Origin: Actinomycetota bacterium | Lineage (GTDB): Bacteria; Actinomycetota; Actinomycetes; S36-B12 | DNA: 64,000 bases | Assembly (NCBI GenBank): GCA_027729805.1 | Contig: JAQCEO010000001.1 | Span: 10,621-74,620 of the forward strand | Reading direction: 5' to 3' | Shown: positions 1 through 64,000 of the stretch, piece by piece | How the letters are laid out: every line of letters starts with the position of its first letter | Numbering within the stretch: position 1 is the first letter of the stretch | Program-made: the position numbers and the translations under genes | Notes under the pieces: generated by a model | The model's input: only the letters and a program-made list of their open reading frames with translations | Database searches by the model: none | What the model was told of the DNA's origin: nothing

Positions 1-897
1 TTGTGGCATGACGGCCGCGTGGTCGCGGTAAAAGTTCAATACCCGGGGGCCGATAAAGCGCTGATCAGCGACCTGAACCAAATGGCTCGAATGGGCAAGA
101 TGTTCGCATCTTGGATTCCGGGACTAGATATCAAGCCACTCCTCGACGAGCTCCGAGACCGCGCCGTTGACGAGCTTGACTATCTGCACGAGTCCCAAAA
201 CCAGCGGGCGTTCGCCGTTGCCTTTGAGGGCGATGTGGAGTTCGCCATCCCCCATGTGCTGGTCGCGGCCCCGCATGTGCTGGTTAGTGAGTGGATAGAA
301 GGCACCCCACTTTCGACCATTATCAAGGACGGCTCCCAAGCCGAACGTGATGCCGCCGGCGTGCTTTATGAACGCTTCTTGCTCTCTGGCCCAGCACGAG
401 CCGGGCTGCTGCATGCCGATCCGCATCCAGGTAATTTTCGAATAACCGCTGATGGCCGACTCGGGGTGCTCGATTTCGGCGCGTGCGCCCAATTACCAGG
501 TGGCCTGCCGACGGCGATGGGGACGCTGCTTCGGATCGCGCAATTAGGTGATGCTCAATTGGTTATTGACGGCCTGCGCGCCGAGGGTTTTATCAAGCCC
601 AATATCGATATCGATGCCGAGCAACTTCTCGGCTATCTCAAGCCCTTTGTCGAGCCGGCTCGCCACGAGGAGTTCACGTTCTCCCGCGACTGGATGCGCG
701 GGCAATTCACACGCATGAATGACATTCGCAATCCTGATTTCATGGTCGGACTGAAATTGAACCTGCCGCCGTCATACGCCTTGATCCATCGGGTCTGGCT
801 GGGTTGCATCGGCGTGCTGTCCCAACTTGGCGCAACGGTTCCGATGCGAGCAGAACTCAAGCGTTGGGTGCCGGATTTCGCCGCCGCGAGCGACTAA
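1..897 (+). CDS. ABC1/UbiB-family atypical kinase-like protein (5' end cut by window edge)
   Basis: ORF is open from base 1. Motifs VAVKVQYPG, HADPHPGNF and LDFG are typical of the ABC1/aarF kinase-like fold. Confidence 0.8.
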   Translation: MWHDGRVVAVKVQYPGADKALISDLNQMARMGKMFASWIPGLDIKPLLDELRDRAVDELDYLHESQNQRAFAVAFEGDVEFAIPHVLVAAPHVLVSEWIEGTPLSTIIKDGSQAERDAAGVLYERFLLSGPARAGLLHADPHPGNFRITADGRLGVLDFGACAQLPGGLPTAMGTLLRIAQLGDAQLVIDGLRAEGFIKPNIDIDAEQLLGYLKPFVEPARHEEFTFSRDWMRGQFTRMNDIRNPDFMVGLKLNLPPSYALIHRVWLGCIGVLSQLGATVPMRAELKRWVPDFAAASD

Positions 898-909
898 CCA
901 ATTTTCCCA

Positions 910-3003
910 CTACAGCGTCGGGTCGCCTAGAAGTTCGAGCAGGGTCGGCCCATATAACTCCAACTTCGCTGGACCGATTCCAGGAATAGCCGCTAACTGC
1001 TCCAAGCTGGTCGGCAATTGCTCAACAATTGCCAGCAAGGTGGCATCGGTGAAAATGACGAACGCGGGTACCTCGCGTTCGGTGGCCTGCAACAGTCGCC
1101 AGTTCTTCAATTGCTCGAATTGCTTCGGGTCATAAGTTGATGGGCAGGTGCGGCACCTACCCAAAGTGCGCTCGGGTGCGGTGACCAAACTTTTACGGCA
1201 GGTCCGGCAGGTCGCAGGGCCGCGCTTTTTACGCTCCGTGCGCACCCGACCTGAACCAGGGCGCACACTCCCCCGTGATCCGTCGCCGGAGAACCCATCA
1301 GCAATACGCCCATCAGCACTGGCAGCGGCAATTAGGAACCTGCTGAACTCACGATTCGCCCGGCCACCGGGTGCCCGGGCCCGCGCCCATGACAAGTGCA
1401 GGTGCGACTTGGCACGAGTCATCCCGACATAGAGCAGCCGACGTTCCTCCTCAACCTGATCCGGTGTATCGGAATTGGCCAATGGCAGTAGGCCATCACT
1501 GCAGCCAACGATAAATACCACCTGCCATTCCAGTCCTTTTGCTGAGTGCAGCGACGAGAGCGTCACCGCGTCGGCCGCGGGTGCATGCTGCGCCTGCGCG
1601 CGGTGATCCAGTTCAGCAACAAATGCTGATAAATCCCACTGCGGGTTCTCATCCGCCAAATTCACCAGCGCCGCAAGTGACTCCCAACGCTCGCGCACCG
1701 CGCCACTGCCCTGCGGGCGCTCAGCAGCCCAGCCAGCAGCACTAAGGACCCCGCGCACTTGATCACCGAGGAGTCCGGTGGCACCGCCGCCACGAGCGGC
1801 ACCCCGGATTCGAGTAATACCTTCGCGCACCTCAGGGCGATCAAAGAACCGTTCGGCCCCGCGCATCACCACTGCTATGCCCCGAGCCGACAGCGCCGCT
1901 TCTAGATCGGCCGACTGCGCGTTCATCCGAAACAGCACCGCGATATCTCGAGCCGGGATTCCGTTTCGCAGATGCGTAGAGATTGACTCTGCTACCGAGG
2001 TGGCTTCGGCTACCTCATCGGGGTGTGACTCCACCGTCGGCTCCACCCCGGGTTCACACTTTGACCTTAAAATTACCGCCGCCCGTGAGTGTGCCTGCGC
2101 GATCACCGCATTTGCTCTACTCACTATCTCCGGGGTGCAGCGATAGCAGTTGACGAGCCGTACCTCTGTGGCGTCGGGGAACTCGGTGCGAAAGTTCATC
2201 AAGTAGTCAGCAGATGCGCCGGTAAATGAGTAGATCGTCTGGCTGACATCACCAACCGCGCAGACTTCATCACGATCCCCACGCCAAAGGGTCAGTAATC
2301 GATGTTGCAGTGGGTTGACATCTTGGAATTCATCGACGGTGAACCAGCGATACGCCGAATGCACCTCATCGAGGATATCCGGGCGCGTTTGCAATGCGCC
2401 CACGGTAACTAAAAGCACATCCTCAAAATCCAAAAAGCCACGGGAGGCCTTCAAATCGTCATAGGCGGCGTAGACCTTCATGACATCAGCTAGCTCCATG
2501 CTCCACTGATGCGTCGCGGCCCGCGGATCTGTCAATAAATCACGTGCGGCCAATTCACTTACCTTCGACCATTCGATATCAGAGGCGAGATCACGTATCA
2601 CTGCCGCATCTGTCGTGATACCAGACTTGGACGCCGCCTCAGCGAGCAGACGTGCCTTGCTGGGCAGGACTTCCGGAAATGTTTGACCACTTAGGCGGGG
2701 CCAAAAGTGGCGCAGTTGCCGCAGCGCCGCGCTATGGAAGGTGCGCACCTGGGCGCCCTCCACCCCAAGTTCGCGCAGCCGCACCCGCATCTCACCGGCA
2801 GCCCTCGTGGTGAAGGTGACGGCCAGTGACCGCCGTGCCTCATGGGCCCCGGTCGCCACGGCATAGGCCATGCGATGGGTGATGGCCCGGGTCTTGCCGG
2901 TGCCGGCGCCGGCCAGCACCACGACCGGGCCGTGCACGCTGGTGGCCACCACCTGTTGCTCGTCATCGAGCCCGGCTAGTACCTCCTCTGGTTCACCCAT
3001 CAC
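910..3003 (-). CDS. uvrD2: UvrD2-type ATP-dependent DNA helicase (SF1) with C-terminal Cys4 and HRDC-like tail
   Basis: Walker A GAGTGKT, plus DEFQD and VGDVSQTIYSF helicase motifs. C-terminal CRTCRK...CRTC cysteine cluster followed by an HRDC-like end. Confidence 0.9.
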   Translation of the reverse strand: MMGEPEEVLAGLDDEQQVVATSVHGPVVVLAGAGTGKTRAITHRMAYAVATGAHEARRSLAVTFTTRAAGEMRVRLRELGVEGAQVRTFHSAALRQLRHFWPRLSGQTFPEVLPSKARLLAEAASKSGITTDAAVIRDLASDIEWSKVSELAARDLLTDPRAATHQWSMELADVMKVYAAYDDLKASRGFLDFEDVLLVTVGALQTRPDILDEVHSAYRWFTVDEFQDVNPLQHRLLTLWRGDRDEVCAVGDVSQTIYSFTGASADYLMNFRTEFPDATEVRLVNCYRCTPEIVSRANAVIAQAHSRAAVILRSKCEPGVEPTVESHPDEVAEATSVAESISTHLRNGIPARDIAVLFRMNAQSADLEAALSARGIAVVMRGAERFFDRPEVREGITRIRGAARGGGATGLLGDQVRGVLSAAGWAAERPQGSGAVRERWESLAALVNLADENPQWDLSAFVAELDHRAQAQHAPAADAVTLSSLHSAKGLEWQVVFIVGCSDGLLPLANSDTPDQVEEERRLLYVGMTRAKSHLHLSWARARAPGGRANREFSRFLIAAASADGRIADGFSGDGSRGSVRPGSGRVRTERKKRGPATCRTCRKSLVTAPERTLGRCRTCPSTYDPKQFEQLKNWRLLQATEREVPAFVIFTDATLLAIVEQLPTSLEQLAAIPGIGPAKLELYGPTLLELLGDPTL

Positions 3004-3005
3004 AG

Positions 3006-3260
3006 GTGCACGCTAGCGTTGCTCGGATGAAGATGTACACGACGGTTTGGTGTGGCTACTGCCAGCGGCTAAAAGCCCAGCTGGGGCGTGCGGGCATTGC
3101 CTTCGAAGAGGTCGATATTGAAGTTGATCCGGCGGCCGCGGCATTTGTTGAATCCGTCAACGGGGGTAACCAGACCGTACCCACCATGCTCTTTGACGAT
3201 GGCAGTGCGTTAGCTAATCCGTCGATCGGCCAGGTGAAGGCGAAACTGGGCCTGTCCTAG
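3006..3260 (+). CDS. Glutaredoxin-like / mycoredoxin-like small thiol oxidoreductase
   Basis: CxxC active site WCGYC in an ~80-aa protein. The real start is probably the ATG at 3027 (MKMYTT). Confidence 0.8.
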   Translation: MHASVARMKMYTTVWCGYCQRLKAQLGRAGIAFEEVDIEVDPAAAAFVESVNGGNQTVPTMLFDDGSALANPSIGQVKAKLGLS

Positions 3261-3273
3261 CCCGGCACCTTGG

Positions 3274-4191
3274 TTACTCCTCCGGTGCCACGAACTCAAC
3301 TCGCCGGTTGCGCTGCGCCCACACGACACAAGCGATCACCACGCATGCGGCCAGCAAAGTGGGCAAGGTGACACTTTCACCTAGCAACAGCGCCGACCAC
3401 AGCAAGGTAAGAAGCGCTTGCAATTGCTGCACCTGACTACCTCGGGCAATGCCGGCCATCGATAGACCCCGATACCAGGCGAAGAACCCGAAGTACATCG
3501 ACGAGATGCCAAGGGATATCAACGCGAACCATTGCGCGCTCGTGGTCGCGTAATTGACGCTGGTCGTAAACCACAACAGCAATGAAACAGGCACGGTTAT
3601 CGGTAGGGCGAAGACAACAACCCACGAAATCACCTGCCAACCCGGCATCACCTTGGTGACGGCTGCGCCCTCGACATAACACCAGGAGGAAAACAAGGTC
3701 GCACCCACCACTAACAAATCAGCCCAGTAATTCGGGCTGCTCGCACCACCGCGACCTAGTGCAAAGATCACCAGGGCAACAGTTCCGATACTCGCCGCTA
3801 ACCAGAACTTGGCGCTAACCCTTTCGTGGGTTCGGGACACCGCGATGATCGCGGTTGACAGCGGCATGAAGGCGATGATTACCGCAAGGTGAGCCGAAGT
3901 CGTGTACTGCAGCGCGATCGCAATCAAGATGGGCCAGCCGAAGACCGCTCCGACCATCGTCAAGAGGAGCGGCCGCACTACTGACCGGGACGGCCAAGCC
4001 ACCCGATTGACCGACAAAATCACCGCTGCCAAAACACCAGCAATGACCGCGCGGCCGGTCGCGGTAAAAAACGGATTGAACCCGCTAACCGCGACTTTGG
4101 TTAGCGGAACCGAAAAAGAGAACAGCAGTACCCCGAGGAAGGCCCAGGACAAGCCACGTAGGTGGATCTGCCGCGCGGTTAACTCCGGCAT
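3274..4191 (-). CDS. EamA/DMT-family polytopic membrane transporter
   Basis: 305 aa, about 10 hydrophobic segments, duplicated EamA-like halves. Confidence 0.75.
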   Translation of the reverse strand: MPELTARQIHLRGLSWAFLGVLLFSFSVPLTKVAVSGFNPFFTATGRAVIAGVLAAVILSVNRVAWPSRSVVRPLLLTMVGAVFGWPILIAIALQYTTSAHLAVIIAFMPLSTAIIAVSRTHERVSAKFWLAASIGTVALVIFALGRGGASSPNYWADLLVVGATLFSSWCYVEGAAVTKVMPGWQVISWVVVFALPITVPVSLLLWFTTSVNYATTSAQWFALISLGISSMYFGFFAWYRGLSMAGIARGSQVQQLQALLTLLWSALLLGESVTLPTLLAACVVIACVVWAQRNRRVEFVAPEE

Positions 4192-4213
4192 TAGGTCATC
4201 ACCTGAACACTCG

Positions 4214-5149
4214 TTACCAAGACCAAGCGTCCGGTAACTCCTGCCCGTACCAACGCTCGATCAATCTGCGGGAGATCGAAATAGCCGACGGCAATTTGAT
4301 CTCACCCACCGCGCAGGCAGCGCGCAGTTCATCGCGGCTATACCAATTGGCCTCGGCTATCTCGGTCTCATCGACTTTGATCGTGGAGTCCTTGGCCCAG
4401 GCGTGGTAGCCCAACATCAAAGACGCCGGGAACGGCCACGGTTGGCTTCCGAGATACTGCACCGCGTCTGGGTGGTCGTCGATCAGGACGCCGGTTTCCT
4501 CGGCTAGTTCCCGACGCACCGCGGCCTCCGCTGATTCACCGGCTTCAACGAACCCGGCAAAAGTGGAAACCAGGCCGGGCGGCCAATTCACATGTCGCCC
4601 CAAGAGCGCTCGGTCCTCGCCATCGCGAACCAGCACAATCACCGCCGGCTCGGTGCGCGGAAAGTGGTCTACCCCATCGACACTGCAGTGCAGGGACCAG
4701 CCGCCGTGCTGCGCGACCAACGCACCTCCGCATTTCGCGCAACGTTGGGTTGCCGTGCGCCAGTTGTCAAGTGCAACCGCAGTTACCATTAAGCCGGCAT
4801 CACTATCACTTAGGGATCGGCCAACCTCGCGCAGTGACTTCCAGTCCGATTGGACCGGTGCATCATCAGGTGATTGGACATGGGACGCGAAGTAGGCCCG
4901 ATCAAGAGAGTCAACACCGAGAAAGCTCAATTCAACTTCGGGTGCGAGGTCACTCGCTGGGGTAAATACCAACTCGACGCCGCCAGCCACCTCGGTGCAG
5001 GCACCGGCGCCCGCCGCCACCCAAAGCACCTTGGAGCCTAGGTCGCACCGGCGCTCAAGTAGCCATTCTTGGTCGGTGCGCCGGTGGGCCACCCGATCTA
5101 TCTCGGCCCGCGATAACAGCAGGTCATCAAGGAGCAGGGGGCTGGGCAC
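4214..5149 (-). CDS. nudC: NADH pyrophosphatase (Nudix hydrolase NudC)
   Basis: Nudix box GFVEAGESAEAAVRRELAEETGV. Zinc-ribbon cysteines CAKCGG...HC lie upstream of it. Confidence 0.85.
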   Translation of the reverse strand: MPSPLLLDDLLLSRAEIDRVAHRRTDQEWLLERRCDLGSKVLWVAAGAGACTEVAGGVELVFTPASDLAPEVELSFLGVDSLDRAYFASHVQSPDDAPVQSDWKSLREVGRSLSDSDAGLMVTAVALDNWRTATQRCAKCGGALVAQHGGWSLHCSVDGVDHFPRTEPAVIVLVRDGEDRALLGRHVNWPPGLVSTFAGFVEAGESAEAAVRRELAEETGVLIDDHPDAVQYLGSQPWPFPASLMLGYHAWAKDSTIKVDETEIAEANWYSRDELRAACAVGEIKLPSAISISRRLIERWYGQELPDAWSW

Positions 5150-5152
5150 CCC

Positions 5153-6517
5153 TTGAGCCTATTGGCCCGGTGGCCCGAATCGGTGCGCCCTGCCAAGCCA
5201 GTAGCGACTGACATGACACCATCACCTGTTGTGAACGTCTTCATCCGCCAGTTAACCGGCATCCGCTTCATTGCCGCCGCGTGGGTGCTGCTGTATCACT
5301 TACAAGGACCACTTAACACCCTCGGCCTATTGGCCATCCCGATCCTGCCGGATGTCATGCGCGTTGGCAGGCTCGGTGTCGACCTCTTCTTCGCCCTCTC
5401 CGGTTTCATCCTCACCCACACTTACTTAACCCGACTCGGCCCCCGCTTATCGGGGCGCAAAACAATTGATTTTTGGTGGCTGCGATTGGCCCGCGTGTAC
5501 CCGGTGCACTTGGTCATGCTCGTCATCGCGGGTGTAGCGGTTTTCGCGCAGGCGAAAATTTCTGGCACCGAACTTGACCGCGATTGGTTGAACCCGCTTG
5601 ACTTCGGCAAGAACTTGCTACTGGTGCAGGAGTGGGGGCCCAGCCCACAGCGTGGCTGGAATTTCGTCGCTTGGACACTTTCGATGGAGTGGCTTGCCTA
5701 TCTGCTCTTCCCGCTGCTTATTTTGCTCATTTGGGTTTTCTATCGCCGTGTTAGTACCACTTTCTTGGTAATCGCTTGGGTGGTCGTACTTATTCCGGTC
5801 ATCATTTACGGATTGAATACTTCTGACCCCTACTACACCGATAACTGGGGTTCCACCTACCGCATCCTGTGCGAGTTCACCGCCGGCGCTATCACCTATT
5901 TGATCGTGCGCCGCTTCTTGCCCGAAGCCGCCGCCGACCCCAAGCCCAATATTGAAAAACTCGCTAGCGCCCTGGCTGTGGTGCTGCCTTTACTCGTAAT
6001 CACCGGGTCGGTCGTCCTCGGCAACTTACCGGCCGCGCAGCCTCCTGCGGTTGACTTAGGCCCCGATGCGGAAGCTCTCCCACCCTATTTTCATCTCCTG
6101 CTCGTGCCCTTTCTAGTTGCCTGGATCGGCGCCCTCGCCCTTTCGCGGCGTGGCCTAGCCCGCACCCTGTCAACCCGCACCATGGTGCTAGGTGGCTTCA
6201 TCTCCTACTCCCTGTACATGACACACCTGGTTTGGTTCGGGCTCTGGCGGGCCGGGATGGACGCGGTTGGCATTGACGGTGGTGCGCTCTATGCCATCGG
6301 CACCCTTGGCTTGGTGGCCGGCGCACTAGCGATCGCCTGGTTGATGTGGCGCTTTGTTGAGGAACCGGCACGCGAGTGGATGCGCGCCCTGGCCGGTGCC
6401 AGACGCACCCCGACCGAAGAAGCCGGTGAGCAACTTGCGGTGCGGGCACATGGCGGTGACAGCGCCGAGCCCATCATCGTGCCGGGTAATGAAGACGGCC
6501 CCGGCGCGGTTCGCTAA
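5153..6517 (+). CDS. Acyltransferase family 3 (OafA/YrhL-like) integral membrane protein
   Basis: Multi-pass membrane protein with N-terminal LTGIRFIAAAWVLLYH and DLFFALSGF motifs. Start may be the internal M at about 5213. Confidence 0.75.
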   Translation: MSLLARWPESVRPAKPVATDMTPSPVVNVFIRQLTGIRFIAAAWVLLYHLQGPLNTLGLLAIPILPDVMRVGRLGVDLFFALSGFILTHTYLTRLGPRLSGRKTIDFWWLRLARVYPVHLVMLVIAGVAVFAQAKISGTELDRDWLNPLDFGKNLLLVQEWGPSPQRGWNFVAWTLSMEWLAYLLFPLLILLIWVFYRRVSTTFLVIAWVVVLIPVIIYGLNTSDPYYTDNWGSTYRILCEFTAGAITYLIVRRFLPEAAADPKPNIEKLASALAVVLPLLVITGSVVLGNLPAAQPPAVDLGPDAEALPPYFHLLLVPFLVAWIGALALSRRGLARTLSTRTMVLGGFISYSLYMTHLVWFGLWRAGMDAVGIDGGALYAIGTLGLVAGALAIAWLMWRFVEEPAREWMRALAGARRTPTEEAGEQLAVRAHGGDSAEPIIVPGNEDGPGAVR

Positions 6518-6518
6518 C

Positions 6519-9500
6519 TCAAGGGAAGTCCAGGCTCGGTAGCGGCTGGGGCCGGATAATTTCACCGGTTGCCACCATCACAAACCCCGCGTCGATATCG
6601 GCTATTGGTACACCACGCAACTTTGACCAAGCCTGTCGATACAGCGCCAACTGATATGGATCGATGGACGCCGCGGACCCGGTCTTCCAGTCGATAACGT
6701 CATAGCGATCACCATTCTTAAAGACCGCATCGATCCGGCCTTTGATGACCCGCCCACCCAAAATCAAGGCGAATGGCTCTTCAATTGCGATGGGTTGAAG
6801 TTTGGCGTAGGCGGATTTCTCGAAAGCCTGCTTTAACTCCTCGAGTTGGGTATCGCTCGTGATGTCGTGATCTGCGGACCCGGGCAGCTCATCAGGGTCC
6901 AGCAGACTTTGTTGACCAAACCGGCTCTCGAGCCAAAGGTGGAAACTGGTACCGCGCCGGGCCGCGGGCGCTGGCTGCCGGGGTAGCGGCCTGGCCAGGC
7001 GCATCGCGGTCCCGGCCGGGTCGCGCAGCGCATCGATGAGCGCACTTGCCGAAAGTGAATCCGGTAGGCGCACGGTGTGAATCAACTCCCGGCGTCGCCT
7101 TGCCTCCGTAAGCAAGCTCTCGGCATCACGATCCCAGTGGGAAATGAGCTCGGTCTCACCTGCCGAAAGCTGTGCAGCAGAGTCCGGCGCGGTGGTCACC
7201 GACAACGGCGCCAACATTGCCGCACGTACCTGATCACCTACCTGGCGCACCTTTGCAGCGGTGGCAATTGGCGCCGGCCACGCGTGCGTGAGGGTGCCCG
7301 CATCCGGTGCCGGGTTGGTGGCGTCGTCGGCCGGTTGCGGGTGCCAGTAGATGACCTCACCTGCTCCGTCGAGACAAGTATCGCGAATCATCGTCAAATA
7401 GGGGTCGGGGCCGCGGAACTTAATTTGGGTCGGCCCCCACCAATGCCCGGTGACGGTTAGTGAGTACTCGGCGCGGGTAAATGCCACATAGGCCAGGCGT
7501 TGGTCATCGGCTACTTGGTAATCGCGCAAAATCACTTGATAGGCCTTGTGGTCTTTATCGCGCGGGCTTACATCTAGGTCAGGGAAAGAGGCGAGGTCAT
7601 CGGTTACATCAGCACGCAACTGCCAGGGCACCGCTGCCGCACTAGTTGGCCAGGCGCTGCGCCCGACGCCGCCGGGGAATGCCCCCTTGGCCACCGACGG
7701 CACGAAAACATGCGGGTATTCCAACCCCTTGGCTTTGTGAATAGTCAGCAACTGCACCGCGTTTTCCCGCAGGACGATATCAACGGGCAACCCAACGTCG
7801 AATCGTTCGGCATCGGCCAACCGGCTCAAGAAAGCCCCGAGGGTGTGACCACCGTCGATGTCGGTGAACTCCGCCGCGAGGTCGAGCAAACTGGTGACGG
7901 CATATTGCTGCTGCTCAGCGCTGTCCGCTACCGCAATCTCAACCGAAAGCCCGGTCGAAGCCAAAATGCGGTTGATCAGATCAGTTAATGGCTCACCCAC
8001 ATGGCGGCGCAATTGCACGATCTCGGCGGCAAGTGCGGTAAGCCTTGCGCCCGCGGCCTGCGAGTAAGCGGCCAGATCACCGAGATCGGCCAGTGCATCG
8101 GATAGTGAGATTGCCTCAACCGGATCACTGCCGGCCACCGCCTCATCGAGGGCACCCGTGACATCGGTGGTGACCTGCCGATGGCCACCCCCGGCGAGTA
8201 CCCCGGCCCTCTTACCCAGCGCCGCTAGATCACGTACCCCGATTCGCCACCTTGGGCCGGTGAGAATGCGCACCAACGCCGGGTTCGCAATCGGGTTGTG
8301 CAGTACCTCCAGCATGCTGCGGATCTCAATAACCGCCGGTTGCCGCAATAGCCCGGCCGCCCCATGTAGCTGCGTTGGGATGCCCTGGGCGCGCAAGGCG
8401 GTATCGAGTTCAACTAGATCGCGGCCGGTGGCGGCCAAGATCGCGATATCGCCCCATTTGACTTTCGTTCCGCGCGCACCACCTAATCGTGCAATCTCCT
8501 GCACCATCCAAGTTTTTTCCGCATCCGCGGTTTCAAATAATGCGCATTGCACTTTGCCAGGTCCCCGGTCAGGTGATCCGGCCTTCAATACATCGATACC
8601 CGGGTGCCGCTGACGCAGTTCGGTCGAGATGTCATTGGCGACCGCCAAGATCGCCGGCCCAGATCTGCGATTGGTCGCTAGCGGATACGACACCGGCTCG
8701 GACTCCACGCCATTGCGCTGTACTTTGAAGTGCTCCCTGAACGAGTCGATGTTGTCAACGCTGGCCCCGCGGAAACCATAAATCGCCTGGCACGGGTCAC
8801 CGACCGCCGTAACCGGATGACCGTTGCCGAATAACCCTTGCAACAACATCCGCTGGGCCAGCGAAGTGTCCTGGTACTCATCAAGTAACACCACCTGGAT
8901 GCGCGCCCGAAGCTTCACGGCAATATCTGGGTATTTGTTCACCAACTCAAGGGCCACCCGGGTTTGATCGGCGAAGTCTTGGACATCGCGCGCTAGTTTC
9001 TCGGCGCGCCATTCAATGACCAACCCAGCCAGCGCCACCCGCAGCTTCGAGGTCTCGAGCATCTTCTTCCCGATCCCCTGCAAGGAGTCATGCCCTAGTA
9101 GTTGAGCAATTGACTCTTGATCGCACTCGATGAGTTGCTCGGGCTTGATGGCCAGATCCGCGAGCTGGTCATCCAGGGCCAATAGCTCACCGGTCAACTT
9201 GACCGGTGACTTACCGAAATCCGCCAACGGCAATGCGGTGCGGCAGACCACCCGGTAGGCCAGTTGGTGGCGCGCACCATCTGCGAGCAAAGTGCTGCCC
9301 TGCTCTAGACCAAGGCGCATACCGTTCTCATCAATAATGCGTTTGGCGAAGGCATGATAGGTGAGCACCTGCGGATCACCGGTGCTTTCATCCTCGTATT
9401 CAGGCTCGCGCTCAGTATTAATAAAGCTAGGGTCGATCAAGCCCGCAGTTTCAAGGCGCGACAAACTAGATCGCATCGAACCGAGTAACCCGGCTGCGGC

Positions 9501-9716
9501 CTTATTGGTAAATGTCAGGCCCAGCACTGCATCCGCGCGCACATAGTCACTGGCCACCAACCAGGCCACCCGCGCCGCCATCGAGGTGGTCTTGCCGGTA
9601 CCGGCGCCGGCCACCACCACGGCTGGCTCTAGTGGCGCAGAGACCACCGCCCACTGCTCATCGCTTAGGACAAAGCCGAGCGCGCGATCTAGGTCCAGCT
9701 TTTTGAGTTCGCTCAT
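6519..9716 (-). CDS. adnB: AdnB-like helicase-nuclease subunit (UvrD-like helicase + C-terminal RecB-type nuclease)
   Basis: Walker A GAGTGKTT and LLDEYQDTS motifs. C-terminal GRIDAV...DWKTG nuclease motif. 4-nt overlap with the upstream partner gene. Confidence 0.85.
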   Translation of the reverse strand: MSELKKLDLDRALGFVLSDEQWAVVSAPLEPAVVVAGAGTGKTTSMAARVAWLVASDYVRADAVLGLTFTNKAAAGLLGSMRSSLSRLETAGLIDPSFINTEREPEYEDESTGDPQVLTYHAFAKRIIDENGMRLGLEQGSTLLADGARHQLAYRVVCRTALPLADFGKSPVKLTGELLALDDQLADLAIKPEQLIECDQESIAQLLGHDSLQGIGKKMLETSKLRVALAGLVIEWRAEKLARDVQDFADQTRVALELVNKYPDIAVKLRARIQVVLLDEYQDTSLAQRMLLQGLFGNGHPVTAVGDPCQAIYGFRGASVDNIDSFREHFKVQRNGVESEPVSYPLATNRRSGPAILAVANDISTELRQRHPGIDVLKAGSPDRGPGKVQCALFETADAEKTWMVQEIARLGGARGTKVKWGDIAILAATGRDLVELDTALRAQGIPTQLHGAAGLLRQPAVIEIRSMLEVLHNPIANPALVRILTGPRWRIGVRDLAALGKRAGVLAGGGHRQVTTDVTGALDEAVAGSDPVEAISLSDALADLGDLAAYSQAAGARLTALAAEIVQLRRHVGEPLTDLINRILASTGLSVEIAVADSAEQQQYAVTSLLDLAAEFTDIDGGHTLGAFLSRLADAERFDVGLPVDIVLRENAVQLLTIHKAKGLEYPHVFVPSVAKGAFPGGVGRSAWPTSAAAVPWQLRADVTDDLASFPDLDVSPRDKDHKAYQVILRDYQVADDQRLAYVAFTRAEYSLTVTGHWWGPTQIKFRGPDPYLTMIRDTCLDGAGEVIYWHPQPADDATNPAPDAGTLTHAWPAPIATAAKVRQVGDQVRAAMLAPLSVTTAPDSAAQLSAGETELISHWDRDAESLLTEARRRRELIHTVRLPDSLSASALIDALRDPAGTAMRLARPLPRQPAPAARRGTSFHLWLESRFGQQSLLDPDELPGSADHDITSDTQLEELKQAFEKSAYAKLQPIAIEEPFALILGGRVIKGRIDAVFKNGDRYDVIDWKTGSAASIDPYQLALYRQAWSKLRGVPIADIDAGFVMVATGEIIRPQPLPSLDFP

Positions 9717-12700
9717 AAGACCACCTGCGCACCCTCAGGCTGCGCTGGGCAATTGCGTTTATGCGCGCAGAACATGCAATGGGAGCCGGTTACCGCGGTG
9801 AACTCCTCCGTCCGCAAAGTCTGCGCGGCGGCGCCAAGCTCAAGATCCACCCAGGTAGGTGAGACTTGTTCCAATGGCTCTTGGAACTGCACTTTGGGTT
9901 CCAACGCACCCTTGCTGGCATTAACACGAAGTTGCACGAGTGCGGCGCCTCCGACCTCATGCCCGCCAGCGCGGAGCAAAGACTGATAGACCCCGAGTTG
10001 GGCGTGCTCTGGCACTTTGCTGTCGGCCGGCGGGGTCTTCATATTCTTCAGGTCAATCGCGACCGACCGGCCTTGGCTATCTATCTCAATGCGATCAAGG
10101 AAGCCGCGCAAGTGCACCCGCTCCAGACCACCGGCCGGTGTCGGCACCTCTACGAATGCCTCTTCGGACTCCTCACTTGCCACCAACCGCCGATCGGCGC
10201 GCAGGTGATAGACCAAGAAACGCGTCAGGGCCTCGCGGGCCTGCGCTCGCTCCGCCGCTGATTGCCACGCGGACTCAAATCTAAGATCCGGCCAAACGCG
10301 ATCAACCAAGGCGTCCATACTGTCAATATCTGCCGACACCTCATCCTTGGCGACATAGTCGGCAACCGCGTGCACCACGCTGCCGAATTTCGTGGCCGCC
10401 GGGCGCAGGGTTTCGGCCCGGGCCTCATGCTCGAAGTACCAGCGCAGAGCGCAGCTATTGATGGACTCAAGGCCACTACCCGACAAGGTGATCGGCACAT
10501 CAGCTGATCGCACCGGGTGCGCACCTTCGGTGACCGCACCGATCGCCCACCACGAATCCGGATTGGCCACCGGCACCAGTGGCTCACCACTTTCGTCCTC
10601 AGCCCCCGCCAAGGAGGCCAACCGGGCAACCGCGGCCTCTCGCAGGGCCGGCGAACTCTCCTCGTCCATGCAGGTTTGACGCAGCCGCGCAACCAAGCCA
10701 TCAAGGGCGGCGGTAAAACGCGGTCGCCCAGATTTAGTCTCGGCAACCACTCCTAAGGCGCCGATAAACCGGCTCGGCTGTGGCCCGGTGTCAGTGCCAG
10801 ATGCAATAGCGGTGACCACGACGCGTTGCCGGGCCCGCGTGCAAGCGACATAGAACAGTCGGCGCTCCTCGGCCAGGAGATCGGCCGGGCGCACGCCATC
10901 TCCGACCCCGGCCCGGGTTAACCGGTCCGGCTCCAGAATCGAACCGCGGGTGCGCAGATCCGGCCACTGGCCCTCCTCGGTGCCAACCACCCAGACGGCC
11001 TCCCACTCCAGCCCCTTGGCCCGGTGTGCGGTCAAGATCCGCACCGCATCACTGCTGAGCGACCGATCGGCCACCGATTCGGCCGGTAGTTGCTGATTGC
11101 TCAGCAAAATCAAGAAGTTGCGCAAGCCCGCGAACCCTTTATACCGAGATTGGGTGCGCTCGGCGGTTTCGAATAACGCGATGACGGCGTCAAGGTCATG
11201 GTGTGCCGCGCGCGAACCCGCAAGTGCAGCATTTTGTAACCGCTCCGGCCAACCATGTGACCGCCCGCCAGCGAGTTGTTCGCGGGCAACCCGACCGGAC
11301 CAAATAGTCCAAAGCACAGCCTCTGGTGCAGCACCCGAGCGAATAAGTTGGTGCGCGGCCCGAAGTAGCGCGGTGCTGCGTTCGACGGCCAATCGGGCGG
11401 GGTCGGTAGCGGGCAAGGTGGCTGGGATCTCTAGATCACCGCGCAAAGTGTCGCGGATAAGTTGATCGGAAAACCCGGGCGGGGTCAGCGGATCGGCTAA
11501 CCGCGCCGCCGCGCGTAAGGCCCGGCCAAACCGCCGCAATTCGGCGGCATCAAGACCACCGAGTGGGCCGGTGAGTAGATCAACTGCCTGCTCCGCGGTG
11601 ATTCGACTCGGGTCGATCGCCATCTCGGCCACCTGCAGCAGCACGGCAACCGCCGGCTCCGCGCGTAAGGGGATTTCATCGGCCGCGATTGTGGTCGGCA
11701 CCCCTGCTTGCATCAGGGCCCGCTGCACGAGGGGGATCTGCCGCGCTGATCGCACTAGCACCGCCAGATCGGCCCAAGGGAGCCCATCGTCTAGGTGTGC
11801 GCGGCGAATTTGCTCTGCGATGTGGGCCGCCCGTGATGACTCACTATCGAAGAGTTGGACTTCAACGGTGTCGGTCGCGGTCTGGCCAGCTACCGGCGAA
11901 CCGCCAAGGCAGCTGGGGTTTCGATGTGCGTGCACCTGCTCCTTGGTGAAGGAGCCAATCGGCCGGGCACCGAGGATTGCGGTCGCGGCCTTGCGAATAT
12001 TTGGCCCAAACCGGCGAGTGCGCTGCAAGATAACAGTGGGCGCCGGCTCCCCGGTGCTGGTGCGAAATTGCTCGGGGAAATTCAAGATCCCATGGATGTC
12101 GGCGCCCCGAAACCCGTAGATCGCCTGGTCGGGATCCCCGACGACAACCAAGCTGGTGCGCGGGCCCACTAGGGCTTTGAGTAACTCGACCTGTAGTTGA
12201 TCGGTATCTTGATACTCGTCGACGTAGATAGCTCGATAAGTACGGTGCATCTGGGCGGCAACATCTGGGGCGCGCGCCGCGATCACCGCGCGGTGCAGGA
12301 GTTCGGTGTAATCACAAACATTCTCCAGCACCATCACGGCGCTCTCTTGTTCGGCGAGGGCGCCCAGGGCCGCCCAAGCTGGCCGGCCAGATCTCGCGCC
12401 GATGCGCTCAAGTTGCCCGGGGTCTAGGCCGAGCTCCCGGGCCCGCGCGAGCACCGACCTGATCTCATTGGCCAAACCCAAAGTGGTGACGGCGCCGGCT
12501 AACTCTTCGGGCCAGTTGATGGTGCCATCTTGTAGGGCGCCTACCAGCAGATCGCGAATACGAACATCTTCTTCGGCCCCGGAAAGTAGCCGCGGTGGAT
12601 CGCGCAGCTCCCCAACCGTTGCGGTTTGTTGCATCAGCCCGTACGCGAAGGAATGAAATGTCGCAACCAGCGGGCTCACCCCGCCCCCGAGCCGCTGCAC

Positions 12701-13033
12701 CACTTTGTCGCGGAGCTCCCCGGCGGCCCGGCGGCCAAAAGTGAGGGCGAGGACGGCACCGGGTTCTAGTGGGTCACTTGGATCGGTAATGCGCGCGGTG
12801 ATCGCCTCGACAATGGTGGTGGTCTTGCCGGTGCCCGGCCCGGCGAGGACCAAGAGCGGGCCGGCGCGATGGTCGACCACCTGCTGCTGCTCCGGGTCCA
12901 AAATTGCCGGGGCAATTGGTGCCGGCTGGGTGGTGTCTAATACCCACGACCGGGACCTAGATTGCCTCATAGGGCCATGCCTACCACCTTCGTCTGACGC
13001 TCCTCTGAGACTATCTACCGGTGACCGTGACAC
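9713..13033 (-). CDS. adnA: AdnA-like helicase-nuclease subunit
   Basis: GPGTGKTTT and VDEYQDTD motifs. C-terminal nuclease domain with terminal cysteines (CMFCAHKRNCP). Start may be the internal M at about 12970. Confidence 0.85.
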   Translation of the reverse strand: MSRSPVDSLRGASDEGGRHGPMRQSRSRSWVLDTTQPAPIAPAILDPEQQQVVDHRAGPLLVLAGPGTGKTTTIVEAITARITDPSDPLEPGAVLALTFGRRAAGELRDKVVQRLGGGVSPLVATFHSFAYGLMQQTATVGELRDPPRLLSGAEEDVRIRDLLVGALQDGTINWPEELAGAVTTLGLANEIRSVLARARELGLDPGQLERIGARSGRPAWAALGALAEQESAVMVLENVCDYTELLHRAVIAARAPDVAAQMHRTYRAIYVDEYQDTDQLQVELLKALVGPRTSLVVVGDPDQAIYGFRGADIHGILNFPEQFRTSTGEPAPTVILQRTRRFGPNIRKAATAILGARPIGSFTKEQVHAHRNPSCLGGSPVAGQTATDTVEVQLFDSESSRAAHIAEQIRRAHLDDGLPWADLAVLVRSARQIPLVQRALMQAGVPTTIAADEIPLRAEPAVAVLLQVAEMAIDPSRITAEQAVDLLTGPLGGLDAAELRRFGRALRAAARLADPLTPPGFSDQLIRDTLRGDLEIPATLPATDPARLAVERSTALLRAAHQLIRSGAAPEAVLWTIWSGRVAREQLAGGRSHGWPERLQNAALAGSRAAHHDLDAVIALFETAERTQSRYKGFAGLRNFLILLSNQQLPAESVADRSLSSDAVRILTAHRAKGLEWEAVWVVGTEEGQWPDLRTRGSILEPDRLTRAGVGDGVRPADLLAEERRLFYVACTRARQRVVVTAIASGTDTGPQPSRFIGALGVVAETKSGRPRFTAALDGLVARLRQTCMDEESSPALREAAVARLASLAGAEDESGEPLVPVANPDSWWAIGAVTEGAHPVRSADVPITLSGSGLESINSCALRWYFEHEARAETLRPAATKFGSVVHAVADYVAKDEVSADIDSMDALVDRVWPDLRFESAWQSAAERAQAREALTRFLVYHLRADRRLVASEESEEAFVEVPTPAGGLERVHLRGFLDRIEIDSQGRSVAIDLKNMKTPPADSKVPEHAQLGVYQSLLRAGGHEVGGAALVQLRVNASKGALEPKVQFQEPLEQVSPTWVDLELGAAAQTLRTEEFTAVTGSHCMFCAHKRNCPAQPEGAQVVL

Positions 13034-15426
13034 CCGATAGCCAGCCTCTGGGCGCCGGCGGGGTCCAGATCAACGATGAGGTCATCGCCCGGCGGGTGCG
13101 CCGACCCTTAGACCTCGCGCGCTTTGTGCTCGCCGTTGCCATCACCGGCGCCATTATTGGGATCGGCTGGTTTGCCACTAGCACGACCGCCGGCCTTGAG
13201 GATGATGTCACCAGCGGGGTCCAGTCACTGCCCTCGGTGGTGATCTTGGCCCTCAATGTCATCGGCGGTATCGGCACCTTGGGTTTGCCACTTGCCGCCG
13301 GTGTTGCATTGGTGGTGCGCCGCCGCGCACGCCAACTTTTTGACGCGGTGATCGCGCTGCTAGCAGCGGTCATCTTGCTGACAATTGCCTCCACGGCGGT
13401 ATCAAATAGTGGGGTACCACGCTTACTGGTCGCACTAGCCGGCTCGACCAGCCCCGATAGCGCATCAACGGCGCCGATCCTTGCCGGCCTGATCGCCTTC
13501 ATCACGGTGGCCCGCCTGCTCGCGGTGCGACCCTGGAATGTATTTAGTTTCCTCGTTATCGGCTCGGTCATCATTGTTACGGTATTGAGCTCGGGTATCG
13601 CCCTCGCCGGAGTCGGCATCAGTATTGCCCTGGGCTGGGCCATCGGCCTGCTGACGCGTTACGCGCTCGGCACCCCAACAACCAGGCCGACCGGTCAGGA
13701 AGTCGCCACCGCCCTCGCGCGCGGTGGCTACCCACTTATTTCACTCGATGCCGAAACCACCACCGCCCGCGGTCGCCGGTATAGCGCGGTCACCCGATCC
13801 GGTGCCCGGTTACGAATCAACGTGCTAAACCGCGACTTAGAAGGTGCCGGCTTGGTCTCGGCATTTTGGACGGCCCTGCGCCTACGTGATGAGCCGGGTA
13901 CGGGTGCTTTCAATATGCGCAGAACCCTGGACAACGCGGCCCTGATCGCATTTGCCGCGACAGCCGCCGGGGTGCCCACCCCGCGCCTACTCCTGGCCAC
14001 CGAGATCGGCCCGGACTCAAGTTTGCTCGCCTACGAGTTCATCGACGGTGAGCTTTTTGCGAATATCTCTGAGTCAAGTGTCGGCGGCGCCCTAAGTGAC
14101 GCCGATCTGCAAGGGGCCTGGCGAGCCGTGCGCACCTTGCACGAACACCAAAGCAGCCACCGTGCGCTGTCGGCCGATCACCTGCTGCGCGCCACCGATG
14201 GCAGTATTTGGATTGTCGGCCACGGTGGTGGCTCGATCGCCGCAAGTGACGTTGCCCAGCGCATTGACCTCGCCGAACTGCTCTGCACCCTCGCACTGCT
14301 CACCAGTGTTGAGCGCGCCGTGGAAGCCGGTCGGCTCATCCTCGGCATCGATGCCCTAACCCGCGCGCTACCCGCCCTGCAGCCGGTCGCCCTGTCGGGC
14401 ATGACGCGCAAGGCGGTGCGCAAGAACCGGCAACTTCTCGTGAGCCTGCGCGACACCTTGCTCGGCCTGCGCGAAGGTGGTGAGATCGAGCAGATCAAAC
14501 TTGAGCGAGTACGCCCTCGTACGCTGCTGATGATCATCGTCGGCTCGATTGCCGGCTATCTCTTGCTTTCGCAATTGGCCCAGGTTGATCTTGTTAATCT
14601 CTTCAGCACCGCGAACTGGGGTTGGGTACTCCTTTCACTGATTTTGAGCCTCGTGACCTTCGTGGCGGCGGTTTGGTCACTCACCGGATTCGTGCCGGAG
14701 CGCATACCCATCCACCGCACCTTCTTAGCCCAACTCGCCGGCGCGTTTGCCACCTTGGTTTCACCGCCAACCCTTGGCTCGGTTGCGATCAATATTCGCT
14801 TCCTGCAAAAGGCCGGACTCCACCCCGCCCTTTCCGCGGCCAGCGTTGGTGTCTCCCAGGTCATGGCCTTTACCTCACATATCCTGCTGCTTTTCGTGTT
14901 CGGTATCGCTGCCGGAACTCAGTCGGATCTAACTTTTAATCCCCCACGGATCGTCGTGATCGCGGTGATCGCGGTCGCCGCCTGCGCCATCGCACTACTT
15001 GCCGTACCAGCCGTGCGAAAACTCATCACCTCCCGGGTTGGGCCCATCCTCAAGGAGGTCGGCCCGCGCCTGGTCACCGTCGCCCAACGCCCCGGCAAAC
15101 TCATCGAAGGTGTCGGCGGCATCTTGCTGCTGAACCTGGCCTTCATCGGCGTGCTCTATGCCGCCGTCAATGCCTTCGGCGGCCAGCTGGGTATTGCACT
15201 AGTAGCCGTGGTTTATCTCGCCGGTGCAACTATCGGTCAGGCCGCGCCAACCCCCGGTGGACTCGGCGCCGTCGAGGCCGCCCTTGCTGCTGGCCTCACC
15301 GCGGCCGGACTCGACGGTGGGATCGCGGTGTCGGCCGTGCTGCTGTTTCGACTCGTGACATTTTGGCTACCAACCGTGCCCGGCTACTTTGCCTTCAACT
15401 GGCTAACCAAAAAAGGTGCCCTCTAG
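13021..15426 (+). CDS. Large polytopic membrane protein with C-terminal flippase-like / lysyl-PG-synthase-TM-like (UPF0104) region
   Basis: 801 aa. N- and C-terminal blocks of TM helices flank a soluble central region. Family assignment is by recollection only. Confidence 0.5.
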   Translation: MTVTPDSQPLGAGGVQINDEVIARRVRRPLDLARFVLAVAITGAIIGIGWFATSTTAGLEDDVTSGVQSLPSVVILALNVIGGIGTLGLPLAAGVALVVRRRARQLFDAVIALLAAVILLTIASTAVSNSGVPRLLVALAGSTSPDSASTAPILAGLIAFITVARLLAVRPWNVFSFLVIGSVIIVTVLSSGIALAGVGISIALGWAIGLLTRYALGTPTTRPTGQEVATALARGGYPLISLDAETTTARGRRYSAVTRSGARLRINVLNRDLEGAGLVSAFWTALRLRDEPGTGAFNMRRTLDNAALIAFAATAAGVPTPRLLLATEIGPDSSLLAYEFIDGELFANISESSVGGALSDADLQGAWRAVRTLHEHQSSHRALSADHLLRATDGSIWIVGHGGGSIAASDVAQRIDLAELLCTLALLTSVERAVEAGRLILGIDALTRALPALQPVALSGMTRKAVRKNRQLLVSLRDTLLGLREGGEIEQIKLERVRPRTLLMIIVGSIAGYLLLSQLAQVDLVNLFSTANWGWVLLSLILSLVTFVAAVWSLTGFVPERIPIHRTFLAQLAGAFATLVSPPTLGSVAINIRFLQKAGLHPALSAASVGVSQVMAFTSHILLLFVFGIAAGTQSDLTFNPPRIVVIAVIAVAACAIALLAVPAVRKLITSRVGPILKEVGPRLVTVAQRPGKLIEGVGGILLLNLAFIGVLYAAVNAFGGQLGIALVAVVYLAGATIGQAAPTPGGLGAVEAALAAGLTAAGLDGGIAVSAVLLFRLVTFWLPTVPGYFAFNWLTKKGAL

Positions 15427-15450
15427 CCCCAACTAGGGCATGATGCAACC

Positions 15451-15663
15451 ATGAGCGAATCCGAAGTCACGATCACTGTCCTGGCCGATGGCCCCCTCGA
15501 AGTCACCGGCCCCTGCACCATCAATGCCGCCGACGGCAGCACCCTGAAAACTGGTGACAAGGCCTACCTCTGCCGCTGCGGCGAGTCGGCCAAGAAGCCG
15601 TTTTGCGATGGCAGCCATAAGCGCACGGGCTTTAGTGATCCAGGGCTCGGCCAGCCGGCCTAA
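15451..15663 (+). CDS. CDGSH iron-sulfur domain protein
   Basis: Signature CRCGESAKKPFCDGSH in a 70-aa protein. Confidence 0.9.
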   Translation: MSESEVTITVLADGPLEVTGPCTINAADGSTLKTGDKAYLCRCGESAKKPFCDGSHKRTGFSDPGLGQPA

Positions 15664-15889
15664 ACAAAACACTGCAGGAATTGCTCATCGGTTTGGGCGA
15701 AGTCAGGCGACATCCAGATACGACCTTTCATGGCACCGGGCGGGCGTGCCGTCATCTGGGGTGGTGATGCGTTAGCCGCTCAATGGGGCGGCCAGCGCGG
15801 GCGATCACTACTTCCTCCCCTGCTTCCACAACTGCTAGGAGCGCGAAGAATGGCGCCTTGGCCTCGCCTAAGTTCACAGTTTTGGTCAC
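15660..15889 (-). pseudogene. Phd/YefM-type (VapB-like) antitoxin, frameshifted, with no partner toxin
   Basis: My own translation from the GTG at 15889 gives VTKTVNLGEAKAPFFALLAVVEAGEEVVIARAGRPIERLTHHHPR*. The +1 frame continues PQMTARPPGAMKGRIWMSPDFAQTDEQFLQCFV*. The length of 230 nt is not a multiple of 3, and one extra C in the C4 run (15758-15761) would restore the frame. Confidence 0.6.
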
Positions 15890-16070
15890 GACTACATGTC
15901 GCCGGACTCACGCGCTCAAGTCAAAGATATTGGACCTTGCCCTTGAATAGCCGCAAAGGGCACCCTTGATCCACCTCATGCATCAGGTGTACGACCGCGA
16001 CAACCGAGCGTGTACGTACATCATCCATGCCAAAACATGACATACGGGAATTTCTTTCTTCTGCCCCTTG

Positions 16071-17360
16071 TCAATAGCCCAACCCGTGCAGTAACCCCAG
16101 CCTCGTGCCGGGAAGTTTACACCGGAGGGAGAGAGACATTTCCCAACCGCGCACCTCTCGATAGATAAAATAGATGAGAAGTTTACACCGGAGGGAGAGA
16201 GACATTTCCCAACGCACCTCGCCCCGCCCTTCGACCTGGCGAAGCAGATCGGTGCGGCCCGCCCGCTGGGTGGGCCGGCCGGCGGAGCAATCGAGGAAGT
16301 CGGTCACCGTCAGCCGCGGCCAGACGGTCTTGAGGATCAGCGAATGGCCGTCGTACTGCTGCTGCGGGGCCGACGAATCGGCTGCGGGCTCGATCGTGAA
16401 GTGCCCGGCCGACTCACCCCCCACGAGCCCGGCGAACAGCGCTGGTCCGTCCACCCGCGGGGCACACATCCAGACGAGCCTGGCGCCGGGGGCCACCAGC
16501 GCCATCACCCGGCCGTCTGCGAGCAAAGCGTGCCGCTCGATCGGCACCGCGCCGGCCCCGGCCAGCCACGCCTCCCGCAGGCCGGCCAGCCGCGCGAGCC
16601 GGCGGGCCACGTCGGTCGGATCGGTTATCCGGTAGGTGGCTGCGGTCTCACCCGTCCCCACCTTGACCGAGACGTCCGGCCCGTGCAGCCTGACAAACGC
16701 ATCCTCGTCGGTCACGTCATCGCCGAAGTAGACGACGGCCGTGGCCCCGACCCGGTGCCGCAGCGCATCGATGGCCTCCCCTTTGGAAGTGTCGACCACC
16801 GTCAACTCGAGCACTTTCTTGCCCGCCTTGACCCGCACGTCGGCCCAGGTCGCCGCGCCGCCGAGCAGTTCCTCGACCGCCGAGTCGGCCACGGGGTCGG
16901 CGACGTTCCGATAGTGGAATGCGACCGAGGCCGGCTTGGGTTCGATCCGAAATCGCGGGTCGCGGGCGGCGATCCGGTGCATCTCGTCGAGCAGCTGCTG
17001 CCGGAGTTCCACCTGCTGCCCAGTGAGCGAGCGGACAAAATCCTGATCGAACTCGCTGCCGTGCGAGCCGACGAGCATCACCTGGCCGTCGAGAGCCGAG
17101 AGGGCGGCGAGGTCGGCGAGCGACCGCCCCGAGATCACGGCCGCGTGGGTTGAGCCGAGCGCGGCGACGGCCCGCAGGGCCACGATCGACTCGCGCACCG
17201 GAACAGCCTCCGCGGGGTCGTTCACGATCGGGGCGAGCGTGCCGTCGTAGTCCGTCGCCACGAGCAGCACCGGCACCTGCGCGATCGCCTCCAGGGCCCG
17301 GTCGAGATCGTCGAGGGTCGGCTGGCAGTCGCCGGCGGGCGGGGCGTTTGTGCCTGTCAC
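16071..17360 (-). CDS. otsB: Trehalose-6-phosphate phosphatase (HAD, OtsB) fused to an N-terminal fragment of a GH15 glycoside hydrolase domain; 3'-truncated at the repeat
   Basis: HAD motif LLVATDYDGTLAP. After about aa 270 comes GH15-like N-domain sequence (IERHALLADGRVMALV...). The native sequence ends at about 16214. The last ~48 codons are read through the two repeats into host DNA. The GTG start overlaps the otsA stop (GTGA). Confidence 0.8.
   Translation of the reverse strand: MTGTNAPPAGDCQPTLDDLDRALEAIAQVPVLLVATDYDGTLAPIVNDPAEAVPVRESIVALRAVAALGSTHAAVISGRSLADLAALSALDGQVMLVGSHGSEFDQDFVRSLTGQQVELRQQLLDEMHRIAARDPRFRIEPKPASVAFHYRNVADPVADSAVEELLGGAATWADVRVKAGKKVLELTVVDTSKGEAIDALRHRVGATAVVYFGDDVTDEDAFVRLHGPDVSVKVGTGETAATYRITDPTDVARRLARLAGLREAWLAGAGAVPIERHALLADGRVMALVAPGARLVWMCAPRVDGPALFAGLVGGESAGHFTIEPAADSSAPQQQYDGHSLILKTVWPRLTVTDFLDCSAGRPTQRAGRTDLLRQVEGRGEVRWEMSLSLRCKLLIYFIYREVRGWEMSLSLRCKLPGTRLGLLHGLGY
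16112..16147 (+). repeat. 36-nt repeat, copy 1 (gaagtttacaccggagggagagagacatttcccaac)
   Basis: Identical to copy 2. A 30-nt unique sequence (16148-16177) separates them. Confidence 0.95.
16178..16213 (+). repeat. 36-nt repeat, copy 2, abutting the left edge of the GC-rich block
   Basis: 36/36 identical to copy 1, period 66 nt. Both copies are followed by gcacctc (after an extra cgc in copy 1). Confidence 0.95.
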
Positions 17361-18814
17361 CGCGCGTCTCCTGCCGCCAGGGCTGCCGAGCTACCGTGGG
17401 CCGGGCCGGCGAGTACCGCGATGAATTCGTCGGCCCAGTCGTAGGCGGTTCGCTTCCGCACCCGCTGTCGTAGACTCCGCATCCGCCGGGCCTGCTCGTC
17501 CCGGGGCATCGCGATCGCCCGTTCGATCGTCACGGCCATCCCGTCGATGTCGTGGGGGTTCACGAGCACCGCCCGCTGGAGTTCGTGGGCCGCGCCGGTG
17601 AACTCCGAAAGCACGAGCACGCCCGTGTCGTCCCGTCGGGCGGCGCAATACTCCTTGGCCACGAGGTTCATCCCGTCGCGGAGCGACGTGACGAGCATGA
17701 GGTCGGCGGCCAGGTAATAGGCCACGAGTTTCTCGATCGGCAGGCTGCGGGGGAGGTAATGCACCGGCACCTGCCCCACCTCGCCGAACTCACCGTTGAT
17801 GTGGCCGACGAGCGTCTCGATCCGCTCCCGTATCTCGATGTATTCGTCGACCTGATCCCGGGAGGGCACGCTCACCTGCACGAGCACGAGATCCCGCACC
17901 GTGTGCCTGCCGGCCGCGAGAATCTCGTGAAAGGCCCGGATTCGATGATCGATGCCCTTGGTGTAGTCGAGCCGGTCGACGCCGAGCATGATCGTGCGAT
18001 TTGGCCCGAGTTCGGCCCGGATCTCACGGGCCCGCTCGATCGTAGCCGGATCGGCCGCGAGCTGGTCGATCTTCCAGTAATCGATCGAGATCGGGAATTC
18101 CCGCACCTCGACCCGCCTGCCATACACGCTGATCGAGTGACTCGCGCCGCGGTGGGGCGTGTAGCGATTGACCAGCCGGATGAAATTCCCGGCGCCCTGC
18201 TTCGTCTGAAAGCCGACGACGTCGGCCCCGAGCAGGCCTTCGAGAATCCGCTGCCGCCAGGGCAGTTGGGAAAAAAGCTCGACCGGAGGAAACGGGATGT
18301 GGAGAAAGAAGCCGATCCGGAGGTCGGGCCGCATCCGCCGCAGCATGCCGGGCACGAGCTGCAGGTGGTAATCCTGCACCAGCACGCTCGCCCCGGGGGC
18401 CGCCTCCCGGGCGGCGACCTCGGCAAACCGTTCATTGACCGTGACGTAGGGCTGCCACCATTGCCGGTGAAACTGCGGCTGCTGACAGGCATCGTGGTAG
18501 AGCGGCCAGAGCGTGCTGTTGGCGAAGCCCTCGTAGTAGTCGCGAACCTCGTCGGCCGAGAGCGAGACCGGCACGTTCCAGAGCCCGTCGTGGCGAAAGG
18601 GGGCGATCTCGCCGGACGCGCGGCCCCCCCCCCAGCCGACCCAGACGCCTTGCCGCTTCTGCAACAACGGCAGCAGGCCAGAGACAAGCCCGCCGGGACT
18701 CGTCTCCCAGCCGCCGTCGGTCCGATGGACCGGCAGTCGATTCGCCACGACAACCAGGTCGCCGCGGCCGCCCCCATCCAAGGCGGGAGGCGCCGGGTTC
18801 TCGTCTCCGCACAT
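17357..18814 (-). CDS. otsA: Trehalose-6-phosphate synthase (GT20, OtsA)
   Basis: VVVANRLP, LWPLYH, DYHL, LGVDRLDYTKG and RDGMNLVAKEY motifs. I prefer the ATG at 18814 (MCGDEN...) over the ORF-track start at 18892, which overlaps the upstream gene. Confidence 0.9.
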   Translation of the reverse strand: MCGDENPAPPALDGGGRGDLVVVANRLPVHRTDGGWETSPGGLVSGLLPLLQKRQGVWVGWGGGRASGEIAPFRHDGLWNVPVSLSADEVRDYYEGFANSTLWPLYHDACQQPQFHRQWWQPYVTVNERFAEVAAREAAPGASVLVQDYHLQLVPGMLRRMRPDLRIGFFLHIPFPPVELFSQLPWRQRILEGLLGADVVGFQTKQGAGNFIRLVNRYTPHRGASHSISVYGRRVEVREFPISIDYWKIDQLAADPATIERAREIRAELGPNRTIMLGVDRLDYTKGIDHRIRAFHEILAAGRHTVRDLVLVQVSVPSRDQVDEYIEIRERIETLVGHINGEFGEVGQVPVHYLPRSLPIEKLVAYYLAADLMLVTSLRDGMNLVAKEYCAARRDDTGVLVLSEFTGAAHELQRAVLVNPHDIDGMAVTIERAIAMPRDEQARRMRSLRQRVRKRTAYDWADEFIAVLAGPAHGSSAALAAGDAR

Positions 18815-18869
18815 GACAGAATTGTAATACCGGCTGTCTGGAAGGGACAACCGCGGGCTCGAGGCCGCC

Positions 18870-19391
18870 TCAGGGCTCGGCCGACTCTTCACTCGGGCCG
18901 TCGAGGGATTTCAGCCGTTCGGCGATCGCATCGGCCATGCTCGTGTTGCCGGCTGCCCGAAACCGTTCTTCGGCGCGGGTGAAGCAGGCCGACGCCTCGA
19001 CGCGATTGCCTTGGCGGGCCAGCACGACTCCGAGGTTGTATTCGAACACGGGCGACGCGGGGTCGAGCCGTACGGCCCGGCGGAAGGCGCCGACGGCCTC
19101 TTCGAGCCGGCCGATCCGCTCGAGCACGCTGCCGAGATTGTTGGCCGCCACCGCCGCACGGGGGTCGCCATCCACGGCCCGGCGGTAGGCTGCCGCCGCC
19201 TCGTCGAGTCGTCCGGCGGCATCGAGCGCGCGGCCGAGCGTCATCGCCGCCGCCGACCCGCCGCCACCGGCCTCGGCCTTGAAGTTGTCACCGGAGGGAG
19301 AGAGACATTTCCCAACGACGTTCTCCAAGATCGGAATCACTCGTTGGGAAATGTCTCTCTCCCTCCTCGCAACGTCCATCGCATGACTCAA
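18870..19391 (-). CDS. TPR-repeat protein fragment (native 5' end missing; the first ~37 codons of the ORF come from the repeat/hairpin and host DNA)
   Basis: About three TPR-like units (AYRRAVDGDP..., AFRRAVRLDP..., ACFTRAEE...). The ORF crosses the 19280/19281 junction. The first in-block ATG is at 19244. Confidence 0.6.
   Translation of the reverse strand: MSHAMDVARRERDISQRVIPILENVVGKCLSPSGDNFKAEAGGGGSAAAMTLGRALDAAGRLDEAAAAYRRAVDGDPRAAVAANNLGSVLERIGRLEEAVGAFRRAVRLDPASPVFEYNLGVVLARQGNRVEASACFTRAEERFRAAGNTSMADAIAERLKSLDGPSEESAEP
19281..19316 (+). repeat. 36-nt repeat, copy 3 (34/36 identical), abutting the right edge of the GC-rich block
   Basis: gaagttGTcaccggagggagagagacatttcccaac differs from copies 1 and 2 only at positions 7-8. 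Confidence 0.95.
19341..19376 (-). repeat. Inverted copy of the 36-nt repeat (anti-repeat), forming a long hairpin with copy 3
   Basis: 19341-19366 is the exact reverse complement of 19293-19318 (26 bp), with a 22-nt loop at 19319-19340. The outer 10 positions add 7 Watson-Crick pairs and 1 G-U pair after a 2-nt bulge. Confidence 0.9.
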
Positions 19392-19466
19392 TGCTGTTTA
19401 AGAGTGCGCCTACGGTTAGGGCTCTGGAACTGTTGCTGAACCTAATCTGTGCGTCCGGATCAGGTA

Positions 19467-20657
19467 TTAGTAGGAGGGCTTAGCCGGCTCAATCTGAGCA
19501 ACCCAAGCATTGATCCCGCCACCAACATGGATGGCATCGGTGAAGCCAGCCCCATGCACAACGGCGAGGGCCTCGGCCGACCGGCCACCGACCTTGCAGT
19601 AGAGCACGATCTGCTTATCCGTTGGCAGCGACGTGAGCGCCGATCCGTCAAGGAATTGACCCTTGGGGATGAGCACAGCGCCTGGGATTTGCACAATCTC
19701 CCATTCCACCGGTTCGCGAACATCGATCAGCGCGAAGTCCCGAGCACCCACCTCGCGCTCATCAAGCATTGCCTTTAACTGCAGCACCGAGATGGTCGAG
19801 TCACGGGCGGCATTAGCCGCCTCTTCCGAAATGCTGCCGCAGAACGCCTCGTAGTCGATTAGCTCGGTGACCGTCGGGTTAGCACCGCAGACGGCGCAGT
19901 TTGGATCCTTGCGGATCTTTACCTGCCGATAAGTCATTTCGAGTGCGTCATAAATCATCAGCCGGCCAAGGAGTGGCTCACCGATCCCCGCGAGCAATTT
20001 GATGGCCTCGGTGACTTGGATCGAACCGATGGATGCACACAGCACACCGAGCACCCCACCTTCGGCGCAACTTGGCACCATGCCCGGCGGCGGCGGCTCC
20101 GGATAAAGGCAGCGGTAGCAGGGGCCGTACTCGGCCCAGAACACCGATGCCTGACCGTCAAAGCGGTAGATCGAACCCCACACATAAGGCTTGCCGAGAA
20201 GGACGCAGGCGTCGTTGACCAAATAGCGAGTCGCGAAGTTGTCGGTGCCATCAACTATCAGGTCGTACTGGGCGAACAACTCCATCACATTGGATGAGTC
20301 CAAGCGCTCTTGATGCAATTGCACATTGACATACGGGTTGGTTTCGAGCACCCGCTCCCGAGCACTCTCGGCCTTGGGTCGGCCGATGTCCTTTTGGCTA
20401 TGGATGATCTGGCGTTGCAGGTTTGATTCATCAACCACATCGAACTCAACGATGCCTAAGGTGCCGACCCCGGCGGCGGCCAGGTAGAGCAGGGCCGGGC
20501 TGCCGAGGCCACCGGCACCAACACAGAGCACCTTGGCATTTTTTAGGCGCTTTTGGCCCGCCATGCCGACATCGGGGATGATCAAGTGGCGGCTATAGCG
20601 CCGGACTTCGTCGGACGTTAACTCAGCGGCTGGGTCAACGAGTGGGGGCAGGTGCAT
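19467..20657 (-). CDS. moeZ: MoeZ/MoeB-type adenylyltransferase-sulfurtransferase (ThiF domain + C-terminal rhodanese)
   Basis: GAGGLGSP nucleotide loop, CxxC pairs, and a C-terminal rhodanese with YCKVGGRS. I prefer the start at the ATG at 20657 (MHLPPLVD...) over the extended ORF start at 20768. Confidence 0.9.
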   Translation of the reverse strand: MHLPPLVDPAAELTSDEVRRYSRHLIIPDVGMAGQKRLKNAKVLCVGAGGLGSPALLYLAAAGVGTLGIVEFDVVDESNLQRQIIHSQKDIGRPKAESARERVLETNPYVNVQLHQERLDSSNVMELFAQYDLIVDGTDNFATRYLVNDACVLLGKPYVWGSIYRFDGQASVFWAEYGPCYRCLYPEPPPPGMVPSCAEGGVLGVLCASIGSIQVTEAIKLLAGIGEPLLGRLMIYDALEMTYRQVKIRKDPNCAVCGANPTVTELIDYEAFCGSISEEAANAARDSTISVLQLKAMLDEREVGARDFALIDVREPVEWEIVQIPGAVLIPKGQFLDGSALTSLPTDKQIVLYCKVGGRSAEALAVVHGAGFTDAIHVGGGINAWVAQIEPAKPSY

Positions 20658-20796
20658 GCCCAGCACCTTAACCAGTGGTGTACTCGAACCAATTGTCCAC
20701 GCCCTGCAATTGCGAATCCGAGGCAAGACGCAGGCTTCGGGGTAAAAACCTTCGGCTCGATGAGCCACTTACCGTGACCTGACCTAGCATCGGCAG

Positions 20797-21750
20797 ATGC
20801 TTAGTTCTCAGTGGGTGACCTTGCTGGCTGCGGTAGCAGTATCGGGATCCCTTGGATTTATTTCACCCGCCGCGGCAGCGCCATCTGTTCCTGGCATCCC
20901 TGCGGCAATCGAACAGGTTTACGACGGGCGAGATCTTAAGATCCGAAAGGACCTTGGCGGCACCTCGGCATATACCCGACATGCGGTCACCTACGAAAGT
21001 GGCGAGCTGACGATTACCGGGATCATGAATAAGCCTCGCGGCAAAGGCCCGTTCCCGGTGGTGGTGTTGGCCCACGGCTATATCGATCCGAAGGTGTACG
21101 TCACCGGGCAGGGTTTTCGGCGAGAGCAGGATTGGCTTGCTCGAAATGGCTATATCGCTTTTCATATTGATTACCGCAATCACGCAGGCTCGGATAAGGA
21201 TCCGGCGGCCGACACCTCAATGCGGCTCGGCTACGCGGCGGATGTAATTAATGCCGGGTTGGCGGTGCGAGAATCGACACTTCCTTTCATCGATAACGAT
21301 CGCCTTGCACTGCTCGGCCGCTCCATGGGCGGCGGAGTGGCTTTCCAAGCACTGGTGATTCGACCCGGGGTGTTTAATGCCGCGATCACCTATGCGGCGA
21401 CTAGTTCAAACACGGTGGATAATTTCAATAAGTGGCAGCGGTACGACAGTTCATTCGGCCGCACCATCATCGCAAAGTATGGGAGCCCAGAGGCGGCCCC
21501 TGAAGTCTGGCGAACAATGTCGGCGCGCACCTATTTTGCTCGAGTGACGGAACCAATTTTAATGTTCCACGGCACCGCGGATGAAAGCTGCGACATCGCG
21601 TGGGCGCGGGCCACCGAGGCCGCCCTAACCAGCGCCGGCAAGGATGCCACCCTTGTGGAATACAAGAATGCCGGCCACTACTTTTACGGCCCCTGGGGCG
21701 ACACCATTAAGCGGGTCGACAAATTTTTAAGTAAGCACCTCGGGGTTTAA
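20797..21750 (+). CDS. Secreted alpha/beta hydrolase (S9 peptidase / dienelactone-hydrolase-like esterase)
   Basis: Signal-peptide-like N-terminus, nucleophile elbow GRSMGG, and a late HGTADE motif. Confidence 0.7.
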   Translation: MLSSQWVTLLAAVAVSGSLGFISPAAAAPSVPGIPAAIEQVYDGRDLKIRKDLGGTSAYTRHAVTYESGELTITGIMNKPRGKGPFPVVVLAHGYIDPKVYVTGQGFRREQDWLARNGYIAFHIDYRNHAGSDKDPAADTSMRLGYAADVINAGLAVRESTLPFIDNDRLALLGRSMGGGVAFQALVIRPGVFNAAITYAATSSNTVDNFNKWQRYDSSFGRTIIAKYGSPEAAPEVWRTMSARTYFARVTEPILMFHGTADESCDIAWARATEAALTSAGKDATLVEYKNAGHYFYGPWGDTIKRVDKFLSKHLGV

Positions 21751-21841
21751 CGGCGCCAATCGGGCGAGCGAGCCGCGTGACACTGTCTCTTTGCTATCCG
21801 AAAACCGATGGCCGCGCATTGCAATTACATTATCAAAAATT

Positions 21842-24800
21842 CTAGGATGCCTTTTCGGCGATCGGGCGGTCCGCACTGGAAGTGCCACCTTGTGCTACCA
21901 GGTTGCGCAGCACGCGAAGGGCCACCGATAAAGCCGCAAGATCGGTGTCCTCTTGATCCGATATCTCCTGCAAGGTGGCACGGGCTCGGCCCAGGCCGGC
22001 CTGATGGACCGTTTCCCAGGCTTGAATTCGAGCAAGCGGGTCCAACTCGGGGCTCGTCGACCTGATGACACGAGCGGTCAAGGCGGAGATAACCCCGTAG
22101 AGGTCACTGCGCAGGGCCTGGCGCGCCAGGGCCGTCCAACGGTCACCGCGCGGCAGGGCGGTAATACGTAGCAGCAATTGATCCACGTCATAGCGTTCGG
22201 AGATGGTGAAATAAAGGGGTAGCACGCTGGCGACATCCTCGCCCGTGCGCCCGGCGATCTCGCGAATATCAAGGAGCGAGAACGTATCTATTGCCCCCGC
22301 TGCGATATCGGCAAGATCGGCGGGTGCACCAGCCGCTAAGAACCGCTTACTAAGTGCTAGCCAGCGGTCGGCTTCACCGCCCCGCAATGACTCGGGCACC
22401 TTGCCGGAGTAGTCGCGGACAGTGGGCGCAAACCTGGCGATCTGCTCGGCAACGTCGATCGAGGTACCGCGGGTTTGCAGGAACCAGCGGGTGGCCCGGT
22501 CTAAAAGCCGACGGATCTCCAGGTGGAGTTGAACCTGGGCCGCCGCCGGTATCAGATCGTCCTGGGCATCGATCGCATCCATGAGTTGAGCAATACCGAA
22601 AATCTCAATAGCCGCGGAGGCGGCTCGCACCACATCAAGAGCCGTCGCACCGGTTTCTTCCATCGCCCGGAAGACCAAGGTGATACCACCGAGGTTGATG
22701 ACGCGGTTGCAGGTAACCGTGCTGATGATCTGTGCCCGCAGTGGATGGGTTGCTAGTTGTTTACCGAACTTCTCGGCGAGCAGCGCCGGGAAATAACGCC
22801 GCACCGCGATCTCGAACCACGGATCATCGCCCAAACCTGCCTCGGTTAGCTCAGCGGTCAACGAGATTTTCGCGTAGGCGAGCAGCACGGCGAGCTCTGG
22901 TGACGTCAGGCCTTCACCGGCTTGTTGCCGGGTATGAAACTCCTGATCATCTGGTAGGTAGTCAAGAGCCCGATTAAGTAACCCTCGGCGCTCAAGATCC
23001 TCAACCATCCGCAGGTGCACACTAATCAGCGCCGCGGCCCCGGCGCGGGCATTGCCCAAGGTCACGTTCTGGCCGTAGTTATCGGCCAGCACCAGGGCCG
23101 CGACATCATCGGTCATCTCGGTTAGCAACCCATTGCGCTCATCGACACTGAGCTCACCAGCCCGCACAAACTCGTCAAGTAAAATCTTGATATTCACCTC
23201 GTGGTCGGAGGTGTCAACGCCGGCGGAATTATCGATGGCATCGGTGTTTAACCGAATACCAGCTCTGGCGGCTTCAACCCGGCCCAGTTGGGTCAGGCCC
23301 AGGTTGCCGCCCTCACCGACCACCCGGCAGCGCAACTCATTGCCATTTAGCCGCACCGGATCATTGGCCTTGTCGCCCACATCAGCATTGGTCTGGGACT
23401 GGGCTTTCACATAGGTGCCGATACCGCCATTCCAGAGCAGGTCAACGGGGGCTGCCAAGATTGCGCGCACCACCTCATTTGGTGTTAGTGAAATCCCCTC
23501 ACTCGCACCGCCTTCGGCGCTGTCAATACCAAGGGCGGCGCAGGCCTGCGGCGATAACTTGATGGACTTCTCCGAGCGTGAATAGATACCGCCGCCGGCG
23601 GAGATGAGTTCGGCGTGGTAATCGGCCCAGCTAGAACGCGGCAGCGCGAGCAACCGCTGCCGCTCGGTGAATGAATTCACCGGATTTGGGTTTGGATCAA
23701 TAAATATGTCGCGATGGTCAAAGGCCGCCACCAACTTGATGTGGTCACTGAGCAGCATCCCGTTCCCGAAAACATCGCCGCCCATGTCACCGACGCCCAC
23801 CACGGTGAAATCTTGGGTTTGGGTGTTTAGACCCAACTCCCGAAAATGCCGTTTCACCGACTCCCAAGCACCGCGCGCGGTAATCCCCATTGCCTTGTGG
23901 TCATAGCCCTGGGAGCCGCCCGAGGCGAAGGCATCACCCAGCCAAAAGCCGTATTCCCCGGCGATCTCATTGGCCAGATCGGAGAAGGTTGCGGTGCCTT
24001 TATCGGCCGCCACCACCAGGTAGGTGTCATCCCCATCGCGCCTTACCACATCCGCCGGTGGCACCACGGCGCCCCCGACCAAATTGTCGGTAACGTCGAG
24101 CAGCGCGGAGATGAACTCGCGGTAGGCCGCCTTACCCTCGGTCAGCCAGCCATCGCGATCTACCGCCGGGTCAGGTAGGTACACCGGATAGAAGCCCCCC
24201 TTGGCACCGACCGGCACGATCACCGCATTTTTCACCTCTTGGGCTTTGACCAAACCGAGCACCTCGGTGCGGAAGTCCTCGCGCCGGTCACTCCACCGCA
24301 GCCCACCGCGAGCCACTCGGCCAAAGCGCAGGTGAACACCTTCGACCCGCGGCGAATAAACCCAGATCTCAAACATCGGTTTCGGCAGCGGTAAATCCGG
24401 TATCAGCTTCGGTTCTAGTTTGATCGCAAATGCCTTACGCGCTTTGCCGGTATTGGCATAGGCATTAGTGCGCAAAGTAGCACGAATCAAAGTTAGGAAA
24501 CTACGAAAGATGCGGTCTTGGTCCAGACTGCGTACCTCGTTTAGGGCCTCCTCGATCCGGCCAACTGTGACCCCGGCTTGGGTTTCACGTTCGGCCGCTG
24601 ACAGCTCACCTAGGGCAAATTGCACCTCGAATAACTGCACCAGCGCCGAGCTGATCAGCGCATTCGAAAGTATCGTCTCCTGTAAATAATCCTGACTAAA
24701 TGCTGAGCCGATCTGGCGCAGGTACCGGGCATAGGCACGAATAATCACCACCTGATCCCACCGCAGACCCGCACCCACAACTAACCCGTTGAAGGCGTCG

Positions 24801-26710
24801 GTCTCGCACTCCCCTTGCCATGCGGCGCGGAAGGTGTCCGCAAATCGAGCTGCAAGCGTCTGGCGATCACTCACGCCCTCCGCAGGCAATAACAGGCCGA
24901 AGTCAAGGATCCAAGCGGACTCCTGCCGGGCCGGTTTGATCTCGTGCGGATGCTCATCGATTACTTCAACACCCATCAACTGCAAGGTCGGCAGGATGCG
25001 GGACAATGACATTGCACTGCCAACGCGCATGACCGAAAATCTCATCGCGCGGTCATCGGACTCGTCCAGACGATAAAGGCGAAGTGACAACTCCCCAGCT
25101 GGTAAATCTCGAAGAATCAACACATCGCTGACCGCAGCAGCGCCGCCGAACTGCTCCTTATATGCCTCCGGGAACGCCTCACTGTATTGGTGAAGTAGCG
25201 GGGCGGCCGCTGTCTCACCTACCTCATCAACAATTACCGAGGTGAAGTCGTCCTCCCAACTGCGGGCCGCCGCGGCCAACTTCAATTCCAGGGCTGGGAT
25301 ATCTATTGGGCCAAGTTCCGCCCCTGGAGCAAGCCGCACCACGTAGTGCAAGCGGGCGAGTACTGACTCACTAACGCGAGCGGTGTAGTCAACACTGACA
25401 CCGTCAAAGGCTTCGACCAGAAGGCGCTCAATTCGCAGTCGGACCGCGGTCGTATATCTATCCCGGGGTAGGTAAACCAAACAGGACACGAATCTTTCAT
25501 AGTCATCGACCCGGACAAATAGCCGAGTTTGACGGCGCTCCTGCAAGTGCATGACCGAGGCCGACAACTCCACTAGTTCGCCGGCGTGCGTTTGGAAGAA
25601 TTCATCGCGTGGGTAGGTCTCCAAGAACTGCAGCAGATCCTTGGCGCGATGTGAGCCGACTACAAGTTGTAGATCATCCAGCACGCGCTGGTAGCGCACG
25701 CGTAGTACCGGCACGTCCGCGATGCTCTCCGTCTGCGCCGCGGCCGTTAGTAAACCGAGGAACCGCTTCTCCCCGGTGATCTGACCGGCTGCGTCGAAGA
25801 CTTTGATCCCGAAGTAATCCAAGTAGGCATTGCGGTGCACAGTTGAGCGCGAGTTCGTCTTTGTAAGCACCAGCAGTCGGTTCTCGCGGGCTTTTCGGCG
25901 CGCCGCGGTCGGCAGTACCGCGCCAGCTGCGGATTCCGGTCCAGCTGTTGGTTCTTGGCGCAAGATTCCGAGCCCGGTGCCAGGTACCGGCACCAGTGCC
26001 TCCTGCCCGTCGACGCTGGCGAGGGCATATTCACGGTAGCCGAGGAACGTCAGGTTGTCTTGCGTCAACCAGCGCAGAAGTTCGGCGCCCTCCTCGACTT
26101 CTGCTAACGGCAAAGTCATCGGGGGGTTCGCGACAAGTGCCGCCGCGATCTCCTGCGCCTTGGCCCGCATCGGCAGCCAGTCAGCATTGGCCACACGGAC
26201 ATCGCCAAGAATTTGCGTCAATCGGTTCGCGGTCGACTTGCCATCGGGGTGCAGGTAATCGCGATCCATGTCGATGCGCATCCAGGACTCCGCGATCGCA
26301 TCCGCGGGCCGATCCTGATCAACATCGATATCGAGGACCTCCAACAACTGCCCAGCTGCATCCCTGCGCACAACCAATTGCGGGTGAATGATCAACCGCA
26401 CCGACCTACCCTCAAGGCTGAGCTCACCGGAAACTGAATCAACCAGGAACGGCATGTCATCGGTGACCACCATGGCCACGGTGAACGGTGCATCATCTGC
26501 GTCTCGCACCTCAACAAGTGGCGTGTCGACCGGGCGCACCTGCGCGAAAGCGCGCAGTTGCTCAACCTGGGCGATCAAGGCCTGCGTTGAGTAGGCGGCG
26601 ACATCCGCGCGGGCCACGAATCTAAAGAACCTGCGACATAGGGTCCGCAAGCGCGGATCCGGGATGCGATCAATAGCAGCACTCAGACCGGCATCAACTA
26701 CTTCCGTCAC
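21842..26710 (-). CDS. gdh: NAD-specific glutamate dehydrogenase, large (~180 kDa) type
   Basis: 1622 aa. Central catalytic block ARGGLRWSDRREDFRTEVLGLVKAQEVKNAVIVPVGAKGGF is typical of large bacterial GDH. Confidence 0.9.
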   Translation of the reverse strand: MTEVVDAGLSAAIDRIPDPRLRTLCRRFFRFVARADVAAYSTQALIAQVEQLRAFAQVRPVDTPLVEVRDADDAPFTVAMVVTDDMPFLVDSVSGELSLEGRSVRLIIHPQLVVRRDAAGQLLEVLDIDVDQDRPADAIAESWMRIDMDRDYLHPDGKSTANRLTQILGDVRVANADWLPMRAKAQEIAAALVANPPMTLPLAEVEEGAELLRWLTQDNLTFLGYREYALASVDGQEALVPVPGTGLGILRQEPTAGPESAAGAVLPTAARRKARENRLLVLTKTNSRSTVHRNAYLDYFGIKVFDAAGQITGEKRFLGLLTAAAQTESIADVPVLRVRYQRVLDDLQLVVGSHRAKDLLQFLETYPRDEFFQTHAGELVELSASVMHLQERRQTRLFVRVDDYERFVSCLVYLPRDRYTTAVRLRIERLLVEAFDGVSVDYTARVSESVLARLHYVVRLAPGAELGPIDIPALELKLAAAARSWEDDFTSVIVDEVGETAAAPLLHQYSEAFPEAYKEQFGGAAAVSDVLILRDLPAGELSLRLYRLDESDDRAMRFSVMRVGSAMSLSRILPTLQLMGVEVIDEHPHEIKPARQESAWILDFGLLLPAEGVSDRQTLAARFADTFRAAWQGECETDAFNGLVVGAGLRWDQVVIIRAYARYLRQIGSAFSQDYLQETILSNALISSALVQLFEVQFALGELSAAERETQAGVTVGRIEEALNEVRSLDQDRIFRSFLTLIRATLRTNAYANTGKARKAFAIKLEPKLIPDLPLPKPMFEIWVYSPRVEGVHLRFGRVARGGLRWSDRREDFRTEVLGLVKAQEVKNAVIVPVGAKGGFYPVYLPDPAVDRDGWLTEGKAAYREFISALLDVTDNLVGGAVVPPADVVRRDGDDTYLVVAADKGTATFSDLANEIAGEYGFWLGDAFASGGSQGYDHKAMGITARGAWESVKRHFRELGLNTQTQDFTVVGVGDMGGDVFGNGMLLSDHIKLVAAFDHRDIFIDPNPNPVNSFTERQRLLALPRSSWADYHAELISAGGGIYSRSEKSIKLSPQACAALGIDSAEGGASEGISLTPNEVVRAILAAPVDLLWNGGIGTYVKAQSQTNADVGDKANDPVRLNGNELRCRVVGEGGNLGLTQLGRVEAARAGIRLNTDAIDNSAGVDTSDHEVNIKILLDEFVRAGELSVDERNGLLTEMTDDVAALVLADNYGQNVTLGNARAGAAALISVHLRMVEDLERRGLLNRALDYLPDDQEFHTRQQAGEGLTSPELAVLLAYAKISLTAELTEAGLGDDPWFEIAVRRYFPALLAEKFGKQLATHPLRAQIISTVTCNRVINLGGITLVFRAMEETGATALDVVRAASAAIEIFGIAQLMDAIDAQDDLIPAAAQVQLHLEIRRLLDRATRWFLQTRGTSIDVAEQIARFAPTVRDYSGKVPESLRGGEADRWLALSKRFLAAGAPADLADIAAGAIDTFSLLDIREIAGRTGEDVASVLPLYFTISERYDVDQLLLRITALPRGDRWTALARQALRSDLYGVISALTARVIRSTSPELDPLARIQAWETVHQAGLGRARATLQEISDQEDTDLAALSVALRVLRNLVAQGGTSSADRPIAEKAS

Positions 26711-26741
26711 ATCGCTACGCTAGCCGAAGGAGGCCCAAGCG

Positions 26742-27248
26742 ATGACTACGACCTTAGATGTGCACCAGAGTTTCCCCGGATCGATAGATCAAGTGCGCGC
26801 CATGCTCACTGATCCGGACTACGCCCGTGATCGCGCTGAGCAAACCGGCTCCATCTCGTGCGAGGTGACCGTGACCCCCGGTGCCGGTGGAGCAACCGAG
26901 ATCACCACGGTTCGGGTTTTTCCCGCTGATTTGCCATCTTTTGCGTCGGCTATGGTAGGTGCAAACGTAGAAGTGACCGAGCACCAAACCTGGGCGCCGA
27001 TCACGGGTGACTCCTGCACCGCACCATTTACGGTGTCCTTCTCCGCGCCCCTGGCGGCCACCGGGGTAATCACTTTGACTACGTCCGATACCCAAACGTC
27101 CGGTAACCAAACGTCCGCCCACGTCACCGCTACGATTAAGTCAACCGTGCCATTTGTCGGTGGAAAACTTGAAAAAATGGTGCAGGACCAACTGATCCGG
27201 TACCTAGAAAAAGATGAGGAACTCGGTCGCGACTGGTTGCACCGCTAG
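26742..27248 (+). CDS. SRPBCC-fold / DUF2505-like protein
   Basis: 168 aa. The N-terminus resembles DUF2505 family members (recollection only). Confidence 0.5.
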   Translation: MTTTLDVHQSFPGSIDQVRAMLTDPDYARDRAEQTGSISCEVTVTPGAGGATEITTVRVFPADLPSFASAMVGANVEVTEHQTWAPITGDSCTAPFTVSFSAPLAATGVITLTTSDTQTSGNQTSAHVTATIKSTVPFVGGKLEKMVQDQLIRYLEKDEELGRDWLHR

Positions 27249-28261
27249 CCGGCTTCGGCTAATAAGGCGGCCACGTGCCAAGCTTCGGTGCTGGTGCGCA
27301 TTGAGGTTTCCAGGACATTGGCGCGCCTACTGGCATCCATCAAGTTCGCCCCCATAGCTTCCAGATCCGTCGGCCCCGGCCCCACGATGGTGACTTTCGC
27401 CCCGGCTTTACGCAACACATTCGCCTCGGCAACGCAGTTGCTCGTTACCTTCTCACGCCAGCGTCGCTCCAACCGAGCCGCAATGGTGTTTGGCTGATCT
27501 TGGGCAAATGACACCATTGGTGCGATGACGTACACCTCATCAAGGCCGGCGTGCGCAACCACGTCAACCGAGGTGGCAGATACCGCGCCACCATCGATAT
27601 AGGCCCGGCCACCGATCGCCACCGGGGTGAACCAGCCTGGAATGGCGCAGGAAGCCATGACCGCGGCCGGTAGCCGCGAGGACGGTGCCCCCGAGCGGCC
27701 AAAGACCACCCTTTTACCGGTTTCGTAATCCATCGCCACCACCCAAATCCCAGAGCGCGGCGCCCAGCCAGCTGCGGGGGTGACAACGTCAATTAAATGG
27801 CCTACTTTTTCCAGAGATTTACGGCCTTCGGGCAGGAAGGCCGAGAGCACCGCGGTGGTCGGTAGTTGGCCCAGGTGTCGAAGGCTAGACCCGATCAATT
27901 TGACCGACCCGGGAGCCGGCAGGCGCGGGCGCGCCGGGCGGGGACCACCGGTAGCTGTCGCCGGATCCCAGTGGTACCCGGCCAATGGGCCCCCGGAGAT
28001 AACTTCCTTATTGTTGTGCTGGCGTATTTCTTCGGAAGTTACCCCGCAACCTAAAAGCGCCCCCAGCACCGAGCCAGCCGAGGTGCCGACAATGACATCG
28101 GCGCTCTTGGCAGCGAACCCGTGGGTCTGCTCAAGAGCGCACAGGGCACCGATAGCCCAAGTGCCGCCCAACACCCCACCACCGCCAAGGACAACCCCGC
28201 GGCGCGGAGTTTTCGCTGTTGGCGTGCCAACCGACGGGGTTGGCGCCCTTGCCGAACTCAT
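27245..28261 (-). CDS. Patatin-like phospholipase
   Basis: Oxyanion GGGGVLGG, nucleophile GTSAGS, and a later DGG motif. Confidence 0.85.
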   Translation of the reverse strand: MSSARAPTPSVGTPTAKTPRRGVVLGGGGVLGGTWAIGALCALEQTHGFAAKSADVIVGTSAGSVLGALLGCGVTSEEIRQHNNKEVISGGPLAGYHWDPATATGGPRPARPRLPAPGSVKLIGSSLRHLGQLPTTAVLSAFLPEGRKSLEKVGHLIDVVTPAAGWAPRSGIWVVAMDYETGKRVVFGRSGAPSSRLPAAVMASCAIPGWFTPVAIGGRAYIDGGAVSATSVDVVAHAGLDEVYVIAPMVSFAQDQPNTIAARLERRWREKVTSNCVAEANVLRKAGAKVTIVGPGPTDLEAMGANLMDASRRANVLETSMRTSTEAWHVAALLAEAG

Positions 28262-28370
28262 TTTGCCACCTCCCCGTCGTCAACCATCCGCTGATGGCGG
28301 TCACCTCGAACATTAGCGTGCGGTATTTTTTGGCCAAGGGGGCGCGGCGGATGGCGTAGGATGACAACAA

Positions 28371-29114
28371 ATGAGGTATTTCTTAGGGATGGCTTCCCCG
28401 CCCAAACGACGCGTCTTGGTCGCCCTGGTTTCCACACTGGTCGCAGTGGCCTTGGTCTCATCCGCGGCGCTAACCGTGTCGGCGGCCACGAACTCCGCTG
28501 CACCGGCCAGCACCACCTTGGCTCCTGAGCCCCGATCAACAACCGGCCCGACTGCTACGGCCAGCCCGAGCCCGACTGCTACGGCCAGCCCGAGCCCGAC
28601 TGCTACGGCCAGCCCAGATTCCACGGCCAACCCTGGGCCGGTGAAAGTGCGCAAACCTAAACCGGCGAGTAGAACCCAAAAAGCCCGCAATGTGCCAGAG
28701 TTCCCGCGCGATACGCACCAGGGTCGCCGCATCGTTTACGACAAGGCCCTGATGACCGTTTGGGTGATGGGTGAGCGGGACCAAGTAATTGGCCGGTACC
28801 CGGTCGTCGGCCGCTTTGATCGCCCGGTAATGGGCACCTACAAAATCTTTTCCAAGTCCAAAGTCGCTTATAACCCGAACTCGAAAGTCACTTTCAACCA
28901 CATGATGCGTTTCACCTACGGCCCTGATACCAAATCACCAATCGGCCTGCACGCCATCCCGCGCTATTACGACGGCACGGAGATGCACTCGGTTAAGCAA
29001 CTGGGCCTAGCGATTGCCGCGGGTGGCTGCGTTCGACTTTCCGAGGAGGCCGCGGCCGCCATCTACAAGTGGGTTAAAGTTGGCGATCGCGTCATCGTGC
29101 TGCCATCCCCGTAG
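28371..29114 (+). CDS. L,D-transpeptidase (YkuD domain) with signal anchor and Thr/Ala/Ser/Pro repeat linker
   Basis: Catalytic HAIP...AGGCVRL motif. N-terminal hydrophobic segment followed by (TATASPSP)x3. Confidence 0.85.
   Translation: MRYFLGMASPPKRRVLVALVSTLVAVALVSSAALTVSAATNSAAPASTTLAPEPRSTTGPTATASPSPTATASPSPTATASPDSTANPGPVKVRKPKPASRTQKARNVPEFPRDTHQGRRIVYDKALMTVWVMGERDQVIGRYPVVGRFDRPVMGTYKIFSKSKVAYNPNSKVTFNHMMRFTYGPDTKSPIGLHAIPRYYDGTEMHSVKQLGLAIAAGGCVRLSEEAAAAIYKWVKVGDRVIVLPSP
28545..28615. repeat. 24-bp in-frame tandem repeat (~2.7 copies) inside the L,D-transpeptidase linker
   Basis: actgctacggccagcccgagcccg at 28551-28574 and 28575-28598, plus a partial third copy. It encodes TATASPSP units. 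Confidence 0.9.
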
Positions 29115-30315
29115 CAAGTACTTTACTTAGTGCGGCAATGCCTTTGAGCGCTGGTGATCGCGGTGCGATCTCGGCCAGCAACGCTCCCTGCGCAAGCGCA
29201 TTTCGATAGCCACCACCATCGAATGGGATTGACACCACTTGCAGGTTGATACCGCTGCTGCGTAGTGCATCGAGTGCTGGGCCACCACGACGATCCCCCG
29301 ATTGAATGAGGGCGACAATGATCGGCGCGCTAACACCCAACTGAGTTACCGCCGGCAACCCAGTAATCAACCGGCTAATCGCCAACGGGTCATCACGGGT
29401 GACAGCGACTACCGCATCGGCGGCAGTTAATGCGGTGACAGCGGCGGCGTTCCGACGCGAGGACAATAAGGTGCCGCCACCGTGTTGCACCACCCCACCT
29501 TCGTCCTCGATGCAGGGGCCAATATCGATAACCGTTCTGGCAAAAGCAGCGCGAGCTGTCGCCCAGACCGAGGTCAGCGCACTGTGTCGCAGATCGGGCC
29601 AGCGATCAACGCGTGGGATGCCACCGAGCACATGCAGCTGGCGGCGCAGCACGCTGGCGCTCAACTGCAGCGATCTGATATTTAGCGTGCCATTGTCGGC
29701 ATTGCGGCAGGCCACCACGATGCCGCTGCTGTCGTCGATAATGCCCAGATTGAAACAGACCGCTGGTGCGTAAGTATCGGCATCAACCAGGCAGGTGGAC
29801 GCACCCTCCCTAGCGAATGCATCAGCAAGCGCGATAGCCATGCAGGTGCGCCCGGGGGCACCGGCTGGCCCCCAAACTGCCACCAGTTGCCCATCAAGTG
29901 GTGCCGCCACGGCACCCATGTCAATATCTTGTCGCCGCCAACTACCGGTATCCCATACCCCGGTCACTCCGTGCAAAATTTCCGCAGCAACCGCGCGCAT
30001 TGTTGACTCCGCGGTCGGTTGAATTTGCATTATCCGAGTAACCCCAAGGATTCTAAGTAACTGCGTACCGGCATCATCTGCTGCGAGCCCGATCACGGTT
30101 CGCTTGCCAGCAAGCAGTCGCGCGATGACGTCCGGGCTGATGCGTGGCACCTCACCGGTTAAGACAATCGGCATTGTCGGGTCGGTTGCGGCGGCAGCAA
30201 GGAGATCCACCGCATCAAGTGACCTGCGGGCTACGGTAATGCCGGCCGCCGGCGCACTTGCCACTAGCGCTGCTTCACCATCAAATCCAGCAGCGGCGAG
30301 AATTATCGTGGTCAC
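29092..30315 (-). CDS. ParA/MinD-superfamily CpaE/Ssd-like protein
   Basis: Receiver-like N-terminal region followed by a deviant P-loop VWGPAGAPGRT. Similar genes lie near secA and tad-type loci in actinobacteria (recollection). Confidence 0.55.
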   Translation of the reverse strand: MTTIILAAAGFDGEAALVASAPAAGITVARRSLDAVDLLAAAATDPTMPIVLTGEVPRISPDVIARLLAGKRTVIGLAADDAGTQLLRILGVTRIMQIQPTAESTMRAVAAEILHGVTGVWDTGSWRRQDIDMGAVAAPLDGQLVAVWGPAGAPGRTCMAIALADAFAREGASTCLVDADTYAPAVCFNLGIIDDSSGIVVACRNADNGTLNIRSLQLSASVLRRQLHVLGGIPRVDRWPDLRHSALTSVWATARAAFARTVIDIGPCIEDEGGVVQHGGGTLLSSRRNAAAVTALTAADAVVAVTRDDPLAISRLITGLPAVTQLGVSAPIIVALIQSGDRRGGPALDALRSSGINLQVVSIPFDGGGYRNALAQGALLAEIAPRSPALKGIAALSKVLATGMAAR

Positions 30316-30986
30316 GACACCTGCTGGCTGGCTATCGGTACCGCAACCAAATCAATCAAACCCGAGCGGGCTGCGGCCACCAGTTGATCGGCCGCTGCCG
30401 CTGGAATTTCAACTACGACCGCTATCTCCCCACCAACACCAACGGCGTCGGCGGCCACCTCGGCAACTGTGACGCTGGCAAGCACCAGCACCGGTTGCGC
30501 GGTCACACCACCGGCTAGATCAGCAGGTGTCGACCAGATATCAACAACATCACCGGTCGCCATGTGCACCGGTGCGTGTAATGGATCGACCGGGAGTGTC
30601 ACCAATCGCGCGTTCAACATTGGCGAGAAGCCAAGTGCACCGCGCGGGATCAGATCACCGGCCGCGACGGGCCAACGCAGTTGCCCGGTCAGTGGCTCAC
30701 TCGCCAGCAGGTACTGGTCTTGGGCGGCACCAAGTGACACAGTTACTGGAGTCGCAACGGGAATTGCGCCGACCGATAAATCACTACTTGCGCGCCAGAC
30801 GGTTGTTGTCTGTTCCCCGCGCGACAGCAGGAAGGCACCGGCAAACATTGCGAGCAAGATGATCACCAAGCCAATCCAAAGACGCAGATCACGCCAGCGC
30901 ACCACCCGCATTCGCTGCGCCGGAACTTGAGCCGAAAGTTGACCTTGGTGTTGCTTCGTTAGTAGTGCCATGCGCTCCCCCGGCAT
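30312..30986 (-). CDS. SAF-domain / CpaB-RcpC-like membrane-anchored protein
   Basis: Single N-terminal TM segment followed by a SAF-like domain. 4-nt overlap with the downstream ParA-like gene. Confidence 0.45.
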   Translation of the reverse strand: MPGERMALLTKQHQGQLSAQVPAQRMRVVRWRDLRLWIGLVIILLAMFAGAFLLSRGEQTTTVWRASSDLSVGAIPVATPVTVSLGAAQDQYLLASEPLTGQLRWPVAAGDLIPRGALGFSPMLNARLVTLPVDPLHAPVHMATGDVVDIWSTPADLAGGVTAQPVLVLASVTVAEVAADAVGVGGEIAVVVEIPAAAADQLVAAARSGLIDLVAVPIASQQVS

Positions 30987-31032
30987 CGACGATATGTCGC
31001 ACTAGTTTCACCCGGAACGCGAATATCCGTGA

Positions 31033-31046
31033 AAAGTTATCCACAG
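31033..31046 (+). promoter_or_regulatory. 14-mer aaagttatccacag (contains the DnaA-box sequence TTATCCACA), copy 1
   Basis: Lies 51 nt upstream of the HTH gene start, in a divergent promoter region. An identical 14-mer occurs at 31936-31949. Confidence 0.4.
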
Positions 31047-31096
31047 GTGCGCCCGAAGTAGTTTGGGTGCGCCGGAAATTTTGGCAGCATGGGGCC

Positions 31097-31336
31097 ATGT
31101 CGCAACGCTTCCTCACTTTGGCCGATATCGCCGATGCCCTAAATATTTCGGCCGCACAGACCTACGCCCTGGTTCGCACCGGTGAGTTACCCGCCATCAA
31201 GATCGGTGGTCGGGGTCAGTGGCGGGTCGAGACCACCCAACTGGAGGCCTACATCACTCGCATGTACGCGCTCACCCAAGATTTTGTGGAGACCCATCCC
31301 TTCGGGCAAGAGTCTGCAGCGCTGCCAGTGCGGTAA
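31097..31336 (+). CDS. Small helix-turn-helix DNA-binding protein (excisionase/MerR-like family)
   Basis: LTLADIADALNISAAQTYALVRTGELPAIKIGGRGQWRV is a typical excisionase-family HTH. I prefer the ATG at 31097. Confidence 0.75.
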   Translation: MSQRFLTLADIADALNISAAQTYALVRTGELPAIKIGGRGQWRVETTQLEAYITRMYALTQDFVETHPFGQESAALPVR

Positions 31337-31838
31337 AAGCAATCGTGACGCGCGAGCCCTGTTGGCCAGCGCCACCGGTAATGAGATCTAGGTGATCAGC
31401 GCCGACCCCGACCAGCTCACCGATGCGGGTGATCTCGTCAATGGTGTGGACTTGCACTAGTTCACCGGCTAACCCACGTAAGAAACTCGGCCAAGTGATA
31501 GCCGGAATAACCCGGTCGGGACCATCATCTCGCAGCCCAGCAGCCAACCCCTCAACACAAACCACCGCATCAATACTCAATGCCCAAAGGTTCGAAGTTG
31601 GCGCTGCAACCACCACCATGGCGGCACCCGCGGCGACCACGGTGCCGTAAAGCACCGGCAGCCCGACCACCCAGATGCTGATCGGGTTGGGGGTGACGAG
31701 CCAGCGATCAACCAACCGCACCCGAGCCCGCTCCGCCTCGGCCAACTCGGCGGCTTCGGCGATAACTTCGGCATCGCAGTTGGACTGAACCCCGGCCGCC
31801 ACCTGGGCCAGTAGGTCATCGGGGTTGATAATGAACAT
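31272..31838 (-). CDS. Hypothetical protein
   Basis: 188-aa ORF only. No motif recognised. Its 3' end overlaps the convergent HTH gene by 65 nt. Confidence 0.35.
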   Translation of the reverse strand: MFIINPDDLLAQVAAGVQSNCDAEVIAEAAELAEAERARVRLVDRWLVTPNPISIWVVGLPVLYGTVVAAGAAMVVVAAPTSNLWALSIDAVVCVEGLAAGLRDDGPDRVIPAITWPSFLRGLAGELVQVHTIDEITRIGELVGVGADHLDLITGGAGQQGSRVTIAFTALAALQTLARRDGSPQNLG

Positions 31839-31935
31839 TAAAAGTCATCTTCCTGACGCACTTAGGTTTAAGTGGCCCACCGGCTGGGCACACTCCTGCC
31901 AGGTGGATTCTCGCCCATCGACTGATATTCCGGGC

Positions 31936-31949
31936 AAAGTTATCCACAG
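31936..31949 (+). promoter_or_regulatory. 14-mer aaagttatccacag (contains the DnaA-box sequence TTATCCACA), copy 2
   Basis: Lies in the 322-nt AT-richer divergent intergenic region. Flanking similarity to copy 1 extends to about 26 nt (atat(t)ccg.g.aaagttatccacag). Confidence 0.4.
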
Positions 31950-32160
31950 CACACTACTTACTGCCATTGACAGGCTTTGATCCGTGACGTAGAACTCTCA
32001 GTAGAACTAAAGACAAGTAAATGCACGCAACTGAAAGCTTGTACCTAAAAATTGAATGGTGAAACCGGGCTACCAACAAATCCGGTGCACCGGCACCAAG
32101 ACTCCCGCGACCCCCCGACCGCGGCCGTCCTCCAGTTAACGCGAACTTAGGAGAACGACC

Positions 32161-32664
32161 GTGACCGTCCTGCATTTTGCCCCAGAAGACCAGTTACCCC
32201 TGCCATTGGACTGGCAGGTGGCGCCCGGTATCGATAGCCCACCGCCGGTGCCGCGACACCTGCGACTGGTCGGGGCTACGGCCAATTCCGATACGGCCTC
32301 GCAACCGGAAACCACCGACCTACCTATCGCTTGGGTTGCCCGAATGGCCCGGGCGGTCAGTGAGGTGGGGATTGGGGATCGCCCACCTGGCCAACTAACC
32401 CGTTGGGTGGAGCGGCAACAATTGGCGCAACTTGCCGACCGCGGTGCCGCAGTCCGGCGTCACCCCAGTTCCCGAGGCGCCGTTAAGACGCAAAATACGA
32501 CTCGCACCGTCAAGCAGGTTCGCTCTATTCGCATCTGTCAGATCGCCGACGGCATCGCTGAGACTTCTGCGGTCTTGGTCGGCAGCGATCGAGCCCGCGC
32601 CGTGGCGATGCGCTTTGAGTTCATCGGCGAGCGCTGGCTGGTGACAGTGGTCAACCTCGGCTAG
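32161..32664 (+). CDS. Rv3235-like conserved actinobacterial protein
   Basis: C-terminal ...[40 protein letters not shown] resembles the Rv3235 family. It lies next to secA as in mycobacteria (recollection). Confidence 0.6.
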
Positions 32665-35459
32665 CGCCCGCCCTTGCGGCGGGCCCGCTCGGCTCGGCGC
32701 CGATCAGCGCGGCTGGCAGTTGGATCAATCTCGAGGGTGCCATCGTCTTCGACCGTCACGGCACCGTGCACGACGCCACCGGATTCACTCGGCGCCGAAT
32801 ACTCAAGGTGAGCGGGCCGGCTCGGGGCCAAGCCTTTTGCGAGCAGTGGCACCTTGGGTGCAGCTGGTTGGACTGAGACTGGTTGGACTGAAACTTCTTT
32901 CGGCACTGCCGCGAGCACGGCAGCAGGCGCAGGCTCCAGCTCAGCCGGTGCCGGTTCGGGTTCATTGACCTGAACTTCGACATTGAACAAGTACCCAACT
33001 GTTTCCTCTTTGATGCCATCCATCATGGCGTTAAAGAGGTCGAAGCCTTCGCGCTGATATTCGATGAGCGGATCACGCTGCGCCATCGCACGCAGGCCAA
33101 TGCCATCTCGCAGGTAGTCCATTTCGTAGAGATGCTCACGCCACTTGCGGTCCAGCACCGACAAAATCACCCGCCGCTCGAGTTCACGAGCAACTTCATC
33201 CCCAAGGCTCTCCTCGCGAATGTCATAGGCGTGCTGGGCGTCATCCTTTAGTTCAGCCGCCAGATAATCCTGACTCAAGCCAGTCCGATCCCCGCCTGAG
33301 GCCTGCTCGAGTTCGGCAATAGTGGCCTGCACCGGGTAGAGCTGCCGCAGTGCTGTCCAAAGCTGGTCTAGATCCCAGTCCTCCGGGTAACCGTCAGCCG
33401 TGGCCGTACGCACATAGCCTTCGACGGTGTCGGTGATGAAGTCGCGCACCTGCTCCTCGATGTCCTCACCTGCAAGTACCCTGCGGCGTTCGTCATAGAT
33501 AACCAAGCGCTGGCGATTTAGCACATCGTCGTACTTCAAGACATCCTTACGGATCTCGAAGTTCTGCGCTTCGACCTGCGACTGCGCCGAACGAATGGCA
33601 TTGGTGACCATCTTCGCCTCAATCGGCACATCATCTGGCACATTGAAGCGACGCAGGAATGCATCGACCATGTCGGCCTTGAATAGCCGCATGAGGTCGT
33701 CTTGCAAAGAGAGATAGAACTGGGATTCACCAGGATCCCCTTGACGACCGGATCGACCTCGCAACTGGTTGTCAATGCGGCGCGACTCATGGCGCTCGGT
33801 TGCGAGCACATACAGGCCGCCCAGGGCAACGACTTCGTCGTGCTCGGCTTGCACTGCACCACGTGCCCGCTCAATTGCCGCGGGCCAAGCGGCTTCGTAG
33901 GCTTCCGGGTCCAGGGCGGGCGATAGCTCCTGCTGGGTCAAGGCGGCTGCCGCCATGAACTCCGGGTTACCGCCCAGCATGATGTCGGTACCGCGGCCTG
34001 CCATATTGGTTGCGACCGTGACCGCGCCGCGCCGGCCGGCCTGCGCAACGATCGCGGCCTCGCGGTGATGGTGCTTGGCATTGAGTACCTCATGCGGTAC
34101 CCCATTTTGCTTCAGGAGTTTGGAAAGATCCTCGGATTTTTCCACGCTGGTAGTGCCAACGAGGATTGGCTGACCGTGCTCATGGCGTTCGACAATGTCG
34201 GCGACTACGGCACTGAGTTTGGCCTCGCTGGTGCGGAACACCACATCGGCTTTGTCGATGCGAACCATCGTGCGGTTCGTCGGGATCGGCACCACACCGA
34301 GGTTGTAGATGGTCGAGAACTCATTGGCTTCGGTCATGGCGGTACCGGTCATCCCCGACAACTTCGTGTAGAGGCGGAAGAAGTTCTGTAGGGTCACGGT
34401 CGCGAGCGTTTGATTCTCCGCCTTGATCTCGACACCCTCCTTCGCCTCAATTGACTGGTGCAGGCCCTCGTTGTAGCGGCGCCCGGAAAGAATGCGGCCG
34501 GTGTGTTCGTCAACTATGAGTACCTCACCGTCAATGACCACATAGTCACGATCTTTTTTGAACAAATCCTTGGCGCGGATGGCGTTGTTCAAGAACCCAA
34601 CGAGTGGCGTATTGACGGTGTCATAGAGATTGTCGATGCCAATTTGGTCTTCGATTTTGTCGATTGCTGACTCCAGCACACCAACGGTCTTCTTCTTCTC
34701 GTCGACTTCATAATCCTCATCGCGCTTTAGCATTTTTGCCATCCGCGCGAACTCTGCGTACCAGCTATTTGCTTGATCAGCCGGGCCGCTGATGATCAAG
34801 GGGGTTCTGGCTTCGTCGATCAAAATCGAGTCAACTTCATCGACCACGGCGAAGTTGTGGCCCCGCTGCACCAATTCATCGCGCGACCAAGCCATGTTGT
34901 CGCGAAGGTAATCGAATCCGAATTCATTGTTGGTGCCATAGGTGATGTCAGCGGCATAGGCAAGGCGGCGCTCCGGCGGGGTCATATTCGACAAGATCGT
35001 GCCCACCTCGAGTCCGAGGAAGCGGTGTATGCGGCCCATCCACTCACCGTCGCGCTCGGCGAGGTAATCGTTCACCGTGACAACATGCACGCCCTTGCCG
35101 GAAAGGGCATTTAGGTAGGCGGGCAAGGTCGAGACCAAGGTCTTGCCTTCACCGGTGCGCATCTCGGCAATATTGCCCATATGTAGGGCGGCCCCACCCA
35201 TGATCTGCACGTCGAAGTGGCGCTGACCCAAAGTGCGTCGAGCCGCCTCCCGGACGGTGGCAAATGCCTCCGGCAGGAGGTCATCAAGGGACTCCCCGCC
35301 TTGGTAACGCTTCTTGAACTCCTCGGTTAGCTCGCGGAGCTCGGCGTCGGTGAGTGAGACGAACTCACTCTCGATGGCATTGACAGCGACGGCAATCGCC
35401 GCCAGACGGCGCAGAGTTTTGCCCTCGCCGACGCGAAGGAGTTTGTCGAGCACACCCAC
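32661..35459 (-). CDS. secA: Preprotein translocase ATPase SecA
   Basis: [17 protein letters not shown] and [19 protein letters not shown] motifs. 932 aa. Confidence 0.97.
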
Positions 35460-35659
35460 CGTGACACGCCTTTCGGATCGGTCGACCAGATCTTCGCTCT
35501 CGGGAAGATCACCGTGCCAGCTTGCTGGCGTACCCCATCGTAGAGGTCACGGGTTGGTCACGGACCGCTGCGGGTGGCCCTAATCCACCGACAGACCTGA
35601 CCCCCTTGCCTAGGAGCAAAACTGGTGTGCAGACTGCTCCGACGACCGATTGGGGGCAA

Positions 35660-36334
35660 ATGCAGCCGGGGGGGCTTATTGATGCCTGTATTGACCTGGT
35701 GCTGAGCCGGACCTGCGTTGGTTGCCAGGTGCTCGGCACCACCTTGTGCCCAACTTGCTGGGCGGTGATGACGCAGCAGGTAGGTCCCTTTCCCATGCGC
35801 ACCCCGTGGCCGGTTGCCACCGGCGCCCGGTACCAAGACCAAGCCAAAGCGGCCATCATCGCGCACAAGGAACACGGGGTGCGTTCATTGACCGCCCCAC
35901 TTGGCATCTTGCTGGCAAGTGCGATAACCACTTTGACCCGCGGTCCTACCCTGCTCGTCACCATCCCCCCGCATCGCAGTTCAGTGCATGCGCGTGGCGC
36001 GGATACCACCTTGCTGATCGCCAGTCGCGCCGCCCGCGTACTTACCGATGTCCACCAACCGGCGCGGGTTCACCACCTACTTCGTCGCGGCTTCGACAAC
36101 GGCAAACATGTTGGCCGGACGGCGGTCCAACGCCGGGCCGCGATCGACGGAGCCTTCCAACCCCGGCCCACGCAAATCGCGAAACTGTCGAAATTTGCCG
36201 GCTACCGCATCATTGTCGTCGACGATGTCATCACCACGGGTGCCACCACTTTGGCGGCGGCAACCACACTTGAGGCCGCAGGGGTCAAGGTCGCCGGGGT
36301 AGCAGCTGTCGCCGGAACTCCAGCAAGATGGTGA
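35660..36334 (+). CDS. ComF-family phosphoribosyltransferase-domain protein
   Basis: N-terminal CVGCQ...CPTC zinc-ribbon-like cysteines. PRTase motif IIVVDDVITTGAT. I prefer the ATG at 35660. Confidence 0.75.
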   Translation: MQPGGLIDACIDLVLSRTCVGCQVLGTTLCPTCWAVMTQQVGPFPMRTPWPVATGARYQDQAKAAIIAHKEHGVRSLTAPLGILLASAITTLTRGPTLLVTIPPHRSSVHARGADTTLLIASRAARVLTDVHQPARVHHLLRRGFDNGKHVGRTAVQRRAAIDGAFQPRPTQIAKLSKFAGYRIIVVDDVITTGATTLAAATTLEAAGVKVAGVAAVAGTPARW

Positions 36335-36356
36335 TTACCACTAACTCCATTTTGGG

Positions 36357-38087
36357 TTAATTCGGATAGACCGGTGCGCTACCGCTGGTGCGTTTACGCC
36401 AAGTGGCGCCGACATATTCATAAATCCAGCCATCGGCGGTACCCACCAGTGTCGGCAAACCAGGTGCTGCGGCCACCATGACCGGTGCTTCCGGCGCCCC
36501 AAGGCCGATAACCGACCCCCTAGCCAGATTTAGGTTGAATACCTGCAAAGACTGCGCGCCGTCACTGCCTAGCACCATCAACGAGTTTGCTCCGGACCAA
36601 CTGACGCTGATCACTTCCGTTAACCGCGTTTCGACCCTGATCGGATCAGTTATCGCCATCGGCACACTCGCGGAAGCTCTCGCTATCACCCCTAGGTAAA
36701 GCGAGGTGCGCGCCCCGCGCTGCACAATCAACGCGCACCGGGTGCCATCACGTGATGGCACGGCGGCGACTAAAACCGAATCTGCTGGGAGTCCAGTGAG
36801 CTCAACTGCGGTCGGTCGCCCAATACCGTCGACCCGGGTCAGCCCGGTCAGCGCATTGACAACCCAGATATTTCCGTCGGCGTCAAAGATCGGGGCCGAT
36901 AGCGCCTCACCGCGTTTTAACGCAACCAGCGGTGCATCCGCCGCGATCGCACCACGCCACAAGGTGCCGTCAGCATCGATGCCACCGATTGCATTGGACA
37001 ATAAATCAATAGAAAAAGTTACGAACGCTACTTCGCCCCTACCCGCCGCGCCCGGTACCGGGCGATCAGTATCAGTAGCCAGTCGAGTGACCGACTGGCT
37101 TCGGGTCACATAGCCGGAATAATCGGCCGGCAGGGCGTCTGGATCCACCGCCGGCCACGCATCAACCGGTTGCGGTGAATCAACACCGGGCACTACCAGG
37201 GGCTGCCCACCCGCGGTGATCTTGACCGAGGTGACATCAGGTAACTGCCCTAGGGTCCAAACAAGTTGCTGCGACATCGCTTTGCGCGTTAAGTCATCGG
37301 ACAATAGCGCGGAGGATTTTAGGTCAACCTGGGCCACCCCGGCTTCGATTGGTACCGCTTCGATATTGAGCCCCACCCCGTCCGGGAACCCGGTACGAAC
37401 CGCCGGCGCTAGCCATTCACTTGGACCGTCGAGGAGATAGCGCACCAAAGTGGTGCCCTGCCCCGGGCCAATGACTGGGATCATCCGCGCATCGGGAACC
37501 AAGGCCGAAAATCTCGGGTTGAAGAAATAGGCGGCCAGCGATCGATACGCGCGGTCAACATCAGAGGCCGAGAGCAATAGGCCCTGCGGAAGTCGGTCGA
37601 TACGCCACTGCGTGCCGTCTCGAACTAACTGGAAGTCACCGCGGAGTTCTTGGCCCGGTACCGAAACTGCGTATCTACCGATCTCGTCGATGCGGCCAGC
37701 CTGATTCGCGGTCAGTGTCACCGAATTGTCGTTGGAAGTTACCACCGCTGCACCGTCATAAACTAAAACCTGCAAACTAGGTAGCCAACGGGTGTTTGCG
37801 ACCTCAGTTAAGTACTCCCGTGCGACCGCATGGTCACCATCAAATGAGGCGGATGCATCGAGAAACCCTTGCACGATCTGGGTTGGCGTCATGCCATCTC
37901 GTGGGCCGCGCGCAATGACCCGGATGAACTGGTCCTTGGGGCCTAAGTTCACCTGTGCACCCTGCTCGATGGGTCCGGTGGTCGGCACCTGGGCGGTCAA
38001 AGACGGCGGTAAGGCACCACACCCGGTTAGCAACAGTGCTCCGGTTAGCAACGGTGCTCCGGTTAGCAACAGTGCGAGAACCCGCAT
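36357..38087 (-). CDS. lpqB: Lipoprotein LpqB (MtrAB-associated)
   Basis: Signal peptide with lipobox LLTGC. ATGA overlap with the mtrB stop. The conserved mtrA-mtrB-lpqB order is present. Confidence 0.85.
   Translation of the reverse strand: MRVLALLLTGAPLLTGALLLTGCGALPPSLTAQVPTTGPIEQGAQVNLGPKDQFIRVIARGPRDGMTPTQIVQGFLDASASFDGDHAVAREYLTEVANTRWLPSLQVLVYDGAAVVTSNDNSVTLTANQAGRIDEIGRYAVSVPGQELRGDFQLVRDGTQWRIDRLPQGLLLSASDVDRAYRSLAAYFFNPRFSALVPDARMIPVIGPGQGTTLVRYLLDGPSEWLAPAVRTGFPDGVGLNIEAVPIEAGVAQVDLKSSALLSDDLTRKAMSQQLVWTLGQLPDVTSVKITAGGQPLVVPGVDSPQPVDAWPAVDPDALPADYSGYVTRSQSVTRLATDTDRPVPGAAGRGEVAFVTFSIDLLSNAIGGIDADGTLWRGAIAADAPLVALKRGEALSAPIFDADGNIWVVNALTGLTRVDGIGRPTAVELTGLPADSVLVAAVPSRDGTRCALIVQRGARTSLYLGVIARASASVPMAITDPIRVETRLTEVISVSWSGANSLMVLGSDGAQSLQVFNLNLARGSVIGLGAPEAPVMVAAAPGLPTLVGTADGWIYEYVGATWRKRTSGSAPVYPN
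38023..38076. repeat. 18-bp in-frame tandem repeat x3 inside the LpqB signal peptide
   Basis: ccggttagcaacagtgct / ccggttagcaacggtgct / ccggttagcaacagtgcg. On the coding strand these encode (A)LLLTG-APLLTG-ALLLTG-C. Confidence 0.95.
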
Positions 38088-39715
38088 CAGCGCACCTCAA
38101 CATTTTCGGTGGCAGTGGCCGTTGCTGGCGTCGAATCATCTGGAAACAACTCCAGCGGGGAAGCGGGAAATGTCCCGCGCACCGCAAGTGGCAACGTCAA
38201 CCGGAAACAAGCACCAAGTCGCGGTTCGCCCCAAGCCTCAAGCCAGCCACCATGCAGCCGAGCATCCTCAAGTGCGATCGCCAAGCCCAACCCCGACCCA
38301 CCGGTGGTTCGCGCCCTGGCTGGATCCGCACGCCAAAATCGGTTGAAAACCAAGGATGACTCCCCCGGCCGCAAACCAACTCCGTAGTCGCGCACCGTGA
38401 CAGCCGCCGCATCTTCACTAAAGCCGAGGTTCACATCGACACCGCGTTCATTGCCATGCTCGATGGCATTACCCACTAGGTTTCTGATCACCCGATCAAT
38501 GCGTCGCGAGTCTGCATAGATCAGTCTTGGCTCATTACTTGAGTGCAGGCGAAGTGGCACACCGCTTCGTTCGGCGAGTGGGGTGGCACCGTCAATAACT
38601 CGCTCGACCAAGGCGTAAAGGTCAAATGGATCGGCTTCTAGTGCTGCGGCGCCGGCATCAAAACGCGAGATTTCAAGTAGGTCAGCTAAAAGGGACTCGA
38701 ACCGGTCCAATTGGGCTTGGAGTAACTCAGCCGCCCGTGCGGTAGGCCCATCAAAGGACGCGCGCTCTTCGAACATCACATCCGCGGCCATCCGAATCGT
38801 GGTTAGTGGAGTGCGCAGTTCATGGGAAACATCGGAGACGAATCGGCGTTGGACGCGCGAAAGACCTTCCAGCTGTTTGATCTGCCGAGCAATGCTCGCC
38901 GCCATGTCATTAAAAGCCCCTGCTAGTCGAGCCAGATCATCCTCACCCTTGACTTTTATCCGCTCGGATAAGTACCCGTCGGCGAAGCGAAGGGCGGTGC
39001 GAGCCGCAGCGCGTACCGGTACCACAACCTGGCGCGTGATAAGACCGGCCACCAAGGCCAATAGCCCGACCAGTAAAAGTCCGGTGAGGACAACCGCTCC
39101 TCGCACGAGATCTAATGTCTGTTGCTCCTGAGTCAGCGGGAATAGGTAGTACAACTCGTAAGCGCCCACCGTTGGAATAACAAGTGGGCCACCTACCACC
39201 AGTCCCGGTGCCGACCCGCCGTCAAGTGACTTGATATCGGTATAAGTCCAAGATTGTCTCTTCGAATCGGTCACGGCCGCACGCAGTTCGGTGGGCACAC
39301 TGGCCACCGAAACCAGGTTCGTGCCGCGCTCGGGCGCATCTGGTAATTGCCCGGACGAGAGCAGGAGCACATCAAATTGCCCGGGTGAACCCGCACGAGC
39401 CGCCAGTGTTGTCACCACCGAGTCCACTAGGCGGGCCGCCGATGGTGTCGTCGCCCCGGTATCGGCAGCGTCCATCACCCGTTGCGCTTCGACCAGGCCG
39501 ACCGCGGCCTCCCCGACCGATGCCCGATCCTTGGCATCCAGCAGGCCGCTGGTGACCCGAGATAGCAACGAGAATCCAAGTGCTGCCATGACGATGGTCG
39601 ACAAGACCAAAGTGGTCGCCGTAACCCGAAGCAGCAACGACCGCCGCCAGATGCGTAAGACCCACCGCGGGCCGGCAAGGAGTAAGTCAAGACTCCCGGT
39701 CAAGAACTGGTTCAT
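38087..39715 (-). CDS. mtrB: Sensor histidine kinase MtrB
   Basis: HAMP region, H-box SHELRTPLT, and ATPase GSGLGLAI. I prefer the ATG at 39715 (MNQFLTG), because the longer ORF would overlap mtrA by ~100 nt. Confidence 0.9.
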   Translation of the reverse strand: MNQFLTGSLDLLLAGPRWVLRIWRRSLLLRVTATTLVLSTIVMAALGFSLLSRVTSGLLDAKDRASVGEAAVGLVEAQRVMDAADTGATTPSAARLVDSVVTTLAARAGSPGQFDVLLLSSGQLPDAPERGTNLVSVASVPTELRAAVTDSKRQSWTYTDIKSLDGGSAPGLVVGGPLVIPTVGAYELYYLFPLTQEQQTLDLVRGAVVLTGLLLVGLLALVAGLITRQVVVPVRAAARTALRFADGYLSERIKVKGEDDLARLAGAFNDMAASIARQIKQLEGLSRVQRRFVSDVSHELRTPLTTIRMAADVMFEERASFDGPTARAAELLQAQLDRFESLLADLLEISRFDAGAAALEADPFDLYALVERVIDGATPLAERSGVPLRLHSSNEPRLIYADSRRIDRVIRNLVGNAIEHGNERGVDVNLGFSEDAAAVTVRDYGVGLRPGESSLVFNRFWRADPARARTTGGSGLGLAIALEDARLHGGWLEAWGEPRLGACFRLTLPLAVRGTFPASPLELFPDDSTPATATATENVEVR

Positions 39716-39761
39716 AGCTTTGGGCCGATGGCGGGGCGCGGTAGTGGTGACCGGCAACCGG

Positions 39762-40469
39762 CTAAACCGTGCCGGCCTTATAGCCGACGCCTCTAACCGT
39801 AAGGACAATGGTCGGATCTTCTGGATCCTGCTCAATCTTCGCGCGTAAGCGCTGCACGTGGACATTTACCAACCGGGTGTCGGCCGCGTGACGGTACCCC
39901 CAGACCTCCTTAAGCAGTACCTCGCGGGTGAAGACCTGCCCGGGCCGCCGGGCCAAGCAAACGAGCAGATCGAACTCCAGCGGGGTTAACGCCAGCGCTT
40001 TTCCTTCACGGGTTACCTGGTGGCCGCTGACATCAATGGTCAAATCGCACATCGCCAAGGTACCTAGCGGCGCATCTTCGTTGCGACGAATGCGCGCACG
40101 AATGCGAGCCACCAACTCCTTTGGCTTAAATGGCTTGACGATGTAGTCATCGGCACCGGACTCCAAACCCACCACCACATCGACGGTGTCGGTCTTCGCG
40201 GTGAGCATCACAATTGGAACACCGGATTCGGAGCGAATTTCGCGACACACCTCTACACCATCACGTCCCGGCAGCATCAGATCTAATAGGACGACATCGG
40301 GCTTGGTGGCTCGAAAGACAGTTAGTGCTTGTGAACCGTCGCCGCAAAAGACCGGATCGAAACCTTCACCGCGTAGAACGATGCCCAGCATCTCCGATAA
40401 GGCCTGATCGTCGTCGACCACTAGGACTCGGCTACGGGCCGTCGAGGACTCGCCGCGTTGGGTGTTCAT
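39762..40469 (-). CDS. mtrA: OmpR-family response regulator MtrA
   Basis: Receiver domain VLVVDDD...DLMLPG plus a winged-helix C-terminus (VRGVGYK). Confidence 0.95.
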   Translation of the reverse strand: MNTQRGESSTARSRVLVVDDDQALSEMLGIVLRGEGFDPVFCGDGSQALTVFRATKPDVVLLDLMLPGRDGVEVCREIRSESGVPIVMLTAKTDTVDVVVGLESGADDYIVKPFKPKELVARIRARIRRNEDAPLGTLAMCDLTIDVSGHQVTREGKALALTPLEFDLLVCLARRPGQVFTREVLLKEVWGYRHAADTRLVNVHVQRLRAKIEQDPEDPTIVLTVRGVGYKAGTV

Positions 40470-40473
40470 GCCC

Positions 40474-41181
40474 CTATGGTGCCACCCCTGGCAAACCCAT
40501 GATGATAAATACCGCAGCCGGGGCGTTAACTACCCCGTGGGCCACCATCGCGGCACCCAAGGAGTCGGTGCGCCACCGCACGATCCCAAGGACAATGCCA
40601 ATACCTAGGAGCACCCCGATTCGGGTCGGTTCGAGGTGAAATAGGGCAAATGCCACGGCTGTGCTGCCCACGGCGAGCACCGTCCCGACCCCACGCCGCC
40701 TAAGCGCGGCATAGAACAGCCCCCGAAATGCCAGTTCCTCGGCTATCGGGGCCCCGACTACCACCATCAGGCCGAAAGCAAGTAGCAGCCAGCCATTACC
40801 CAAAGCCGCCAACTCGGCCCCGACTTCCCCGGCCAGCGAGGTGAAATCCCCGAAGATTGCGGCCGTGATTGCCGCTGTGACCACCGAGATGAGCAGGGCG
40901 GCGGCCCCGCCGACCACCCCCCAACCCGCATCGCGCCAAGTCAACCGCAACCTTAGGTCAATTCGCGGGCCATTACCTCGGACCGTCGTGCTGAAAAGCG
41001 GCCACCCGGCCAAGGCAATCCAAGGCACGAAACCACCGATCAGGATTTGCCACGCGAGTGGAGCCGACAGCGCCGCCAAGACCATCGCCGACGCAGCCGC
41101 CAATACGAAGTAACCCACCAAGGTAATAAGAACATCCCACAAACCCCAACGCGGGTGCGCCACGTTGGGGTTCACTAACAT
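40474..41181 (-). CDS. CPBP (CAAX) family intramembrane metalloprotease
   Basis: EELAFRG and FALFH motifs in a multi-pass membrane protein. Confidence 0.8.
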   Translation of the reverse strand: MLVNPNVAHPRWGLWDVLITLVGYFVLAAASAMVLAALSAPLAWQILIGGFVPWIALAGWPLFSTTVRGNGPRIDLRLRLTWRDAGWGVVGGAAALLISVVTAAITAAIFGDFTSLAGEVGAELAALGNGWLLLAFGLMVVVGAPIAEELAFRGLFYAALRRRGVGTVLAVGSTAVAFALFHLEPTRIGVLLGIGIVLGIVRWRTDSLGAAMVAHGVVNAPAAVFIIMGLPGVAP

Positions 41182-41257
41182 GTGGACACGTTAGCGCGGG
41201 TGTGTTGCGCAGGCTCCTTCGCCCAAAAAGTGCTACCAACCAGCAGTTGGTCTCTAG

Positions 41258-42715
<1,458 letters not shown>

Positions 42716-42866
42716 TTCGGGACTCCTCGTAGGCGTTAGTGGCGCGAACGGCACGAGGCTTCGTTGGTTCGCCAGTTAAGGAAGGCCGCGACGGGAACCA
42801 GGGCTCCGGACCATGGCGACCACCCTAGTGTGCCAGATCAGCCAAATAAGGCAAGTTCAACCCGCC

Positions 42867-43784
42867 TTACAACTGCCCGCGATTTAGATCGGGCTCAATG
42901 AATACATACCGAGCCGACGGCACCGCGGCCCGCAGCGCCCGCTCGGCCTCATCGATACCAGCGGCTATCCCGGCGGCGGTTTCACTACCCCTTATCGCGA
43001 TCTTGGCGGCCACCAGTAACTCATCTGGGCCTACGTGCATGGTGCGCAGATGGATAACCCGCTCGACCAGAGCCGTCGCCACCAGCGCCGCCCGAATAGC
43101 TTCGACTTCCTCGGGCAGGGCACCTTCACCTACCAGCATCGTGGTCATTTCCATCGCCAAGAAAATAGCGATGACGACCAGCAAGGTGCCAACCGCCATG
43201 GCGCCAACCGCATCCCAGCGACCATCGCCGGTTATCACCGCCATCCCCACTCCGAGCAGGGCGAAAACCAGGCCGAGGAGTGCACCCAAGTCTTCAAGTA
43301 AAATGACGGGCAATTCCGGCTGCCTAGAGTCCCTGACGAAACGTGCCAGGGACTTCTTACCGCGTGACTTATTCGTCTCCCTAAGTGCCGTCCGGAACGA
43401 GAATGTCTCAAGCACGATCGCAACCACCAAGACCAGAACCGCGATCCACCAGTCACTAAGTGGCTCAGGGCGCTGCCACTTGTGCAGGCCTTCATAAAGT
43501 GAGAAAAGACCCCCGACTAGGAAAAGCACGATCGCGACAACGAATCCGTAGACATATCGCCGGCGTCCATACCCAAATGGATGCTTCTCATCGGCGGGCT
43601 TTCGTGAACGCTTGTTGCCGACCAAAAGCAGCACTTGATTACTCGCGTCGGCAACCGAATGGATGGCTTCTGAGAGCATCGAGGAGGATCCGGTGAAAAA
43701 GAAAGCAATGAATTTGCTAATGGCAATTCCGGTATTCGCAAGCAAGGCGGCAATAACAGCCTTCATTCCACCTTCGGTACTCAT
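42867..43784 (-). CDS. Cation diffusion facilitator (CDF) family metal efflux transporter
   Basis: Six TM segments, the HSVADASNQ motif in TM2, and a C-terminal cytoplasmic domain. Confidence 0.8.
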   Translation of the reverse strand: MSTEGGMKAVIAALLANTGIAISKFIAFFFTGSSSMLSEAIHSVADASNQVLLLVGNKRSRKPADEKHPFGYGRRRYVYGFVVAIVLFLVGGLFSLYEGLHKWQRPEPLSDWWIAVLVLVVAIVLETFSFRTALRETNKSRGKKSLARFVRDSRQPELPVILLEDLGALLGLVFALLGVGMAVITGDGRWDAVGAMAVGTLLVVIAIFLAMEMTTMLVGEGALPEEVEAIRAALVATALVERVIHLRTMHVGPDELLVAAKIAIRGSETAAGIAAGIDEAERALRAAVPSARYVFIEPDLNRGQL

Positions 43785-43795
43785 CTAGTTTTCAC

Positions 43796-44878
43796 CTAAC
43801 GTTCGGTGGATTGGATAATTGCAACCAGACCATCGGCCTCGACATATGCATCCGGGTCATTCGCGGCCATAACAGCCGCGGTACCCCGGCGCAAACTTAT
43901 CTCAGCCGCATCAGAAACCACGCGGGCGGTGCCTTTGATCAGTAGCAAGATCCGGTACGCACCCATCGGAATGCGCTCCTCGCCTTCGGTGAGCATGCGC
44001 ACCACGAACGGTGAGTTAACGGGCCAAAGAATGTCTCCGTGTACCGCTCGCACTATCTGTGGGTCGAGATCTGGGCGAAGGGCTGCAATGGCTCGATCGG
44101 CAAAAACCGGCTTACGAGTTAGCCCTAGGCGAATCACATTGTCACTTGACGTCATCACCTCAAGGCCGATGCCGCGGATATAGCTATGGGGTACACCAGC
44201 CGGTACATAGATGGCTTCGCCGGCGCAAAGGCTCACGTAATCAAGCAACACGGTGACCAGTGCGCCTTGATCATCCGGGTAATTCTCGGCAACCGTTCGG
44301 TAGGCCGCGATCTGATCCGGTGCTAAGCCTGCCGTACTTGCGGCTACTGCAAGTAAGGCAATGCGCTCGTTCGTGCCAATTGCCAGTAGCGCGCCAACCG
44401 CACCCCCTAGATCATCGGCCACAAGGCGCCTAGCCGCTTCTTGGGCGCCACCTAATGCAGCGAGCATCGACAGCACCTGCTCACGATCGCGCCAACCGGC
44501 GAATGCCTCAAATGGTCCAAGGGCCACCAGCATTTCGGTTTTCTCAAATGGATCACTTAGTACCAACGGTGCCCCGGGAGTTTGCTGGGCCGCCCAACCG
44601 GCTGCGGCAACCGAAAGTTGCGGATGCACCTGCACACTTAGGGGGCGCGCTGCGGCTAGTAGTTTCACCAGGAGTGGAATCGCCGCGATATCGAATCTGT
44701 CGGCTAATACCTCACCGGTTTCGTCGCCCTCGGCATCAACAAGTGGTGATGGGCCACCAGGGTGCACGCCGAACCATAATTCGGCCTGGGTGCCACCTGG
44801 GTGTTCACCGGCCCATGGGGCCAAGCCATCGGTGATGCCCCAGTCATAGTTTTTAACGGCGCCCCGGACAACGAGCAT
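43796..44878 (-). CDS. manA: Mannose-6-phosphate isomerase, class I
   Basis: ELWFGVHP, SVQVHP and YVPAGVPHSY metal-site motifs. Confidence 0.8.
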   Translation of the reverse strand: MLVVRGAVKNYDWGITDGLAPWAGEHPGGTQAELWFGVHPGGPSPLVDAEGDETGEVLADRFDIAAIPLLVKLLAAARPLSVQVHPQLSVAAAGWAAQQTPGAPLVLSDPFEKTEMLVALGPFEAFAGWRDREQVLSMLAALGGAQEAARRLVADDLGGAVGALLAIGTNERIALLAVAASTAGLAPDQIAAYRTVAENYPDDQGALVTVLLDYVSLCAGEAIYVPAGVPHSYIRGIGLEVMTSSDNVIRLGLTRKPVFADRAIAALRPDLDPQIVRAVHGDILWPVNSPFVVRMLTEGEERIPMGAYRILLLIKGTARVVSDAAEISLRRGTAAVMAANDPDAYVEADGLVAIIQSTER

Positions 44879-44880
44879 GT

Positions 44881-45066
44881 TCAGTCCTTATCCGTGCGCT
44901 CTGGCAACATGATCGGGATCCCATCTAACACCGCAAAGCGGGCATCGCATTTGGTGCACGCAATTTGGCCGGTGGCCTCATCGGCGGTTACCGGCGCATG
45001 CTGAGGACACGGACAGGCCAGGACCTCCCATAGGGCGGCGTCCAAACCCAACGGTCCGGATTTCAT
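44881..45066 (-). CDS. Trm112-family small zinc-ribbon-like protein
   Basis: 61 aa with LACPCP...CTKC and a C-terminal DGIPIML, typical of Trm112p-like proteins. Confidence 0.65.
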   Translation of the reverse strand: MKSGPLGLDAALWEVLACPCPQHAPVTADEATGQIACTKCDARFAVLDGIPIMLPERTDKD

Positions 45067-46517
45067 GACGCTCCCCCGCGCATGATCGCAAGCACATCAT
45101 CGCGAACCTGCTCCATCACCGCTTTCTCATCTGCTTCCACATTAAGTCTCAATAGCGGTTCGGTATTGCTAGGCCGAACGTTAAACCACCAAGTCGGTGC
45201 GGTAACGGTTAGGCCATCGAGGTCATCGGTTTCCACGCCTGCATTACAGCCATAAGCCGCCCGAATGGCCAAGGTCGCCGCCACCTGATCGGCCACCTCA
45301 GTATTGATCTCACCACTGCACGCATATCTGTCATATGACTTGAGCAGACTTGACATCGTGGTGCCGGCGGGGGTTTCGCCAAGAGCCGCGATTGCATAGA
45401 GGGCGGCGAGCATCCCAGAATCTGCGCGCCAGAAATCCCGGAAGTAGAAATGACCCGAATGCTCACCGCCAAAAACCGCGTTGGTTTCGGCCATGGTGGC
45501 CTTGATGAATGAGTGACCCACACGAGTACGAACCGGGGTACCACCGCACTCAATAACTACTTCAGGTACGGCCTTGGAGGTGATCAGGTTGTGAATTATC
45601 TTGGCGCCAGGGTACTTAGCTAGTTCACGGGCAGCAATCAAAGCGGTCAGAGTTGATGGGTTGACAATCGCGCCTCGCTCGTCAACCACAAAGCAGCGGT
45701 CCGCGTCACCGTCAAATGCCAACCCAAGATCAGCTCCGACCTCGAGCACCCGGCGTTGCAGGTCGACGAGATTGGCCGGATCAATCGGATTAGCTTCGTG
45801 ATTGGGGAAGGAGCCATCAAGCTCAAAGAACAACTCGTCGATGCGCAGCGGCAGCGGCGGCAACCCCGCCGCCGCCCCCAAAACCGCAGGGGCGGTGTAG
45901 CCACCCATGCCGTTACCAGCGTCAATCACCACCCGTAGCGGGCGCACACCAGATACATCAACAAGATTGCGTAGGAAGATTGCGTAGTCGGCGAGTAAAT
46001 CCTGCTGACGCAACTGCCCCATCGGCCCATCAAAGTCGGGCACCTTGTTTTCGACGAGCCGGCGAATATCTCTTAGGCCTGAGTCTTGGCCAACGGGGGC
46101 CGCACCTACGCGACAAAGTTTGATGCCGTTGTATTTTGCGGGGTTGTGACTTGCCGTGAACATGGCACCGGGGATCCCCAATGAACCTGATGCGTAGTAC
46201 AAGCCATCGGTACTTGCCAAACCGATCTCGATGACATCGCAGCCTTGCCCACGCACCCCATCAGCAAATGCCGCCACTAGGTCTGGCCCTGAGGGCCGCA
46301 TATCGTGGCCCACGGCAATCGCTCCGGGACCACCATCGCGTACCGCGGCCCCAATCACTCGCACAAAAGCCGCGCCCACCGCGTGGGCGAGACTCTCATC
46401 AAGTTGCTCGGGATAGACCCCTCTGACGTCATAGGCCTTAATAACCGCGTCGAGATTGTCAGCAGTTCGGGTCATTGAGTCCGAGTTGCTCATGGGCCCA
46501 AGGTTACTCAGGAACAC
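45063..46517 (-). CDS. Phosphomannomutase / phosphoglucomutase (alpha-D-phosphohexomutase)
   Basis: Phosphoserine loop TASHNPAKYNG and Mg site FDGDADR. The true start may be an internal M (about 46475-46493). Confidence 0.9.
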   Translation of the reverse strand: MFLSNLGPMSNSDSMTRTADNLDAVIKAYDVRGVYPEQLDESLAHAVGAAFVRVIGAAVRDGGPGAIAVGHDMRPSGPDLVAAFADGVRGQGCDVIEIGLASTDGLYYASGSLGIPGAMFTASHNPAKYNGIKLCRVGAAPVGQDSGLRDIRRLVENKVPDFDGPMGQLRQQDLLADYAIFLRNLVDVSGVRPLRVVIDAGNGMGGYTAPAVLGAAAGLPPLPLRIDELFFELDGSFPNHEANPIDPANLVDLQRRVLEVGADLGLAFDGDADRCFVVDERGAIVNPSTLTALIAARELAKYPGAKIIHNLITSKAVPEVVIECGGTPVRTRVGHSFIKATMAETNAVFGGEHSGHFYFRDFWRADSGMLAALYAIAALGETPAGTTMSSLLKSYDRYACSGEINTEVADQVAATLAIRAAYGCNAGVETDDLDGLTVTAPTWWFNVRPSNTEPLLRLNVEADEKAVMEQVRDDVLAIMRGGAS

Positions 46518-46552
46518 CGGCTGCCTAAGTGCAGCCCTTGGCCCTACCGCTG

Positions 46553-46966
46553 CTACCTAGGCTCGTAATCCTCATCAAATAGCTGATCGGTTGGTACTTC
46601 CGCTGGCTCAACACTTGTCAACATCCGCAGGTGCCCGCGTCGGGCCACCTCAACCGACCCGGCCGGCAGCAACGGCTCGGCCCCAGGCTCATACCTTGGT
46701 CGCGCAGCTTCGCGGACGGCATCAGCCAAGGCCTCAAGATCATCAGCAGTCGGCTTAAGGGCATCAGGGTCCGGGGTGATCCTGACAATCTCCCAACCGA
46801 TCGGTGCCGTCATTCGCTCACTGTGCATTTGGCATAGGTCATAGCAATGCGGTTCGGCATAAGTTGCCAGCGGTCCGAGTACGGCGGTTGAGTCGGCATA
46901 CACGTAGGTAAGGGTCGAGGACGCGGCGCCATTGCATGATGGCTTAGAACAGCGGCGGCGGCTCAC
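46553..46966 (-). CDS. DUF3499-like conserved actinobacterial protein
   Basis: N-terminal CSKPSCN...LTYVYADSTAVLGPL...HCYDLC pattern recalled from DUF3499. Conserved position next to the phosphomannomutase gene. Confidence 0.6.
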   Translation of the reverse strand: MSRRRCSKPSCNGAASSTLTYVYADSTAVLGPLATYAEPHCYDLCQMHSERMTAPIGWEIVRITPDPDALKPTADDLEALADAVREAARPRYEPGAEPLLPAGSVEVARRGHLRMLTSVEPAEVPTDQLFDEDYEPR

Positions 46967-47069
46967 GACGGCAACGTAGCCCGGTCAGTGGTCGGTTTTC
47001 GCGCGGCGCGCCGTACCAACGCCGACCAAACCACTTAGTGCCAATCTCCTGAGACCAGCTACCCGCGGA

Positions 47070-48557
47070 TCAGCGCACCGTGACGCCTGAGTCCTGCTCG
47101 GCGGCCGGAACAGTTACTTCAGTTCGAAGTGGCGGCCACGGATAACCGGTGATCAAATCGCCATAACGGGACCGCTCACGCACCCGGTGGGCTAGCAAGA
47201 CCGGGCCCGAATCACCCGTCGGCGTTACCACGGCGGTGTACCAGTCGATACCGGCCGGCGGGCGCAGCAAGATGAACTTCACCTGACCCGCAGGTACGTC
47301 GATGCGCCGCGGCACGGTGGCCTCGGCAATTTGCTTTTGCCCTCGATAGGGCAGGAGGACAATATCAACGCTGACCGCACCAAGTGGCGCGGTGATCGCC
47401 AAGCGCACATCGGTTGCGGTTCTAACGGGTAGTCCGCTGACCGCCGCTGGCCCGGTGAAGGGCTGTGCCCCCGAGGTAAAGGACGTATCGTCCTGCTGTT
47501 TCGTCCCGCTGAAGAACTGCCGCATCCCCGCGACGATCGGTTGATCTGATGTCAACTCCAAGGTGACCGGTTGCTCAGCGGTCACCAAGGACATATCAAC
47601 ACTGATAACCGTGCCAGCCGGCACTTTTAGGGTGTCGCGTTCAACCGGTGAGAAGGTACCGATCGACGAGATAATGCGGATCTTGACCACCGCATCTTGG
47701 TCGCCGGGGGCGACCACCGAAAGTACGCGTGCACCCTTACCCGGAAGCACGCCCGGCACATAAACCGTCGTTGCCGGCACCGCCGCGGGTGCGATCCAAT
47801 CAGCACCGACCGACTTCAACCCCGACATCTGCTGGTCGTCGATCGCCGCACCTATTCGACCGGTTCGAGCAATCACCTGAAATGCCGTGCTCTTCTCACC
47901 TGGGATGAGGGCATCTAGGCGCACCACAAGACGTGCACCAGGTGGCACAACTAGTCCGCGCCCACCGGGTGCATCAAGTAAGCCACCCGTACCGTAAATC
48001 AAGACATCGACCACGGCCGCATTTTCGTCTGGATTTACAAGTACCACGCGGGTCTGCCGCCCAGTTACCGAACCACCACCGACGAACCAGAACCGTGAGG
48101 CGGCGGGTGCGCAGGCGGTGCTTGCCAAACCGCGACCGGTGCCGCGCGGGTCGCGCCCCCACTGATCAGCAACGAATCCGGGTGCCAACGAACCCAGCGC
48201 CACCGCTCGGATGGGCGGCAGCTTTTCACCGAATGCATCAATTTGCACCTGCCCGCCCGGGCCAATAATCGACGCTTCAGCCGAAGACTTTCCCGGCAAG
48301 GTCTCCAATCGCGCACTACCTGGTCCGGTGTCCTGACCTCGCTGGCCGGGTACGACAGCGGCCGTAACCCGAACCCCAAGTTCGGGATTTGCACCCGGCT
48401 CCGGGCAGATCAGTACCGATGATTCGATGGGCTCGATGGCAAGTGGTGCCGGCACTGCGACCGGTGTACGCACTTGGATGAACCAACCACCGGCAACCAC
48501 CAACACCGTGATCGCGAGGGCGATGGCCAATGCCCGAGCAGCACCCAAGCTCCTCAT
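47070..48557 (-). CDS. Conserved hypothetical secreted/anchored protein (possibly DUF5719)
   Basis: N-terminal TM/signal segment, no catalytic motif recognised. 4-nt overlap with the upstream glycosyltransferase gene. Confidence 0.4.
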   Translation of the reverse strand: MRSLGAARALAIALAITVLVVAGGWFIQVRTPVAVPAPLAIEPIESSVLICPEPGANPELGVRVTAAVVPGQRGQDTGPGSARLETLPGKSSAEASIIGPGGQVQIDAFGEKLPPIRAVALGSLAPGFVADQWGRDPRGTGRGLASTACAPAASRFWFVGGGSVTGRQTRVVLVNPDENAAVVDVLIYGTGGLLDAPGGRGLVVPPGARLVVRLDALIPGEKSTAFQVIARTGRIGAAIDDQQMSGLKSVGADWIAPAAVPATTVYVPGVLPGKGARVLSVVAPGDQDAVVKIRIISSIGTFSPVERDTLKVPAGTVISVDMSLVTAEQPVTLELTSDQPIVAGMRQFFSGTKQQDDTSFTSGAQPFTGPAAVSGLPVRTATDVRLAITAPLGAVSVDIVLLPYRGQKQIAEATVPRRIDVPAGQVKFILLRPPAGIDWYTAVVTPTGDSGPVLLAHRVRERSRYGDLITGYPWPPLRTEVTVPAAEQDSGVTVR

Positions 48558-51500
48558 CGGATCACCACATTTGATTGACCCATTTGGTCAGATCGACCAA
48601 CTGACCAAGGACTCGCACCGAGGTCCGGGCTCGGATCAAGCACCACATCGTCATCAGGGTCCGGGTCCTGGCGCTGCCGTGATGGCAGGGCGAGCACGAC
48701 CAGTACGAATAAGACGATGAATTGCAGCCATAACCAGCGTGATCGCTGGCCCTGATCGAAGGAAATAACCACGTTGCCACTACTCGCGGGAGCGGTAAAC
48801 CCTTGTGACCAGGAAAGTTGGCCGGTCGGCAACTGCGCAGCGAGTTCTTGCTGCACCGTGCCAGCGGAGTCGACCACACCCGCGCGCCAGCCCGGCGCTG
48901 CAACAGCTCCGACAATAATTTCCCGACCCACCGGTCCGGCTGGAATCACCTGATCCAAATACGGGTCGATCCCAACCCAAGCCGCACCCGTGGGCGCGAC
49001 CACCACATCCAATGCCGATTGCGTCGCACCATCAACTACACGTGCCCGCGAAGTTACTCCCGCGATCCGCCAGAGAACTTCACCGCTGGCACTTGATAAC
49101 CGCCGCAGTCCTGGCTCACCATCCAAGATGGGGATCAACGCTTTTGAGGTGCCGGCCGCCAAGAGTACGTAGCGCACGCCATAGCCGGCGAGCCCGGAGA
49201 CCTCATCGCCACCACGGCCAGATGCCAAGCCGGCCACCAACGGGTCAATCACCGCCCAAACAGCGCCGGGCGGACCGGCATCTGCGGCACCTAGTGTCGG
49301 CCCCGCTCCGTTAACCAAGGTGTACTGCACCGCACCATCACGATCTTGGCGTAGCACCAAAGTTCGTGGCGCCTGATCACCAAGGGCCTCGGCTTCGACA
49401 AATGCCGGCACCGCCGCCAGTGGCGCCTTCCGCAACTGCCCATCGGCTGCGGCGAACCAATAAAGCGCCGACAGCACCGGGGCCAAGGCGGCAACCACTA
49501 CGACAAAGACGATGAAGGGTTGACCGATATTGAAGCTGACCCCAACCATGCGTTCACGAAGTCCATCGGTGGCGATACTTGCTGCCAAGATCAGCGCGGC
49601 ACTAAGCACCAAAGTCGCACCACCTGGCCAGGTCCGAATGGCCGTTACCGAGTCCGTTGGCGTCACCGAAATCAGTGTCTGCAGCACCCCGATGAGCAAT
49701 GCGCTAACAGCCAGTGCCCAGCAGGCCAAGATGTAGGGGGCTCTATTACGGCGCAGCAATGCGGCAAACCCCGCGATGAGAATCCCGACGGTGACCCAAA
49801 GCGGTGTCATGCCCGGGCCACCTGGGTGGAGCAGCAAAACATCGACCGCATTCACGGTTGGATCGCTGAGCGCAGCGCTCTCAATACCTGGTTGGAGGAG
49901 GAATTCGGCGGGATGCGTGAAAAGACCGATGGACCATGGAAGCAGCAAGACAATCGGCGCGAAAACAGCAAGGGCGAGCCGGCGTATGACCGGCCAAGAG
50001 CCATCGCCCCCGCGCAAGATCAGTAGCACGCTAAAGGCGGTGGCGAAGACGAAAGCAATGAGCCACGTAAATGGCAGCACCGCAACCAGTGCCGCGAGAA
50101 GGAGCGCGGTACCAGCCGCCCGCCGGAAGGTACCGCGGCTGCTGACGATCCGGACAACTGAGCGCACCACAAATGGCAAAATGATGGCAGCGATGACGGT
50201 GCCGATTCGGCCACTTGACAGCGCACCTGTCAGTGCCGGTATCAACGCGTACGCGGCCCCCGCCCAGATGCGTACCGCCCGACCCGAAACTAGGCCGCGG
50301 GTCGCGAAGTACATACTCCAAGCAGCAATTGGCACGCCGAGCACCACAATTACCGTGACCGCAAGTTGCGCCTTGCCCAGTAACAAAACTGCCAAGGCGA
50401 AGATGAGCATCAAATACGGGGCTGCCGGCGTTATCGAGCCTGGCCCAATATTGTGCCAAGCCTCGCTGTAAGTGCCCCAAAGGTCACCGGCACCGGGCAT
50501 ACTCGGCAATAGTGCACCGCCTTGCAGTACCCCCTCGCCCCACCACAAGGTACGCATCGCTACTAGCGCGAAAATCGTCAGCACCGCGATGAAGAGGACA
50601 CTTGGCCGCACCAGTACCCGGCGGAGCAACCCCGGGCCCGATGAATCCAAGTACGCCGCATCGTCATCAACTGGACCCGAATCAATTGCGCTAACCGACG
50701 CACTCAATGACGTGCTACTGGTTGTCGCAATGCCCGCGACCAGTTCAAGGCCCTGCCGTGCCTGTGCCCAAATACTTGGCCGCAGTGCGCGGATCACCGA
50801 GTAGGGCTCGGTAGCGGTCCGAGCACTTAGTCGCCGTGACGCGCGCAGGCGCCCCGGGTGAAGGGCGACATCTAGTACCGCGCCAACTTCATCGCGGGCT
50901 GCATCAAAATCCTTGCCGAGTAGATACAACACGGAGCGCACCGCGCTGACGATCAGCAGGCGTAGGGCCAAGAATGGGCCGGCGAAAGGAGAGGTGTGCG
51001 CGAGGAGCACATGCACCGCAGCCTCGCGGTCAATGCGGTGGGGGCGCGGGGCCGAATCATCGGCTCGGCGCCCGTGCGCAGCAGCCTCGCGGTGGTGAAG
51101 CACCGCATCGGTTGCTATCAGCACCCGCTCACCGGCTAGGTGGGCACGCCAGCAGAAGTCCACATCATCACGAAATAGTGGTAGCGCCCGGTCAAATCCA
51201 TCAAGTCGCTGCCAAACCTCGCGCCGCACCAGCATGCCGGCCGAGCTAACCGCGAGCACATCGCGCACGCCATCGTGCTGGCCTTGGTCATGCTCGCGTC
51301 GCTCTAGGCCCGTATAACGGCGCCCCGAGCTAGTGATGCTCACGCCGACTTCTAAAAGCAGTCGACGATCATGCCACCCGAGGATCTTCGGTCCAAGAAC
51401 TGATGCGCTCGGATTATCGTCAGCGGTATTTAACAAAGCAGCTAAGCAGGCGGGGTCCCCGGCGCTGTCATCGTGCAGTAACCACAGCCATTCAACAAGT

Positions 51501-51913
51501 TCTTCTACCGGCTCCGAACTTGGGGCGATTTGCACCCGGCCAACCTGCGCGACGCCGGCCCGCACCGCGTCACCAAAACCTTGATGTGAGTCACCGGCAA
51601 CCACCCGATCAGCGCCAAAGGCTTTTCGCAGTTGACCCAGACTGCCATCGGTGGACCCGGTGTCGACTCCGACAACTGCATCCGGGGGGCGGGTCTGCCC
51701 GGCCAAGGTGGTCAGGGCTGCTGGCAGCCAGACCGCGCCGTTGTGGCTAACAAGTACGGCGGTTACGTGGTGGTGGCGGCGTGTTAATAAGGGCGCGGCG
51801 TCAACTTCGAAGTCATCTTCCATGCTGAACCACTCGGTGGTCAGTTCAGCTGCGGGTGCCCCGTTCGCGGCTAAGTCATCCGCTAGTTGGTTATCTTCCA
51901 TCGGGCCCGACAC
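48554..51913 (-). CDS. Family-2 glycosyltransferase fused to a large polytopic membrane domain
   Basis: N-terminal GT2 fold (VTAVLVSHNG..., VDTGSTDGS, LLHDDS), followed by more than 10 hydrophobic segments and an extracytoplasmic C-terminal region. Confidence 0.7.
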   Translation of the reverse strand: MSGPMEDNQLADDLAANGAPAAELTTEWFSMEDDFEVDAAPLLTRRHHHVTAVLVSHNGAVWLPAALTTLAGQTRPPDAVVGVDTGSTDGSLGQLRKAFGADRVVAGDSHQGFGDAVRAGVAQVGRVQIAPSSEPVEELVEWLWLLHDDSAGDPACLAALLNTADDNPSASVLGPKILGWHDRRLLLEVGVSITSSGRRYTGLERREHDQGQHDGVRDVLAVSSAGMLVRREVWQRLDGFDRALPLFRDDVDFCWRAHLAGERVLIATDAVLHHREAAAHGRRADDSAPRPHRIDREAAVHVLLAHTSPFAGPFLALRLLIVSAVRSVLYLLGKDFDAARDEVGAVLDVALHPGRLRASRRLSARTATEPYSVIRALRPSIWAQARQGLELVAGIATTSSTSLSASVSAIDSGPVDDDAAYLDSSGPGLLRRVLVRPSVLFIAVLTIFALVAMRTLWWGEGVLQGGALLPSMPGAGDLWGTYSEAWHNIGPGSITPAAPYLMLIFALAVLLLGKAQLAVTVIVVLGVPIAAWSMYFATRGLVSGRAVRIWAGAAYALIPALTGALSSGRIGTVIAAIILPFVVRSVVRIVSSRGTFRRAAGTALLLAALVAVLPFTWLIAFVFATAFSVLLILRGGDGSWPVIRRLALAVFAPIVLLLPWSIGLFTHPAEFLLQPGIESAALSDPTVNAVDVLLLHPGGPGMTPLWVTVGILIAGFAALLRRNRAPYILACWALAVSALLIGVLQTLISVTPTDSVTAIRTWPGGATLVLSAALILAASIATDGLRERMVGVSFNIGQPFIVFVVVVAALAPVLSALYWFAAADGQLRKAPLAAVPAFVEAEALGDQAPRTLVLRQDRDGAVQYTLVNGAGPTLGAADAGPPGAVWAVIDPLVAGLASGRGGDEVSGLAGYGVRYVLLAAGTSKALIPILDGEPGLRRLSSASGEVLWRIAGVTSRARVVDGATQSALDVVVAPTGAAWVGIDPYLDQVIPAGPVGREIIVGAVAAPGWRAGVVDSAGTVQQELAAQLPTGQLSWSQGFTAPASSGNVVISFDQGQRSRWLWLQFIVLFVLVVLALPSRQRQDPDPDDDVVLDPSPDLGASPWSVGRSDQMGQSNVVIR

Positions 51914-51967
51914 CTACCCACTGTAACCGGCTAGCCCCTACGTTAACGGGCACAAAATCCGGGACGG

Positions 51968-52216
51968 TTAGACGGCCCGCTTTTTTAAGCGCCGACGCTC
52001 ACGCTCCGACAGCCCGCCCCAGATTCCAAACCGCTCATCTTGGGCGAGGGCGTACTCCAAGCACTCAACCCGAACCTCACAGGAAAGGCAGACTTTCTTG
52101 GCCTCGCGGGTGCTTCCGCCCTTTTCCGGGAAGAAAGCCTCCGGGTCGGTCTGCGCGCACAACGCGTGACCTTGCCAGGCCAACGCTTCTACTTCAGATA
52201 GAGGCACTAACACCAT
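51968..52216 (-). CDS. whiB: WhiB-family redox-sensing transcription factor (WhiB2/WhmD-like)
   Basis: Four Cys (C...CLSC..C) and the GIWGG turn. I prefer the 82-aa product from the ATG at 52216 over the 261-aa ORF. Confidence 0.9.
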   Translation of the reverse strand: MVLVPLSEVEALAWQGHALCAQTDPEAFFPEKGGSTREAKKVCLSCEVRVECLEYALAQDERFGIWGGLSERERRRLKKRAV

Positions 52217-52502
52217 GTCACGCACGCGAAGGCCCTCCTCAAAATACTCAGTTAAGTTTTCCGGAGTGCGGTACTCGTTGCTCTGCCAAGGAGTATTACA
52301 GCGGTGTAGTTTACATAAGTCAACTCTGATTCGGACATATCGGGCAACAAATTGCGAAGAATCCCAAAAAAGTCGCAGATTCGATAAAAAATCTGCGATT
52401 TGTCCCCCCAAGGGGACAGAGCTCATCGCGATTGGCACCTCCGTGCGCCCATATCGGTAACTGCCGCGTCGGGGTAAAACACCACCCTGAGAAGATGCGC
52501 AC

Positions 52503-53519
52503 ATGCGCATTACCGCACTAGCCGGTGGCATCGGCGGTTCGAGGTTTATCCGAGGACTCCGCGCCCAATTGACCACCACCCACCCCGATGGGTCTGGTGG
52601 CACCACCGCCGAGGTCACGGTGATCGGCAATACCGGTGACGATATTTGGGTGCATGGCCTGCGGGTCTGCCCAGACCTCGACACCGTGATGTACACCCTC
52701 GGCGGTGGCATCAGCACCGAACGTGGCTGGGGGCGCGAGGGCGAAACTTTCACGGCTAAGGCCGAATTGGCAGGTTACGGTGTCGAACCAACTTGGTTTG
52801 GCCTAGGCGATAAAGACATTGCCACCCATCTCGTGCGCACCGCCTCACTTGCGGCTGGCTATTCACTAACCGAGGTGACAGCGGCACTATGTGCCCGCTG
52901 GCAACCCGGCGTGACTTTGCTGCCAATGAGCGATGATCGCGCCGAAACCCATGTCGTCGTCGATGACCCAAGCGGCGCGAGGGATGACAGTGGTCGCCCA
53001 ATGCAAATTGCCATTCACTTTCAGGAGTGGTGGATCAAGTACCGGGCGGCCCTGCCAGCACATTCATTCGCGATTATCGGCATCGACACCGCCAAGCCCG
53101 CGCCCGGAGTCATCGAGGCGATCGAAAATGCCGACTTGATTATTTTCCCACCTAGTAATCCGGTGGTTTCAATTGGCACGATCTTGGCGGTGCCGGGTAT
53201 CGCAGCGGCAATCCGCTCAGCTACCGGGCCGGTTGTCGGGGTCTCCCCCATCGTGGGTGGAGCCCCCGTTCGCGGTATGGCCGATTCCTGTCTACAAGCA
53301 ATCGGTGTCGAGACCTCCGCGGCCGCGGTGGCAGCGCATTATGGTGCGCGTGCCGACGGTGGCTTGCTCGACGTGTGGCTCGTCGATGAACAAGATGCTG
53401 ATGTCGTCGAAACCGTTCGCGCTCTCGGTATTTCATGTCGGGCCATCCCATTAATGATGACCGATGTTGCCGCCACCGCTTTGATGGCCGCCGAATGCCT
53501 GCATTCCGTTAACTCCTAA
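52503..53519 (+). CDS. cofD: 2-phospho-L-lactate transferase (F420 biosynthesis, CofD/FbiA)
   Basis: N-terminal ALAGGIGGSRF, overall CofD-like sequence, and the adjacent cofE. Confidence 0.9.
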   Translation: MRITALAGGIGGSRFIRGLRAQLTTTHPDGSGGTTAEVTVIGNTGDDIWVHGLRVCPDLDTVMYTLGGGISTERGWGREGETFTAKAELAGYGVEPTWFGLGDKDIATHLVRTASLAAGYSLTEVTAALCARWQPGVTLLPMSDDRAETHVVVDDPSGARDDSGRPMQIAIHFQEWWIKYRAALPAHSFAIIGIDTAKPAPGVIEAIENADLIIFPPSNPVVSIGTILAVPGIAAAIRSATGPVVGVSPIVGGAPVRGMADSCLQAIGVETSAAAVAAHYGARADGGLLDVWLVDEQDADVVETVRALGISCRAIPLMMTDVAATALMAAECLHSVNS

Positions 53520-53520
53520 T

Positions 53521-54885
53521 ATGAGCGCGTCGCCAGCAGGACTGCAAATCACCACCGTTTTAGGTATCGGACCGATCGCACCGGGCGATGATCTTGCCGC
53601 ATTAATAACCGCAACGAAAATCCACTGGCTGGACGGCTCAGTTGGATTTGCCGATGGTGACATCGTCGTCGTGACCAGCAAAATTGTTGCCAAAGCCGAA
53701 GGACGCGTAGTAGCTGCACAGTCGCGCGATGCGGCAATCGCTAGTGAGACCGTGCGCGTTGTCGCAACCAAATCGACCCCTCGTGGCACCACGCGGATTG
53801 TGCAAACCCAACATGGCCTCGTTCTAGCAGCGGCCGGCGTCGATGCCAGCAATGTCGAGGCCGGCCACGTAGTACTGCTGCCGCTTGATCCGGATGCTTC
53901 GGCCCGCGAACTCCTAACTCACCTTCGCATCGCCACCGGGTGCTCCCTCGGGGTGATCATCACCGACACCATGGGGCGACCTTGGCGACTTGGTGTTACC
54001 GATGTCGCAATTGGCGCGGCCGGCATCACGGTGGTGGACGATCACACCGGACGCGTCGATGGTTTTGGCCGCACCTTGGAAATGACGATGATCGCGATAG
54101 CCGATGAAATTGCGGCCGCGGCCGACTTGGTCAAAGGCAAAATCGATGGCAGCCCGATCGCCGTGGTGCGCGGGCTGGGTCAATTCGTAACTGCCGATTT
54201 CGGCCCCGGCGCAAGGGCGGTGGTTCGCCCATTGGACGAGGACCTCTTCCCCCTCGGAACCGCCGAAGCCATCCAGCAGGGCCGGGCCACCGCAGCCATG
54301 AACCGGCGCACCTTGCGGCAATTTAGCGACCAGGTGGTTGACGCTGACCTAATAGTACGAGCCATCGCGGCCGCGATCACCGCGCCCGCACCGCACCACA
54401 CCACCCCATGGCGCTTCCTTGTCCTTCGCGACGAGCCGATCCGCGCCACGTTGCTGATGGCGATGCGCGAGCGCTGGATCGCAGATCTACGAGCCACCGC
54501 TGGGATTAGCGAGGATTCCATTAACAAGCGCCTTAAACGCGGCGATATCTTGTATGACGCACCGGTGGTCGTGCTCGGATTCATCGACCTAGGTGCTGGT
54601 GCCCACCGGTACCCGGATGCGGAGCGCGCAAACGCGGAGCGCGATATGTTCATGGTCTCAGGTGGCGCCGCAATGCAGAACCTGATGATCACCTTGGCCG
54701 CCGAGGGCGCCGGCTCCGCCTGGATCTCGTCAACCATGTTCTGTGCGGATGTGGTCAATGACGCCCTGCAATTACCAGCCACCTACCAGCCCCTCGGCGC
54801 ACTTGCTGTCGGCTACCCCGCGACCGCGGCAGCACCGCGCACCGAGCGCTCACCTAGCGCTTTTATGATCCCAAAAGTTAATTAA
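53521..54885 (+). CDS. cofE: F420:gamma-glutamyl ligase fused to a nitroreductase-like domain (CofE/FbiB)
   Basis: N-terminal CofE domain (VVVTSKIVAKAEGR) plus a C-terminal nitroreductase-like domain. This is the actinobacterial FbiB architecture. Confidence 0.9.
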   Translation: MSASPAGLQITTVLGIGPIAPGDDLAALITATKIHWLDGSVGFADGDIVVVTSKIVAKAEGRVVAAQSRDAAIASETVRVVATKSTPRGTTRIVQTQHGLVLAAAGVDASNVEAGHVVLLPLDPDASARELLTHLRIATGCSLGVIITDTMGRPWRLGVTDVAIGAAGITVVDDHTGRVDGFGRTLEMTMIAIADEIAAAADLVKGKIDGSPIAVVRGLGQFVTADFGPGARAVVRPLDEDLFPLGTAEAIQQGRATAAMNRRTLRQFSDQVVDADLIVRAIAAAITAPAPHHTTPWRFLVLRDEPIRATLLMAMRERWIADLRATAGISEDSINKRLKRGDILYDAPVVVLGFIDLGAGAHRYPDAERANAERDMFMVSGGAAMQNLMITLAAEGAGSAWISSTMFCADVVNDALQLPATYQPLGALAVGYPATAAAPRTERSPSAFMIPKVN

Positions 54886-55979
54886 GCGTCGCTGGAAAAC
54901 CGAACTGCTCCGGCTCCGATTTGGGCACCTGGCCAGATACGCACCCCGGCGAGTAGCTCATTGCCGGCACCGATATTCGCACCGTCGCCGATCACCGCCT
55001 GATCGATCACGCAATTGGCACCTATCGTGGCACCGGCGCCAATAATGCTGCCCGTGATCTTTGCCCCGGCGCCAATGCGGGCCTCGTCAAAGACCACCGA
55101 GCCATCAATCACCGACGCGCCGATTTGCGCACGGCGCCCAATCGTCGAGCCACCGGTCAAAACTGCACCGCTGGCGATATCTGCGCCGTCGAGTACTAAA
55201 AATGCACCCGGATTTGGGACCGCAGGTGATGGCGCGATGCCCAGTACCAAATCACGTGAACCTTGAACAAGTGCCATCGGCGTGCCAAGGTCAAGCCAGT
55301 AGCCCCGATCTACAACTCCAAGTACTAACGCATTCGCTGCGAGTAAGCCGGGGAAAGTTTCACGTTCCACCGACACCGGTCGCCCCGTGGGTATGGTGTC
55401 AATGACACTGCGGCGAAAGACATAGCAGCCAGCGTTGATTTGATCGGTGACTATTTCTTCGGGGGTCTGCGGTTTTTCTAGGAACTGGGTCACCCGGCCA
55501 GCCGCATCGGTAGGCACCAGCCCAAAGGCCCGCGGGTCGGCAACCGGGGTCAAATACAAAGTCGCATCCGCATCACCGTCGACATGGTGCTTGACCAACC
55601 CCTTGATGTCTAGGCCAGAGAGCACATCGCCATTGAAAACCAGTACGGGTGCATCGGGCCCACTTTGGAGATGCGGCAGCGCGTGCCGAATCGCTCCCCC
55701 GGTGCCCAAAGGTTCGTCCTCGGTGGCGATCACGATCTCAATACCAAGATCAGCGCCATCGATGAACTCACGGAATACTTCGGCGCGATATGAGGTCGCC
55801 AGCACAATTCGGGTCACCCCTGCAGCGCGAGCTCGGGTGATCTGGTGCACCGTGAAAGGCACTCCGGCCACCGGGAGCATGGGCTTGGGGGTGTTAATCG
55901 TGAGTGGGCGCAACCTGGTGCCATGCCCCCCAACCAATAAGACGGCTTCGCTCACCGCACTAGCGTGCCACAGGCCCAT
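54882..55979 (-). CDS. manC: Mannose-1-phosphate guanylyltransferase-type NDP-sugar pyrophosphorylase
   Basis: GGHGTRLRPLT nucleotide loop. C-terminal left-handed beta-helix hexapeptide repeats (IGAGA...). Confidence 0.8.
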   Translation of the reverse strand: MGLWHASAVSEAVLLVGGHGTRLRPLTINTPKPMLPVAGVPFTVHQITRARAAGVTRIVLATSYRAEVFREFIDGADLGIEIVIATEDEPLGTGGAIRHALPHLQSGPDAPVLVFNGDVLSGLDIKGLVKHHVDGDADATLYLTPVADPRAFGLVPTDAAGRVTQFLEKPQTPEEIVTDQINAGCYVFRRSVIDTIPTGRPVSVERETFPGLLAANALVLGVVDRGYWLDLGTPMALVQGSRDLVLGIAPSPAVPNPGAFLVLDGADIASGAVLTGGSTIGRRAQIGASVIDGSVVFDEARIGAGAKITGSIIGAGATIGANCVIDQAVIGDGANIGAGNELLAGVRIWPGAQIGAGAVRFSSDA

Positions 55980-55994
55980 GAGTAGGTTGGTCAG

Positions 55995-56723
55995 GTGGGC
56001 AATCCAGTATGGGAGCTACTGACCCAGCGACGACGTGATTTTGGCGCCACACCCGCCATCACCTTCATCGGCGCGGCTCGAACCGAACTTTCGTCAACAT
56101 CCCTCGAAAATGCCGTAGCAAAACTCGCTGGCGCCCTGCGCGAGGAGTGGTCCCTTGAATCCGGTGATCGCATTGCGGCCTATCTGCCCTGGCATTGGCA
56201 ACGTGTTGTTTGGTCTTTGGCCGCGTGGAGCCTTGGCTTGACCCTGGACATCGAAGGTGCTCCGGCAGCCAGCGTTATAACGGTCTGCGGCCCGGATGAA
56301 ATCTCGAAAGTAATTGAAGCCGGATGCTTGGAACCGGTAGTGGTATCCCTGCACCCATTCGGCCTACCGATAGTTGATCTACCCAGCGGCTGCATTGATG
56401 CCGCCTCGGTGATCCAACTGCAGCCAGATTCTTTCTACAGCGAACCAGTTCCGGGCAACACGCCAGGGTTGATCCACGGCGGTCAGGAGTACTGCCTATC
56501 GGAGTTGATTAAGGAAGCTAACCTACGCATCGCGGCGTTGGGGCTTGCCCAAAGTGATCGCTTGCTAATTTCGAAACCGCAAGATGCTGACCTAGCTGGG
56601 TGGCTGCTGCCCCCACTTGCTCCACTCCTCGAAGTTGGCTCGGTGGTGCTTATTGATGGTCCATTCGACCGATCAGCGGTGGTAGCACAAGAGGGTGTGA
56701 CTACTTTTTGGGCAGGACCGTGA
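55995..56723 (+). CDS. Conserved actinobacterial protein (TIGR03089-like, adenylate-forming-enzyme-like fragment)
   Basis: Assigned by genomic position and general resemblance only. Confidence 0.4.
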   Translation: MGNPVWELLTQRRRDFGATPAITFIGAARTELSSTSLENAVAKLAGALREEWSLESGDRIAAYLPWHWQRVVWSLAAWSLGLTLDIEGAPAASVITVCGPDEISKVIEAGCLEPVVVSLHPFGLPIVDLPSGCIDAASVIQLQPDSFYSEPVPGNTPGLIHGGQEYCLSELIKEANLRIAALGLAQSDRLLISKPQDADLAGWLLPPLAPLLEVGSVVLIDGPFDRSAVVAQEGVTTFWAGP

Positions 56724-58419
56724 CCACGCTTTCCGCGCTTTGCGCTACCACCGCACCATTTTGCGAAACCACGACCCGGTAGTTGTAGATAGCCCCCGCG
56801 GGTACCGACTTCTTCACCTTGAACGAATAGGAGCCATTGGCCTTGGTGGTCTTTGTGGCAACTGTTTTCCACACCCCGTCCACTAGCATTTGCCGGTCAA
56901 CTTGGATCCCGGCCGTTGCTGGCGCTACCTGGCCCCGAAACTTGAGCGACGCACCTTCCTTGGGTGTCATCGTTGGACCAATATTCATCGATACGGTCAT
57001 GGTTGCCGGAGCGCTGGTTGCCGCAACCGCCACCGGTACGCCGGCATCACCATTAACCGAGAGCACGTAAGAAGACTTCAGTTTCAGCCTCTTAAGTAAC
57101 GCGGTACCGCTTATTTCATTTACTGTCCCGTCGGTGGCGGTCGCGCGTATCTTCTTAACGGCCCCTGAAACGTAGCGTTCTGTAATACTAAGCGCCCCGA
57201 CATCGGGAAGCCTAAACACCAAAGCCATGCGCGCCTGCGGCACATTTACCGTCCAGGACGAATTCACATTTTGCGGGATAAGCGACCAGTGGTCATCAAC
57301 ACTTACCGCAAACGGCAGCGCGCCACCCCAAGCATCCTTACTCGCTTGGGTCATGCCGCCGGTTGACGAGGTGTAAAAAGTGCTGACCGGAACACCGGCA
57401 TAGATAACCGCCATCCCGGTGGTCTCACTTGCGTGGGTGGCGTTTACCGCATCAACCCAAAGGTTGCCCAAGGCACTACTGGGTTTGGCCCAGCCGGTGA
57501 AGAACTGATCAGAGTATGGGCCATCACCATCATCAAGATGGCAGGCACAAGCTTTGCGCATCCCGCGTTTTACTTTAGCCAAGGCGTAGGAACGCGCCGC
57601 GATAACTTGCGCCTGCATAGCAGCCGCCGGCCAGGAATTCGAGACCTCGGAGATTCCGTATAGGTACTCCTCATGCACCCGGACACTATTGACGACATTA
57701 AGTCGCGGGCCGGCAGCAGTTGCTACCGGCACCATCTCAAAATATCCGTAGCGATACCGGTGGCCGGGGGTGTGAAAGCGGCCTTTTGGCCCGGTGAGGT
57801 TCAACAAAGTTGCCGGCCCAGCAGCGGTGCCCGGCGTTCTGGTGCCCGCCCAGCGCACCGTGGCACTTGGCGCACTACCTAGGTCGGTCACCACGCCATC
57901 GGCGGTGCGCTGCACGCTAACACTGCCCGCACCCGGGGTGAAGCTGAACACATCGGCCGGGCCGCCAACTACCACGCTGGCACCCACGGTGATTTCGATG
58001 GCGCCGCCGCCGGCTTCTAGTACTTCACTTCGCACCTGCGCACTGGGCACTTGAATCAAGACACCGACGCGAATATCCATGTCATCTGGGGTGGCGAGGA
58101 CTTCGGTGTTGGCGAAGTAATGCGAGACGATGCTGGCCGCGTCCCGCCCCTCCTTGGCCATCCCATAGGCCCCCCACTGGGACATCCCGACCCCATGGCC
58201 CCAGCCACTACCGACCAAGGCGAAGTTGGACGGAAGATCAGCTGCCCGCACCCCCGGGCTACTGGCCAAAGCGCCAGCGAGGACAACCGCGATAAGCCCG
58301 ACCAGCCGGCCGGCTGAGGAGGAAGCCACCATCCCACTATCCTCACATGCCACGTCAGTAACAGCGACCACCTCGGCCATGGAACGGCGCGCCGCGCTTT
58401 CGCGTCCAACCGATGCCAA
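56701..58419 (-). CDS. SpoIID/LytB-domain protein with C-terminal Ig-like repeats
   Basis: Signal/anchor segment. Motifs YLYGISEV, AQVIAARSYAL and FYTSSTGGMT. Confidence 0.7.
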   Translation of the reverse strand: MASVGRESAARRSMAEVVAVTDVACEDSGMVASSSAGRLVGLIAVVLAGALASSPGVRAADLPSNFALVGSGWGHGVGMSQWGAYGMAKEGRDAASIVSHYFANTEVLATPDDMDIRVGVLIQVPSAQVRSEVLEAGGGAIEITVGASVVVGGPADVFSFTPGAGSVSVQRTADGVVTDLGSAPSATVRWAGTRTPGTAAGPATLLNLTGPKGRFHTPGHRYRYGYFEMVPVATAAGPRLNVVNSVRVHEEYLYGISEVSNSWPAAAMQAQVIAARSYALAKVKRGMRKACACHLDDGDGPYSDQFFTGWAKPSSALGNLWVDAVNATHASETTGMAVIYAGVPVSTFYTSSTGGMTQASKDAWGGALPFAVSVDDHWSLIPQNVNSSWTVNVPQARMALVFRLPDVGALSITERYVSGAVKKIRATATDGTVNEISGTALLKRLKLKSSYVLSVNGDAGVPVAVAATSAPATMTVSMNIGPTMTPKEGASLKFRGQVAPATAGIQVDRQMLVDGVWKTVATKTTKANGSYSFKVKKSVPAGAIYNYRVVVSQNGAVVAQSAESVVTVLPKK

Positions 58420-58430
58420 ATTAGGGCGGT

Positions 58431-59894
58431 ATGCCCGCTTACGATGGGACTTCCCCGAGGAAGGCTGCCACCAAGATGCCCCAGGATGCTAAGACCGGCC
58501 GCTGGACCAAGGTTTTTACCATAGTGCTGGCCACTGCTATTTTGGCGGCCACTTTGGTCGGCGCCGGGGTCAATTTGCTGCTCGGGCGGCTCCAGGGCAA
58601 TATCACCGCGGTAGACGTCTCCGAACAGGTCGGGACCGCGGATCAGGCCCCCGAACCCATTGCCGTGCTCGATGACGCTACCGGCACGTATACCCCCTTA
58701 AATGTCGTGCTGATAGGCAGTGACACCCGGGTGGGCAAGGACAATCGCGGCTACGGCAAAGCAAGTGAACTTACCGGGCAACGCTCCGACACCACCATCT
58801 TGTTGCATGTCAGCGCCGATCGAAAGTCCGCGATAGCAGTGAGTATCCCGCGCGACACTTTGATCACCTTGCCGAAATGCAAGAAGGACGGCAAGGCGAC
58901 CGGCGGCTATCAGGGCCGCTTCAACGAAGCTATCCAACTCGGTGGGCCCGGCTGCACCATCAAAGCCATCGAGGAACTCACCGGCCTAGAATTGAGTAAT
59001 TTCATGCTCGTTGATTTTGGTGGCTTCAAGCGCATTGTTGATGCGGTGGGTGGAGTCGAGATCTGCGTCAGCGAAGCGGTAAATGATCCGCTGAGTAAGC
59101 TCGTGCTCGAAAAGGGCAAGCACATTGTGCAAGGTGAACAAGCCTTGGCCTTCGTCCGCGCCCGCAAGACCCTTGGCGATGGGTCAGATACCTCGCGAAT
59201 TCGCCGGCAACAGGCCTTCTTGTCCTCCCTAGTCCGCTCGGTCTTATCCAGCGGCACGCTACTTAACCCCGCCACCATGCTCAGCATCCTCGACGCGGCA
59301 ACCCAATCACTTACCGCCGACCCGCAATTAGCGGATATCCAGAATTTGCAGGACCTCGCCTTGAGCATGAAGGACTTAAAGCCGAACAACATAACTTTTG
59401 TCACCATGCCTTGGTACCCAAGCGGCGATGGAGCAACCGTTTTGCCCGGTAAGAAGAAGGGTGCGCCCATCTGGGATGCCATCGCCAATGACACCCCGTG
59501 GCCACCAAGTGGCGCCACCGGCGAAGCCATTCTCAAGGTGCGCCCAGAAATGATTCGCGTCAATATACTCAACGGCACAAGCACTAAGGGCATGGCAAAG
59601 AAAGTCGCAAAGCAATTAAGTGACCAAGGTTTCCGGATCGGTGAAGTTGGCAATGCCGACTCCAATGCCGTGGCAATCACCACGGTGCAATACGACCCGC
59701 GCTGGGACATATCCGCCAAGACCCTGATCGCGGCCGCTGAAGCAACGGGTAAGTCCATAAAGAAATCGGGTCAGACCATGACTTTGATAATCGGCAGCGA
59801 TTTCACCGCGATCATGCCAGTTGAGGTGTCAGATATTGCCGAGGACAAAACCGCCAATATCAATACCGCGGATGAATCCTTTTGTGCCGAATAA
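58431..59894 (+). CDS. LytR-CpsA-Psr (LCP) family cell-wall glycopolymer ligase with LytR_C domain
   Basis: TM anchor, then LIGSDTR, RSDTTILLHV, IPRDT and FVRAR motifs. Confidence 0.85.
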   Translation: MPAYDGTSPRKAATKMPQDAKTGRWTKVFTIVLATAILAATLVGAGVNLLLGRLQGNITAVDVSEQVGTADQAPEPIAVLDDATGTYTPLNVVLIGSDTRVGKDNRGYGKASELTGQRSDTTILLHVSADRKSAIAVSIPRDTLITLPKCKKDGKATGGYQGRFNEAIQLGGPGCTIKAIEELTGLELSNFMLVDFGGFKRIVDAVGGVEICVSEAVNDPLSKLVLEKGKHIVQGEQALAFVRARKTLGDGSDTSRIRRQQAFLSSLVRSVLSSGTLLNPATMLSILDAATQSLTADPQLADIQNLQDLALSMKDLKPNNITFVTMPWYPSGDGATVLPGKKKGAPIWDAIANDTPWPPSGATGEAILKVRPEMIRVNILNGTSTKGMAKKVAKQLSDQGFRIGEVGNADSNAVAITTVQYDPRWDISAKTLIAAAEATGKSIKKSGQTMTLIIGSDFTAIMPVEVSDIAEDKTANINTADESFCAE

Positions 59895-59922
59895 CAGGTG
59901 AGCATTCCCCTAGGGGCCGGTA

Positions 59923-60804
59923 CTAAATAATCGGCGGTCGCCCAGCTTTGGTCAGTGCCCACACCGTCCGCCACTTCATCGCCCGGCGCCCGGCCGGCTT
60001 AACCCGAAGGCCTTCGGCCAAACCACCAAACCACGCTTTCAGTGCGGCCCGGTCGTGCACCCGGGCCACCGTCAAGCCAACCCAGGTGCCGATATAGAGC
60101 GGTTCGAGCACCACCGGCAAATTGCGCCGCGCCAACCACACCCGATTGCGCGCAGTCATTCGGTAATAGACGTCATGGCGAGTTGGATCAATTACCGGGT
60201 GATTGGCAATCAGATCGGCGGCGTACCACGGCACGTAACCCGCATCCCAAACCCGCCAGACCAGGTCAATGCCTTCATGGGCGTAGAAGAACTCATCGGG
60301 CCAACCGCCGATTGCGTCGAATAGCGACCGCCGCATCACAACCGCGCCTTCCCAGAGCGCCGTGGCCGGGCTCGGCTCACCCGGGTCGCCAACCCGAAGC
60401 CTTGGTACCCAACGACGTGGGGCCGGTAAACCCTTCGGGTCCACAACGCGGGGCTGGATCAGCCCGAGTTTGGGATCAGCCGCGAAGCGATCGGCCACCG
60501 TTCGCAAGAACATTTGGTCCGGTAGCGATGCGTCATCGTCAAGGAAGAACAGGAGCTCACCCGTCACCAGGGGCACACCCGCATTTCGGCCGGCCGGGAT
60601 CCCTAAATTCTTGGGCAGGTGGCAAGGCTGCACGCCAGCGGGCAGCCCAACAGGGCGCCAGCCATTGCCGACAACTACTACATCGACGCTGACGGCACGC
60701 TGTGCAAGTACTGATTCAATTGCCCGCAGCAGATCCGCAGGCCGCTTACCCATCGTCAATATCACCACGGCGAACTTCGGTTCAGCGACCGAATTGACCA
60801 TCAC
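59923..60804 (-). CDS. Family-2 glycosyltransferase (WbbL-like rhamnosyltransferase type)
   Basis: VVILTMGKRP and FLDDD (DXD) motifs. Positioned as wbbL is in mycobacteria. Confidence 0.7.
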   Translation of the reverse strand: MMVNSVAEPKFAVVILTMGKRPADLLRAIESVLAQRAVSVDVVVVGNGWRPVGLPAGVQPCHLPKNLGIPAGRNAGVPLVTGELLFFLDDDASLPDQMFLRTVADRFAADPKLGLIQPRVVDPKGLPAPRRWVPRLRVGDPGEPSPATALWEGAVVMRRSLFDAIGGWPDEFFYAHEGIDLVWRVWDAGYVPWYAADLIANHPVIDPTRHDVYYRMTARNRVWLARRNLPVVLEPLYIGTWVGLTVARVHDRAALKAWFGGLAEGLRVKPAGRRAMKWRTVWALTKAGRPPII

Positions 60805-60808
60805 GACT

Positions 60809-61606
60809 TCACTTCAGTTTACTCGATGACAGGATCGAAAGTAGGTGTCCAATAACGGTCACCACGCCCAAGACGACCAGCGCGACAACAAGGACCCGGG
60901 TGGCCCCGAGCCCACCCACGAAGACATCAACTATGGCAGCGAGCAACACCAAGATGGTCAACTCCACCGAATGATAAGCACGCTGGAACGGAAAGAATCT
61001 GACCATGGATCGTAAACTACGTAGGCCACTTGATTGCGGTATGCCAACGGTTGCCTTATCTTCGAGTCTGGGCATGTTGTTATAGGCCCGCGATACGTGA
61101 ACCATGTCGTTTAGTGCTTTGTTATAAAGAATGAGCACCGCGAGCAGGGCTCCTAATAGTGGCCAGATACTGCCTTGCCAGCCCGGGTTCGGAAAACCAG
61201 CAGCACGCAGCCCAAGGGCGATCGGGATAAGGCCCTCGGTCGTGTAATGCCCAACTCGATCTAGGAAAACCCCTTTTGGCGAGGAGGTCTGGCGCCAGCG
61301 TGCGACCTCACCATCACAGCAATCCCAGAGCATCTGCAACTGCCCGAGGAGCACTGCCAGCACCGCACCCGGCAGTCCGGGGATCAACAGGGTAAGGGCC
61401 GCTGAAACTCCTGAGGCGATCATCAGCCAGGTCACCTGATTGGCACTTATTGCAGTGCGAAGTAGCACCCGCGTCAGATATGGCGAGATCGCACGTAAAT
61501 ACACATCGGCAACCCAGTGCTCGGAGTTGGCACGACCACGCACCGATGGTGGTTGTCCGACTGCACGGACCTGCGCCACCGTTGGGCGTGTTGGACGCTC
61601 AATCAC
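60809..61606 (-). CDS. CDP-alcohol phosphatidyltransferase family membrane protein
   Basis: Signature DCCDGEVAR (D-x2-DG-x2-AR) in a multi-pass membrane protein. Confidence 0.85.
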   Translation of the reverse strand: MIERPTRPTVAQVRAVGQPPSVRGRANSEHWVADVYLRAISPYLTRVLLRTAISANQVTWLMIASGVSAALTLLIPGLPGAVLAVLLGQLQMLWDCCDGEVARWRQTSSPKGVFLDRVGHYTTEGLIPIALGLRAAGFPNPGWQGSIWPLLGALLAVLILYNKALNDMVHVSRAYNNMPRLEDKATVGIPQSSGLRSLRSMVRFFPFQRAYHSVELTILVLLAAIVDVFVGGLGATRVLVVALVVLGVVTVIGHLLSILSSSKLK

Positions 61607-62403
61607 CTGATGTCATCCTTCTCGGTGCCTGCGGCGGTGTTAGCAAGGCGCAATTCGCGAAGAAGCGCCAAACCATCAGCCAGTGCGCCGTCAGCGACTA
61701 CCCCACCATTGTGTAAGACTATGGCGCGATTGAAAAGCCCTTCGAATTTTCGTGGCACATCGGTCGATACCAAAAAGGTGGTTCCGGCTGTCCTTAGCCG
61801 CTCCGCATGAGCCAAGCATCGCTTACGGAATTCAACATCACCAACAACTAGCATCTCGTCAGCGACCACCACCGGCGCATTTACCGCCATGGCAATAGCC
61901 CAAGCCAGCTTTTGGCGGGTCAAAGCCGAGGCACCGCGCAGATACTTGTCGATATTCGGTGCGAGCCTCGCGGTTTCGACGATTTCCGGCAGGGCGCTTT
62001 CGACTTTGTCGGGAGTCAACCCAAGTAGACCGCCCAGCAGATAGATATTTTGCCGCACCGTGAACCCGCGACCAAATGCGCGACCTAGATCGATCATGGG
62101 CAAGACTTGTGCCCGCCGACGCACCACACCTTCGTCCGGAATCAAGGTGCCGGCGGCCAGCCTTAAGAACTCGGTGCGACCGGAGTTCTTCAAGCCCAAG
62201 ACCGCCACCGACTCACCGGCCGCAATTTGCGTAGAAACCCCACGCAGTACCCATGAGCCCGTCCGACTTTGTTCACCAACGAATCTGCGCAACCGGTGAC
62301 GACGGCCACCACCTTGTCGGCGCCTGCCTTTTAAGATGTTGATTCCGACGTCGGTAAAAAGTAACATCGATTCTAGATCTGGGTCCAACCGTTGGCGGGC
62401 CAC
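61603..62403 (-). CDS. TagH/Wzt-like ABC transporter nucleotide-binding protein with degenerate catalytic motifs
   Basis: Walker A reads GLKNSGRT (Arg where the Lys is expected). Walker B VVVADE is intact. The signature region reads GASALT rather than SSGM/LSGGQ. The H-loop reads LVSTD (Thr for His). Confidence 0.7.
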   Translation of the reverse strand: MARQRLDPDLESMLLFTDVGINILKGRRRQGGGRRHRLRRFVGEQSRTGSWVLRGVSTQIAAGESVAVLGLKNSGRTEFLRLAAGTLIPDEGVVRRRAQVLPMIDLGRAFGRGFTVRQNIYLLGGLLGLTPDKVESALPEIVETARLAPNIDKYLRGASALTRQKLAWAIAMAVNAPVVVADEMLVVGDVEFRKRCLAHAERLRTAGTTFLVSTDVPRKFEGLFNRAIVLHNGGVVADGALADGLALLRELRLANTAAGTEKDDIR

Positions 62404-62404
62404 G

Positions 62405-63214
62405 TCAGCTCTCCTTCAAAATACGGCCTTCAAACCGGTGAAATACCACCAAACCCGAGATGAAAATGGCGACCGTCACTCCGAGGGAAATACCGTAATG
62501 CGGAAGTGAATCGATTTCGGTTGGCCAAAACCCAATTCGGTACAGGCCCAAAATACCCACCAGTGGATTGATTGCGGCGATGACTTGCGCACCGGCTGGG
62601 ATGTTCGCAATCGAATACAAAACAGGTGATAGATAGAACGTAGCGCGAAGCACGATGCGGACGATGCGGGCTAGGTCAGGGATGACGGCGGCGCCAGCGG
62701 CGATCAACATCGCAAGGCCGTACATCAGGAAGAATTGCACGATGATCGCCACGGGGAACAACACGATGAGCGGTCCGGGCAACGTGCGCGTTGCGAGCAT
62801 CGCGATCAAAACGACCGGTAGTGAAAGCAAATATTCCGCCATCGCGACCAATACCACCCGGATGACCCAGATTTTCGTTGGCAGCACACTCATCCGCAAC
62901 AGCGCCGGGTTGCGCCTGAAAGTTCTAGCCGCCCTGGATACCCCCCGAGAAAACCACCACCAGGGCAAGATGCCCACGGCGATGAACAAGAAGTAGGGCT
63001 GCAGGCCCAATTTTTGCCCGCCGAGAAGTTGGGTGAAGACAAACCAAAGCACCAAAGCCATGCCGAGCGGTTCGAGGAGGGTCCAAAGGTAGCCCAACCG
63101 GAATTTGGTGTACTGCTTTTGTAGATCCCGCAGGACCAACATGCGGAGCACCTGACGGTGCTCCCAGATAATGCGCACCCCGTTACGATAGGCCAGTGCC
63201 GCAGGAATCCACAT
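62405..63214 (-). CDS. ABC-2 type polysaccharide/teichoic-acid exporter permease (TagG/Wzm-like)
   Basis: Six TM segments, N-terminal LVLRDLQKQY..LGYLW motif, adjacent to the NBD gene. Confidence 0.8.
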   Translation of the reverse strand: MWIPAALAYRNGVRIIWEHRQVLRMLVLRDLQKQYTKFRLGYLWTLLEPLGMALVLWFVFTQLLGGQKLGLQPYFLFIAVGILPWWWFSRGVSRAARTFRRNPALLRMSVLPTKIWVIRVVLVAMAEYLLSLPVVLIAMLATRTLPGPLIVLFPVAIIVQFFLMYGLAMLIAAGAAVIPDLARIVRIVLRATFYLSPVLYSIANIPAGAQVIAAINPLVGILGLYRIGFWPTEIDSLPHYGISLGVTVAIFISGLVVFHRFEGRILKES

Positions 63215-63278
63215 TTACGCTCCCGATCAAGGGCGTTTCGCCGCCCTTGACCCGGTGCCCGCGGGCCGGAGGAGGCGC

Positions 63279-63971
63279 ATGACCGTGCATTCGGTGATCT
63301 TGGCCGCCGGTACGGGCACCAGGCTGGGTAAGCCGTGGCCGAAGCCGCTAACTCCGCTAATTGACGGTCGCACCATAATGCGTCAGCAAATTGACAACCT
63401 CACCAAGGTTTTCGGTGATGAGCTTCGAGTTACCACCGTAGTTGGCTTCAAACTCGAACTAATTCTTGAGGCATTCCCGGATGTTTCATACATCTACAAC
63501 GAGTCTTATGACCAAACCAACACCAACCGCAGCCTGCTCAAAGCACTGCGCCTAGCGCCACCGGGCGGTGTGCTCTGGATGAATGGCGATGTGGTTTTCG
63601 ACCCCGAGGTGCTAGTGCGCGCCAACAAGCTAATTGAAAGTGATCAATCATTTATCTGTGTAAACACCGCGGTCGTAGGTGAGGAGGAAATCAAATACAC
63701 TGTCGATGAAGCTGGGTATGTGGCGCTGCTCTCCAAACAGGTAACCGATGCCCTCGGCGAAGCCATCGGGATAAATTACGTTAGCGCAGGTGACCGGGCC
63801 AATTTGATACTCGGCTTGGCGGCTTGCGCTGATACCGACTACTTCGAGCGCGGGCTTGAAATAACGATTGAACAAGATGGCACCAAAGTGATCCCACTTG
63901 ATATCACGGATCTATTCGCCGTCGAAGTTGATTTCGAGGAGGATCTCTCGCGCGCCAATGCCCACCTGTGA
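63279..63971 (+). CDS. Nucleotidyltransferase (LicC/MobA-like NTP transferase fold)
   Basis: ILAAGTGTRLG nucleotide loop. The ATG at 63279 is preceded by a GGAGGAGG RBS. Confidence 0.75.
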   Translation: MTVHSVILAAGTGTRLGKPWPKPLTPLIDGRTIMRQQIDNLTKVFGDELRVTTVVGFKLELILEAFPDVSYIYNESYDQTNTNRSLLKALRLAPPGGVLWMNGDVVFDPEVLVRANKLIESDQSFICVNTAVVGEEEIKYTVDEAGYVALLSKQVTDALGEAIGINYVSAGDRANLILGLAACADTDYFERGLEITIEQDGTKVIPLDITDLFAVEVDFEEDLSRANAHL

Positions 63972-64000
63972 CTTGATTGATGAGCGCCCCAACCTGTCTA

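Follow-up and report, generated by a model that had tools for sequence, protein, structure and literature searches.

The interval between a CDGSH iron-sulfur protein gene and a moeZ-like gene in the window (that is, the whole 64-kb stretch of DNA analysed) contains three copies of a 36-nt repeat in direct orientation (shuffled controls: 0 matches, n=100), with a regular 30-nt spacing between the first two and 3,067 bp of gene-bearing DNA between the second and the third (Table 1). Apart from a partial inverted copy, the 36-mer occurs nowhere else in the window, and the crRNA sense of the array is the minus strand. In repeat R3 two derived substitutions (19287–19288) fall inside the TAAACT −10-like box; a second strain carrying the same arrangement, strain B (contigs L015 and L016), has the canonical R3. 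A sequence-only reading of the window had already picked out the two identical repeats and the 34/36 copy, all in the same orientation, and we confirm them; the inverted copy that it placed at 19341–19376 does exist, but only as a 24–26-nt core (19341–19366) and not over the full 36 nt.

Table 1. Features of the CDGSH–moeZ interval (positions are those of the window)
Feature	Position	Strand	Basis and remarks
CDGSH iron-sulfur protein gene	15451..15663	+	Pfam zf-CDGSH; conserved gene anchoring the variable interval on the left
Remnant of the region that precedes the relatives' tracrRNA gene	15990..16111	+	Alignments to L006 and L009
CRISPR repeat R1	16112..16147	-	crRNA sense GTTGGGAAATGTCTCTCTCCCTCCGGTGTAAACTTC
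Spacer S1	16148..16177	-	30 nt, between R1 and R2
CRISPR repeat R2	16178..16213	-	Identical to R1, no mismatch; adjoins the 3,067-bp block
Foreign block at spacer position	16214..19280	-	3,067 bp; collinear fragment of a planctomycete-type TPR-otsA-otsB/GH15 locus
Fused otsB-trehalase (GH15) gene, 5′ 382 codons	16214..17360	-	Cut mid-domain at the R2 border; Pfam Trehalose_PPase and TREH_N 3-119/211
otsA, trehalose-6-phosphate synthase, complete	17357..18814	-	485 aa; Pfam Glyco_transf_20
TPR protein gene, 3′ ~136 codons	18870..19280	-	Cut at the R3 border; Pfam TPR families
CRISPR repeat R3	19281..19316	-	2 mismatches to R1/R2; first-transcribed ('extra') repeat of the array
Inverted partial repeat	19341..19366	+	Pairs with R3; cas-distal array-end feature, conserved in L008, L010 and L015
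Conserved region upstream (crRNA sense) of the array	19367..19466	-	Alignment; common to the functional array L008 and to L010
moeZ-like ThiF/rhodanese gene	19467..20657	-	Pfam; conserved right anchor; synteny in L010 and L017-L024

The 36-mer is a true CRISPR repeat of type II-C. In related freshwater Actinomycetota the same repeat forms arrays of 16–45 copies beside tracrRNA–cas9–cas1–cas2, and regular arrays with cas9–cas1–cas2, and neither csn2 nor cas4, are present in L001, L006, L007, L008 and L009. Elsewhere, the 22-nt core of the repeat was met only in CRISPR arrays near Cas9, Cas2 and type II Cas1 (TIGR03639, 196 bits), and searches of genome, metagenome and viral collections did not find the repeat outside actinobacterial arrays. 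The solved structures closest to the Cas9 of these relatives are 8d2k (E 4.5e-182) and 4ogc. Spacers in the functional arrays of the family are uniformly short (27–29 nt in 75/75). L006, which has the same CDGSH gene as the window, reads CDGSH, tracrRNA, cas9, cas1, cas2, array; its tracrRNA (positions ~625–720, the counterpart in L009 lying at ~5740–5830) carries an anti-repeat able to pair with the 5′ portion of the repeat, and behind it come stem-loops and a terminator. As to what these arrays target, the 45-repeat array gave no BLAST match in 50,697 phage records, 76 spacers matched no protospacer in any fetched locus, viral contigs scanned with a doubly acquired spacer, the repeat and S1 yielded none, and S1 had no match in viral contigs or fetched loci. 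A likeness of S1 to a tracrRNA stem-loop (common CTCGAT...GAT.GAG) was too weak to use.

Alignments to L006 and L009 place R1 where these relatives have the tracrRNA anti-repeat, and the homology of the preceding region extends to GTGC(C)GG(G)AA, abutting R1. The tracrRNA itself is absent from the window, R1 standing at its position, and an Rfam scan of the 64 kb gave no match. Pfam detected neither cas nor mobility domains in 17 window ORFs (the ten largest unexamined ones plus those of the block and its neighbours, ~35 others lying outside the scan). R1 is probably the junction of a cas-operon deletion, and the window holds a decayed copy of a CDGSH–moeZ type II-C cassette; the CDGSH–moeZ interval is a strain-variable site, at which some strains hold a complete type II-C CRISPR-Cas cassette. 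The earlier statement that cas genes are lacking was correct for the window, as far as the scanned ORFs show, but missed the tracrRNA–cas9–cas1–cas2 genes at the same site in relatives.

At the other side, R3 and the inverted partial repeat make a perfect 26-bp hairpin with a 22-nt loop (19319–19340; fold −69 kcal/mol, z −8.5). The right end as a whole, from R3 through its loop and the inverted partial repeat to ~100 nt beyond, matches L008, a 45-repeat array, at its cas-distal end, and the 'palindrome' noted previously is the ordinary cas-distal end of this CRISPR array family. We had considered this hairpin as a tracrRNA anti-repeat and the moeZ side as an acquisition leader, a reading dropped in the light of the actual tracrRNA of L006 and of published work (PMC12080349). 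A DUF4379 block beside a lone repeat in L010 was set aside as a second case because of its host-like GC content. An exact-protein look-up of the moeZ product of the window returned no record.

The 3,067-bp block, in contrast to its surroundings, has a GC content of 0.697, against a mean of 0.601 (sd 0.014, max 0.644) in 549 other windows of 3,067 bp, and the GC3 of otsA is 0.85 versus 0.69–0.71 in host genes. The best non-self homologue of OtsA shares 86% aa identity, and the nearest relative of the block as a whole is L011 (83% nt identity), where the genes truncated here are intact and encode an otsB-trehalase (GH15) of 857 aa and a TPR protein of 672 aa. The 382-codon otsB/GH15 fragment contains no stop codons. 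By composition and homology the block is foreign and planctomycete-like. Intact TPR–otsA–otsB/GH15 loci of the donor type (L011–L013) are without the CRISPR repeat, a check that had been proposed for the donor locus; the block ends show no terminal inverted or direct repeats, and a tRNA scan of the 64-kb window found none. The sequence-only reading is borne out here on each count: the distinct composition, the TPR′–otsA–otsB/GH15′ order on the minus strand with end genes cut at the repeat edges (by Pfam and the L011 alignment), and the lack of transposase or integrase (by Pfam in the 17 ORFs), of tRNA and of terminal inverted repeats.

Homology to L011 runs from 19280 to 16215, with an ambiguity of 0–2 nt and a microhomology of 0–1 nt at the junctions, and no leftover of an earlier spacer lies at the block/repeat borders. 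In strain B the two block-flanking repeats are identical; in the window R3 differs by its two derived changes. An insert flush between identical repeats is what integration by Cas1–Cas2 would leave, but the insert measures 3,067 bp against the 27–29 nt of the family's ruler. The suggestion that foreign DNA had entered an orphan CRISPR-like array at a spacer position is supported, in that the repeat is a real type II-C CRISPR repeat, with the foreign DNA ending flush at its borders.

We suggest that Cas1–Cas2 probably integrated an oversized fragment with duplication of the repeat and that the cas operon was lost later. Both the part played by Cas1–Cas2 and the order of events are what we infer from the present structure, and the former is necessarily historical, since Pfam detected no cas gene in the 17 window ORFs scanned. 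Cas1–Cas2, still present at the time, would have attached the ends of a linear 3,067-bp planctomycete-like chromosomal fragment to a single repeat, one at either border, in the ordinary spacer-integration reaction but with an insert ~100 times the normal 28 nt. Gap repair would then have duplicated the 36-bp repeat, giving repeat–insert–repeat with flush junctions. A later deletion would have removed tracrRNA, cas9, cas1, cas2 and the remaining array, its junction lying at a GAA(G) microhomology shared by the beginnings of the tracrRNA anti-repeat and of a repeat, and the cargo would have drifted neutrally afterwards. Whether the locus is in this sense a natural 'mega-spacer', a 3-kb chromosomal piece of another phylum, complete gene included, put into a repeat with duplication by a type II-C Cas1–Cas2, we regard as evenly poised. 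Cas1–Cas2 complexes gauge prespacers by a ruler, and the literature searched gave no precedent for kilobase-long or oversized CRISPR spacers. The block is a single event. A further difficulty is its position: in the II-C systems of Neisseria and Campylobacter new spacers go in at the cas2-side repeat (PMC12080349), and by this rule the block occupies the oldest slot, opposite the cas2 side, so that integration would have been into a then single-repeat array, or ectopic. Alternatively, the actinobacterial clade may have the opposite polarity.

Among other explanations, break repair is unlikely: the array would have suffered a double-strand break, whether it arose spontaneously or as a staggered border cut by Cas1–Cas2 or another nuclease, the break would have been filled in, and end-joining would have ligated a stray foreign fragment into it. 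Ku/LigD-type end-joining is common in Actinomycetota, the 0–1 nt of microhomology is as expected of blunt end-joining, and the later cas-operon deletion likewise resembles a microhomology event. However, a random break in a spacer should leave spacer remnants, whereas the foreign homology starts and stops at the repeat edges and the flanking repeats are complete and, in strain B, identical; resection would have to halt exactly at both borders, unless the cut was a staggered one by Cas1–Cas2, in which case this explanation merges with integration by Cas1–Cas2. Somewhat less probable still is homologous recombination through the repeats, in which incoming DNA carrying the block and one or two repeats (a one-repeat circle, or an array fragment of another strain) recombined with the resident array. 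Repeat–repeat exchange with transformed DNA is documented in a II-C array (PMC12477760). Moreover, the strains are recombination mosaics at this locus, and the allele has therefore probably spread by recombination within the population. As an origin, though, such exchange merely shifts the first joining of planctomycete DNA to a repeat into another cell, and neither the donor-type loci nor anything beyond actinobacterial arrays in the collections searched was found to carry the repeat.

We consider it very improbable that the structure is an assembly chimera, the assembler having left the array for a co-occurring planctomycete genome and returned, for instance by way of two spacers that stem from this genome. 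Misassembly is a classic problem of CRISPR arrays, the data are all metagenomic, a 100-N scaffold gap interrupts L015 at the first repeat and contig L003 breaks at repeat 1. Against this, the insertion recurs in strain B, which comes from another sample, so that in all 2 samples, 3 assemblies and at least 2 haplotypes carry it. Contig L016, a unitig-based Logan contig, consists of the block flanked on both sides by 29 nt of repeat; Logan contigs, L016 included, were presumably built at k=31, and on that assumption reads must join block to repeat, since a spacer of 27–30 nt is too short to have a 31-mer in common with a genome. Within the block, 9 differences separate the window strain from strain B, and both strains have derived changes (five in the window strain, three in strain B); in otsA 7/8 of the between-strain changes are non-synonymous. 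The divergence of the block (0.29%) equals that of the adjoining host DNA, and a collection of 15 billion proteins contained no separate planctomycete contig with an OtsA more than 86% identical. On this evidence from assembled contigs the insertion is real and inherited, and the chimeric assembly raised in the first reading is refuted. Capture or mobilization by two small non-autonomous repeat elements was also raised there. The bracketing direct repeats and the inverted copy close by speak for elements of this sort (of MITE, REP or composite-transposon type), but the explanation is barely credible, given that the bracketing repeat belongs to a CRISPR system and base-pairs with the anti-repeat of a tracrRNA, has no copies in the 64 kb besides those described and elsewhere lies in arrays only, that transposase (in the ORFs scanned), terminal inverted repeats and any target-site duplication besides the repeat itself are wanting, and that the inverted copy is part of the conserved array end of the family.

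Spacer acquisition is held to be strictly length-limited, and its proposed descent from casposon transposition is based on comparative and in vitro work. If integration by Cas1–Cas2 is the true origin of the block, the ruler can fail in vivo, and the locus would provide a living case of the intermediate proposed between transposition and adaptation, acquisition occasionally behaving like casposon transposition. CRISPR arrays would then occasionally capture whole foreign genes, a previously unrecognized route of horizontal gene acquisition, in this instance from a planctomycete-like donor to an actinobacterium. Further cases could be sought as inserts of >100 bp lying flush between identical repeats. 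More modestly, the locus records how a type II-C system has decayed step by step at a site that varies between strains of abundant freshwater Actinomycetota.

Considering the closest known systems, the locus shares with the type II-C loci of Neisseria meningitidis and Campylobacter jejuni and of actinobacteria (AceCas9, AnaCas9) 36-nt repeats and, in the relatives, cas9–cas1–cas2 as the only cas genes, a tracrRNA upstream of cas9 and an array read towards cas2. The TANNNT-type −10-like box at the 3′ end of each repeat recalls the promoters that N. meningitidis carries within its repeats (PMC12477760, PMC12080349). Unlike these loci, the window has neither cas genes (in the ORFs scanned) nor tracrRNA, and has three repeats and one 3,067-bp gene-bearing 'spacer'; moreover, in this family the upstream region forms a perfect hairpin with the first repeat, a feature reported not to be found in II-C (PMC12080349). 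Orphan or degenerate arrays left after cas loss are comparable in that an isolated mini-array, its terminal repeat mutated, stands at the site of the full system of the relatives, but their inserts are spacer-sized, whereas that of the window is 3 kb and flush with the repeats. IS elements, MITEs and composite transposons likewise place a gene block within direct repeats, but here there are no transposase (in the ORFs scanned), terminal inverted repeats or dispersed copies, and the bracketing repeat is that of a CRISPR array. Cas1–Cas2 reportedly also integrates spacers ectopically or off target, as McGinn & Marraffini are said to have described in 2016 and Nivala et al. in 2018; there too the event lies away from the canonical leader-adjacent repeat and the target is duplicated, but the spacers are of normal length. 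Finally, casposons (transposons with a Cas1-family casposase; PMC4046053, PMC6977970) share with the block a kilobase-scale segment between direct target duplications, as staggered integration of the Cas1 type would produce, and spacer acquisition is thought to have descended from this reaction. The block has no casposase, PolB or terminal inverted repeats and encodes only a TPR fragment, OtsA and an OtsB fragment; where a casposon is a mobile element, the insert here would be a random chromosomal fragment, and the duplicated target is a 36-bp CRISPR repeat.

The 36-nt repeat that brackets the otsAB block places the locus, by repeat and synteny, in a type II-C CRISPR array family. When its 22-nt core was compared with 185,579 species-representative genomes, a single match was found: in a Candidatus Nanopelagicales MAG (L001) the repeat lies at the extreme end of a 121-kb contig, directly downstream of genes for a type II Cas1 (TIGR03639, 196 bits) and Cas2; a metagenome scan gave five loci (L006–L010; see the table). 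The 75 distinct spacers of these related arrays are, without exception, 27–29 nt long. The cas set, consisting of cas9, cas1 and cas2 only, indicates type II-C, and the solved structures nearest to this Cas9 are 8d2k (E 4.5e-182) and 4ogc, which we take to be the Acidothermus and Actinomyces enzymes. In L006 and L009 a tracrRNA (anti-repeat GGAAAGAGAGACATTTCCCAAT, stem-loop and terminator) pairs through its anti-repeat with the repeat read as GTTGGGAAATG...AAACTTC, and the cas2-side array end of L001, a terminator hairpin with a U-run, has the same sense as the tracrRNA-paired repeat, so that the crRNA sense corresponds to the window minus strand.

At the cas2-side array ends, the 3′ end of the last repeat (AAACTTCAGG) supplies one arm of a strong hairpin, and a U-run comes after it in the crRNA sense: an intrinsic terminator made partly of the repeat itself. 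Within L008, the 31st and 38th spacers from the hairpin end, TAGAGCACGCGAGCCTGTCAAAAATCGC and TTAGAGCACGCGAGCCTGTCAAAAATCG, correspond to one protospacer with a 1-nt shift, and one repeat has a 2-nt deletion; one adjacent spacer unit is duplicated in L007 and one in L008. The repeat 3′ end GGTGTAAACTTC includes a TANNNT-type −10-like box, which fits the repeat-embedded promoters known in type II-C (PMC12477760, PMC12080349) and by analogy may act as a promoter here.

Coordinates and content of repeats, array features and compared loci
Feature	Locus	Coordinates	Orientation	Remarks
Repeat 1, 36-mer GAAGTTTACACCGGAGGGAGAGAGACATTTCCCAAC	window	16112–16147	direct	identical to repeat 2
Repeat 2	window	16178–16213	direct	identical to repeat 1
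Repeat 3	window	19281–19316	direct	2 mismatches to repeats 1 and 2
Partial inverted copy	window	19341–19366	inverted	24–26-nt core, 22 nt from repeat 3
Start of spacer S1, CGCGCACCTCTCG	window	16148–16160		after repeat 1
Start of block, GCACCTCGCC	window	16213–16221		after repeat 2
Array-end hairpin	window	19293–19366		
Array-end hairpin	L008	3054–3125		
Array-end hairpin	L010	4512–4585		
Array-end hairpin	L015	9460–9534		
cas2-side array end	L001	1190–1245		
cas2-side array end	L006	5395–5440		
cas2-side array end	L008	130–170		
CRISPR-Cas locus	L006			metagenome; CDGSH 3′ end, tracrRNA, cas9 (1,126 aa), cas1, cas2, array
Array	L007			metagenome; 19 repeats
Array	L008			metagenome; 45 repeats
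Array	L009			metagenome; 16 repeats, adjoins cas2-cas1-cas9
Outer flank shared with L009 (6035–6183)	L017	7732–7880		
Outer flank shared with L008 (3378–3504)	L017	7877–8003		
Lone repeat, ~300 nt, DUF4379 gene	L010	4598–7288		
Peptide genes (55–57 aa)	L017	8101–8271, 8344–8511		
Peptide genes (55–57 aa)	L010	~3300–3990		three copies
Inverted LPG-synthase 3′ end joined to CDGSH gene 3′ half	L006	1–280		contig SXGT01212109.1

The sequence-only reading had described three direct copies of the 36-mer in the window, the third matching at 34/36 positions, and this is confirmed (a shuffled sequence gave 0 copies); of the inverted copy that it placed at 19341–19376 only the core is present, not the full 36 nt. 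On the right the window array ends with repeat 3, a loop of 22 nt, the partial inverted copy and ~100 nt of flank, and this stretch is almost identical in sequence to L010 and to the cas-distal end of L008, a functional array of 45 repeats; the palindrome is therefore an ordinary array end of this repeat family and does not belong to a mobile element. In it, the array-upstream region (crRNA sense) forms a perfect 24–26-bp hairpin with that part of the first (‘extra’) repeat to which the tracrRNA binds, with a fold of −69 kcal/mol (z −8.5), and the hairpin is conserved in functional and decayed II-C loci of the family. Leader–repeat hairpins are known from II-A and were reported not to be found in II-C (PMC12080349); the hairpin of the actinobacterial II-C family resembles the II-A leader arrangement, and by analogy may suppress extraneous crRNA in the II-A manner.

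At the other end of the array, the window sequence immediately left of repeat 1 aligns, as far as GTGC(C)GG(G)AA, with the one that in L006 and L009 borders the anti-repeat of the tracrRNA on its left, which places repeat 1 at the expected tracrRNA start. From this comparison we infer that the tracrRNA, cas9, cas1, cas2 and some of the array were deleted, the junction probably lying in a GAA(G) microhomology that the anti-repeat shares with a repeat. In relatives compared at the interval between the CDGSH gene and moeZ (~88% nucleotide identity; L010, L017–L024), L010 has kept just the hairpin and one repeat, beside a DUF4379 gene, and L017–L024 have no repeat copy in the interval. Since the L009 and L008 outer flanks abut in L017 with a 4-nt overlap, the whole tracrRNA-cas9-cas1-cas2-array cassette shows a clean presence/absence polymorphism between strains that are closely related.

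The interval varies in other respects. The L010 gene encodes a 710-aa protein of nine DUF4379 treble-clef zinc-finger repeats, has host-like GC and stands where the array and cas genes would be. Between the CRISPR site and moeZ, relatives carry tandem paralogous genes, absent from the window, for 55–57-aa peptides (e.g. MSKSEVCAPVSSAPTDRLALGVGWVRPGVAGIGGTLNPSIGLAFNVCNCFEGNEE) without Pfam match, each gene followed by a conserved hairpin-like sequence; these peptides may be RiPP-type precursors. The rearranged start of the L006 contig probably arose when the assembly folded back at the end of the contig, as an artefact. The host itself is a freshwater actinomycetotal lineage (its MAG bears the label ‘Actinomycetota bacterium’, and the window's contig is 123,973 bp), with named SecA relatives at 80–81% identity among Candidatus Nanopelagicales and Actinomycetales MAGs.

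The foreign composition of the 3,067-bp block, proposed from spot counts, is upheld by its GC content of 0.697, compared with a mean of 0.601 (sd 0.014, maximum 0.644, n=549) in other windows of the same length, and GC3 is 0.85 in otsA versus 0.69–0.71 in host genes. Pfam and comparison with intact donor-type loci (L011–L013) likewise bear out the earlier gene reading, with both end genes cut: the minus strand encodes OtsB with a trehalase N-terminal domain that ends at profile position 119/211, a complete OtsA and a TPR fragment. The 17 window ORFs scanned by Pfam (~35 further ORFs lay outside the scan) include no cas or mobility genes and are core actinobacterial genes (an AdnAB-like helicase–nuclease pair, SecA, MtrB/LpqB, AdoHcy hydrolase, NAD-GDH), and a tRNA scan and Rfam search of the 64-kb window gave no match, in agreement with the sequence-only reading.

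The best non-self homologues of the block OtsA are 86% identical, and more distant named relatives are from Phycisphaerae/Planctomycetota. L011–L013 (GC 0.68) have the same gene order intact (TPR protein, 672 aa; OtsA, 506 aa; OtsB-TREH_N-GH15, 857 aa) and adjoin a gene whose product has an N_methyl domain together with SBP_bac_10 (PF07596), which we take to be typical of planctomycetes. They are the nearest donor relatives, with 83% nucleotide identity between block and L011, and this homology runs from 19280, the first base past repeat 3, to 16215, one base short of repeat 2, with junction microhomology of 0–1 nt. The block, whose reading frames are intact and whose ends bear no terminal inverted or direct repeats, is a single collinear stretch taken at random from a foreign chromosome, with a gene cut at each end, and fills exactly a spacer's place. 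Spacer S1 (30 nt, beyond the spacer range of related arrays) and the block both start (C)GCACCTC directly past a repeat, sharing 8 nt if the last repeat base is counted.

A chimeric assembly joined through the repeats, one of the explanations first offered, is refuted by the occurrence of the insertion in two samples and by strain-specific changes within the block. L002, an independent ENA assembly of sample SAMN03444948, reads through both junctions, its differences from the window in the flanks being 4 positions, and a second strain (strain B) has the same insertion in L015 (ENA, sample SAMN03444961, 46-kb scaffold) and L016 (Logan, SRR2027830). L016 comprises 3,125 bp, the block plus 29 nt of repeat per side, and ends where the repeat makes the graph branch; if Logan contigs are, as we presume, built at k=31, reads must join block to repeat here, since a spacer of 27–30 nt is too short to have any 31-mer in common with a genome. 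We also considered a de Bruijn assembler walking through a planctomycete genome via two planctomycete-derived spacers, an artefact countered by the independent assemblies, L016 and the strain SNPs. No OtsA more than 86% identical was present on any other contig in a 15-billion-protein collection.

The block differs at 9 positions between the window strain and strain B, a divergence (0.29%) equal to that of the adjoining host DNA from ~13.5 to 21 kb, beyond which the two strains form a recombination mosaic. Polarized with L011–L013, the window strain has five derived changes, every one of which is non-synonymous and four of which go from GC to AT; strain B has three. That 7/8 between-strain changes in otsA are non-synonymous is weak evidence of relaxed constraint, since chance alone would give a share of roughly three-quarters. 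L002 combines the window's block and repeat-3 alleles with strain-B alleles at moeZ positions 19483, 20202 and 20445 (versus L015), and several recombinant haplotypes must therefore coexist in the sampled population. In strain B the hairpin-side repeat is canonical, so that the block is flanked there by identical repeats. Window repeat 3 has changed only by two derived adjacent substitutions (19287–19288, TA to GT on the plus strand), which destroy a TAAACT −10-like box, canonical in strain B, that would direct transcription into TPR'-otsA-otsB'; its loss could be due to selection against cargo expression or to ordinary terminal-repeat decay.

Spacer integration by Cas1–Cas2 proceeds by staggered attacks at both repeat borders and gap filling, by which the repeat is duplicated. 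The insertion has such a footprint, being flush with both borders and, in strain B, flanked by complete identical repeats; no remnant of an earlier spacer is present at the block borders. Considering that the anomaly is limited to size (3,067 bp versus 27–29 nt), we propose that Cas1–Cas2 integrated one long linear fragment in a single aberrant event while the cas operon was still present, after which the operon would have been lost and the cargo would have drifted neutrally. Of the earlier suggestion of integration into an orphan CRISPR-like array at a spacer position, the array and the flush spacer place stand, and we infer the integrase step. Capture of a foreign fragment by end-joining at a break would require that resection halted precisely at the repeat border on either side, and recombination with incoming DNA already bearing repeats merely moves the original joining event elsewhere. 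A MITE or transposon, including capture by small non-autonomous repeat elements as first envisaged, is refuted by the CRISPR identity of the repeat and the absence of terminal repeats on the block.

For the proposed Cas1–Cas2 integration, the slot deserves comment. Type II-C systems studied so far take up new spacers at the repeat that is transcribed last, on the cas2 side (PMC12080349, PMC12477760); the block, a single evolutionary event, adjoins the first-transcribed ‘extra’ repeat, the oldest slot by that polarity. Integration may have taken place while the array was a single repeat, a state in which acquisition is strongly stimulated (PMC12477760), or it may have been ectopic; alternatively, this actinobacterial clade may have the opposite acquisition polarity, a possibility raised by the II-A-like arrangement of upstream region and first repeat.

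The components of the locus, namely type II-C CRISPR-Cas, an orphan array remnant and horizontally acquired otsAB DNA, are known. Full-text literature searches gave no relevant description of long, oversized or kilobase-scale spacers, and we could not find the combination, a foreign kilobase insert in a spacer's place, in the literature searched. The insert has the junctions of a spacer and not its length. Carrying neither a casposase nor TIRs, it differs from the nearest concept, the casposon, a kilobase element that is inserted by a Cas1 homologue with duplication of its target (PMC4046053, PMC6977970).

Follow-up and report, generated by a model that had tools for sequence, protein, structure and literature searches.

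The 64,000-nt stretch of actinobacterial DNA analysed here (the window) probably contains a decayed type II-C CRISPR array in which a 3-kb insert occupies a spacer slot, was integrated there, as we infer, by Cas1-Cas2, and was left behind when the cas genes were later lost. Read on the crRNA strand, the locus runs from an anti-repeat (copy D) through 26 nt, a repeat (copy C), the 3,067-nt insert, a second repeat (copy B), a 30-nt spacer and a third repeat (copy A) to a remnant of the region upstream of the tracrRNA. The initial annotation of this sequence described a solitary unit of two repeats; this was accurate but incomplete, and the 3-kb block lying inside the array in spacer position was missed. 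Orphan arrays are common, and one on its own would be routine. What deserves attention is a cross-phylum kilobase fragment in a spacer slot between duplicated repeats.

Repeats and array context

The unit first noticed is built from GAAGTTTACACCGGAGGGAGAGAGACATTTCCCAAC, a 36-nt direct repeat with two perfect copies, A at 16112-16147 and B at 16178-16213, separated by 30 nt of unique, spacer-like sequence (16148-16177); all three lie on the minus strand. Their coordinates were confirmed, and none of 100 dinucleotide shuffles gave any repeat match. The other sequence features described in the initial annotation also hold: the 3' 17 nt of the 30-mer are AT-rich, with 3 G/C, the minus-strand repeat starts with GTTGGGAAA, and the reading frame is open through the unit (ORF 16071-17360, minus strand). 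The minus strand is the crRNA sense of the repeats (GTTGGG...), in which copy A reads GTTGGGAAATGTCTCTCTCCCTCCGGTGTAAACTTC. However, the array is not limited to two units as had been supposed, since a third direct copy with two mismatches (C) was found at 19281-19316 (minus strand), followed by an inverted, perfect copy of the 24-nt repeat core (D) at 19343-19366 (minus strand).

The CRISPR reading proposed for the unit is well supported by its relatives, as the repeat differs by 1-3 nt from those of arrays located directly after cas9-cas1-cas2 in L001, L002, L008 and L009. In related actinobacterial contigs the family forms arrays of 36-nt repeats and 28-nt spacers after tracrRNA-cas9-cas1-cas2, the arrangement of type II-C. 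In L001, a Nanopelagicales MAG, cas1-cas2 are followed by GAAGTTTACAGCGGAGGG...CCCAAC with a 28-nt spacer. L002 contains, in order, the tracrRNA, Cas9 (Pfam Cas9_a, RuvC_III, HNH and Cas9_C), Cas1, Cas2 and the array, and L008, L009, L005 and L006 are built in the same way, with 27 repeats in L005 and 31 in L006. Spacer length in these relatives is 28 nt in 60+ cases and 29 nt in one, including 28-29 nt in the 56 spacers of L005 and L006. The repeats pair with a conserved tracrRNA made up of an anti-repeat, a nexus hairpin and a terminator, and all repeat variants share a putative -10-like box, TA[AG]ACT, at their 3' ends. Copies A and B keep this box as TAAACT, which, judged by sequence, would match the repeat-internal promoters of II-C systems (PMC12080349). 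Scans of public collections for the repeat core returned one genome stretch, two metagenome stretches and no viral stretch, all of them arrays or the same locus; the dispersal in REP- or MITE-like contexts that had been named as a refutation of the CRISPR reading was not seen.

The A-spacer-B unit is 2 nt above the 28-nt spacers of the family and otherwise fits the array geometry; the 3,067 nt between B and C depart from it. The initial annotation compared this geometry with types II and VI-B, of which type II stands and type VI-B does not, the associated effector being Cas9. We are highly confident that the two 36-nt repeats belong to a genuine type II-C relic, and the unit represents the cas-proximal end of an array of this type that has decayed and lacks cas genes. 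As in type II-C loci (of the Neisseria meningitidis and Campylobacter jejuni type, and of the actinobacterial Cas9 clade), the repeats are 36 nt long and begin with GTTG, and in the relatives the array comes after cas9-cas1-cas2 and its transcription runs in the direction of the cas genes (architecture per PMC12080349), together with the TA[AG]ACT box and the three-part tracrRNA. Unlike these loci, the window has no effector, adaptation genes or tracrRNA, retains just three repeats, and has spacers of aberrant length, one slot being filled by 3,067 nt and the other by 30 rather than 28 nt.

The search of viral and plasmid collections proposed for the 30-mer revealed no protospacer: exact 30-mer and 23-mer scans of IMG/VR gave no match, and blastn against phage and plasmid collections gave chance-level matches only (E >= 2). 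An anti-cas spacer was also considered and rejected, as the 30-mer, the 26-nt loop between C and D and the 16 nt before copy A are all without a match in related cas loci. For the window, L002 and L006, Rfam returned no family that matches either the repeats or the tracrRNA. Two features of the 30-nt spacer count against the overall reading: its excess length of 2 nt and the heptamer GCACCTC, which it shares with the start of the block.

The block between repeats B and C

The foreign block in spacer position spans 3,067 bp (16214-19280, minus strand) and was delimited by blastn against L010 and by its GC profile, with 69.7% GC in the block versus 59.9% in the rest of the window. It is colinear with L010, at 83% identity over 16215-18840 and 80% over 18899-19280 (blastn), and this homology stops at the repeat edges, beginning at 19280 where copy C starts at 19281, and ending at 16215 where copy B extends to 16213. 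The junction is therefore exact at copy C and accurate to within 1 nt at copy B, with neither leftover spacer bases nor microhomology. The gcacctc that follows copy B had been taken as a sign that a repeat and its flank were duplicated together; instead, it is the first 7 nt of the block and aligns with L010.

Three genes are represented in the block: otsA is complete, a TPR gene is present as its tail and otsB as its 5' half. The TPR remnant (18870-19280, minus strand; Pfam TPR families) consists of the C-terminal ~135 codons of a gene of ~672 aa, cut by repeat C, and its homologues of 672-701 aa lie upstream of otsA in L010-L013. The otsA gene (17357-18814, minus strand) encodes a 485-aa trehalose-6-phosphate synthase (Pfam Glyco_transf_20, E = 8.6e-142) whose protein is identical to NCBI MDA3021069.1. 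The otsB remnant (16214-17360, minus strand) comprises the N-terminal ~380 codons of a gene of ~857 aa, cut by repeat B; it retains the Trehalose_PPase domain and part of TREH_N from a full trehalose-phosphatase/TREH_N/GH15 gene, of which full-length homologues (857-861 aa) occur in L010, L013 and L014. The donor-type cluster TPR (672 aa)-otsA-otsB (857 aa) is conserved in L010-L014. The nearest relatives of the block are high-GC contigs with planctomycete-type neighbours, the closest donor-like sequence being just 83% identical, and the source was a foreign, probably planctomycete, chromosome. No transposase or integrase was found among the Pfam matches of the block, which are restricted to TPR, GT20 and trehalose-phosphatase/TREH_N domains, and its two ends, GCACCTCGCC... 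and ...GGCCTCGGCCTT, do not form inverted repeats.

All of the sequences compared were metagenome assemblies. The same architecture was found in L004, which is 99.96% identical to the window, in L016, a Logan assembly, and in L015, which comes from a different sample, is about 1% diverged (99.2% identical) and has a 100-N gap inside the repeat region. We consider it very likely that the block is real DNA and lies exactly in a spacer slot. Relative to L015, otsA has seven nonsynonymous SNPs and one synonymous SNP, and codon changes across the block are 2 synonymous to 7 nonsynonymous versus 53 to 18 in host genes (Fisher p = 0.003, from small numbers). By these counts the otsA cargo appears to evolve without detectable purifying selection. 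Adaptive capture of a retained, functional otsA-otsB is unlikely given the 7:1 ratio of nonsynonymous to synonymous changes in otsA against 18:53 in the host, although the numbers are small.

Entry of the block into the array

In the history that we propose, a 3-kb fragment of a foreign chromosome would have entered the spacer slot before the loss of the cas genes, and Cas1-Cas2 would have integrated it with repeat duplication from a prespacer roughly 100 times too long. Spacer length in type II is tightly set, and the 3,067 nt of the block do not conform to the 28 +/- 1 nt ruler of this system. To our knowledge, kilobase DNA integration has been described for no Cas1-Cas2, and a literature search on kilobase spacers or on genes flanked by CRISPR repeats found nothing relevant. 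The block nevertheless has the form expected of a Cas1-Cas2 integration product, because its ends lie at the repeat edges and its two flanking repeats were originally identical: in L015 copy C is identical to copy B, so that the block is flanked by identical copies. Because the block occupies the oldest spacer position, the array either had a single repeat at the time of entry or lost its older spacers later. We judge the chances that Cas1-Cas2 integrated the block to be about even. The fuller interpretation, that the locus is a natural fossil of a II-C Cas1-Cas2 integrating a gene-bearing, cross-phylum 3-kb fragment as a 'spacer' with normal repeat duplication, is put forward more tentatively.

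The most serious alternative accepts the array relic but has the block enter without Cas1-Cas2, either through illegitimate or NHEJ-type capture where the array had broken or through homologous recombination with DNA that already contained a repeat-block-repeat. End-joining repair is present in Actinobacteria, and the interval between the zf-CDGSH gene and moeZ, in which the array lies, is a hot spot of variation whose contents differ among L002, L003, L017 and the window; in L003 it contains another block, of 2.7 kb, with a repeat on one side only. The lack of a literature precedent for kilobase spacers would also be consistent with such a capture. However, both junctions fall on repeat edges with no leftover spacer bases and no microhomology, for which random breakpoints within a 64-nt period would have a chance of roughly (1/64)^2, and the repeats on either side were identical, as repeat duplication would leave them. 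If the block came by recombination with an existing repeat-block-repeat, the question would just shift to another genome. Entry without Cas1-Cas2 appears rather unlikely.

Integration by Cas1-Cas2 invites comparison with casposons, whose casposase is a Cas1-family integrase that moves kilobase elements with target duplication. As in casposons, the kilobase DNA of the window is bracketed by a direct duplication of its target, the outcome to be expected if a Cas1-family enzyme carried out transesterification at the two borders of a target the size of a repeat. In contrast to casposons, the block contains no casposase, PolB or terminal inverted repeats, its target is a CRISPR repeat, and what it carries is a random piece of chromosome in which genes are truncated. 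A prophage of S. pyogenes is a case of a mobile element integrating into CRISPR repeats. Such elements use a repeat-like att site or a solitary repeat unit (PMC8616872) and likewise place large DNA between two repeat copies, but the block in the window has no integrase, phage or plasmid genes and corresponds colinearly to part of a chromosomal TPR-otsA-otsB cluster, with both of its ends falling within genes.

If Cas1-Cas2 did insert the block, the locus would be evidence from nature that the molecular ruler of the CRISPR integrase is not a strict limit, and it would have implications for the casposon origin of adaptation and for attempts at inserting long DNA with Cas1-Cas2. The spacer integrase could then occasionally act like a casposase, and arrays could capture whole genes, making CRISPR arrays unrecognised entry points for horizontally acquired genes. 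Such inserts would be tolerated in type II arrays, because Cas9 is guided by no more of a spacer than its repeat-proximal ~20-24 nt.

Loss of the cas operon

The initial annotation found no cas gene in the 64 kb, and tblastn with the Cas9, Cas1 and Cas2 proteins of L002 agrees, with no match better than E = 0.058 in the window. Covariance model R1 scored at most 16 bits in the window versus 85-112 bits on true tracrRNAs. Since neither cas9, cas1, cas2 nor a tracrRNA is present in the window, its repeats are an orphan remnant, and the locus cannot give immunity today. Of the explanations offered for the solitary unit, a decayed locus without cas genes proved to be the right one.

The variable locus has conserved borders, with the zf-CDGSH gene on the left (15451-15663, plus strand; L004 gene call, PF09360) and moeZ (ThiF and rhodanese domains) on the right (19467-20657, minus strand). 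The cas locus of L002 occupies the same chromosomal neighbourhood downstream of zf-CDGSH, and L002 131-305 matches window 15518-15692 at 81% through the zf-CDGSH homology. Next to copy A, positions 15893-16111 (plus strand) are a remnant of the tracrRNA-upstream region of intact relatives, homologous to L002 421-628 (136 identities in 231 columns of a global alignment, z = 6.6 versus shuffles). In L002 and L008 the place of copy A is taken by the tracrRNA anti-repeat; no tracrRNA tail follows copy A in the window, and its position suggests that the cas operon was deleted there. The 30-mer was examined as a decayed tracrRNA tail and rejected, as it shares just a common CTCGAT hexamer and both model R1 and blast give no support.

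The tracrRNA body, cas9, cas1, cas2 and the leader would have been deleted in the window lineage, with a junction at or adjoining the tracrRNA anti-repeat. As the anti-repeat is itself a direct, though diverged, copy of the repeat, the whole cas operon would have been bracketed by direct repeats, and recombination between anti-repeat and repeat is an explanation of the loss to which we give equal weight for and against. The distance from the last tracrRNA-upstream homology to copy A is 18 nt in the window versus 4-7 nt in L002 and L008, so the deletion may have been non-homologous. An end-point at the anti-repeat would suggest a built-in fragility of the II-C architecture, in which direct repeats bracket the cas operon. 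A tRNA-targeting island was ruled out, as there is no tRNA in the window.

Like orphan or degenerate arrays that follow cas loss (e.g., E. coli I-F CRISPR4; PMC8616872), the window has a small array at its ancestral site, and related strains keep the full system. It differs from them in its subtype, in a spacer that targets no related cas gene and in a deletion end-point that coincides with the tracrRNA anti-repeat.

The mini-array, consisting of A, the 30-mer and B together with the 3' end of the block as a guide, might still be functional in trans, served by a II-C cas9 and tracrRNA elsewhere, or act as an anti-cas or regulatory array. Copies A and B show no mismatch and retain the TAAACT box, and the short guide used in type II means that even a 3-kb spacer could yield one; furthermore, E. 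coli I-F orphan arrays are documented to act with cas genes supplied in trans (PMC8616872). Against such a function, neither a cas gene nor a tracrRNA is present in the 64 kb, the 30-mer is without a match among the cas genes of relatives and among known phages and plasmids, and copy C in the window lacks the TA of the box. We regard continued function as improbable, and favour a relic that has lost its cas genes.

Alternatives: assembly artefact or transposon-like origin

The window comes from a MAG (NCBI MDA3021069.1, 'MAG: Actinomycetota bacterium'), the contigs of its relatives routinely break at these repeats, and the L015 scaffold has its gap in the repeat region, all of which would be consistent with an assembly chimera in which planctomycete reads were misjoined to an actinobacterial contig at the repeats. 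However, L004, L015 and L016, three assemblies made from other samples or by other assemblers, show the same joins, and L015 has flanks that are 0.8-1.7% diverged and nine SNPs of its own inside the block. In addition, the donor-like sequence and the repeat have no k-mer in common at either junction, and a de Bruijn graph would therefore have no path by which to create the joins. A chimera is extremely unlikely.

There is equally little to recommend a reading of the repeats as MITE/REP-type or transposon-like ends, with D-C as a mini-element, A, B and C as solo ends and the block mobilised between them: D and C do make up an inverted repeat, perfect over 24 bp with 26 nt in between, and direct copies do bracket the block, but the identical sequence forms regular 36/28-nt arrays by cas9-cas1-cas2 and has a conserved tracrRNA as its pairing partner, the four copies present in the 64-kb window are confined to one locus, the collection scans place the core only in arrays or at this locus, the block has no transposase, integrase or inverted-repeat ends, and no target-site duplication flanks D-C.

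Copy C and the upstream hairpin

Copy C is the first-transcribed and oldest, 'extra' repeat of the array, following the orientation logic of PMC12080349. In the window it carries TA->GT at 19287-19288 and has thereby lost the TA of the box, whereas in L015 it is identical to A and B; the 2-nt difference of the window copy is derived. On the crRNA strand, copy D reads as an anti-repeat upstream of C, and the 26 nt between them (19317-19342, minus strand) form a loop that would be the guide of an extraneous crRNA. The predicted D-C hairpin has a perfect 24-bp helix with -69 kcal/mol and z = -8.5. In Rfam it returned sub-threshold plant and animal miRNA look-alikes only.

The D-C pair may most simply be understood as a hairpin that once hid the extra repeat from the tracrRNA. 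In type II-A, a leader-repeat hairpin suppresses the extraneous crRNA (Liao et al. 2022, as summarised in PMC12080349), and the window would be similar in that the sequence upstream of the first-transcribed repeat complements it, potentially sequestering the part that binds the tracrRNA. The two differ in subtype, as the family in the window is II-C, for which PMC12080349 reports no such hairpin, in the nature of the complementarity, which in the window is a perfect 24-nt inverted repeat copy, and in distribution, as D-C occurs in cas-less relics with a weaker form in the intact L006. A perfect upstream anti-repeat facing the extra repeat would represent a II-A-style answer to the extraneous-crRNA problem, none having been reported before in II-C. 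No analogue was found in L005, and that of the intact L006 is partial and weaker (z = -6.5). The full D-C arrangement is also present in L003, L004, L015 and L016, and in L003 the 26-nt loop is kept at 23 of its 26 positions.

A decayed type II-C array with a kilobase insert

Taken whole, the locus is a type II-C array in decay, from a freshwater actinobacterial MAG (NCBI proteins MDA3021069.1, MDA3021071.1). Viewed only as an orphan array it would be unremarkable, but the kilobase insert in one of its spacer slots is out of the ordinary. The initial annotation described two perfect 36-nt direct repeats with 30 nt between them, and copies A (16112-16147) and B (16178-16213) are exactly that; none of 100 shuffled sequences gave a repeat match. 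Its count of two units was too low: the window also holds copy C (19281-19316), direct and with two mismatches (GAAGTTGTCACC... vs GAAGTTTACACC...), and copy D (19343-19366), which repeats the 24-nt core GGAGGGAGAGAGACATTTCCCAAC perfectly in inverted orientation, 26 nt past copy C. The open reading frame across A, the 30-mer (16148-16177) and B is a by-product of the 66-nt period. Elsewhere in the window, Tandem Repeats Finder (TRF) reported a perfect 24-nt x 2.9 tandem repeat (28546-28615) and a near-perfect 18-nt x 2.9 repeat (38023-38075).

The repeat family and its intact relatives

The repeat truly belongs to type II-C CRISPR, and the CRISPR reading of the repeats was essentially right. 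When the 24-nt core was scanned for exact matches across 185,579 species genomes, plus metagenomes, the species genomes returned one stretch. It forms one end of a 121-kb contig from a Nanopelagicales MAG (L001), in which cas1 and cas2 precede GAAGTTTACAGCGGAGGGAGAGAGACATTTCCCAAC, a 28-nt spacer and a further repeat. The metagenomes yielded two contigs, the cas-less L003 and the complete locus L002, which comprises a tracrRNA gene, a 1,097-aa Cas9 (Pfam domains Cas9_a, RuvC_III, HNH, Cas9_Topo and Cas9_C), Cas1, Cas2 and an array of period 64. With Cas9 encoded beside the same repeat core, the type VI-B option raised earlier falls away. Contigs found through Cas9 relatives (L005-L009) have the same layout as L002, with 27 repeats in L005 and 31 in L006, all of 36 nt, and spacers of 28 nt, one of 29 nt.

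In the tracrRNAs an anti-repeat (GAAGTGCGGAAAGAGAGACATTTCCCAAT) and AAG come before a nexus hairpin, which shows compensatory changes between clades, and a GC-rich terminator follows. Since tracrRNA and cas9 share one strand, crRNAs must come from the opposite one, the window's minus strand, on which the repeat starts GTTGGGAAATG. This reading fits the published II-C architecture, in which array transcription runs towards the cas genes from a promoter in each repeat, the last-transcribed repeat takes new spacers and the first-transcribed one is the oldest, 'extra' repeat (PMC12080349). The motif TA[AG]ACTTC at the 3' end is kept in all repeat variants of the family while adjacent positions vary, which makes it a candidate repeat-internal -10 box. 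In copy C the sole differences from A and B are TA to GT at 19287-19288, so that the TA of the TAAACT (-10-like) box is gone. In L015, a scaffold with the window's architecture, copy C equals A and B and the box is intact; judged from this comparison, the substitution arose later, in the strain of the window. The box-less copy C immediately precedes the captured TPR'-otsA-otsB' genes.

At L001 1196-1226 a conserved hairpin (CTTCAGGTCATCCC...GGGATGACCTGAAG) includes the first 4 nt of the repeat nearest cas2, and the same element precedes the first repeat in L002, L005, L006, L008 and L009. Read on the crRNA strand, TCGTTTTT comes next, and the element resembles a terminator of array transcription; it may also be part of the leader-repeat junction for acquisition.

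A cas-less remnant at the ancestral site

As the initial annotation had said, cas9, cas1 and cas2 are absent from the window (tblastn E values of at least 0.058). Nor does the window have a tracrRNA: five tracrRNAs were used to build a covariance model, which scores intact loci at 85-112 bits and the window at no more than 16 bits. A relic lacking Cas9 and tracrRNA cannot give immunity from the content of the window alone. The remnant lies at the ancestral site: window 15518-15692 (the 3' part of zf-CDGSH and the sequence just after it) is matched by L002 131-305, and the 219 nt in front of copy A can be aligned with the pre-tracrRNA region of L002 (136 identities in 231 columns, z = 6.6). Copy A therefore occupies the anti-repeat position of L002 and L008. 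Because the anti-repeat is itself a direct, diverged repeat copy, the whole cas operon lies between direct repeats, and a deletion between anti-repeat and array repeat would yield the observed cas-less locus. From the last clear tracr-upstream homology to copy A there are 18 nt in the window, against 4-7 nt in L002 and L008; the extra sequence may be a lineage-specific indel or a leftover spacer fragment, and in the latter case the cas deletion was non-homologous. In contig L002 the first 141 nt (L002 2-142) copy the LPG-synthase 3' end (window 15306-15446) in inverted orientation, joined within zf-CDGSH; the inversion may be real, or the contig may start with an assembly chimera.

The inverted copy D may preserve another trace of the system. 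It precedes the extra repeat C on the crRNA strand, where its sequence is that of a perfect 24-nt anti-repeat; the predicted D-C hairpin (-69 kcal/mol, z = -8.5) is also kept in L003, L004, L015 and L016. In intact L006 the upstream region folds onto the first ~13 nt of the extra repeat (z = -6.5), and the folded upstream region of L005 gave nothing comparable. The arrangement, known here from predicted folds, is that of the type II-A leader-repeat hairpin, which suppresses extraneous crRNA; for II-C no such hairpin had been found (PMC12080349). We infer that D belonged to the functional form of this system.

A foreign block in a spacer slot

The 3,067-bp block between B and C (16214-19280) had been taken for host DNA; its GC content is 69.7%, compared with 59.9% in the rest of the window. 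The coding content, all of it on the crRNA strand, comprises the final ~135 codons of a TPR gene, a complete OtsA (485 aa) and the first ~380 codons of an OtsB-trehalase-like gene. The closest OtsA relatives (up to 86% amino acid identity) are encoded in a conserved gene cluster, TPR (672-701 aa), otsA and otsB/TREH_N/GH15 (857-861 aa), on contigs with GC contents of 64.5% (L013) and 68.3% (L010). N_methyl/SBP_bac_10 (DUF1559) neighbors in L010, together with more distant named matches in Phycisphaerales and Planctomycetota, point to a donor that was probably a planctomycete. A sigma-70-like TTGTCC-18 nt-TACAAT at 18821-18850 (minus strand) stops 7 nt short of the otsA start codon region (start at 18814); it may be the otsA promoter of the donor, brought in with the block.

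Window and L010 are colinear at the nucleotide level (83% over 16215-18840; 80% over 18899-19280). Homology to L010 starts right after the last base of repeat C and stops at, or one base short of, the first base of repeat B; the junction alignments at B and C contain no leftover spacer bases and no microhomology. The block thus occupies a spacer slot of the array, and the gcacctc after copy B, formerly read as a duplicated flank, is block sequence. GCACCTC is common to the 30-mer and the block start at almost the same offset (chance estimated at 1-2%). The 30-mer is 2 nt longer than the spacer norm of the family, has no detectable protospacer in IMG/VR or in phage and plasmid collections, and does not match the related cas genes.

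The repeat-block-repeat structure is real. An ENA assembly (L004, SAMN03444948) is 99.96% identical over 9,650 nt with the same architecture, L015, a 46-kb scaffold from a different sample (SAMN03444961), has the order D-C-block-B-30-A, and L016 (Logan assembly, SRR2027830) ends in copy C beside moeZ. Furthermore, donor-like sequence and repeat have no k-mer in common at either junction, so the assembly graph could not make these joins. In L015 a 100-N scaffold gap (12547-12646) separates two repeat copies at the left flank, where units may therefore be under-assembled, and the L015 strain, perhaps the window's genome too, may have more repeat-spacer units than assembled.

How the block arrived

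The explanation we prefer, at about even confidence, is that Cas1-Cas2 would have integrated the block as a 'prespacer' ~100x the normal length, duplicating the repeat, an outcome formally like that of casposon integration. To our knowledge, this is the only activity that cuts both repeat borders and leaves the insert between identical repeat copies. Consistent with it are the exact junctions, flanking repeats that were originally identical, a foreign and randomly truncated cargo, and a block in which transposase, integrase and terminal inverted repeats are all lacking. Against it stand the strict 28-nt ruler of the family, a literature search that found no precedent, and the position of the block in what is now the oldest slot, which implies that the array had one repeat at entry or has since lost older spacers. 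Less likely routes are capture by end joining and recombination with a repeat-block-repeat that already existed; neither explains junctions exactly at the repeat edges. L003, whose aligned flanks are 82-88% identical to the window, is suggestive but does not decide: a different 2.7-kb segment (DUF4379 gene, host-like GC) exactly abuts copy C at the same edge, and its far side has no repeat. Its 710-aa protein (L003 4910-7042), with nine DUF4379 treble-clef zinc-finger repeats and a weak CapR-homology match, stands where the cas genes and array would be.

Recent spread and the surrounding hot spot

L015 is a distinct strain, its flanks 1.0-1.7% diverged from the window. Divergence of the block is lower (0.29%), and 15743-17150 (1.4 kb) has zero SNPs beside host genes that differ by 1-1.7%, which suggests that the island spread recently between strains. 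The last SNP to the left of this stretch, at 15742, coincides with the point where L003 homology ends. The cargo does not look to be under selection in this comparison: otsA has seven nonsynonymous changes and one synonymous, compared with 18 and 53 in four flanking host genes combined (Fisher p = 0.003, block vs host genes).

Two copies of the moeZ 3' end in L003 (3112-3163 and 4373-4424) surround a 1.2-kb segment resembling the post-moeZ region of the P0242 lineage, and the CRISPR island may have come as an element integrating at the moeZ 3' end. In the sister lineage, whose MoeZ is 96% identical, this intergenic hot spot, at which many contigs break, carries tandem 53-61-aa ORFs with repeated sequence (L017 9310-9720; L018-L024 from ~9310; six in a row in an ENA record that has no DNA). 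They look like a small-peptide gene array and are not CRISPR.
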